Part shown: one piece after another, positions 1 through 25,082 of the stretch
How positions within the stretch are numbered: the first letter of the stretch is position 1
Layout: each line of letters opens with the position of its first letter
Source of the DNA: Thermoplasmata archaeon
Lineage (GTDB): Archaea; Thermoplasmatota; Thermoplasmata; Lutacidiplasmatales; UBA184
Reading direction: 5' to 3'
Assembly: GCA_030042815.1 (NCBI GenBank)
Contig: JASHYY010000104.1
Span: 1-25,082, forward strand
DNA length: 25,082 nucleotides
The notes under the pieces: model-generated
What the model saw: only the letters and a program-made list of their open reading frames with translations
Database searches by the model: none
Told to the model about the DNA's origin: nothing
Made by a program: the position numbers and the translations under genes

Positions 1-234
1 AGCTTCCTCCGGCAGTTGATGCTCTACGGCTTCGAGAAGGCGAGCGCGGACCCCGCGGGATTCCTCCGCGAGGTCCGGGACGTCCACGACCCGCTGTTCG
101 GCAAGCGCGGCCGGTCGGAGGCGGGGTCGGACCGACGCGAGTCGTTGCTGGTCGCCTGGCAGGGATTCTTCCCCTCGCCGACCCCGGCCCCGACCCGACG
201 CCGACGCGCGGCGAAGGGCGAGGACGGGGCGTAG
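1..234 (+). CDS. 3' end of a hypothetical protein (5'-truncated by the window edge)
   Basis: Frame 1 is open from base 1 (SFLRQLMLYGFEKASADPAGFLREVRDVHDPLFG...) to TAG at 232-234 with host-like codon usage. No family recognised. Confidence 0.6.
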   Translation, partial: SFLRQLMLYGFEKASADPAGFLREVRDVHDPLFGKRGRSEAGSDRRESLLVAWQGFFPSPTPAPTRRRRAAKGEDGA

Positions 235-261
235 CCGCCGAGGGAGACCGGCCGTACCCCC

Positions 262-2136
262 ATGCCGCGCACGGTCGACCGGCTCGACGGGCTCGCGCTC
301 CTCGGCCGCGCGACGGTCGGCCCCGTACCCCTCGCCCCGCCCACGCTCCTGCGGAGCCGGCCCCCCGAGGCCGGGGAGGACGGGGTCTTCCTCACGGACC
401 GGCCGGCTCCGGCGGGGACGCGCCGCCTCGTCGTCTCGAACGGCCCCGCCTCCGTCGAGCTCCGGGTCCCCGTGCTCGCGCCCGAGGTCACCGGGACCGA
501 GCCGGGGGTGCACCCCGCGGGCGATCGGGCCTGGCTCCTCCACGCGCCGTTCGCTCGGGAGGCCGCGGCGGGCCTGCGCGCGGAACGCCCGGAGCTCGTC
601 GTGCTCGGGAACGCCCGGGCGCTCTGGAACGAGGGGCTTCCGTTCGTCCGGGCGCTCGGCGACGTGCGCGCGGCCGTCGGGGCCGCCCCGCTGCTCTGGG
701 CGCCCCGCGTCGCGCTGCCCCACCGGGTCCCGCTGCTCGTCTACCTCGGCGTCGACCTCCTCGACACGACGGAGGGGATGCTGCGGACCGCGCAGGGCGA
801 GTTCCTCGACCGGACGCTCGGGAAGCTCCCCCGCGACGACGTCCGGGCCGAAGCGGCGTGCGACTGCCCCTCGTGCCGGAGCACGCCCGCCGGCCCGCTC
901 GACCGCCATGCCGAATGGGCGTACGAGCGCGCGATCGCCGAGGCCCGGGCCGCGCTGCGCGCCGGCCGCCTGCGGGAACTCGTGGAGGCCCGCCTCCCCG
1001 CCGAGCCGGCGCTCGCGGAGTTGCTTCGCTACGCCGACCGCGACCTCGCCGGTCCCCTCGAGGAACGGGTGCCGGTCGTGGGGTCCGACCGCCGGGACTA
1101 CGTCCTCGCGGAGGCGCACCGTCGGCCCGAGATGACCCGGTTCCGCGCCCGGCTCCTCGAGCGGTACCGGCCTCCCCCGTCGAAGCGCGTCCTCTGGCTC
1201 GTCCCCTGTTCGAAGACGAAGCCGTACCGGCGCTCGCGCTCCCACCGTCGGTTCCTGAGCGCCCTCGAGGGGCTCGCCGGCGCCGAGCGGGTCCATGTCG
1301 TCTCGGTCAGCTCCCCGCTCGGCCTCGTCCCGCAGGAACTCGAGGACGTCGCGCCGGCCCGGCAGTACGACATTCCCGTGACGGGCGACTGGAGCGAGCC
1401 CGAGCGCGACGCCGTTCGGGAGGGCCTCGCGCACCTGCGTCGCCACGGGGCGTACGGCGCGGTCGTCGTCCACCTCGACCCCGAGGAGTATCGGTTCCTC
1501 GCCGCGGACCTTCCGTCCGGCCCGGACGTCGTCTGGACGGTGCCCGACGGCCGGACCACCGCCCCGGAGGCCCTGCGGCGGCTCCGCGAGGCGACCGGCG
1601 ACGGCCTCCGGGGCTCCGGCCCGGTGCCCGGCGGACCGCTCGCGGTCGTGCGCGAGGAGCTGCGGGAGGTCGCGAGCGTGCAGTTCGGCCGGGCCGCGGC
1701 GGAGGCCCTGTTCCGGCCTCCGCTGCGACTCGCGGGACGCCCGTGGTTCCAGCGGCTCACCGACGGGAAGACCGACCTCGCCACCCTGCGCGAGGAGCGC
1801 GGACTCTTCCACCTCACGGTCGCCGGGGCCCGGCGGCTCGGCCCGGCGCACCCGCTCGCGGTCGAGGTCGACCCCGCCCTGCCCCTCACGGGGGACCTCT
1901 TCGTGCCCGGCGTCCGCTCGGCCGACCCGGCGATCCGGGCCGGGGACTCGGTCGTTCTCCGACGGGACGGACGGCTCGCCGGGGTCGGCGAGGCGGTTCT
2001 CCCCGGGCCGCTCCTCACCGACCTCGAACGCGGGCTCGCGGTGCGCGTCCGTCACCGGGAGCACGCCGGGACCGACACGGCCATGACCGAGCAGCGGTCT
2101 CTCCCGGCGGACGACGGGCCGGTAGTCCAGCGGTGA
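262..2136 (+). CDS. arcS: Archaeosine synthase subunit alpha (ArcS/TgtA2): degenerate TGT barrel, ArcS core and C-terminal PUA domain
   Basis: Zn site CDCPSC...H, ArcS-typical LVPCSKTKPY-x-x-S-x-SH and VSSPLGLVPQELE motifs, and PUA-like GDLFVPGVRSADPAIRAGDSV. Confidence 0.9.
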   Translation: MPRTVDRLDGLALLGRATVGPVPLAPPTLLRSRPPEAGEDGVFLTDRPAPAGTRRLVVSNGPASVELRVPVLAPEVTGTEPGVHPAGDRAWLLHAPFAREAAAGLRAERPELVVLGNARALWNEGLPFVRALGDVRAAVGAAPLLWAPRVALPHRVPLLVYLGVDLLDTTEGMLRTAQGEFLDRTLGKLPRDDVRAEAACDCPSCRSTPAGPLDRHAEWAYERAIAEARAALRAGRLRELVEARLPAEPALAELLRYADRDLAGPLEERVPVVGSDRRDYVLAEAHRRPEMTRFRARLLERYRPPPSKRVLWLVPCSKTKPYRRSRSHRRFLSALEGLAGAERVHVVSVSSPLGLVPQELEDVAPARQYDIPVTGDWSEPERDAVREGLAHLRRHGAYGAVVVHLDPEEYRFLAADLPSGPDVVWTVPDGRTTAPEALRRLREATGDGLRGSGPVPGGPLAVVREELREVASVQFGRAAAEALFRPPLRLAGRPWFQRLTDGKTDLATLREERGLFHLTVAGARRLGPAHPLAVEVDPALPLTGDLFVPGVRSADPAIRAGDSVVLRRDGRLAGVGEAVLPGPLLTDLERGLAVRVRHREHAGTDTAMTEQRSLPADDGPVVQR

Positions 2137-2188
2137 AGACGTCGCGCTTACAACGCGGAGATCGGCGGTTCGAATCCGTCCCGGCCCA
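2116..2188 (+). tRNA. tRNA-Val (anticodon TAC), no encoded CCA, no intron
   Basis: Acceptor stem GGGCCGG/CCGGCCC plus discriminator A, D arm GTC..GAC with GG, anticodon stem TCGCG/CGCGG with loop CTTACAA (TAC at 2149-2151), T arm GGCGG-TTCGAAT-CCGTC. Confidence 0.96.
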
Positions 2189-2201
2189 TCCGTCCCGCCC
2201 T

Positions 2202-2237
2202 CCGGAGATGCGGTAGCTTACGGAGTCGCATTTCCGG
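2202..2237 (+). terminator. Stem-loop downstream of tRNA-Val (possible terminator or processing hairpin)
   Basis: CCGGAGATGCG (2202-2212) pairs with CGCATTTCCGG (2227-2237): 11 bp with one G-U. No clear U tract follows. Confidence 0.35.
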
Positions 2238-2246
2238 CCGGAACAT

Positions 2247-2260
2247 GGGTAATTATACCC
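2247..2260 (+). promoter_or_regulatory. TATA-like element (TAATTATA) inside a GGGTA-N4-TACCC inverted repeat; likely promoter of the glycosyltransferase-mscS operon
   Basis: Strongest AT-rich patch between the tRNA and ATG 2406, flanked by a 5-bp perfect inverted repeat. Confidence 0.55.
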
Positions 2261-2282
2261 CCCGGCGGTCCGAAACTCAACA

Positions 2283-2405
2283 CTCCGAGCACCCCGGAGG
2301 AGAACGGCCGATAGGTCGGAGACGGACGGAGACGAAACTTCTCCTCTACCGCCCCGACTGGGCGGCCGGCCTTTCGGCCCGGTCTCCGACGGGGGGAGGA
2401 ATCTC
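2283..2405 (+). promoter_or_regulatory. Candidate structured 5' leader ending in a GGAGG Shine-Dalgarno
   Basis: Helices 2297-2304/2339-2346 (8 bp), 2315-2323/2382-2390 (9 bp) and 2349-2354/2360-2365 (6 bp). GGAGG at 2395-2399 lies 6 nt before the ATG. Confidence 0.4.
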
Positions 2406-3779
2406 ATGGAAGCGTTGAGCGTCTGCCTGAACACCCAGACCCCGCTCTTCCAGTTCGCCCCCGGGCCGGACGGCGCGATCCCCCCGTGGACGGAACGGAC
2501 CGCGCTCTCGGAGCTCGAGGAGGGCGTCGACTACCGGTTCTCCCCGGGTGGCGTCACGCGGATGGTCTACGCGCTCGCCCGCCGACTCGTCGCGGACGGA
2601 GTGTGGAAGGACGTCCACTGGGTCTCGCTCAACCCGCACGCTCCCGAGACCGTCCGGCTGCCCGGGATCACGCTCCACAACGTCTCGATCGAGCCGGACC
2701 GGATGGACGGTTACGGCAAGGTCAAGGAGACGATCTGGACGACGGCCCACGGAATCCGGGGACCGCGCCTCTCGCGCGACCTGTTCTGGACGGACGACTA
2801 CGGCGAGTACACCTTCTACAACCGGACGACCGCCGAGCGGATCCGCGCCCTGGACGCGCGGCACGACTTCGACCTGTTCTACGTCCACGACTTCCAGCAG
2901 CTGCCGATCGGCCACATGCTCGGGACGATCAAGCCGAAGATCTTCCGCTGGCACCTCCCGTTCGACCCGGGGGCGTTCCCCGACCCTTGGCGCCCGCGGA
3001 TGGAGACCTACCTCGACGCCTACGACGTGGTCGTCGTCAGCACGGACCGGTACCGGGAGGCGCTCGAGCGGTTCGGCCACCGCGGCCGCGTCGAGCGAAT
3101 CTACCCGTACGTGGACCCCGAGGAGTACCGGGTCCCGCCTCCGGAGGAGGTCGAAGCCTTCGCCGCCGCGCGCGGCCTCGGCCCGGACGACCGGGTCGTG
3201 CTCGTTGTGGGGCGCATGGACCCGGCGAAACGGCAGGACCGGGTCGTCCGAGCGACCGCACGGCTCGCCCGCCAGCACCCGCACCTGAAGCTCGTCCTCG
3301 TCGGGAACGGCAGCTTCTCGAGCTCCCCCTCCGGCGTAGGCCTATCGAAGGGTCCGGCGTGGAGGCACGAGCTCGAGGAGCTCGCACGCACCCTCGGCGT
3401 CGCCGACCGGGTCGTCTTCACCGGCCACGTCTCCCGGGCCGAGCTGGACGCGCTCTACGAGCGGTCCGCGTTCTCCGTCCTCCCGTCGTCGGTCGAGGGG
3501 TTCGGGCTCGTCGTGGTGGAGAGCTGGCTGCACCGCCGACCGACCCTCGTCGCCGACCGCGCCGGGGTCGCGGAGGTCGTACGGGATGGGGAGAACGGAC
3601 GACTCTTCGACCCGGACGACGAGGTCGGCCTCCTCCGGGCGATGGGCGAGCTCCTCCGCGCGCCGGAAGAGCGGCGCGAGGCGCTCGGGGAGGCCGGCTA
3701 CCGCACGGCGCGCCTCTGCTCGCTCGACGCCGCCGCAAGGAGCGAGACGCGGCTCGTGCATCGGGTGGCGGAGGCGTAG
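2406..3779 (+). CDS. GT-B family 4 glycosyltransferase (TreT/trehalose synthase-like)
   Basis: FYVHDFQQLP, VGRMDPAKRQD and EGFGLVVVESW (GT4 E-x7-E motif), preceded by an SD. Confidence 0.85.
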   Translation: MEALSVCLNTQTPLFQFAPGPDGAIPPWTERTALSELEEGVDYRFSPGGVTRMVYALARRLVADGVWKDVHWVSLNPHAPETVRLPGITLHNVSIEPDRMDGYGKVKETIWTTAHGIRGPRLSRDLFWTDDYGEYTFYNRTTAERIRALDARHDFDLFYVHDFQQLPIGHMLGTIKPKIFRWHLPFDPGAFPDPWRPRMETYLDAYDVVVVSTDRYREALERFGHRGRVERIYPYVDPEEYRVPPPEEVEAFAAARGLGPDDRVVLVVGRMDPAKRQDRVVRATARLARQHPHLKLVLVGNGSFSSSPSGVGLSKGPAWRHELEELARTLGVADRVVFTGHVSRAELDALYERSAFSVLPSSVEGFGLVVVESWLHRRPTLVADRAGVAEVVRDGENGRLFDPDDEVGLLRAMGELLRAPEERREALGEAGYRTARLCSLDAAARSETRLVHRVAEA

Positions 3780-4580
3780 ATGTACTCGGTCCCGGCGATG
3801 TTCTGGCCGTACATCGACTTCGGGGTCACGATCGCCGTCACCGCCCTCATCGGCTACCTCTCGAGCCTCGTGATCTGGGGCCTGATGCGGCGGGCGAACC
3901 CGCAGGTGACGGCGGCCGCGCAGCGGCTCGGCCTCGGGGTCGTCTGGCTCGTCGGGACCGTCATCGCGGTCCAGGAGCTCGGCGTCGGGGTCGACGTCCT
4001 CCTGGTCGTCATCGGCCTGCTCGGCCTCGCGGCGATCGTGGCGCTCCGGCAGCCGCTCGAGAACTTCGGCGCGAAGTACTTCACCGACGTCTACTCGCCG
4101 TTCAAGGTCGGCGACACGATCCGCGTCGGGGACCAGTCGGGGAAGGTGATCGAGGTCAACGCGATGAGCACGGTCCTGCTCACCGAGAACGACCTCCTGG
4201 TCGCCCTGCCGAACTCGCGCTTCCTGCGCGAGGCGGTGGTGAACCTGACCCCGCAGGCGTGGAAGGAGCTCACGGTACCGATCACCCTGCCGGGGTCGGT
4301 CGACCTGGCGACGTTCGAGAGCGCCATGGTGAAGGCCCTCTCGAAGCTCCGCACGCGCCTCGACCGCCGCTACCCGCCGGTCTTCACGACGAAGTCCCGC
4401 TCCGCCCAGTCGACCGATCTTCTGCTGACACTGATGGTCCGCCGTCCCGAGGACCGGGAGCCGGTGCTGATCGAGGCGAACCTTCGGCTGACCGAAGTGA
4501 TCGAGCGCTCGCGCGGCGCGGCGGCCCGCCCGGTGCCCCCGCCGGAGGCCGACGAGCAGCCGTCGACGGCGGGTCGGTGA
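3780..4580 (+). CDS. mscS: Small-conductance mechanosensitive channel (MscS family)
   Basis: Three N-terminal hydrophobic helices, then PFKVGDTIRV-x5-GKVIEV-x-AMST and LPNS, typical of the MscS beta domain. The ATG directly follows the upstream TAG. Confidence 0.85.
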   Translation: MYSVPAMFWPYIDFGVTIAVTALIGYLSSLVIWGLMRRANPQVTAAAQRLGLGVVWLVGTVIAVQELGVGVDVLLVVIGLLGLAAIVALRQPLENFGAKYFTDVYSPFKVGDTIRVGDQSGKVIEVNAMSTVLLTENDLLVALPNSRFLREAVVNLTPQAWKELTVPITLPGSVDLATFESAMVKALSKLRTRLDRRYPPVFTTKSRSAQSTDLLLTLMVRRPEDREPVLIEANLRLTEVIERSRGAAARPVPPPEADEQPSTAGR

Positions 4581-4735
4581 ACGGTCCGCCGGCGACCCCC
4601 CGCTAGGACCTGCCCCCGCACCGGGGAGGCGTTGGGAGCCGGGCTCCTTCCGCGCGTTCCGGTCCGTGCGCGCGGCGTCACCGGGGCGGCGTGCCCCTTT
4701 TGAAGGGCGGGTCTCTCGCCTGCCGCGCACGCGCC

Positions 4736-5746
4736 ATGGACCTCTTCACGCACGTCCTGATCGCCTACCTGATCTCGTACGCGATCTGGGGCCCAAACCA
4801 CCTCCAGTATGTCGCCGCCGGGGCGCTCGCCGGAGGCCTCCCGGACGGGGACATCCTCCTGTTTCCCCTCGCCCGACGCTTCCCCGCCCTGCGCCATCGC
4901 GGGATCGTGCACACCGTCCTCGGGGTGACCGTCCTCGCGGTGGCGGGGGCGTTCCTCGTTCCCCTCCTCCTCGCGGCGGTCGTCAATCCGGCGTTCGCGG
5001 CGGGCTCGGCGCTCCTCTACTTCGTCGCGATGGAGATCGGCAGCCTCAGCCACCTCGCGCTCGACGGGTTCACGAACTACCCGGTGCGACCCCTCGCCCC
5101 GTTCTCCCAGCGCGAGCTCCACCTCGACGCCGACCGGGCGGTCAACTTCGGCACCCTCGCCTTCACCGCGTTCTCGTTCTGGCTGATGCTCTACGAGATG
5201 GGCCGGGTGCCGATCCCGGTCTGGGAGACGACGGCGTGGCTGCTCCTGGCCGGGTACCTCGGGTACCTCGCCTTCCGCGGGGCCGCCCGATGGCGGGCGG
5301 GGCAGGCGGCGAAACGAGAGGGGTTCACCGCCGTGGCTCCGACCGACCACCCGGGGGTCTTCCTCCTGATCGAAGAGCGCCGCGACGCTCAGGGCGTCCG
5401 CCTGCGCCACGCCGAGTTTCACCTCCTCCGCGGGGTGCGCGCGACCGGCCCAACGCTCGAGTTCCCGTGGTCGGAGCCCTCGCCCGGACCGGTGGCGACC
5501 GAGGAGGACGCCCTCCGCGCCTCGTATCGGCCGGCGCTTGAGCGGGGGCGCATGCTCGAGATGACCTACCACTCCGCGGCGGTCCGCCCCGCGCCGGGAG
5601 GCTGGAAGGTCCTCTGGTACTCCCTCGAGTTCACGATGCTCGGCCGGGCCGCCGCGGTCCTCGCGACCGTCGACCGGACGACCGGCGCGGTCGAGACGAG
5701 GACCGCGTGGACGTCCCCGAGGAAGTTCCTCGCCGATAGCGGGTAG
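4736..5746 (+). CDS. Membrane-bound metal-dependent hydrolase (YbcI/YdjM-like) with C-terminal extension
   Basis: MDLFTH, LPDGD, HRGIVH and SHLALD motifs with several TM segments. TATA-like TTTTGAA at 4698-4704 supports ATG 4736 over 4691. Confidence 0.8.
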   Translation: MDLFTHVLIAYLISYAIWGPNHLQYVAAGALAGGLPDGDILLFPLARRFPALRHRGIVHTVLGVTVLAVAGAFLVPLLLAAVVNPAFAAGSALLYFVAMEIGSLSHLALDGFTNYPVRPLAPFSQRELHLDADRAVNFGTLAFTAFSFWLMLYEMGRVPIPVWETTAWLLLAGYLGYLAFRGAARWRAGQAAKREGFTAVAPTDHPGVFLLIEERRDAQGVRLRHAEFHLLRGVRATGPTLEFPWSEPSPGPVATEEDALRASYRPALERGRMLEMTYHSAAVRPAPGGWKVLWYSLEFTMLGRAAAVLATVDRTTGAVETRTAWTSPRKFLADSG

Positions 5747-5771
5747 GCCGGGCCGCGCGGCCCTCCCATAC

Positions 5772-5812
5772 CTATAGTACTTACTATAGTCTAAATTGAA
5801 ATTCTATATATT
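5772..5812 (+). promoter_or_regulatory. AT-rich promoter/operator of the phoU-like gene
   Basis: Perfect inverted repeat CTATAGTA-CT-TACTATAG (5772-5789), a third CTATA at 5804, and TATA-like TATATA(TT) at 5805-5812, about 25-30 nt before ATG 5835. Confidence 0.65.
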
Positions 5813-5834
5813 GTCACGCGGGCATTCCCTCTCG

Positions 5835-6833
5835 ATGAACCGAAGCGAAACCACCGGCCGAGGGCGACGGTCCCCGCCGGGACCGACCGACCCGTCGGCG
5901 AACTTTGCGGACGGCGACCGGTCGCCGCGGACGCGACCGGGACCGGCCGACCGCGGCCCGACCGCGACGATCCCCGTCCGTCGCGGCGAACCCCCCGAAC
6001 ACCTCTTCCGCCGGCTGCTCGGCGCCTACCTCGCCGGCGCCCGCGAGTTCGTCCTGCTCGAGCGACCGACGATCTCGGGACGCACCCGCGACGTCGTCCG
6101 CACGTTCTGCCGCCGGACGCGCCAGCCCGAGATCATCTCGGACGAGGGGGGACTCCTCCGCCTGCGCGACCTCGCCTACGAAAGCCCGATCCCGCTCGCC
6201 CAGCGCGTCGGCCGCATGGGCCGGATGGTGATCGAGTTCCACCGGGCCGCCGTCGAGAGCTGGGGCCACCTCCCGTTCGGCGAGGACGGCCAGTGGGAGG
6301 CCCGGGACGACGAGATCGACCGGGAGGCCTGGTACCTCCAGCGCCTCGCCGCGATCCAGATCGACGCGGGGACGGACGGCACGCGCGTGCTGGGCCCGTG
6401 GACCGTCGCGCGCAGCCTCGAGCGGGTCGCCGACCACGCGGCGATCCTCGCCGAGGCCGGGCGACGGCTGGTCGACCTGCCCGCCGGGTCGGCGACCGTC
6501 GTCTCCCTGCGCCAGTTCCACGCGCAGGCGATGGAGCACCTCGAGGGTGTCCTCGCCGCGACGGACGAGGGCACCGCGAACGACCTCCTCGACATGGGGG
6601 AGGCGCTCGCCGCCTCGGGCCGCTCCATCGCCGACCGCCTCCTCCCGTCGGCGGGCGGCGGCGCGACCCCGCCGGCGACCGCGGCGGCGGTCGCGCGAAT
6701 CCTCGAGTCGATCGGACGAACGATCGCCTACGCGCAGGACATCGCCCAGGTCGTCCTCGACCGGGCCCTCCCGGTCGCCGTGACGGCCGAGGGCGCCGTC
6801 CCGGTGCGGCCGCCCCTCACCGCGGCGCCGTAG
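5835..6833 (+). CDS. Archaeal PhoU-family phosphate regulator lacking a recognisable N-terminal AbrB domain
   Basis: RRLLGAYLAGAREF (typical of archaeal PhoU regulators), ARDDEIDREAW, RSLERVADHA and ESIGRTIAYAQDIAQ PhoU helical repeats. Confidence 0.75.
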   Translation: MNRSETTGRGRRSPPGPTDPSANFADGDRSPRTRPGPADRGPTATIPVRRGEPPEHLFRRLLGAYLAGAREFVLLERPTISGRTRDVVRTFCRRTRQPEIISDEGGLLRLRDLAYESPIPLAQRVGRMGRMVIEFHRAAVESWGHLPFGEDGQWEARDDEIDREAWYLQRLAAIQIDAGTDGTRVLGPWTVARSLERVADHAAILAEAGRRLVDLPAGSATVVSLRQFHAQAMEHLEGVLAATDEGTANDLLDMGEALAASGRSIADRLLPSAGGGATPPATAAAVARILESIGRTIAYAQDIAQVVLDRALPVAVTAEGAVPVRPPLTAAP

Positions 6834-6908
6834 ACCGGACGGCGAACGGGACCCCGGCGCCGCATCCGTTTTCTGGCCGCGCCGCTGCCCCCGGACCGGT
6901 CGGAACCG

Positions 6909-7445
6909 ATGGCGCGACCGCCCCGCGGGATGCACAACGTCCACATCCTGGTGCTCCGGCACGGTCCGGCCGAGGTGCGGGACCCGTCCCGGTGGCCCGA
7001 CGACGACCGGCGGCCGCTCTCGGAGAAGGGCCGCGCCCAGACGCGGCGGTCGGTGCGGGGCGTCGCCCGCCTCCTCCACTCGCTCGACCGGATCGCCACG
7101 AGTCCGGCCGACCGGGCCCTCGCGACGGCCGAGATCCTGCGGGACGCGGCCGCGCCGGCGCTCGAGGTCGACCAGTGGAGCGAGCTCGCGTCGGGCCGGC
7201 TCGCGGCCCCGATCTTCGAACGGCTCGGGCGGACCGGCCGCAGCGGCGAGACGGTCGCGCTGGTCGGCCACGACCCGACGCTCACCGAGTTCGTGGGGCT
7301 CGCGCTCACCGGAGAGGGGGTCACGCTCGTCCGTCTCGGCAAAGGCGGAGCCGCGCTCCTCGAGTTTCCGGCGGCCGTCGGCCCCGGGGCCGCGCGGCTG
7401 CTCTGGCTGCTCACGCGGAAGCAGCTTTCCGACGTCCGCGGCTGA
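6909..7445 (+). CDS. sixA: SixA-type phosphohistidine phosphatase (histidine phosphatase superfamily); alternative start at 6930
   Basis: LRHGPAE, DDDRRPLSEKGR, TSPADRALATA, LVGHDP and KGGAA motifs. Confidence 0.85.
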   Translation: MARPPRGMHNVHILVLRHGPAEVRDPSRWPDDDRRPLSEKGRAQTRRSVRGVARLLHSLDRIATSPADRALATAEILRDAAAPALEVDQWSELASGRLAAPIFERLGRTGRSGETVALVGHDPTLTEFVGLALTGEGVTLVRLGKGGAALLEFPAAVGPGAARLLWLLTRKQLSDVRG

Positions 7446-8175
7446 CGGGCGGGCGTCCCGCCCCGTCCGGGGTCGAGGGCGGAGAGGGCTCGGCCCCGTA
7501 GAGCGGTGCCAGGCGCCGCTGCACGTCGGCGTGGACCTGCTCCGGGGCCCGGTTCGCGTCGATCCGCTGGAACCCGTACTCGGCGGCGAGCCAGTCGAAC
7601 TCGTGCGAGAGCTTCTCCTGGTAGAGGAAGAAGCTCTCGAAGAGGTCGCGGGAGAGGCAGAGGTCCATCCCCGACTCCCAGTAGTCGAGCGAGCCGTACT
7701 TCGCGATCGCCCGGTGGAGCAGGATCTCCGGCCGCGCGTCCAGGAAGACGACCACGTCGGGCCGCAGCGCGAAGCCGTAGAGCTCGCGCGCCCACTCCCG
7801 CGAGGCGCCCCGGACGACGGCCCGGGCCATGAGCGTGTAGACGTAGCGGTCGGCGAGGACGGTCGAGCCCGCGGTGAGCGCCGGGACGATCTTGTTTTCG
7901 AGCTGGTCGGCGAAGTCGACGGAGTAGAGGAGCGCCATCGTCGTCGCGCCGAGCGTGTGGCCCTGCTTCGCCCGGTCGATCTCCGCGCTCACGAGGTCGG
8001 AGCGGCGGAGCCCGGTGTCGACGACCGCGTGGCCCTGGACCTCGAGCCACTCCTTGAGGAGGGCGACCTCCGTCGTCCGTCCCGAGCCGTCCGCGCCCTC
8101 GATGACGACCAGCTTTCCGGTGAGCGGCTCGCTCGGCATCCCGGGCAGGCGCGTCCCGTACGTCCTATCCGTCAT
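7411..8175 (-). CDS. Thymidylate-kinase-fold protein with degenerate P-loop; putative regulatory subunit of a heteromeric polyphosphate kinase (rPPK3)
   Basis: EGADGSGRTT (Walker A Lys to Arg), LADRY and YWESGMD. Start overlaps the upstream paralog's stop by 11 nt. Confidence 0.7.
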   Translation of the reverse strand: MTDRTYGTRLPGMPSEPLTGKLVVIEGADGSGRTTEVALLKEWLEVQGHAVVDTGLRRSDLVSAEIDRAKQGHTLGATTMALLYSVDFADQLENKIVPALTAGSTVLADRYVYTLMARAVVRGASREWARELYGFALRPDVVVFLDARPEILLHRAIAKYGSLDYWESGMDLCLSRDLFESFFLYQEKLSHEFDWLAAEYGFQRIDANRAPEQVHADVQRRLAPLYGAEPSPPSTPDGAGRPPVSRGRRKAASA

Positions 8176-8863
8176 GCACCATCCGCTCCCCGGTCGGGAA
8201 GTGGTCGAGCAGCGGGCCGAGGTTCTCCCGCAGCTCGGCTTGGATCGCCTCGACCGACCGCGTCGAGTCGACGACCGTGAACCGGTCGGTCTCCGCGATC
8301 CGGTCGTACTCCGCCTTCAGGCGCGACTGGAACCGCTCGTAGCTCTCGTGGAGGTCGTCCGAGAGGCCGAGGTCCATCCCCGCCTCGTAGTAGTTCATCT
8401 TCTGGCGCGACGCGATCTTCCGCTTGAGGGTGACCTGCACCGGGACGCGGAAGTAGAAGACGCGGTCCGGCCGCGGGGCGAACGAGTAGATCGTGCGCAC
8501 CCAGTCGGGGTCGCAGCCGCGCGCCGCGTCCCGGACGAAGGCGGTGAACGCGTAGCGGTCGCAGACGACGAGGTAGCCCGCGCGCAGCGGAGGGAGGATC
8601 CGGCGCTCGAAGCGGTCGGCGAAATCGGTCGCGTGGAGGAGGGAGAACGTCGTCGGCGTGAGCAGCCCCTTCTTCTTGCCGCGGCGGATCACGCTCGAGA
8701 CGAGCTCGGAGGAGTTCCACTCGGTCGTGAAGACGCGGTAGCCCCGGGAGGAGAGCCACTTTCCGAGGAGCATCGCCTGGGTTGATTTCCCGCTCCCGTC
8801 GAGGCCCTCGAAGACGAGCAGGCGGCCGGAGTAGCCGTGGGCCGGCAGCGACGCCTCAGGCAT
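8165..8863 (-). CDS. Thymidylate-kinase-fold P-loop kinase; putative catalytic subunit of a heteromeric polyphosphate kinase (cPPK3)
   Basis: Intact EGLDGSGKST, VCDRY, YYEAGMD and basic patches RRGKKKG and KRKIASRQK. Overlaps the ppx stop by 8 nt. Confidence 0.75.
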   Translation of the reverse strand: MPEASLPAHGYSGRLLVFEGLDGSGKSTQAMLLGKWLSSRGYRVFTTEWNSSELVSSVIRRGKKKGLLTPTTFSLLHATDFADRFERRILPPLRAGYLVVCDRYAFTAFVRDAARGCDPDWVRTIYSFAPRPDRVFYFRVPVQVTLKRKIASRQKMNYYEAGMDLGLSDDLHESYERFQSRLKAEYDRIAETDRFTVVDSTRSVEAIQAELRENLGPLLDHFPTGERMVHDG

Positions 8864-10409
8864 CGCGCAGCCGGACCTCCAGGCCGAAGACGCGCTCCAT
8901 CGGTTTGCGGGACTTCTCCGCCCAGCGGGGGGGGAGGGTCGTATCGACGGGAGCAGAAAAGCTGAGCGAGAGCGTCCGGCCGCTCCCGGTGAGCGCGAAC
9001 CGCGGCCGGGCCGGGGAGAGCATCTCGGCGACCTCGAGGATCGCCCCGAGGCGGTCGGCCGTCTCGAGGTCGGGGGGACGGATGATCGGCAGGAAGTCCT
9101 TCTTCCACTCGGAGGGCGGCGCGTCCCCCTCGTGCAGGTAGGTCGCCATCGAGGCGAGGAGGACCTCGCGCTGGTCGAGGCCCCAGATCGGGTAGTTCTG
9201 GATGAGGTAGGCCGAGTGGTGGGCGTGGTTCCACAGGTCGATCGCCGTCCCGGCGTCGTGCATCAGGGCCGCGACGCGCAGGGCCCGGGCCTCGGTCGGG
9301 CCCCCGCCGAACCGGGGCGCGAGGACGTCGAAGAGCGCGCGGGCCGTCTCCGCGACCTCCCGCCCGTGGTCGAGCCGAAACGCGAACGACTCGGCCGCCG
9401 CCGCCGCGGACCGTTCGGTCAGCACGTCGGCCGAGACGGGGAGCTTCGCCCCGATCGCCTCGAGCGCGATCCCTTCCCGGATCCCGGTCCCGGAGACGAG
9501 GATCCGGTCGACGCCGACCGCGCGCACGAGCTCCTGCAGCACGACGATCCCGGCGAGGATCACGTCCGCCCGGTCGCCCCCGATCCCCGGCACGGCCCGG
9601 CGCTTCGCGGTCGGCATCTCGGAGAGCAGCTCCCGCAGGGCCTCCATGTCGTGGTCGGTCAGAGCGTAGCCGTGGACGCGCCGCAAGGGGTACTGCCGCA
9701 TCTCGACCGACGCCCGCGCGAGCGCGCGCACCGTGCCGCCGATCCCGATCAGTCGGGTCGAGGTCCCGCCGAACGCCTCGAGCACCGACGTGAGCGTCGT
9801 GCGGACGTGCGCCCGCAGCTCGTCCCACTCCCGTCGTTTCGGCGGGTCGTGCTCGAAGTACCGCTGGAAGAGCCGGAGGACCCCGAGGGGCAGGCTCACC
9901 GAGTTGCGCAGCGTGCCGGACCGGACCTGGGCGAGCTGGAGGGAGCCGCCGCCGAGGTCGAGCACGAGGTCGTTCTCGAGCTCCCAGGCCCCCGCGACCC
10001 CGAGGTAGCCGTAGCGCGCCTCCTCGGCGCCCGAGAGGATCCGGAGCAGGACCCCCGAGGTCCGTTCCACCTCGTGGACGAACTCGGGCCCGTTCGGTGC
10101 GTCGCGCACGGCGCTCGTCGCGACGGCGAAGGTCTTCGTGACCCCGAGCGAGCGGACGATACGCGCGAACCGGCGCAGGGTGGCGACGCCCCGCGCTCTC
10201 GCCGCGTCGCTGAGTTGCCCCCCCGGCCCCGGCGCGAGCCCGAGCCGGGGGACGTCCTTCGCCTCGTAGACGGCGCGCACCGTCTCCGCCGCGGCCTCGA
10301 ACTGGACGAACCGCGCCGTGTTCGAGCCGATATCGATGACCCCGACGGTCCGGGCCTCCCCGTTCCGGTGGCGTTCCCGCTCGGCCGAAACGTGACGGGC
10401 CCGCTCCAC
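8856..10409 (-). CDS. ppx: Exopolyphosphatase Ppx/GppA with C-terminal HD-like domain
   Basis: VIDIGSNT, ATSAVRDA, GAEEARY, DLGGGSLQL, GGTVRA, RADVILAG, GIREG, then LMHDAG...HAHHSAYLI. Confidence 0.93.
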   Translation of the reverse strand: MERARHVSAERERHRNGEARTVGVIDIGSNTARFVQFEAAAETVRAVYEAKDVPRLGLAPGPGGQLSDAARARGVATLRRFARIVRSLGVTKTFAVATSAVRDAPNGPEFVHEVERTSGVLLRILSGAEEARYGYLGVAGAWELENDLVLDLGGGSLQLAQVRSGTLRNSVSLPLGVLRLFQRYFEHDPPKRREWDELRAHVRTTLTSVLEAFGGTSTRLIGIGGTVRALARASVEMRQYPLRRVHGYALTDHDMEALRELLSEMPTAKRRAVPGIGGDRADVILAGIVVLQELVRAVGVDRILVSGTGIREGIALEAIGAKLPVSADVLTERSAAAAAESFAFRLDHGREVAETARALFDVLAPRFGGGPTEARALRVAALMHDAGTAIDLWNHAHHSAYLIQNYPIWGLDQREVLLASMATYLHEGDAPPSEWKKDFLPIIRPPDLETADRLGAILEVAEMLSPARPRFALTGSGRTLSLSFSAPVDTTLPPRWAEKSRKPMERVFGLEVRLRDA

Positions 10410-10430
10410 GGAGGGGGAACGGGTCCACCT

Positions 10431-10489
10431 CTAATTAGCCTCGGGTCGCGGACCCGCGGTCCCGTGCCGGTCTCCGAATCGCTTACAAC
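10431..10489. promoter_or_regulatory. Divergent promoter region ppx / CHAD
   Basis: Palindromic CTAATTAG (10431-10438) lies about 22 nt before the ppx GTG. TTACAA (10483-10488) lies about 35 nt before the CHAD GTG. Confidence 0.45.
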
Positions 10490-10523
10490 GGAGCGCAGGC
10501 TGGGACGCCCCGGGGAGCGCGGA

Positions 10524-11438
10524 GTGCCCGAGCGGCGGAACGGGTCGAACCACGGCACCGACCGGCTGGCCCGGGAGCTGCGCCGGCTCCTGGACGAGGT
10601 CGCCCGCGGGGTCGAGGCCGTCGTCGAGCGGTCGCACGCGACCCCCGCCCTGCTCCACGACCTTCACCGCGACATGCGGCGGCTCCGGACGGGGCTCGCG
10701 GTCTGGGACCAGCTCCTCGACCGGTCGGACCGCACCGTGCTCGGGCCGATCGACCGCCGGATCCAGCGCCTCGCCCAGCTGATCGGCCAGGTGCGGGACC
10801 GCGACGTCGCGGTCGACCTCCTCGGCAGCGTCGAGGAGAAGGCGCGCTCCCGGTCGGAGCGGGAGCGGCTCGACCGCTACCGGGGGCGGCTCCACGACGA
10901 CGCCCGTACCGGTCGCGAGCTCCTGCGGGCGTTCCTGCGCTCGGAGCGGGACGCGCTGCTGTTCGACGAGGTGCGCGCGTCCCTGCGCGCACCGATCCGT
11001 CCGCGGCACCGGAACCGACTCGCGCGCCTCCTCGAGGAGCACGAGGCGCGGGGGCACGCGAAGCTCGAGTCGGCGCACCGCAGGGCGCGCAAGCACCCGA
11101 CGATGGACCGGCTCCATCGACTGCGCATCCGGGTCCGGCGGCTGCGGCAGATCTCGGACCTCACCGGGACGCTCGACCCGAACGCGGGAGGCGCGGTGTC
11201 GGCGTCGCTCCGCCGCCTGCAGCAGCAGCTCGGCCGCCTCCACGACCTCGACGTCCTCCTGGTCGGCCTCGACCCGCCGCTCCGCGACACCCGCTGGGCG
11301 AGGGCGCTCCGCAAGGAACGTCGACGGCAGCGGCGCGCCGTCGTGAAGACGATCCGCTCGTTCCGCCCCGGGCGGGCGCCACGCGCCCGAGGCGTCGGGG
11401 GCCCTTCGCTCGATTCCGGCCATCGGCCAGCTCATTAG
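10524..11438 (+). CDS. CHAD-domain polyphosphate-binding protein
   Basis: Two CHAD repeats: LHDLHRDMRRLRT...IGQVRDRDV and LHRLRIRVRRLR...LGRLHDLDV. GTG at 10524 follows GGGGAG. The 9132 start in the ORF track is an antisense-to-ppx extension. Confidence 0.88.
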   Translation: MPERRNGSNHGTDRLARELRRLLDEVARGVEAVVERSHATPALLHDLHRDMRRLRTGLAVWDQLLDRSDRTVLGPIDRRIQRLAQLIGQVRDRDVAVDLLGSVEEKARSRSERERLDRYRGRLHDDARTGRELLRAFLRSERDALLFDEVRASLRAPIRPRHRNRLARLLEEHEARGHAKLESAHRRARKHPTMDRLHRLRIRVRRLRQISDLTGTLDPNAGGAVSASLRRLQQQLGRLHDLDVLLVGLDPPLRDTRWARALRKERRRQRRAVVKTIRSFRPGRAPRARGVGGPSLDSGHRPAH

Positions 11439-11459
11439 CCGCCGGGGTTCCCGGGCCCC

Positions 11460-12968
11460 GTGGCCCCTTCCGCCGGCGGTCTCCCGGACGAGATCCGGCT
11501 CGCGCTCGGGGAGACCGGCGCGATCGGGGCGACGGTGCGTCAGCTCGCGACCCGCGTCGAGCGGGGGACGCGGCCCGTCGAGGAGGTGTTGGACGCGCTC
11601 GCGGACCGCGGCGAGGTGCTGCGGATCGGCCGGGGCCTGTGGGTCCTGCGCGACTACGAGCGGCTCGCGGGCCGGGACGATTTCGTCGACCCCGCGGCGT
11701 ACGTGGAGCGGTTCGAGCGGGAGAACGGCGTCGCGCTCGGGCATAGCTCGGGGCCGATCACGTTCCGGTCGAACGAGGCCCTACCCGTCCACCGCTGGTG
11801 GCCGTACGTGCAGGGGTACTCGGCCGAGTTCGTGGGGGGCGTCCTCGCCGCCGCGGGGATCGGCCCGGGGACCACCGTGCTCGACCCGTTCGCCGGCAGC
11901 GGCACGACCCTCGTCGAGGCCCGCCGGGCGGGCGCCCGCGCCCTCGGCACCGAGCTCCTCGCGCCCGCGGTCCTCGCCGCGCGCGTCAAGACCCGACTTG
12001 AGCTCGACCCCGTCCGTCTCGCGTCCGAGGCCGACCGCCGGGTCCGCGCGGCATCCCGCCGCGACACCGGCCCCCTGCCGTTCCTGAGGGAGACCCGACG
12101 CCAGTTCTCCTCGTCGGCGCTCCGCGACCTCACGCGGCTGCGCGACGCGCTCCCGGCGGAGGGGACGGCGGTCGCCGACGCGCTGCGGCTCGCGTTCGGC
12201 CGGATCCTCATTCCCGCGAGCCGTCTCCACCGGTCGCCGTGCCTCGGCTACGACCCGCGCGCCCGGGCGGACGGACCCGAGCCGGTCGAGCGGTTCCGGG
12301 ACGCGGTCGCGACGATGGTCGACGACCTTCGCACGGTGCGACGCGACCCCCGGCCGCTCGGCCCCCCGGCGGTCATCCGGGCGCAGGACGCCCGGTCCGC
12401 CGGGTGGCCCGAGCGGTCGGTCGACCTCGCGGTCACGAGCCCGCCGTACGTCAACGGGATGGACTACGTCATGAACTACAAGGTCGACCTCGCCTGGCTC
12501 GGGTACGCCCGGTCGTACGCCGACCTGCGCGCGCTGCGCGGGGCCGAGGTCGCCTGCGACAACCTGCCGCGCTCGGAGACCCGGGCCTACCTCGCGACGG
12601 ACGACCCGCCGGACCCGTGGCTCGCGGAGATCCTGCCCCGGATCCGGGAGAACGTGCGGCGCAAGGGCTCCTACCGCCGCGACGACATGCACGCGGTGGT
12701 GCACCGGTACTTCGCGGACCTCGCCCCGGTGCTCCGGGAGGTCCGTCGGGCGCTCCGGCCCGGGGGGCGCTTCGTGGTCGTGGTCGGCGACTCGCTGCTC
12801 GCGGGCGCGTACGTTCCGGGCGACCTCCTGCTCGCCCGCCTGGGGGCGGCGGCGGGGTTCTCGATCGTCTCGGTCGAGGTCGCCCGCTCGCGGCGCAGCG
12901 GCCAGCGCCGCAGCTTCGAGCTCCGGGAGTCGGTGGTGACGCTCGAGCGCCCGCGCTCGAGCGGCTGA
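11460..12968 (+). CDS. Amino-group (probably N4-C) DNA methyltransferase with N-terminal winged-helix-like domain; orphan
   Basis: HRWWPYVQGYS, motif I LDPFAGSGTT, later motif IV VTSPPY. The N-terminal ~70 aa look like a wHTH (TVRQLATRV...VEEVLDALADRGEVLRIGRGLW). Exact start uncertain. Confidence 0.8.
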   Translation: MAPSAGGLPDEIRLALGETGAIGATVRQLATRVERGTRPVEEVLDALADRGEVLRIGRGLWVLRDYERLAGRDDFVDPAAYVERFERENGVALGHSSGPITFRSNEALPVHRWWPYVQGYSAEFVGGVLAAAGIGPGTTVLDPFAGSGTTLVEARRAGARALGTELLAPAVLAARVKTRLELDPVRLASEADRRVRAASRRDTGPLPFLRETRRQFSSSALRDLTRLRDALPAEGTAVADALRLAFGRILIPASRLHRSPCLGYDPRARADGPEPVERFRDAVATMVDDLRTVRRDPRPLGPPAVIRAQDARSAGWPERSVDLAVTSPPYVNGMDYVMNYKVDLAWLGYARSYADLRALRGAEVACDNLPRSETRAYLATDDPPDPWLAEILPRIRENVRRKGSYRRDDMHAVVHRYFADLAPVLREVRRALRPGGRFVVVVGDSLLAGAYVPGDLLLARLGAAAGFSIVSVEVARSRRSGQRRSFELRESVVTLERPRSSG

Positions 12969-13006
12969 CGGCACGTTCATCGGGGACGACGCCCGTACCG
13001 GGAGCG

Positions 13007-13297
13007 ATGTACTGCCCCGTGTGCGGCCGCGCGATGACCGGGCCCGGCGCGGCCGCGGTGCCGTATCCGATGTTCCTCTGCGGGCAGGACGGAGTCGTCT
13101 ACGACCGGCGGCGCGACGCCTGGCACGGGCTCCCGGACATCGACTCGAAGCTCTGCTGCCCGATCTGCGGCGGGGCGATGGAGAAGGAGCCGAAGGAGCC
13201 CCCGCATCGGATCTTCTTCTGCTACCAGTGCGGCACGACCTTCGACCGAGAGCGGCGCGCCTGGTACGGCCTCGCCTACCACCAGGCGCCCCCGTAG
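13007..13297 (+). CDS. Small tandem zinc-ribbon-like protein (96 aa)
   Basis: ATG at 13007 after GGGAG. Two repeats: CPVC..CGQD..YDRRRDAWHG and CPIC..CYQC..FDRERRAWYG. Confidence 0.75.
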   Translation: MYCPVCGRAMTGPGAAAVPYPMFLCGQDGVVYDRRRDAWHGLPDIDSKLCCPICGGAMEKEPKEPPHRIFFCYQCGTTFDRERRAWYGLAYHQAPP

Positions 13298-13312
13298 CGT
13301 CGGGCGTGCCGA

Positions 13313-13687
13313 TCAGCGGCGCGCCGTCCGCGGACGCGGGGGCCGTCGCTCGAGGTCGCGGCCGAGCGACGTGAGCGTCTCCTCCCAGTACGAGCGGAAC
13401 GGGTCGAGCCACACCTCGACCGCCTCGAGCCGCCGACCCCGCAGCGCGAGCCGGTGCACCCGCCCCTCGACCGTGCGACGGACGAGGCCCGCCCGCTCGA
13501 GGACCCGCAAATGCTTCGACACCGCCGGCAAGCTCATCGCGAACGGGGATGCGAGGTCGGTGACCTTCGCGGGCCCGACGGCCAGGCGGGCGAGGAGGCG
13601 GCGGCGGGTCGGGTCGGCGAGCGCGCCGAAGAGCCGGTCGAGCGCCGCGTCGGCGGCGGTGGGGCGCGGGCGGGGCCGTCGCGGCAT
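13313..13687 (-). CDS. ArsR/SmtB-family transcriptional regulator
   Basis: ALADPTRRRLL...SLPAVSKHLRVLERAGLV...EGR motif, with no metal-binding Cys. Start at ATG 13687. Confidence 0.9.
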   Translation of the reverse strand: MPRRPRPRPTAADAALDRLFGALADPTRRRLLARLAVGPAKVTDLASPFAMSLPAVSKHLRVLERAGLVRRTVEGRVHRLALRGRRLEAVEVWLDPFRSYWEETLTSLGRDLERRPPRPRTARR

Positions 13688-13700
13688 GGAAACCGCCCCC

Positions 13701-13726
13701 AATAGTAAACCAAATAGTTTAATATT
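13701..13726. promoter_or_regulatory. Inverted-repeat operator between divergent arsR and SRPBCC genes
   Basis: AATAGTAAAC-CAAATA-GTTTAATATT, with arms matching at 9 of 10 positions, in the 82-bp divergent gap. Confidence 0.7.
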
Positions 13727-13769
13727 GTCGCCGCGTTCCGGCGTTCGGCCCCCGGGCCCGGAACCGACC

Positions 13770-14183
13770 ATGTGCCGACCCGTGCACCACGAAGTGGACC
13801 TCCCCGCGACCCCGCGCGACGTGTTCGACGCCTACCTCGACAGCCGGCGTCACGCGCGCATCACGGGCGGACCGGCGAAGATGGGCCGCCGGGAGGGCGA
13901 GCGGTTCTCCGCGGGCGACTACATCTCCGGGTTCAACCTCGAGATCGTCCCGGCGCGGCGGATCGTGCAGGCCTGGCGGGGGAGCGACTGGCCGGAGGGA
14001 GAGTACTCGATCCTACGCCTCGAGCTCCGACCGCGGGGCAAGGGCTGCCGCCTCGTCGTCGACCATATCGGGATCCCCGAGGCGTTCCGGGAGGGCGTGG
14101 ACGAAGGCTGGTACCAGTTCTACTGGGAGCCGATGCAGCGGTACTTCGGCGAGGCCCCCGAGAAGCCCCGGGCCCGGGCGTAA
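13770..14183 (+). CDS. SRPBCC/AHSA1 (START-like) domain protein
   Basis: LPATPRDVFDAYLD, LEIVPARRIVQAWR and GWYQFYW motifs, in the classic pairing with ArsR. Confidence 0.85.
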   Translation: MCRPVHHEVDLPATPRDVFDAYLDSRRHARITGGPAKMGRREGERFSAGDYISGFNLEIVPARRIVQAWRGSDWPEGEYSILRLELRPRGKGCRLVVDHIGIPEAFREGVDEGWYQFYWEPMQRYFGEAPEKPRARA

Positions 14184-14281
14184 GGCCAGCGGCCGGCCGA
14201 GCGGCGCGGCCCGTGCGCGTCGAGGCAAACGCTTAACGGGGGTCGACGCGCCTCGCAACTTCGGACTCGAGGTGTCCGTCC

Positions 14282-15022
14282 GTGCCCGTCCGCGAGAGCG
14301 AGCCCCGCTTCCTCGAACCGCTGCTCGGGATCGTCTTCGACCTGGACGGCACGCTCGTCCTCTCGCACCACGACTTCGGCCGGATGCGCAAGGAAGTGAT
14401 CCGCCTCGCCGAGCAGCACGGGGTGCCTCCCGGCCACCTGTCGGTCCAGGACCCGATCCACCGGATCGTGGAGAACGCCCGGGAGGTCCTGCGCACCAGC
14501 GGGGCACCGGACGGCACGATCTACCGGTTCGAGTCGGAGTACCAGAAACGGATCGACACGATCGAGCTCGAGGCGCTTCCGCGGACGGTGGCCCGCCCCG
14601 GGGCGGCCGAGCTCCTCCGCACGCTCACCGGCCGGGGGTTCCGGCTCGGCGTCCTCACCCGAAGCTCCGAGACGTTCGCCCGGCAGGCGCTGCACCGGAC
14701 CGGGCTCGAGTCGTCGTTCGCCTACCTGCGCACCCGCAGCGCCCCCGGCCCGGCGAAGCCGTCCCCCGAGGCCCTCCTCCTACTCCTGCACGAGATGGGG
14801 GTCCCGCTCGACCGCGCCCTGTTCGTCGGCGACCACCTCCTCGACGCCGAGTGCGCGGTGCGGGCCCGGGTCCGCTTCTACGCCATCCTGCCCGACCCGT
14901 CCGAGCCGACGACCGGCTCGATGACCGCCGACCGGTTCCTCGCGGCCGGCGCCTCCGCGGTCGCGACCGACCTCGGCGACCTGACACGCCAGCTCAACGT
15001 CGCCGCGCCGCGCACGGCGTAG
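14282..15022 (+). CDS. HAD-superfamily hydrolase (phosphoglycolate phosphatase-like)
   Basis: FDLDGTL, LTRS, KPSP and VGDHLLD motifs I-IV. GAGGTG SD lies 7 nt before the GTG, and TTAAC TATA-like sits at about 14233. Confidence 0.85.
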   Translation: MPVRESEPRFLEPLLGIVFDLDGTLVLSHHDFGRMRKEVIRLAEQHGVPPGHLSVQDPIHRIVENAREVLRTSGAPDGTIYRFESEYQKRIDTIELEALPRTVARPGAAELLRTLTGRGFRLGVLTRSSETFARQALHRTGLESSFAYLRTRSAPGPAKPSPEALLLLLHEMGVPLDRALFVGDHLLDAECAVRARVRFYAILPDPSEPTTGSMTADRFLAAGASAVATDLGDLTRQLNVAAPRTA

Positions 15023-15035
15023 GCGCGCGGCCCCG

Positions 15036-16040
15036 TTACAGGTACTCGGCGTAGGCGTGGATCACCGCGCGCTCCGCGGTCGCCCACGCCTCGGGGATCT
15101 GGTTCCATCCGTTCCGCTGGTCCCCGACGCAGTAGAGGCCGGGAATCGGATCCCCCGAAGGATCCGAGAGCGCCCGGCAGTCCTCGTCCGTGACGACGTA
15201 GCCGTCCCGGTCGAACCGGCATCCGAGCGCCCGCGGGATCGCCTCGTGCCGGTCGTACCAGCCGAGCGCGCTGAACCCGCGGTCGTAGCTGCGGTGGCTG
15301 CCGTCCGCGAACCGAACGCCGAACCGCTTCTCCCGGATCTCGTCGAACCCGACCATCTCGGCCTCGTACGACGTCACCCCGTGCTCGGCGAGCGCGGCCG
15401 CGAGCGCCGCGCGTTCCTCCGGGGGCACGCCGTCGAGAACGGGGTGGCCGTGGGTCAACAGCTCGACCGACCGGGGCCGGAAGTGCCCGAGGTCGAGCGC
15501 CGTCCGGGCGGCGAACGCGTCGTGCCCGATCACCGCGACCGACTTCTCGCCGAGCAGGTGGCCGTCGCACAGGATGCAGAAGTCGACGATCCCCTGGTTC
15601 GCCCAGGGAAAGATCGGGTCGATCCGGCCCCCAACCTCGGGGATCCGGTCCACGACGCCCATCGCGAGGACGAGGACCCGGCCCCGCGCGACCAGCGTCT
15701 GCTTCAGCCACTCGAACGTGACGGAGTAGTCGGCGTCGCCCCGCGCCGCGACGGCCGCCCGCGCCGGGGCGAAGTAGCCGACCGACCCGTCGACCTTGCG
15801 GACGGCCGCGACCTGCCGGTCGAGGAGCTCGTGGCCCGAGACCCCGTCCGGGAACCCGGGGATGTTGTCCATCTTCGGCGCGTAGTACGACCGGGAGTAC
15901 TTCGGCCCCCGGTCGAGGACGGCCGCCGTGTGCCCGAGGAGCGCGGCCTTGAGGCCGGCCTGGAGACCGGCGTGGCCGCCGCCGACGATGACGAAATCGT
16001 ACGACTCCTTCAGCCGCGGAGGCCCGGGCATCGGTCGCAT
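15036..16040 (-). CDS. Thioredoxin-reductase-like FAD-dependent disulfide oxidoreductase; start at 16040 or 16031
   Basis: IVGGGHAG (FAD), CILCDG (CxxC) and GLYCVGD. Confidence 0.85.
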   Translation of the reverse strand: MRPMPGPPRLKESYDFVIVGGGHAGLQAGLKAALLGHTAAVLDRGPKYSRSYYAPKMDNIPGFPDGVSGHELLDRQVAAVRKVDGSVGYFAPARAAVAARGDADYSVTFEWLKQTLVARGRVLVLAMGVVDRIPEVGGRIDPIFPWANQGIVDFCILCDGHLLGEKSVAVIGHDAFAARTALDLGHFRPRSVELLTHGHPVLDGVPPEERAALAAALAEHGVTSYEAEMVGFDEIREKRFGVRFADGSHRSYDRGFSALGWYDRHEAIPRALGCRFDRDGYVVTDEDCRALSDPSGDPIPGLYCVGDQRNGWNQIPEAWATAERAVIHAYAEYL

Positions 16041-16116
16041 CACCCCGACGGGGGATTTGATGGCTCGCCGCGTCGCCGGACCCGCCGGGGCGCGACGGGC
16101 CGTCGCCCGCGACGGC

Positions 16117-16127
16117 AAAAGTTAAGG
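16117..16127 (+). promoter_or_regulatory. BRE/TATA-like element of carAB
   Basis: AAAAGTTAAGG is the most prominent AT-rich patch in the divergent gap, about 35-40 nt before the proposed carA start. Confidence 0.55.
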
Positions 16128-16160
16128 GCCGTACCCTTCCTCGGTTCGTTCGGGTTCCTC

Positions 16161-17312
16161 ACGCCCGAGCCGGCCCGGTCCGAAGACGGCCCGCTTCGGG
16201 GGACCCTGTTCCTGGAGGACGGGTCCCGGTTCGACGGCGTCGGCTTCGGGGCGCGGGCGCGCCGGGTCGGAGAGGTCGTCTTCACGACCGGGATGGTCGG
16301 CTACCCCGAGTCGCTGACCGACCCGTCGTTCCGCGGGCAGATCCTCACGTTCACCTACCCGTTGCTCGGGAACTACGGCGTGCCTCCGGCGGGCGCGCGC
16401 GACCGCACCGGCCTGCCGATCCTCGAGAGCGAGGAGGTCCAGGTCCGGGGGGTCGTCGTCCGCGGCACCACTCCCCCGAGCCACTGGTCGAGCTCGCGCT
16501 CCCTCGCGCAGTGGATGGCCGAGGAGGGCGTCCCCGGCGTGCGGGGCGTCGACACCCGGCGCCTCACCGAGCACCTGCGCTCGAACGGCGTGGTCCGGGG
16601 GGTGGTCGACGTCGCGGCCGCCGACGCGCCGCCGAGCGACGCGGAGCTCGCGCGGGCGATCGCGCACGCCCCGGGCTACGCGGAGGAGAACTACATGGCC
16701 GAGGTCGCGCCGAAGAGCCCGGCCGTCCTCGGCCGCTCGAAGGGACCGCTGGTCGCCGTCCTCGACTGCGGGGTGAAGGCGAGCATCCTGCGGGCCCTTC
16801 TCGACCGCGGCGTCGCGGTCCTCCGTCTCCCCTACGACCACGAGGTCCCGACCCGGTGGGACGGGCGACGGGTGCAGGGACTGCTCGTCGGGAACGGACC
16901 GGGCGACCCCGCCGAGCTCGCGCCCACGATCGAGGAGCTGCGGCGGCCGAGCACCCGCGCGCTCCCGACCCTCGGGATCTGCCTCGGGCACCAATTGCTC
17001 GCGCTCGCGCGCGGCGCGACCACGTTCAAGCTCAAGTACGGCCACCGGGGGCAGAACAAGACGATCTGCTTCGCGGACGGACGGGCCCTCATCGTCAGCG
17101 AGAACCACGGCTACGCGGTCGACGCCCGCTCGCTGCGCGGGACCGGCCTCGAGAGCTGGGCGACGAACCCGGACGACGGGACGCTCGAGGGGTTCCGCGA
17201 CGGCAGCGGCCGGGTGCTCGCCCTCCAGGGCCACCCCGAGGGGCACCCGGGCCCGCAGGAGGCGTCGTTCGCGTTCGACCGGTTCGTCGGGAAGGTGAAG
17301 CGGCGGGCATGA
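16161..17312 (+). CDS. carA: Carbamoyl-phosphate synthase small (glutaminase) subunit; start uncertain, proposed ACG
   Basis: LFLEDG, GEVVFTTGMVGY, TDPSFRGQIL, GNGPGDP, LGICLGHQ (catalytic Cys) and QGHPE. No in-frame ATG/GTG/TTG upstream of the conserved N-terminus. Confidence 0.92.
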   Translation, partial: TPEPARSEDGPLRGTLFLEDGSRFDGVGFGARARRVGEVVFTTGMVGYPESLTDPSFRGQILTFTYPLLGNYGVPPAGARDRTGLPILESEEVQVRGVVVRGTTPPSHWSSSRSLAQWMAEEGVPGVRGVDTRRLTEHLRSNGVVRGVVDVAAADAPPSDAELARAIAHAPGYAEENYMAEVAPKSPAVLGRSKGPLVAVLDCGVKASILRALLDRGVAVLRLPYDHEVPTRWDGRRVQGLLVGNGPGDPAELAPTIEELRRPSTRALPTLGICLGHQLLALARGATTFKLKYGHRGQNKTICFADGRALIVSENHGYAVDARSLRGTGLESWATNPDDGTLEGFRDGSGRVLALQGHPEGHPGPQEASFAFDRFVGKVKRRA

Positions 17313-20300
17313 CCGTCGCCCTGCCCGAGAAGGTGCTGCTCCTCGGCAGCGGCGCGCTGAAGATCGGCGAGGCCGGCGAGTTCGACTACTCGGGCAGCCA
17401 GTGCCTGAAGGCGCTCGACGAGGAGGGCGTCTACGCCGTCGTCGTCAACCCGAACATCGCGACGCTCCAGACCGACCCGCCGCGGCGGGGTCGGGTCTAC
17501 TTCCAGCCGCTGACCCCGGAGTTCGTCGCGCCGATCCTCGCCGCGGAGCGGCCGGAGGGGGTCCTCCTGTCGTTCGGAGGCCAGACGGCGCTCAACTGCG
17601 GGGTCCGGCTCTCCGACCGGGGCGACCTCGCCCGCACGAAGACCCGGGTCCTCGGGACGCCGCTCACCGGCATCCGCTCGACCGAGGACCGCGCGAAGTT
17701 CGTGCGCGCGATGGCGAACGCGCGCGTGCCGACCCTCCCGAGCCGGGCCGTTTACTCCTACGACGAGGCGCTCGCCGCCGCCGAGGAGCTCGGCTTCCCG
17801 GTGATCGTGCGCGTCGCTTACACCCTCGGGGGCCGCGGCGGCGGCATCGCCCGGGACCGGGCCGAGCTCGCCGAGGTCGTGGGGCGGGGCCTGCGCGCGA
17901 GCCCCGTCGGCCAGGTCCTCCTCGAGCGGTGGGTCGGCGCGTTCAAGCAGCTCGAGTACGAGGTCGTGCGCGACGCACGGGGGAACGCCCTCACGGTCTG
18001 CAACATGGAGAACGTCCTCGCGATGCGGGTCCACACCGGGGACAACGTCGTGGTCGCACCCAGCCAGACGCTCACGGACGCCGAGTACCAGATGCTCCGC
18101 CAGGCCGCCCTGCGGGCCGCCGAGGAGGTCGGGATCGTCGGGGAGTGCAACATCCAGTTCTGCCTCGACCCGACGAGCGAGGAGTACTACGCCATCGAGA
18201 TCAACGCGCGCCTCTCCCGCTCGAGCGCGCTCGCGAGCAAGGCGACCGGCTATCCTCTCGCCTACGTCGCGGCGAAGCTCGCGCTCGGCTACACGCTGCC
18301 CGAGCTCAAGAACCGGATCACGGGCGTCACCACCGCCTGCTTCGAGCCGGCGCTCGACTACGTGGTCGTGAAGCTTCCCCGCTGGGACCTCGACAAGTTC
18401 GCGCGGGCGGACCGGCGGCTCGGGCCGTCGATGAAGTCGGTCGGCGAGGTGATGGGGATCGGCGCGTCGTTCCCCGAGGCGCTCGCGAAGGCGGTCCGCA
18501 TGAGCGACCCCCGGGCGGACCTTCTGCCGCCGGCCGAGGTCCGCGCCCCGAGGGAGGTCCTCGAGGACCTCGCCCACCCGACGCCGGACGTGCTCCGCTG
18601 CGCCCTCGAGGCGCTCCGCGCCGGGGTCGACCCGGCGACCGTGAGCCGGGTCTCGTTCATCGACCGCTGGTTCGTGGACGCCCTCTCGGAGATCGAGGCG
18701 ACCGACCGGGCGCTCGCCGCCGGCCGCGGCGCACCGATCCCGACCGAGCTCCTGCGGCGGGCGAAGGAGCTCGGCTTCTCCGACCGCGCGATCGGGCGCG
18801 CGTCGCAGCGGGACGAGGAGGAGGTCCGGCGCGGTCGGCTCGAGTCGGGAGTCCGCCCCCGGGTCCGCATGATCGACACGCTCGCCGGGGAGTGGCCGGC
18901 CCGGACGAACTACCTCTACCTCACCTACCGCGCCGACGCGGACGACGTCCGGCCGATGCCGTCCGGCTCGGTCCTCGTGGTCGGGGCGGGCCCGTACCGC
19001 ATCGGGTCGAGCGTCGAGTTCGACTGGTCGACCATGAACCTCGTGGACGGGCTCAAGGCCGAGGGCGTGCCGGGCGTCGCCCTGCTCAACTCGAACCCGG
19101 AGACGGTGTCGACCGACTACGACCGGTCCGACCGCCTCTACTTCGAGGAGATCACCCTCGAGCGCGTGCGGGACATCCAGGATTTTGAATCGTTCGGCGG
19201 CGTCGTGACGTGCGTCGGGAGCCAGCTCGCCCAGAACCTCACGCCGCTCCTCCACATGTGCGGGGTCCCGATCCTCGGGACGGCCTCCGAGTCGATCGAC
19301 ACGGCGGAGGACCGGGCCCGCTTCGCCCGGCTGCTCGAGCGGCTCGCGATCCCCCAGCCCGCCTGGCGGGCGTTCCGCACGGTCGAGGAGGCGAGCGCGT
19401 TCGCGGACGAGGTCGGCTACCCGGTCCTCGTCCGGCCGTCGTACGTCCTCTCGGGCCAGGCGATGCGCGTCATCGCCGGGCGCGCCGACCTCGGGCGGTT
19501 CCTTTCGGAGGCGGCGCGCGTCTCGCCCGAGCACCCCGTGGTCATCACGAAGTTCGTCGAGGGGGCGGACGAGGTCGAGCTCGACGCGATCTCGGACGGC
19601 GAGCGGGTGCTGGTGGCGGGGATCCTCGAGCACGTCGAGCGGGCCGGGGTGCACTCGGGCGACGCGATCTTCTGCCTGCCGCCGCGCCACACCCCCGAGG
19701 AGGTCCAGCAGCAGCTCCTCTCCGCGGCCGGCCGGCTCGCCCGCACGCTCGCGATCCGGGGGCCGTTCAACGTCCAGTTCCTGGTGAAGGACCGGGAGTA
19801 CCAGATCATCGAGCTCAACCTGCGCGCGAGCCGGTCGCTGCCGTTCCTGACGAAGGCGACGGGCGTGCCGCTGCTGCGGGAGGCGGCCCGGGCGATGCTC
19901 GGCCGCCCGATCACCCGCGAGGGCGTCGCGCCGCTCCCCCCCGGCCGCTGGGGGGTGAAGGTCCCCCAGTTCTCGTTCCTGCAGCTCGCCGGCTCCGACC
20001 CGCTGCTCGGCGTCGAGATGCAGTCGACCGGCGAAGTCGCCTGCTTCGGGCCGACGTTCTCGGACGCGCTCGTGAAGGCGCTCGTGGCGACGGGCGTCCG
20101 GCTCGTCCCGCGCCGCGGGACCGCGTTCCTCTCGGTCGGCGGGCCCCGGCTCAAGGAGGAGCTCCTCCCGGTCGCGGAGCGGTTGCGCGCGCTCGGCCTC
20201 AAGATCACCGCGACCGAGGATACCGGCGCGTTCCTCGCGGGCCGGGGGCTGAAAGGGGTCCGGACGCTCCACAAGGTGTCGGAGCCCGACCGCCACCCGA

Positions 20301-20629
20301 ACGTGATGGAGGAGCTCGACCGCGGCAAGGTCGACCTGATCCTGAACGTCCCGCTCTCGCTGACCCAGGAGAAGTTCGAGCGGATGCTCGAGGACGAGTA
20401 CGTCCTACGGCGACGGGCGGTCGAGCTCGGGGTGCCGCTCTTCACGAGCCTCGAGGCGTTCGCCGCCTACGTCGAAGGGGTCGCGTGGCTCGAGGAGCAT
20501 CCCCTCACGGTCGACGCGCTCTACGGCACGCCCGAGCCGGGAGCGCCGCGCGGCGCGCCGTCGCAGCAGATCCCGGTCGTGCCGCGGCGCAAGCGGGCCC
20601 GGGCGCGCCGACGCCGCCGCGCTACGTGA
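17309..20629 (+). CDS. carB: Carbamoyl-phosphate synthase large subunit
   Basis: ATGA overlap with the carA stop. GSGALKIGEAGEFDYSG, two ATP-grasp halves (RSSALASKATGYP; RPSYVLSG, HSGD) and a C-terminal MGS-like domain. Confidence 0.97.
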   Translation: MTVALPEKVLLLGSGALKIGEAGEFDYSGSQCLKALDEEGVYAVVVNPNIATLQTDPPRRGRVYFQPLTPEFVAPILAAERPEGVLLSFGGQTALNCGVRLSDRGDLARTKTRVLGTPLTGIRSTEDRAKFVRAMANARVPTLPSRAVYSYDEALAAAEELGFPVIVRVAYTLGGRGGGIARDRAELAEVVGRGLRASPVGQVLLERWVGAFKQLEYEVVRDARGNALTVCNMENVLAMRVHTGDNVVVAPSQTLTDAEYQMLRQAALRAAEEVGIVGECNIQFCLDPTSEEYYAIEINARLSRSSALASKATGYPLAYVAAKLALGYTLPELKNRITGVTTACFEPALDYVVVKLPRWDLDKFARADRRLGPSMKSVGEVMGIGASFPEALAKAVRMSDPRADLLPPAEVRAPREVLEDLAHPTPDVLRCALEALRAGVDPATVSRVSFIDRWFVDALSEIEATDRALAAGRGAPIPTELLRRAKELGFSDRAIGRASQRDEEEVRRGRLESGVRPRVRMIDTLAGEWPARTNYLYLTYRADADDVRPMPSGSVLVVGAGPYRIGSSVEFDWSTMNLVDGLKAEGVPGVALLNSNPETVSTDYDRSDRLYFEEITLERVRDIQDFESFGGVVTCVGSQLAQNLTPLLHMCGVPILGTASESIDTAEDRARFARLLERLAIPQPAWRAFRTVEEASAFADEVGYPVLVRPSYVLSGQAMRVIAGRADLGRFLSEAARVSPEHPVVITKFVEGADEVELDAISDGERVLVAGILEHVERAGVHSGDAIFCLPPRHTPEEVQQQLLSAAGRLARTLAIRGPFNVQFLVKDREYQIIELNLRASRSLPFLTKATGVPLLREAARAMLGRPITREGVAPLPPGRWGVKVPQFSFLQLAGSDPLLGVEMQSTGEVACFGPTFSDALVKALVATGVRLVPRRGTAFLSVGGPRLKEELLPVAERLRALGLKITATEDTGAFLAGRGLKGVRTLHKVSEPDRHPNVMEELDRGKVDLILNVPLSLTQEKFERMLEDEYVLRRRAVELGVPLFTSLEAFAAYVEGVAWLEEHPLTVDALYGTPEPGAPRGAPSQQIPVVPRRKRARARRRRRAT

Positions 20630-21293
20630 GCGGGAACTTCGTCAGCGAGTACTCGGGAACGACGGTGGACGTGTCGAGGATCTCGGGGATCCCGCGGATC
20701 CGGTCGGTCACGAAGTCGAGGACCCGCCGCTTGTTCGCCGCGCTCGGGGCGAAGTCGAGGACGACCAGGATGTCCCAGTCGCCCGTGAGGAAGTGGAGCT
20801 CCTTGACCTCGGGCAGGGTCTCGAGCAGGCGGCGGATCCGGTCGAGGTCCCCGCCCCGGACCTTGAGGTAGGAGAACGCGCGGACGCTCTTCAGGTCGGT
20901 CGGCATGATCGCCGCGAGCTCCTCGTCGGTGAACTGCTCGACCCCTTCGAGCCGGCGGCCGAGCGGGGAGATCAGCACCGGGAACTTCTGGACGCCGCGC
21001 AGGTGCTCGGTGATCAACCGCTCGAGCCGTCCGACCTTCTCGATGTCGGTGACCTTGACGCGGTAGCCCCGGTTCGTCGCGATCTCCTCGACCAGCGCCA
21101 TGCAGCGCGACTGGTCGTCCGAGAGGAAGTAGACGGGCTCGCCGATCGTCTGGCCCTCGTCGCTCTCCGTCGGCGCGGCCCCGGGGTTCGCCCCCGCGGT
21201 CGGACGCGCCGCCGTGGCGGGAGGTCGGTAGAACGTCGTGACGGCCTTCTTGGACTGGACGTACAGCGCCAGTTCCCGGGACTCATCGGGCAT
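20622..21293 (-). CDS. Glutaredoxin-like domain fused to an Lrp/AsnC ligand-binding (RAM) domain, no HTH
   Basis: C-terminal AFSYLKV...LPEVKELHFLTGDWDILVVL...IRGIPEILDTST is RAM-like. The middle segment GYRVKVTDI...FPVLISPLGRRLEG resembles Grx/NrdH without CxxC. TTAAATA (minus strand) lies about 26 nt before the ATG. Confidence 0.65.
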   Translation of the reverse strand: MPDESRELALYVQSKKAVTTFYRPPATAARPTAGANPGAAPTESDEGQTIGEPVYFLSDDQSRCMALVEEIATNRGYRVKVTDIEKVGRLERLITEHLRGVQKFPVLISPLGRRLEGVEQFTDEELAAIMPTDLKSVRAFSYLKVRGGDLDRIRRLLETLPEVKELHFLTGDWDILVVLDFAPSAANKRRVLDFVTDRIRGIPEILDTSTVVPEYSLTKFPLT

Positions 21294-21345
21294 GGGCTCC
21301 CGATGAGCGGACCGGGCTATTTAATCCAGAGCGCCGCGCACGAGA

Positions 21346-21376
21346 GTTCTCCCCCCGCCCGGAGGGCGGGGGGAAC
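21346..21376 (-). terminator. Strong hairpin downstream of ssb (terminator or 3'-stabilising stem)
   Basis: CCCCCCGCCC (21351-21360) pairs perfectly with GGGCGGGGGG (21364-21373), extended by GTT/AAC, about 40 nt after the ssb stop. Confidence 0.45.
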
Positions 21377-21417
21377 GGAAAGGGTTCGGTCGAGCGACCC
21401 CGGTCGTCCCGGGAGCG

Positions 21418-21918
21418 CTAGTACCGCTTGTACGAGTCGGATCGTTCCCGACCGCCGCCGCCGCCACCGCCGTAGCGGCCGCCGCCTCCGCCCCCGTACC
21501 CGCCGCCGCCGCCGGAACCCCGGTCCCGGTAGCCGCCGCCGTACGAGCGGCGCTCGCTCTCGAACTCTTGCTGGCTCATGTCGAGAGACTGGTTGACCTC
21601 GTTGATCGCTTCCGTCGACTTCGAGAGGTTCCCGTACCGGCCGACGTTGAGGCGCATGTGGCCCCGCACGAGGGACACGTAGCCGTTGTCGACCAGGATG
21701 ACCTCGTCCTTCGCGATGGAGCCGATCTGCTCGTTCCAGAGCGACAGGATGATCGTCGCCGAGTCGTCCCCGACCACGGCCTCACAGACCTTCCTCGGGT
21801 CGCCGAACTTGCCCATCACTTCCTTGGGCTCTCCGACGCTGATCACCTTGGCCAGCACGTTCACTTGCTTCGAGTTCGGCGTTAGGTCTCGCACTTTCGT
21901 CAGGGGTTTGTCTGCCAT
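21418..21918 (-). CDS. ssb: Single-OB-fold single-stranded DNA-binding protein (archaeal SSB type) with Gly/Tyr/Arg-rich tail
   Basis: KVRDL...VNVLAKV...VGDDSATIILSLWNEQ...NGYVSLVRGHMRLNVGRYG. Start at ATG 21918 after an AGAGG SD-like element. Confidence 0.88.
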   Translation of the reverse strand: MADKPLTKVRDLTPNSKQVNVLAKVISVGEPKEVMGKFGDPRKVCEAVVGDDSATIILSLWNEQIGSIAKDEVILVDNGYVSLVRGHMRLNVGRYGNLSKSTEAINEVNQSLDMSQQEFESERRSYGGGYRDRGSGGGGGYGGGGGGRYGGGGGGGRERSDSYKRY

Positions 21919-22073
21919 TTCGTCTGCCTCTTCGGGTTCGCGTTTCGCGTTCGCCTTTCGGGGAACCAAAGAGCGAGTCTCGTCGCGCGAACACTCGTCG
22001 CACAAATAGGACGGGCGGGACGCTCGATTCGGGCTGGGCTCTGGGATTCCTCGGCGATTACGAAGCGCCCCGG

Positions 22074-22081
22074 GATATAAG
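22074..22081 (-). promoter_or_regulatory. TATA box of ssb (TTATAT), implying a ~130-nt 5' leader
   Basis: The minus strand reads CTTATATC about 155 nt upstream of the ssb ATG, and I saw no closer TATA of similar quality. Confidence 0.55.
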
Positions 22082-22200
22082 CCCGCCGCCGTGTGTCGGA
22101 ATAGCGCGCCGACGGGCTCCCCGGGCCGCGCCGCTCCGCCGGTGCGCCTTCGCCGTCAGGCTTTTCCGAACGGAGGCCGTCCCGGGCTGGGTTTCCGGGT

Positions 22201-22944
22201 GTGACCCAACGATTCGACCTCGGCGTGCACTACTTCCTCCGTCGGGAGTACCGCGAGGCGGCCCGCTACTTCCAGCAGGCCGTGCGCGACAGCCCCGCGG
22301 ACGCCGCCGCCTGGTCGTACTACGGGATCGCGCTCGCCCACCTCGGGCGCGCCGGCGAGGCCGAGGCGGCGCTCGCCCGCGCCCTCGCGCTCGCGCCGGA
22401 GAACCCGGAGGCGTGGTTCCACCTCGGCGTCGCCCGGTCGCTCCGCGAGGAGTGGCCCGAGGCGGCGAGCGCCTACCGCCGCGCGGTGGCGCTGACGCCG
22501 GACGACATGGTCGCCTGGCACCGGCTCGGCGTCGCGCTCGCCGAGTCGGGCGAGGAGGTCGCCGCGGCCGCCGCGTTCGAACGGGCGCTCGTCCTCTCGC
22601 GGGACGTCGGCGCCCCGAGCGAATCGGGCGCGCCCCCGAGCCGCCTGCGGGACGACCACGTGACGGAGACCGGGGAGCGCGAGAGCGGCCGCGAGGCGAA
22701 GAGCTGGCTCGACCTCGCGCTCAGCCTCCTGTCCCTCGGCGACGAGGAGGAGGCGGTCGCCGCCTACGAGCGCGCCTACACCCTCGACCCGGACCGGGCC
22801 CAGCATTCGCTGTTCCGCCCGATGCTCCGGCTCCTGACCGCCGTCCAGGGCGGACCCGAGATGGAGGAGGAGGGGGCGGCCCCGCCGTCGCCCGTTCCCG
22901 AGGGGCCCGAGCGACCGCGGCCGCGACGGCCCGAGGTCGGGTAA
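22201..22944 (+). CDS. Tetratricopeptide-repeat protein
   Basis: Repeated AW-x-x-LG..A...AF-x-x-AL-x-L-x-P TPR units (about 5). Confidence 0.88.
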   Translation: MTQRFDLGVHYFLRREYREAARYFQQAVRDSPADAAAWSYYGIALAHLGRAGEAEAALARALALAPENPEAWFHLGVARSLREEWPEAASAYRRAVALTPDDMVAWHRLGVALAESGEEVAAAAAFERALVLSRDVGAPSESGAPPSRLRDDHVTETGERESGREAKSWLDLALSLLSLGDEEEAVAAYERAYTLDPDRAQHSLFRPMLRLLTAVQGGPEMEEEGAAPPSPVPEGPERPRPRRPEVG

Positions 22945-22954
22945 TTCCCGGGCG

Positions 22955-24106
22955 CTAGAGGTCGCGCGGCGCCCGGGTCACGATCGTCGACTCGGCCCAC
23001 TCCTTCGCCTTCGCGCGGGCGACCCGGTGGGCGGCGTAGAACTTCCCGACGCGCTCGAGCAGCTGGGACTTGCACTCGCCGCAGAGCAGCGTTCCGGAGC
23101 GGCAGCCGGCGGTGACCTCGGCGAACTTCGCGTCCGATTCGGCGAACTGCGTCCGCCAGAGCGCCCAGACCGAGCAGATCTCGGGCGTCGCGCCGAGCCG
23201 CCGCTGCTCCTCGACGGTCGCGCGCCCTCCCGTGAAGGCGTTGCGGACCTTCCGCTCGACCGCCTCGGGCGGGTCGTCCAGGAACAGGGCGTTGTCCGCC
23301 CGGTCCCCCGTGGTCGACATCACCGACTCGCCGAGCAGCCCCGGGACCATCTGGCTGTGGAGGAGCGCCGGCTTCGGGTAGCCGAAGCTCTCGGCCATGT
23401 CGCGCGTGATGCGGAAGTGCGGGTCCTGGTCGATCCCGCACGGGATGAGGCACGGGACCGGCCGTCCCTCGGCCCACGATGGCCAGAACGCCGGTACGGT
23501 CTGGAGCGCCGTGTAAAAGACGAGGCCGATGTTGGTGCTCGGGGTGAACCCGAAGACGGCCTTGACGGTCGAGTAGGGGACCTTCCGCGCGATGCGCACG
23601 GCGAGCGGGTACATCGCCGCGATCGAGCGGGAGTCGAAGAACGTGTGCGTCCGCTTCGGGTCGAAGCCGAGCGCGAGGATGTCGGTGAGGTTCTCGAGGC
23701 CCCAGTGGACGGTCTCCTCCCGAGCGATGCCCGTCTTCGAGGACCAGAACTTCTCGTCGTCGGTGATCTGGATGTACATCGGCACCCCGAGCCGCTTCTG
23801 GAACCACTGGCAGAGCTGGAACTGCAGCAGATGCGAGGTGTGGAGCGGCCCGGAAGGTCCCCGGCCCGAGTAGAGGAAGAACGGATTCCCGTGGGCGAAG
23901 CCGTCGAGGAGCGCCGGGAGGTCCCGGTGGGAGTAATAGATCCCGCGCGCGAGCGCCGGAGGGAGCTCCCCGCCCGCGATGTGGTGGAGCTTCGCGAGCA
24001 GCTCGGGCGTGACCGGCTGGGTCCCGAACTGCTCCCGGAGCCGTTCGTAGTCGATCCGACCCTTGACCTCGTACGGCGTGACGACGAACTCCTCCTTCCC
24101 GGGCAC
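22955..24106 (-). CDS. trpS: Tryptophanyl-tRNA synthetase, archaeal type
   Basis: VTPYEVKG-x-IDY, LYSGRGPSG, QITDDEKF, CLIPCGIDQDPHFR and C-terminal CGECK. HIGH reads HTSH and KMSKS reads VMSTT. Confidence 0.93.
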   Translation of the reverse strand: MPGKEEFVVTPYEVKGRIDYERLREQFGTQPVTPELLAKLHHIAGGELPPALARGIYYSHRDLPALLDGFAHGNPFFLYSGRGPSGPLHTSHLLQFQLCQWFQKRLGVPMYIQITDDEKFWSSKTGIAREETVHWGLENLTDILALGFDPKRTHTFFDSRSIAAMYPLAVRIARKVPYSTVKAVFGFTPSTNIGLVFYTALQTVPAFWPSWAEGRPVPCLIPCGIDQDPHFRITRDMAESFGYPKPALLHSQMVPGLLGESVMSTTGDRADNALFLDDPPEAVERKVRNAFTGGRATVEEQRRLGATPEICSVWALWRTQFAESDAKFAEVTAGCRSGTLLCGECKSQLLERVGKFYAAHRVARAKAKEWAESTIVTRAPRDL

Positions 24107-24122
24107 GTCCGCTCCGCCCTCG

Positions 24123-24431
24123 CTAGCCTTCGGGGAAGGTGATCTTCGAGAGGATCGACTCGCGCTCCGCGAGGGGGACCCCGGCCGCGCTCAGCGCCTC
24201 GGCGACGCACGAGCGGGAGTGCTCGAAGTGGATCGTGTGGCCGCACGACGGACAGCTCGTCCATCCCTCGATCAGGCGGCGCAGGCCCTCCCGCGACGAC
24301 GAGGAGTCCCGGCGGGCGAACCGTTCGACGAGGATCGCCGCACCGGCGGCGTTCTCGAGGTTCGTGAGGGGGACCCGGACCGGGGTGTTGCAGATCGGGC
24401 AACGCGCCGGGTTCCGGCAAGTGCACGCCAT
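24123..24431 (-). CDS. Small Cys-rich putative zinc-binding protein upstream of trpS
   Basis: CTC, CPIC and CPSCGH motifs. TTTTAG TATA-like lies about 29 nt upstream, and the gap to trpS is 16 nt. Confidence 0.7.
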   Translation of the reverse strand: MACTCRNPARCPICNTPVRVPLTNLENAAGAAILVERFARRDSSSSREGLRRLIEGWTSCPSCGHTIHFEHSRSCVAEALSAAGVPLAERESILSKITFPEG

Positions 24432-24524
24432 GGCCGGAGAGGGTACCTACGCGCCGGACCTAAAAGCCCGACCCTCCCGTGGACGGATACGTTCATCTAG
24501 CCTCGGACGCGCTCTCCTCGCCCG

Positions 24525-24863
24525 ATGGCCCGATCGCCGGACGACGCGGCGTCCGAGCTCCGGGAGGAGATGGTGGAGCTCCTGCGACAGCTCAACCGCG
24601 CCGAGATGGAGGAGCCGGACGGGGAGGGGCTCGAGCTCCTCGAGCTTCACCACTTCCTGGCCCGAGGACCGTACCCCCGGGTCACCCCCGACCAGGTCGC
24701 CGAGGCGGTCTCCGTGCTCCTCGCGAACGGCTTCACCCAGGTTCGGGGTGACCCCGAGTACGCCTGGGACCGCGGGCGCGTCCTGGGAACGCGCTACCTC
24801 ATCACCACCGAGGGGAAGCGGTTCCTCATCTCCCGGCTCGCGCGCGTCAATCGGGTAGAGTGA
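24525..24863 (+). CDS. Hypothetical winged-helix-like protein
   Basis: VAEAVSVLLANGF...YLITTEGKRFL resembles a wHTH recognition helix and wing. Confidence 0.65.
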   Translation: MARSPDDAASELREEMVELLRQLNRAEMEEPDGEGLELLELHHFLARGPYPRVTPDQVAEAVSVLLANGFTQVRGDPEYAWDRGRVLGTRYLITTEGKRFLISRLARVNRVE

Positions 24864-24920
24864 ACCGGCTCGTCGGCGGAACCGGATTTAAGTAGAGGAA
24901 GGCGGCGTAGCATACGGCGC

Positions 24921-25082
24921 ATGCCGACCGGGGAGCGCCCGGACCCGATCCGCGCCACCCTGGTCGCGATCCTCCAGCAGCTGAACCGGGCCGAGTCGAT
25001 CCACGAAGGCCGGGCCCGCGACCAGACGCTCGAGCTTCCGGACCTGGAGCGCCTTCTCCATCGGTTCTGGGCGGTGGAGGCG
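24921..25082 (+). CDS. 5' part of a paralog of the 24525 gene (3'-truncated by the window edge)
   Basis: MPTGERPDPIRATLVAILQQLNRAESIHEGRARDQTLELPDLERLL shares L-x-QLNRAE and LEL with the upstream gene. TTTAAG at 24887-24892 lies about 29 nt before the ATG. Confidence 0.7.
   Translation, partial: MPTGERPDPIRATLVAILQQLNRAESIHEGRARDQTLELPDLERLLHRFWAVEA

What the first reader, a model, noticed from the sequence alone, without database searches (positions are those of the whole stretch)
2044..2188. arcS reading frame ends inside the D-loop of tRNA-Val, just past the G15 that archaeosine modifies
Seen: the last codons (GGG CCG GTA GTC CAG CGG TGA) are tRNA nt 1-21. G15 is base 2130 and the stop is 2134-2136. 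The ~28-aa tail after the PUA domain looks non-conserved, and there is no clear TATA 25-35 nt before the tRNA. Known: archaeosine is placed at G15, and RNase P cuts at tRNA nt 1. Inference: if co-transcribed, tRNA 5' maturation would cut off the arcS stop codon and leave a non-stop mRNA. That could link tRNA processing to expression of a tRNA-modifying enzyme, or it may be a neutral stop-codon loss.
Basis: partly seen in the sequence, partly recalled or inferred. Interest (0 to 1): 0.6.

Follow-up and report, generated by a model that had tools for sequence, protein, structure and literature searches.

The report
arcS gene ending inside tRNA-Val
In a family of uncultured soil and peat archaea, the gene for a tRNA-modifying enzyme (ArcS) really does run 15-21 bases into the neighbouring tRNA-Val gene, but this looks like a tolerated side effect of very tight gene packing in GC-rich DNA, not a designed control circuit.

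Summary
The arcS reading frame (262-2136) ends at TGA 2134-2136, which is nucleotides 19-21 of tRNA-Val(UAC) (2116-2188). G15 is base 2130. Independent contigs show no indel.

The arcS/tRNA-Val pairing is found across the whole family, in all six genera that have arcS. The overlap occurs in 94 of 136 adjacent junctions of three genera. The stop is usually UAG at tRNA nt 13-15. It is absent from the three other genera (0 of 9).

The "conserved tail" is a DNA element (CGACA-N5-CWTGA; window 2073-2086), not a conserved peptide:
- It is kept in different reading frames.
- It lies where other tRNA genes of this genome have their BRE/TATA promoter.
- It stays in front of the tRNA when other genes separate the tRNA from arcS.

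In many relatives the TGA inside this element is the arcS stop. The last eight codons before the tRNA evolve neutrally (pN/pS 0.9). In one close pair, a single TGA-to-TCA change creates the overlap.

Best reading: the tRNA promoter is embedded in the arcS 3' end, the arcS stop position drifts, and the tRNA D-arm supplies the next stop. Coupling through RNase P is neither excluded nor supported. The closest precedent is the bacterial selB/selC overlap. Two earlier notes of this scan saw the same overlap in relatives.

The parts
262..2136 (+). arcS (archaeosine synthase alpha subunit) reading frame, 624 aa, including the TGA stop
   Evidence: ORF list. NCBIfam NF040592 E 6e-112 covering residues 98-599. 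Pfam DUF5591, TGT_C2 and PUA. PCSKTKPY motif in the translation.
2059..2133 (+). 25-residue C-terminal tail beyond the end of the ArcS family profile (residues 600-624)
   Evidence: The profile ends at residue 599. Archaea of other orders and classes end at about query residue 599.
2073..2086 (+). Conserved DNA motif CGACACGGCCATGA, the probable degenerate BRE/TATA promoter of tRNA-Val, 43 to 30 nt before the tRNA. TGA 2084-2086 is out of frame here but is the arcS stop in many relatives.
   Evidence: Best PWM site in the window: 5.3 bits at -43. In relatives the best site is the same motif, at -40 in 65 of 92 overlap loci. The motif is kept in two or three codon phases. Synonymous diversity is halved there. 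It stays with the tRNA when arcS is separated from it. It occurs only once in the genome.
2087..2115 (+). Spacer between the motif and the tRNA. It is inside the arcS frame here but evolves like non-coding DNA.
   Evidence: For positions -24 to -1, pN/pS is 0.90 and GC3 is 0.64, against 0.32 and 0.88 in the PUA domain.
2116..2188 (+). tRNA-Val(UAC), anticodon at 2149-2151, G15 at 2130, no encoded CCA
   Evidence: ARAGORN. Rfam RF00005, 66.5 bits. It is the only tRNA-Val(UAC) found in G000 and in G002.
2116..2136 (+). 21-nt overlap: arcS codons G-P-V-V-Q-R-stop are tRNA nt 1-21

Best explanation
arcS and tRNA-Val(UAC) are an old, very tightly packed pair of neighbours on the same strand, in a family of GC-rich soil and peat Thermoplasmata.

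The tRNA has its own promoter in the roughly 45 nt before it, and this stretch has always overlapped the arcS 3' end. In one genus (g15) the promoter is a canonical BRE/TATA, and in two of its three genomes the box contains the arcS stop (TAA or TAG). In g17/g18 it reads GGTTGA(A/T)GTA, containing the arcS TGA. In g1/g19/g20 it has degenerated to CGACA-N5-C(A/T)TGA, whose TGA is still the arcS stop in many species.

When a frameshift or point mutation removes that stop, the GC-rich 26-29-nt spacer rarely offers another one. Translation then runs into the tRNA gene and ends at a stop supplied by near-invariant D-arm nucleotides: U8-A9-G10, U13-A14-G15, or UGA/UAG at nt 19-22. The window belongs to the minority with C13, so it stops at UGA 19-21.

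The added residues are not selected as protein, so the overlap is a tolerated and repeatedly arising by-product.

Shown: the overlap, its distribution, the motif, the neutral evolution of the spacer, and the instability of the stop position. Inferred: that the motif works as a promoter, that arcS mRNA reads through the tRNA, and that RNase P cleavage of such transcripts yields non-stop arcS mRNAs that are simply tolerated.
For: 1. Distribution. arcS followed by tRNA-Val(TAC) is found in all six genera of the family that have arcS. In g1, 89 junctions overlap, 35 have an upstream stop and 2 have no adjacent tRNA. In g19 the split is 2 overlap to 4 upstream; in g20 it is 3 to 3. In g15/g17/g18 none of 9 overlap; their stops lie at -31 to -62.

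2. Many different stop positions. Inside the tRNA: nt 13 TAG in 69, nt 19 TGA in 12, nt 8 TAG in 9, nt 20 TAG in 4. About 20 further stop positions lie upstream. L099 and L104 are 96% identical in the PUA region and differ by a single TGA-to-TCA change at -21, which creates the overlap. The window and L034 are a similar pair.

3. The motif is a DNA element.
- The C of CGACA is at codon position 3 in 73 overlap loci, but at position 2 in 24 and position 3 in 8 upstream-stop loci.
- ACC-GAC-A shows no diversity even at synonymous sites, although ACC and ACG are used 47% and 51% of the time.
- pS in the motif is 0.31, against 0.56 in the PUA domain.

4. Promoter position. A BRE+TATA PWM built from 43 other tRNA genes of G000 and G002 has its modal site start at -39 to -41. 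In front of Val-TAC its best site is the motif, at -40 in 65 of 92 overlap loci. The g15 genomes have strong canonical sites there (8.8-10.8 bits).

5. Natural experiment. In five genomes arcS and the tRNA are 0.6-8.6 kb apart. In four of them the motif remains 37 nt before the tRNA in non-coding DNA; the fifth has a different AT-rich box. The arcS tails in these genomes lack the motif. In G070 a DUF6855 gene on the opposite strand lies between arcS and the tRNA, so that tRNA cannot be co-transcribed with arcS.

6. The spacer evolves neutrally: pN/pS 0.90, GC3 0.64, no codon periodicity.

7. Stop codons are rare in this DNA: 0.018 per random codon, so a 9-codon stretch stays open with P = 0.85.

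8. GUA is only 1.8% of Val codons, so this tRNA is in low demand and a weak promoter is plausible.
Against: - The motif is a poor match to the promoter PWM: about 5.4 bits, which is only the 95th percentile of random genome windows. Other tRNAs have a median of 10.5 bits. Its best 8-mer has 4 of 8 A/T. Promoter activity is therefore unproven.
- The overlap is the majority state in the largest genus and has survived much speciation.
- No genome uses the third phase, which would read through the whole tRNA. Some selection therefore acts on where the frame ends.
- There is a weak excess of leader-trailer complementarity in overlap loci (mean z -0.68, against -0.25 in controls). This would fit longer leaders, meaning read-through precursors.
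- No RNA data exist for this organism.
Confidence: 0.62

Rival explanations
1. Regulatory coupling. tRNA-Val is made mainly from arcS read-through transcripts. RNase P cleavage at tRNA nt 1 removes the arcS stop codon and creates a non-stop mRNA. ArcS synthesis and tRNA maturation are then mutually exclusive outcomes of one transcript, and this is used to tune ArcS levels.
For: - There is no AT-rich TATA before this tRNA, although nearly all other tRNA genes of G000 and G002 have one.
- The PWM score is only about 5 bits.
- The overlap is present in 94 of 136 adjacent junctions in three genera.
- The phase that has no stop in the tRNA is never used.
- There is a weak excess of leader-trailer pairing.
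- The same model was proposed for selB/selC in bacteria (PMC8124441).
Against: - The motif at the promoter position is conserved independently of reading frame, and it follows the tRNA when arcS is moved away.
- The overlap is gained and lost by single mutations between close relatives.
- It is absent from three genera that keep the same gene order.
- The overlapped codons and the spacer evolve neutrally.
- Nothing ties the arrangement to archaeosine. G15 falls in the stop codon because A14 and G15 are near-universal in tRNAs.
Confidence: 0.15
2. The conserved tail (T-D-T-P-M-T-E...) is a functional C-terminal peptide of ArcS, for example a partner-binding or tRNA-binding extension, and the overlap exists to encode it.
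For: Within the overlap class, the tail has constant length and contains a conserved stretch of about 7 residues.
Against: - The same nucleotides are conserved where they are read in another frame (P-P-T-P-T-stop) or lie in non-coding DNA.
- The variable positions within the motif are codon positions 2, 3 and 1, not just position 3.
- arcS genes that are separated from the tRNA lack the motif.
- ArcS of other orders ends at about residue 599.
Confidence: 0.04
3. Artefact: an assembly indel, a false tRNA call, or a mis-called ORF in GC-rich DNA creates an apparent overlap.
For: In this genome long spurious open frames are common, and several run into other tRNAs. ARAGORN also makes doubtful calls inside coding-like DNA.
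Against: - Independent contigs bridge the junction without gaps.
- The frame carries ArcS domains up to residue 599 and, in the same-genus G002 locus, the GC1/2/3 pattern of a real gene.
- The tRNA scores 66.5 bits.
- The same junction recurs in about 90 other genomes.
- The other long frames that run into tRNAs have off-frame GC patterns, and the five tested have no Pfam hits.
Confidence: 0.02

Closest known systems
selB/selC (tRNA-Sec) overlap in bacteria (Mukai 2021, PMC8124441), especially the partial overlap in Dyella, Luteibacter and Nitrospirae
   Same: - The gene for a tRNA-handling protein runs, on the same strand, into the gene of a tRNA it acts on.
- The stop codon lies inside the tRNA.
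- The C-terminal extension is a translation of tRNA sequence.
- The trait is conserved in a clade, yet close relatives have a new stop before the tRNA ("conserved but not essential").
- The same RNase P/non-stop model was proposed, also without experiments.
   Different: - This case is in Archaea, not Bacteria.
- The overlap is only 10-22 nt, ending in the D-arm, not at nt 46-48 or across the whole tRNA.
- ArcS acts on most tRNAs, so there is no one-to-one partnership as with SelB and tRNA-Sec.
- Here a promoter-like element for the tRNA is identified inside the protein's tail, and the tail is shown to evolve neutrally.
Overlaps between protein genes and tRNA genes in animal mitochondria (as summarised in PMC8124441 and PMC4394434)
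   Same: Compact genomes in which protein-coding frames overlap tRNA genes, and in which tRNA excision defines mRNA ends.
   Different: Mitochondria transcribe long polycistrons with no promoter per tRNA, and they complete stop codons by polyadenylation. Here the genome has individual BRE/TATA promoters, and the stop is a complete codon inside the tRNA.
Bacterial mRNA-tRNA co-transcripts such as E. coli secG-leuU (PMC2241853)
   Same: A protein gene is followed on the same strand by a tRNA, and the tRNA is released by RNase P.
   Different: In secG-leuU the coding frame ends before the tRNA, and co-transcription has been shown experimentally. Here the frame enters the tRNA, and co-transcription has not been tested.
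Archaeal BRE/TATA promoters of tRNA genes
   Same: The motif has two parts: CGA(C/A)A, which resembles the CNAAA BRE of the other tRNAs, followed by C(A/T)TGA in place of TTAWAG. It has the same spacing and the same distance to tRNA nt 1.
   Different: It is much more GC-rich than the TATA boxes of the other tRNA genes in the same genomes, and its activity is unproven.

Membership tests
ArcS (archaeosine synthase alpha subunit) | ArcS-specific central domain (Pfam DUF5591) with the PC-X3-KPY motif | tested here: met
   DUF5591 E 1e-39. The sequence ...LVPCSKTKPYRRS... is present in the translation.
ArcS (archaeosine synthase alpha subunit) | C-terminal TGT_C2 and PUA domains | tested here: met
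   PF14810 E 4e-8 and PF01472 E 2e-8, ending at residue 598.
ArcS (archaeosine synthase alpha subunit) | Score above the curated NCBIfam equivalog cut-off | tested here: not met
   NF040592 scores 375 bits, against a cut-off of 440. The match covers residues 98-599 only, because the N-terminal TGT-like part is divergent. It is still the best-matching family by far, and the protein is conserved in 38 of the 41 genomes searched, G000 included.
ArcS (archaeosine synthase alpha subunit) | Lysine transfer to preQ0-15 of tRNA, acting together with RaSEA | not testable with these tools
   This is a biochemical activity. The function is known from the literature (PMC11298593 abstract).
tRNA (Rfam RF00005) | Complete cloverleaf scoring above the gathering threshold, with a defined anticodon | tested here: met
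   66.5 bits against a threshold of 29, model positions 1-71. ARAGORN calls Val(TAC). The cloverleaf is the only structure conserved across 60 relatives.
Same-strand ORF/tRNA overlap of the selB-selC kind | The stop codon of a real protein gene lies inside a functional tRNA gene on the same strand | tested here: met
Same-strand ORF/tRNA overlap of the selB-selC kind | The overlap recurs in related genomes, with some relatives stopping before the tRNA | tested here: met
   94 junctions overlap and 42 have an upstream stop in g1/g19/g20.
Same-strand ORF/tRNA overlap of the selB-selC kind | The tRNA is produced from the protein's mRNA, so the two products exclude each other | not testable with these tools
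   No RNA holder is listed for this organism. The indirect evidence points to a separate promoter for the tRNA.
Archaeal BRE/TATA promoter | Element at the distance from the gene that is seen for other tRNA genes of the same genome | tested here: met
   The best site starts at -40 (at -43 in the window), against a mode of -39 to -41 in 43 other tRNAs.
Archaeal BRE/TATA promoter | Sequence match to the genome's own BRE/TATA consensus | tested here: inconclusive
   About 5.4 bits. The median for other tRNAs is 10.5 bits, and the 95th percentile of random windows is 5.4 bits.
Archaeal BRE/TATA promoter | Directs initiation about 25 nt downstream (a mapped transcription start) | not testable with these tools
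   This needs 5'-end mapping or in vitro transcription.

The most novel reading that the evidence does not exclude
arcS read-through transcripts are a real source of tRNA-Val(UAC). RNase P cleavage at nt 1 turns them into non-stop arcS mRNAs, while ribosomes that reach the tRNA 5' strand block tRNA folding. Output of a tRNA-modifying enzyme and maturation of one of its substrates would then be mutually exclusive fates of one RNA. This would be an archaeal counterpart of the selB/selC model, kept in about 70% of a large genus, with ArcS or ArcTGT possibly binding the tRNA-shaped 3' end of the arcS message.
Probability: 0.12. Interest if true: 0.7.

Novelty: new member of a known kind. Interest (0 to 1): 0.36.

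Why it matters
It is a clean, well-replicated archaeal example of a protein gene that ends inside a tRNA gene: about 90 genomes, several independent origins, and natural "controls" with earlier stops or with the two genes separated.

It illustrates three general points:
- In very GC-rich, compact genomes stop codons are scarce, so the near-invariant D-arm nucleotides of a tRNA can act as a backstop for a neighbouring gene.
- A promoter can persist inside a coding tail and can look like a conserved peptide.
- Gene callers that forbid CDS/tRNA overlap will mis-annotate such genes.

If the read-through transcripts are processed by RNase P, this clade would also give a natural series of genomes for studying how archaea handle non-stop mRNAs. 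As it stands, the evidence points to a tolerated by-product, so the biological importance is modest.

Tried and rejected
- RNA evidence: no RNA holder is listed for this stretch. Only DNA contigs could be laid on it, and these served only to exclude an indel.
- Conserved RNA structure upstream of the tRNA: RNAalifold on 60 junctions finds only the cloverleaf.
- Leader-trailer pairing as a sign of long leaders: there is a weak trend (z -0.68 in overlap loci, -0.25 in other tRNAs, Mann-Whitney p = 0.04). Relatedness was not corrected for, so I treat this as inconclusive.
- Oligo-T terminators after the tRNA: a run of four or more T within 60 nt occurs in only 12 of 139 loci, which is uninformative.
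- The bacterial sigma-70/terminator scan is irrelevant for an archaeon.
- Is CDS-into-tRNA overlap general in this genus? In G002, 13 other long open frames, at 11 other tRNAs, run into the tRNA. They have off-frame GC patterns, and the five tested have no Pfam hits, so they are spurious. arcS is the only real gene doing this among the G002 tRNA loci.
- Is the motif a repeated regulatory element? The strict motif occurs only once in G000.
- The search for related loci returned only one locus. It gave the taxon label (a Thermoplasmata archaeon soil MAG) and nothing more.
- No formal tree of gains and losses was built, because only about 200 nt of arcS was fetched per genome. Instability of the stop is argued from closely related pairs instead.
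- The literature searches found no archaeal precedent. The library holds open-access papers only, so this is not proof that none exists.
- Unpublished genomes: G019 (L020) appears in the listing but is excluded from all tallies. G177 and G178 were not fetched.
Full report
**1. The observation**

The + strand ORF 262..2136 (624 aa) ends GGG CCG GTA GTC CAG CGG TGA. ARAGORN and Rfam (RF00005, 66.5 bits, full-length) both place tRNA-Val(TAC) at 2116..2188. The stop 2134-2136 is therefore tRNA nt 19-21, G15 is base 2130, and the overlap is 21 nt.

The ORF is ArcS. It has Pfam DUF5591 (E 1e-39), TGT_C2 and PUA domains. NCBIfam NF040592 matches at E 6e-112, although its 375 bits fall below the curated 440-bit cut-off because the N-terminal part is divergent. 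The PCSKTKPY motif is present. The family profile ends at residue 599, so residues 600-624 (2059-2133) form an extra tail.

A 968-nt contig from a public peat metagenome matches 1700-2167 without any difference or gap. Two strain variants also bridge the junction without gaps. An assembly indel is therefore excluded. No RNA run is listed for this organism.

**2. Distribution**

The window comes from a 57%-complete MAG of a soil/peat Thermoplasmata lineage. In the first 20 same-genus junctions, arcS was always followed by tRNA-Val(TAC), and in 17 of them the frame ran into the tRNA (one of the 20, L020 from G019, is unpublished and is excluded from the counts below).

I then surveyed the whole family: 180 genomes in 7 genera. 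About 145 junctions were fetched and classified:

| Genus | Overlap | Stop upstream | No adjacent tRNA |
|---|---|---|---|
| g1 | 89 | 35 | 2 |
| g19 | 2 | 4 | – |
| g20 | 3 | 3 | 3 |
| g15/g17/g18 | 0 | 9 (stops at -31 to -62) | – |

Inside the tRNA, the stop is UAG at nt 13-15 in 69 junctions, UGA at 19-21 in 12 (when nt 13 is C or G, as in the window), UAG at 8-10 in 9, and UAG at 20-22 in 4. The third phase has no stop anywhere in the tRNA, and no genome uses it. Archaea of other orders and classes showed no tRNA-Val next to arcS.

**3. The "conserved tail" is a DNA element**

Aligned on the tRNA start, genera g1, g19 and g20 share ACCGACA-N4/5-C(A/T)TGA(C), ending about 26-29 nt before the tRNA. 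Four observations show that the nucleotides are conserved, not the peptide:

- In overlap genomes the motif is read as T-D-T-P-M-T. In the commonest upstream-stop class it is read one phase off, as P-P-T-P-T-stop, and its TGA is the arcS stop.
- The C of CGACA sits at codon position 3 in 73 overlap loci, but at position 2 in 24 and position 3 in 8 upstream-stop loci.
- Synonymous sites of ACC-GAC-A are invariant, although ACC and ACG are used almost equally (47% and 51%).
- pS in the motif is 0.31, against 0.56 in the PUA domain.

The eight codons between the motif and the tRNA behave like non-coding DNA. Their pN/pS is 0.90 and GC3 is 0.64, with no codon periodicity. The PUA domain has 0.32 and 0.88.

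**4. The element sits where tRNA promoters sit**

Other tRNA genes of this genome and of the near-complete relative G002 carry obvious AT-rich boxes preceded by CNAAA. A 14-nt BRE+TATA PWM trained on 43 of them has its modal site start at -39 to -41 and a median score of 10.5 bits.

In front of tRNA-Val(TAC), the best PWM site is the conserved motif. It starts at -40 in 65 of 92 overlap loci and at -43 in the window (2073-2086). The score is only about 5.4 bits, which equals the 95th percentile of random windows.

In genus g15 the same place holds a strong canonical box (8.8-10.8 bits). In two of its three genomes the box contains the arcS TAA or TAG stop. In g17/g18 the sequence GGTTGA(A/T)GTA contains the arcS TGA. 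The arcS stop has therefore long lain inside or next to the tRNA promoter.

GUA is the rarest Val codon (1.8% of Val codons, 1.6 per 1000 codons). A weak promoter for this tRNA is therefore plausible.

**5. Natural experiment**

In five genomes arcS and tRNA-Val are no longer adjacent but lie 0.6-8.6 kb apart.

- In four of them the motif remains 37 nt before the tRNA, in DNA with no coding signature. The variants are CGACAGGGCCATGA, CGACAATTCCATGA, CGACATCTCCATGC and CCAAATCTCCATGA.
- The fifth has a different AT-rich box.
- The arcS genes of these genomes end without the motif.
- In G070 a DUF6855 gene on the opposite strand lies between arcS and the tRNA, so that tRNA cannot be co-transcribed with arcS. 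It is still preceded by the same kind of element.

The motif therefore belongs to the tRNA, not to ArcS.

**6. The stop position is unstable**

L099 and L104 are 96% identical in the PUA region. They differ by a single TGA-to-TCA change at -21, which extends the frame to UAG 13-15. The window and its close relative L034 differ by a TGA at -7. L051 and L077 have a new TAG in the spacer.

With a stop probability of 0.018 per random codon, a 9-codon spacer stays open 85% of the time. Once the old stop is lost, running into the tRNA is therefore the default outcome.

arcS is the only real gene doing this among the G002 tRNA loci. The other long open frames that run into G002 tRNAs have off-frame GC patterns, and the five tested have no Pfam hits.

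**7. Mechanism: what is shown and what is inferred**

Shown:
- The overlap and its phylogenetic spread.
- The frame-independent motif at the promoter position, which follows the tRNA.
- The neutral evolution of the spacer.
- Repeated gain and loss of the overlap.

Inferred:
- The motif is a weak BRE/TATA promoter that gives tRNA-Val a very short leader (about 0-5 nt).
- arcS transcripts read through this promoter and through the tRNA.
- RNase P can cut such transcripts at nt 1 and leave non-stop arcS mRNA. This would be tolerated, either through rescue by the archaeal Pelota/ABCE1 system (my own knowledge of that pathway, not tested here) or because translating ribosomes keep the tRNA 5' strand unfolded.

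G15 falls in or next to the stop codon because A14 and G15 are near-universal in tRNAs. I see no evidence of a functional link to archaeosine.

**8. Evidence that keeps the regulatory reading alive**

- The promoter match is weak.
- The overlap is the majority state in the largest genus.
- The phase without a stop in the tRNA is avoided.
- Leader-trailer complementarity is slightly higher in overlap loci (inconclusive).

I put the regulatory reading at about 0.15.

**9. Comparison with what is known**

The closest published case is Mukai 2021 (PMC8124441). There the bacterial selB frame contains or partly overlaps tRNA-Sec, and some relatives have a new stop before the tRNA. The trait is described as "conserved but not essential", and the same RNase P/non-stop hypothesis is proposed. 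Overlaps between protein genes and tRNA genes in mitochondria, and mRNA-tRNA co-transcripts such as secG-leuU (PMC2241853), are more distant parallels.

I found no archaeal example in the open-access library. Two earlier first-reader notes of this scan saw the same 15-nt arcS/tRNA-Val overlap in related genomes.

**10. Verdict**

It is best explained as a neutral or nearly neutral consequence of a tRNA promoter embedded in the arcS 3' end, with the tRNA D-arm supplying the next stop. It is a new (archaeal) member of a known kind of overlap. Interest is moderate to low unless RNA data show coupling.

Noticed in passing
G002 loci L174/L188 (tRNA-Met at G002:C2:150277-150352, with a partial tRNA-like match at 150154-150207); G000 contig C153, tRNA-Met at 5460-5538: This tRNA-Met(CAT) is the other tRNA that lacks a TATA-like box (PWM about 2 bits). 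Roughly 70 nt upstream there is a tRNA-like fragment with a T-arm-like GGTTCGAA. It may be a tandem, co-transcribed or split tRNA arrangement.
   Followed up: no
L201 (G155:C22:36933-36959) and L202 (G070:C8:83201-83225): Copies of only the last 25-27 nt of tRNA-Val(TAC) lie 0.7-2.2 kb downstream of the full gene. This is the usual footprint of an integrative element that used the tRNA 3' end as its attachment site.
   Followed up: no
L191:887-1327 (-), between arcS and tRNA-Val in G070; probably similar in G068 and G069 (L134, L149, whose downstream sequence is alike): In G070 a DUF6855 gene (E 4e-66) on the opposite strand sits between arcS and tRNA-Val. A glyoxalase-family gene follows the tRNA.
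   Followed up: partly
G000 contigs C2, C39, C48, C84, C130, C189: ARAGORN-96-nt "tRNAs" in coding-like, GC-rich sequence with no promoter box. These are probably false positives. I excluded them from the promoter training set.
   Followed up: partly
Upstream regions of tRNA genes in G000 and G002: The BRE/TATA boxes of tRNA genes start 39-41 nt before tRNA nt 1. This implies primary transcripts with leaders of only a few nucleotides in this lineage.
   Followed up: partly
window 2128 and 2137 (tRNA nt 13 and 22): The window's tRNA-Val has C13 opposite A22, a mismatch at the last D-stem pair. Most relatives have U13-G22. This tRNA substitution moves the ArcS C-terminus from ...GPVV to ...GPVVQR.
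   Followed up: partly
window 232-264: arcS starts 27 nt after the stop of the upstream same-strand ORF, and the gap has no AT-rich box. arcS is probably part of an operon.
   Followed up: no
window 2247-2260: An AT-rich GGGTAATTATACCC box lies about 150 nt before the glycosyltransferase ATG at 2406. This implies a long leader, as another first-reader note already flagged.
   Followed up: no

Follow-up and report, generated by a model that had tools for sequence, protein, structure and literature searches.

A probable PPK3-type polyphosphate kinase pair encoded behind ppx in a Thermoplasmata archaeon

Two putative dTMP kinase genes in a polyphosphate neighbourhood

Two adjacent genes in the metagenome-assembled genome of a Thermoplasmata archaeon, each publicly annotated as encoding a "dTMP kinase", lie directly behind a gene for exopolyphosphatase (ppx), and the question raised by this arrangement is whether their products (here called A and B) phosphorylate dTMP or together make up a polyphosphate (polyP) kinase, one as its catalytic and the other as its partner subunit. 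The first-pass annotation of this DNA correctly expected the automated label and favoured the second answer, on the precedent that in Sulfolobus acidocaldarius two such genes downstream of ppx encode a catalytic and a regulatory polyP kinase subunit. The precedent exists: Saci_2019 (cPPK3) and Saci_2020 (rPPK3), encoded behind ppx in the operon saci_2017-2021, constitute a heteromeric polyP kinase (Hofmann et al., J Biol Chem 2026, PMC12995831; preprint 10.1101/2024.08.28.610084). This enzyme (SaPPK3) catalyzes reversible polyP:ADP phosphotransfer as an alpha2beta2 complex in which r activates c; Saci_2019 alone has approximately 10-fold lower yet measurable activity and no dTMP kinase activity, and Saci_2020 is inactive, the reason given being the missing DRX arginine of rPPK3 (PMC12995831). 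According to the main text of that paper, PPK3 belongs chiefly to Sulfolobaceae and Nitrososphaeraceae, with a few bacterial members, and Thermoplasmata are mentioned neither there nor in the main text of the preprint.

The features of interest in the window (the whole stretch of DNA that was analyzed, 25,082 nucleotides) are as follows.

5796-6833, plus strand: PhoU-domain protein (Pfam PhoU, 1.5e-07), upstream of the SixA-like gene
6909-7445, plus strand: SixA-like histidine phosphatase (Pfam His_Phos_1, 1.1e-09)
7411-8175, minus strand: kinase B, 254 aa, predicted r-type PPK3 (GADGSGRTT, FADQLEN, DRY, YWESGMD)
8165-8863, minus strand: kinase A, 232 aa, predicted cPPK3 (GLDGSGKST, TEWNSS, KKK, DRY, YYEAGMD)
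8856-10409, minus strand: ppx, 517 aa, exopolyphosphatase of the Ppx/GppA family with an HD-like domain III; leading gene of the three
10410-10523, no strand: divergent intergenic region between ppx and the CHAD gene, with an AT-rich palindrome, TCTAATTAG(C), at 10430-10439
10524-11438, plus strand: CHAD-domain protein (polyP-granule associated family; Pfam CHAD, 4.3e-21), divergent from ppx

The polyP-related neighbourhood (PPX, SixA-like, CHAD and PhoU proteins) is contained in positions 5796-11438. The ppx product matches Pfam Ppx-GppA (6e-57) and Ppx-GppA_III (5.5e-13), and its score of 278.6 bits against TIGR03706 (exo_poly_only) is below the cut-off of 307. The head-to-tail overlaps of 8 and 11 nt that had been claimed for ppx, A and B were both read directly at the junctions of the A start with the ppx stop (ATGCCTGA) and of the B start with the A stop (ATGACGGATAG). 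GC3 is 0.95-0.96 in all three genes within a window of 73% GC, so they have the composition of typical real genes. The gene overlaps suggest that ppx, A and B are co-transcribed, and the trio may be a translationally coupled operon inside a polyphosphate island, with the PhoU and SixA-like genes beyond B and the CHAD gene beyond ppx. If B started instead at Met13, the 11-nt overlap would disappear, yet most homologues are full length. The SixA-like gene is convergent with B and overlaps its 3' end by 35 nt; the SixA family adjoins ppx in all four of the Sulfolobales operons compared. An in-frame GTG at 10524 was read as the start of the CHAD gene, and 10410-10523 is a candidate promoter region shared by this gene and ppx. 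The PhoU gene provides a context of phosphate regulation.

The locus has in common with that of SaPPK3 the gene families, the order ppx, c, r, the overlapping of genes and the adjacency of SixA and CHAD, but these two genes are co-directional there, whereas here they are on the opposite strand, convergent and divergent respectively, and PPX has 411 aa there versus 517 aa here with the HD-like domain III. S. acidocaldarius is a thermoacidophilic crenarchaeon, whereas the host here is a mesophilic Thermoplasmata of peat and soil; the sequencing runs that contain this stretch are of peat and soil DNA only.

Kinase A as the predicted catalytic subunit

Over 209 residues A aligns with STK_15430, the cPPK3 homologue of Sulfurisphaera tokodaii (PDB 2plr/5h70, E 7e-61), and its next-best PDB matches are true thymidylate kinases (Tmks) at 1e-13; the best solved relative of B is the same S. 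tokodaii chain (E 6e-35). STK_15430 (PDB 2plr, 4nzy, 4rzx, 5h70; deposited as a "probable thymidylate kinase") aligns along its full length with A and B, and its crystal structure contains only the catalytic subunit; neither an r subunit nor the complex was found in the copy of PDB that was searched. Aligned directly with the proteins of the S. acidocaldarius operon, A is approximately 50% identical to Saci_2019, with which it shares TEWNSS, KKKxLLTP, HATDFADR, DRY and the lid. The intact Walker A motif (GLDGSGKST, Lys26) and the Lys/Arg patches attributed to A in the first-pass annotation are borne out: the DRX arginine is R103, and of ten c-type basic positions, defined as those with at least 80% K/R in 39 c-type rows, A is basic at all ten, six of which are never basic in canonical Tmks. 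The predicted pI is 9.05 for A and 9.25 for Saci_2019 versus 5.3 for the core of B, an acidic core that is followed by a low-complexity C-terminal tail. The segments YYEAGMD of A, invariant in 120 of 120 close homologues, and YWESGMD of B sit in an insertion of approximately 14 residues behind the lid. PPK3 proteins have this insertion, whereas the canonical Tmks of the present genome and of its relatives lack it; the first-pass annotation had noted the segment as one not recognized from true dTMP kinases. By these sequence comparisons A is clearly orthologous to cPPK3.

Separation from canonical thymidylate kinases

A third Tmk is encoded on another contig (G000:C6, L001:1054-1689) with the canonical motifs EPxD, F..DR and DRSFYSTLAYQG; its best PDB matches are the Tmks of Aquifex and Thermus, and 2plr is not among its matches at 1e-5. 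This settles in the affirmative the question, posed in the first-pass annotation, of a separate tmk in the genome. S. acidocaldarius likewise has a separate canonical Tmk (Saci_0893), and each of five near-complete relatives of the present genome has exactly one PPK3 pair and one separate Tmk. A and B have the fold, P-loop, DRX motif and lid arginine of canonical Tmks (TIGR00041/PF02223) but lack EPxD, the F..DR helix motif and DRSFYSTxAYQG, so that the canonical dTMP-site motifs (F..DR helix, DR[SY]..S..AYQ), present in the third Tmk, are absent from both; they differ further in having TEWNSS or TGLRRS, extra basic residues and the post-lid insertion, and in forming a separate clade.

In a maximum-likelihood tree of the kind proposed in the first pass, with Tmks and the Sulfolobus pair, the PPK3 proteins, A and B included, separate at 100/99 from an outgroup made up of the third Tmk of this genome and those of five relatives, which is anchored by PDB matches and contains no experimentally characterized canonical Tmk; PPK2 was omitted as too distant for column-by-column alignment. 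A falls among the catalytic (c-type) rows, and B falls in an r-type clade of 31 rows (100/99), the same clade as the Sulfolobales rPPK3s, four of which are found with B in a subclade of 19 rows (100/97). Independent duplications into c and r are rejected by the AU test, both for a single clade of Sulfolobales c and r subunits (p 0.0014, with four Sulfolobales r subunits) and for a single clade of c and r subunits of the organism's own family (p 0.003). With Saci_2020 as the lone Sulfolobales r row an independent Sulfolobales duplication was not rejected (p 0.235), because the branch of this protein has a length of 4.6, and the addition of three more Sulfolobales r rows brought the value to 0.0014.

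Kinase B as the predicted partner subunit

B shares FADQxEN, YxLTL and REW with Saci_2020, to which it is 29% identical. The loss of the Walker lysine that had been read from its P-loop, GADGSGRTT, holds: Arg33 stands in its place, and arginine is found there in 120 of 120 close homologues and in a fraction of 0.97 of the r-type rows, including the rPPK3s of S. tokodaii and M. sedula. In the post-lid insertion 111 of the close homologues have YWESGMD and nine have FWESGMD. The DRX arginine is kept in B (ADRYVY; DRY in 119 of 120 close homologues), as are the equivalents of the lid Arg148 and of K63, R111 and R115; of the ten c-type basic positions, six are kept and four are lost (K64Q, R84Q, R153Y, R212Q). 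Saci_2020, in contrast, has GIMSSGKTT together with ADGY, a motif confined among r subunits to Sulfolobales. Mean identity within Thermoplasmata's phylum, Thermoplasmatota, is 56% between r subunits versus 59% between c subunits, compared to 59% versus 74% in Sulfolobales, and c and r of one genome are 40% identical here versus 28-32% in Sulfolobales.

As judged from its motifs, B is not degenerate in the manner described for rPPK3 (PMC12995831), its lesion being the replacement of the Walker lysine by arginine with the DRY arginine retained. The role of inactive scaffold is less secure for B than for the Sulfolobus subunit because B keeps DRY, the lid arginine, six of ten basic positions and a degree of conservation like that of A. 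B is most likely not a catalyst of phosphate transfer, because the Walker lysine is replaced and the basic cleft is partly lost.

Distribution and gene fusions

PPK3 was found in 33 of 301 sampled species genomes of Thermoplasmatota, of which 31 have the tandem c/r pair, and an adjacent c and r pair is also found in four Sulfolobales operons. The order c then r is conserved, often with overlapping genes, in Thermoplasmatota, Sulfolobales and bacteria, and hundreds of metagenomic variants come from peat and soil. Natural fusions of c and r, which argue for physical association of the two, are found in Alicyclobacillus (a protein of 460 aa with ppx behind it) and in Ignavibacteria, where the fusion is joined with Ppx domain III. 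An AF2 model of the natural fusion P0241, built from a fusion-only alignment of seven rows, had a pLDDT of 61.1 and a pTM of 0.62 and is unusable for the interface; a mixed alignment for P0241 was dropped, as every r-type row fell on the N-terminal half. When the genome collection was searched with P0316, a Sulfolobales-like representative, the outcome was a single 2.7-kb contig from a metagenome-assembled genome labelled Thermoplasmata.

Alternative explanations

That the annotation is right, and A, B or both are redundant dTMP kinases of the ordinary sort, is extremely improbable. Both proteins pass Pfam PF02223 and TIGR00041 (102.1 bits for A and 85.2 bits for B, cut-off 83.25), but this score does not discriminate, because Saci_2019 passes TIGR00041 as well (105.8 bits) and has no dTMP kinase activity (PMC12995831). 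The reading was rejected on the missing dTMP-site motifs, the canonical Tmk encoded elsewhere and the split in the tree. Somewhat less improbable, but still very unlikely, is that A acts by itself as a homomeric polyP or other nucleotide kinase, with B unrelated to it and the tandem a relic of duplication. The measurable activity of Saci_2019 alone (PMC12995831) speaks for such an enzyme; the conserved order of c and r with frequent overlaps in Thermoplasmatota, Sulfolobales and bacteria, and the existence of natural fusions, speak against it.

A more serious, though rather unlikely, alternative accepts PPK3 and denies that B is a dead scaffold: B would still bind nucleotide, polyP or both and serve as an allosteric energy-charge sensor or a slow second catalytic site, and the Thermoplasmata-type enzyme would be regulated differently from SaPPK3. 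The functional residues that B keeps, from DRY to the lid arginine and the three further basic equivalents, are consistent with this, as are the near-equal conservation of r and c in Thermoplasmatota and the relatively high identity of c and r within the genome, and the constancy of the P-loop arginine suggests selection rather than decay. Against it, P-loop kinases are as a rule severely impaired in phosphoryl transfer when arginine replaces the Walker lysine, and K64, R84, R153 and R212 are lost; the r half of the Alicyclobacillus fusion has a P-loop (GSDYSGHY) even more degenerate than that of B. The Walker position is likewise arginine in the rPPK3s of S. tokodaii and M. sedula, and Saci_2020 is inactive (PMC12995831). 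A generalization of the same evidence, offered with considerable doubt, is that the r subunit of Thermoplasmata and of most bacterial PPK3s is a strongly constrained protein with an arginine P-loop and not a decayed pseudokinase like that of S. acidocaldarius; it would retain the DRY arginine, the lid arginine and more than half of the basic positions and evolve no faster than the catalytic subunit, the ancestral lesion being lysine to arginine. If so, Sulfolobales would have lost the DRX arginine at a later stage, as a speciality of their own, and the r subunit, binding nucleotide or polyP, could act as an allosteric sensor of energy charge or as a slow second site. The distinct lesion of the partner subunit offers a concrete handle on how the r subunit works.

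Predicted role in polyphosphate metabolism

The reading preferred here, in which A is the catalytic and B the partner subunit of a PPK3 encoded in a ppx operon and the third Tmk serves dTMP, is very probably correct on the orthology of A, the clade membership of B, the motifs, the gene context and the separate tmk, and in it the proposal of a PPK3 in a Thermoplasmatota-like archaeon survives; activity, direction, complex formation and the role of B are extrapolated from homologues. A is predicted to be a P-loop enzyme of the thymidylate kinase fold that would bind ATP or ADP at the usual site, with a basic polyP cleft where the dTMP pocket would be, and to transfer phosphate reversibly between polyP and ADP/ATP, mainly, by analogy with SaPPK3, from polyP to ADP at low energy charge. 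B would assemble with A, as in the alpha2beta2 enzyme of Sulfolobus, and raise its activity, and phosphorylation of dTMP would be left to the canonical Tmk. The PPK3 family was known previously (published 2024/2026, PMC12995831), so its extension to Thermoplasmatota is an incremental gain. The NCBI "equivalog" TIGR00041 systematically names both subunits "dTMP kinase", and polyP metabolism is thereby under-called in these archaea.

PPK2 (PF03976) is likewise a P-loop kinase that transfers phosphate between polyP and nucleotides, and the two-domain class II PPK2, with its inactive N-terminal domain, follows the same logic of an active plus an inactive paralogous module (PMC12995831), but it is a different family, to whose Pfam model neither A nor B has a match. 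Neither PPK1 nor PPK2 was found in the window, in agreement with the first-pass annotation; this does not extend to the genome, where a PPK2 (255 bits) is encoded on contig C175, a further difference from the comparison with SaPPK3. PPK3 as the sole polyP kinase of the genome is thereby rejected, and polyP and nucleotides are linked here by another route besides PPK3. The C175 protein probably belongs to this organism, because it shares 64% identity with the PPK2 encoded in a genome of the same family.

A probable ppx-linked polyphosphate kinase pair

The proposal of the first-pass annotation that A and B, the two tandem kinase genes behind ppx, are a PPK3 in a Thermoplasmatota-like archaeon is supported by the ranking of PDB matches, maximum-likelihood (ML) trees, gene context and a separate tmk; PPK3 activity, formation of an A:B complex and the role of B are predicted from homology. 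The precedent from Sulfolobus acidocaldarius, a thymidylate kinase-annotated PPK3 pair behind ppx, is published: Saci_2019 (catalytic, cPPK3) and Saci_2020 (partner, rPPK3) form an alpha2beta2 polyphosphate (polyP) kinase (Hofmann et al., J Biol Chem 2026; PMC12995831; preprint 10.1101/2024.08.28.610084), which prefers the direction polyP + ADP -> ATP and is encoded in the order sixA-ppx-c-r-CHAD (PMC12995831). Neither subunit phosphorylates dTMP, the true dTMP kinase being Saci_0893; PPK3 is a clade of its own within the dTMP kinase superfamily, and the inactivity of rPPK3 is attributed to loss of the DRX arginine (PMC12995831). The PPK3 family is already known and the present host lineage is unnamed in the publication's text: Thermoplasmata are not mentioned in the main texts of PMC12995831 and preprint 10.1101/2024.08.28.610084, and no paper of the searchable literature combines PPK3 with Thermoplasmat*.

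Gene context and annotation

The ppx-A-B trio is part of a polyP island with PhoU, SixA-like and CHAD genes.

Genes of the polyP island
5796-6833, PhoU-domain gene
6909-7445, SixA-like gene, convergent with B, 3' ends overlapping by 35 nt (7411-7445)
7411-8175, minus strand, kinase B, ORF of 254 aa
8165-8863, minus strand, kinase A, ORF of 232 aa
8856-10409, minus strand, ppx, ORF of 517 aa
about 10524-11438, CHAD gene, divergent from ppx

The start codon of the CHAD gene appears to be GTG 10524, not the earliest one in the long ORF that begins, as listed, at 9132. Between ppx and the CHAD gene lies a divergent intergenic region of 114 bp (10410-10523), very GC-rich except for TCTAATTAG, a palindrome of AT-rich sequence located around 10430-10438. 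Two further genes, one for archaeosine synthase and one for an Ssb-like OB protein, identify the window as archaeal.

The GC3 of the ppx, A and B ORFs (0.95-0.96) is that of real genes here (window 73% GC), and every element first observed was borne out by reading of the sequence: start-stop overlaps of 8 nt at the ppx/A junction (ATGCCTGA) and 11 nt at the A/B junction (ATGACGGATAG), the P-loops GLDGSGKST of A and GADGSGRTT of B, and the Y-[YW]-E-[AS]-GMD segment common to both, which also retain DRY. The last 28 or so residues of B are a low-complexity Pro/Gly/Arg tail that varies in length among homologues (proteins of 240-262 aa). Pfam and NCBIfam identify ppx as a Ppx/GppA phosphatase with domain III and name both A and B thymidylate kinase. 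The equivalog cut-off of TIGR00041 (83.25 bits) is exceeded by A (102.1), by B (85.2) and by Saci_2019 (105.8), though the last is experimentally not a dTMP kinase; thus PGAP-style annotation will keep naming PPK3 subunits dTMP kinase. The mislabelling as tmk that had been foreseen is systematic for Thermoplasmata PPK3 subunits. It extends to the close homologues of A and of B, more than 120 clusters of at least 76% identity for each of the two: every source that gives an organism labels them 'dTMP kinase [Thermoplasmata archaeon]'.

Kinase A as the probable catalytic subunit

Judged by sequence, kinase A is a cPPK3 orthologue. Its best PDB match is the S. tokodaii cPPK3 homologue STK_15430 (2plr/5h70; E 7e-61), with true Tmks from 1e-13, and it is 50% identical to Saci_2019, with TEWNSS, KKKxLLTP, HATDFADR, DRY and the lid in common. 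At ten alignment positions, at least 80% of 39 c-type sequences have K or R; A is basic at all ten, and six of them, never basic in canonical Tmks, are therefore candidate polyP-cleft residues.

Kinase B and the r-type clade

Kinase B is an r-type subunit; it matches 2plr at 6e-35 and has FADQxEN, YxLTL and REW in common with Saci_2020. In ML trees of 95 rows and of 76 rows (the second adding three Sulfolobales r subunits), the PPK3 proteins, A and B among them, are separated at 100/99 from the separate canonical Tmks; the partner subunits with an Arg P-loop all fall in one clade (100/99), and an r-type subclade of 19 rows (100/97) unites B and its relatives with four Sulfolobales rPPK3s. Approximately unbiased (AU) tests rejected a single clade of Sulfolobales c and r (p 0.0014) and of c and r of B's own family (p 0.003); with Saci_2020 as the sole Sulfolobales r subunit, the former was not rejected (p 0.235). 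Trees and AU tests together indicate that the c/r duplication is older than the split between Sulfolobales and Thermoplasmata pairs. In family f15 (G029:C80:37685-39039) the partner is a second r-type flavour (GTDGVGRS, TGWNRS, FADRLE, ADRYVG), frequent in bacterial representatives and located inside the r clade, outside the FADQLEN subclade.

The DRX arginine is kept by B and 119 of 120 close homologues, whereas all four Sulfolobales r subunits have ADGY; the lesion of B is Walker Lys to Arg (120/120). This P-loop Arg occurs in the rPPK3s of S. tokodaii and M. sedula, in contrast to Lys in S. acidocaldarius and Acidianus. B and A are 40% identical, compared to 28-32% for c and r within one Sulfolobales genome, and Thermoplasmatota r-type and c-type subunits are conserved alike (56% and 59% identity), unlike those of Sulfolobales (r 59%, c 74%). 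B also keeps six of the ten c-type basic positions. These differences from the S. acidocaldarius enzyme would allow B to act as a regulator that binds nucleotide or polyP.

Other kinases of the genome

The source MAG (57% complete, 1.23 Mb) has the separate tmk that was to be sought: a Tmk on contig C6 (L001:1054-1689) with canonical EPxD, F..DR and DRSFYSTLAYQG motifs, whose best PDB matches are Tmks of Aquifex and Thermus rather than 2plr. In each of five near-complete relatives the complement is exactly the c/r pair and one separate Tmk. No PPK1 was found in the MAG or in these five. The statement that PPK1 and PPK2 are absent is correct for the window; the genome as a whole, however, encodes on contig C175 a single-domain PPK2 (L004:1501-2163; PF03976, 255 bits) with 64% identity to that of the same-family genome G206. 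PPK2 is absent from four of the five relatives searched (three of four same-family genomes, and G238 of another family), and thus PPK2 and PPK3 co-occur in some members only.

Distribution and natural fusions

Across the phylum 301 genomes were sampled; 33 gave a match, and in 31 of those the two genes lie side by side. Occurrence is uneven even inside the genus, of which G025, listed as 100% complete, has no kinase A match at E<=1e-20. The window stretch is found in peat and soil metagenomes. A cPPK3 with 61% identity to Saci_2019, on a 2.7-kb contig of MAG 'Thermoplasmata archaeon WH5.bin18' (L017:1764-2399, JAKADL010000153.1), is nested within the Sulfolobales c clade (100/100), by either horizontal transfer or mis-binning of a Sulfolobales contig.

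Physical association of A and B would be favoured by analogy with natural c-r fusions, which lend it support. In Alicyclobacillus c and r are a single chain of 460 aa (WP_258112839.1; P0241/P0511), the r half having the P-loop GSDYSGHY and DRY; the quality of its AF2 model was too low for use.

Fusion locus of Alicyclobacillus sp. SP_1
L039:5001-7912 (JAMCCX010000105.1), ppx directly 3' of the fusion with a 4-nt overlap; divergent NUDIX gene before the fusion

An Ignavibacteria fusion (P0242, P0252) joins c, an r-like domain and an HD-like Ppx domain III. Further cPPK3-like fusions (among P0340, P0285, P0322 and P0304) are NUDIX with cPPK3, and MFS transporter with cPPK3 and DUF2252/APH; a polyvalent protein of 2575 aa combines ADP-ribosyltransferase, inorganic pyrophosphatase and a cPPK3-like domain.
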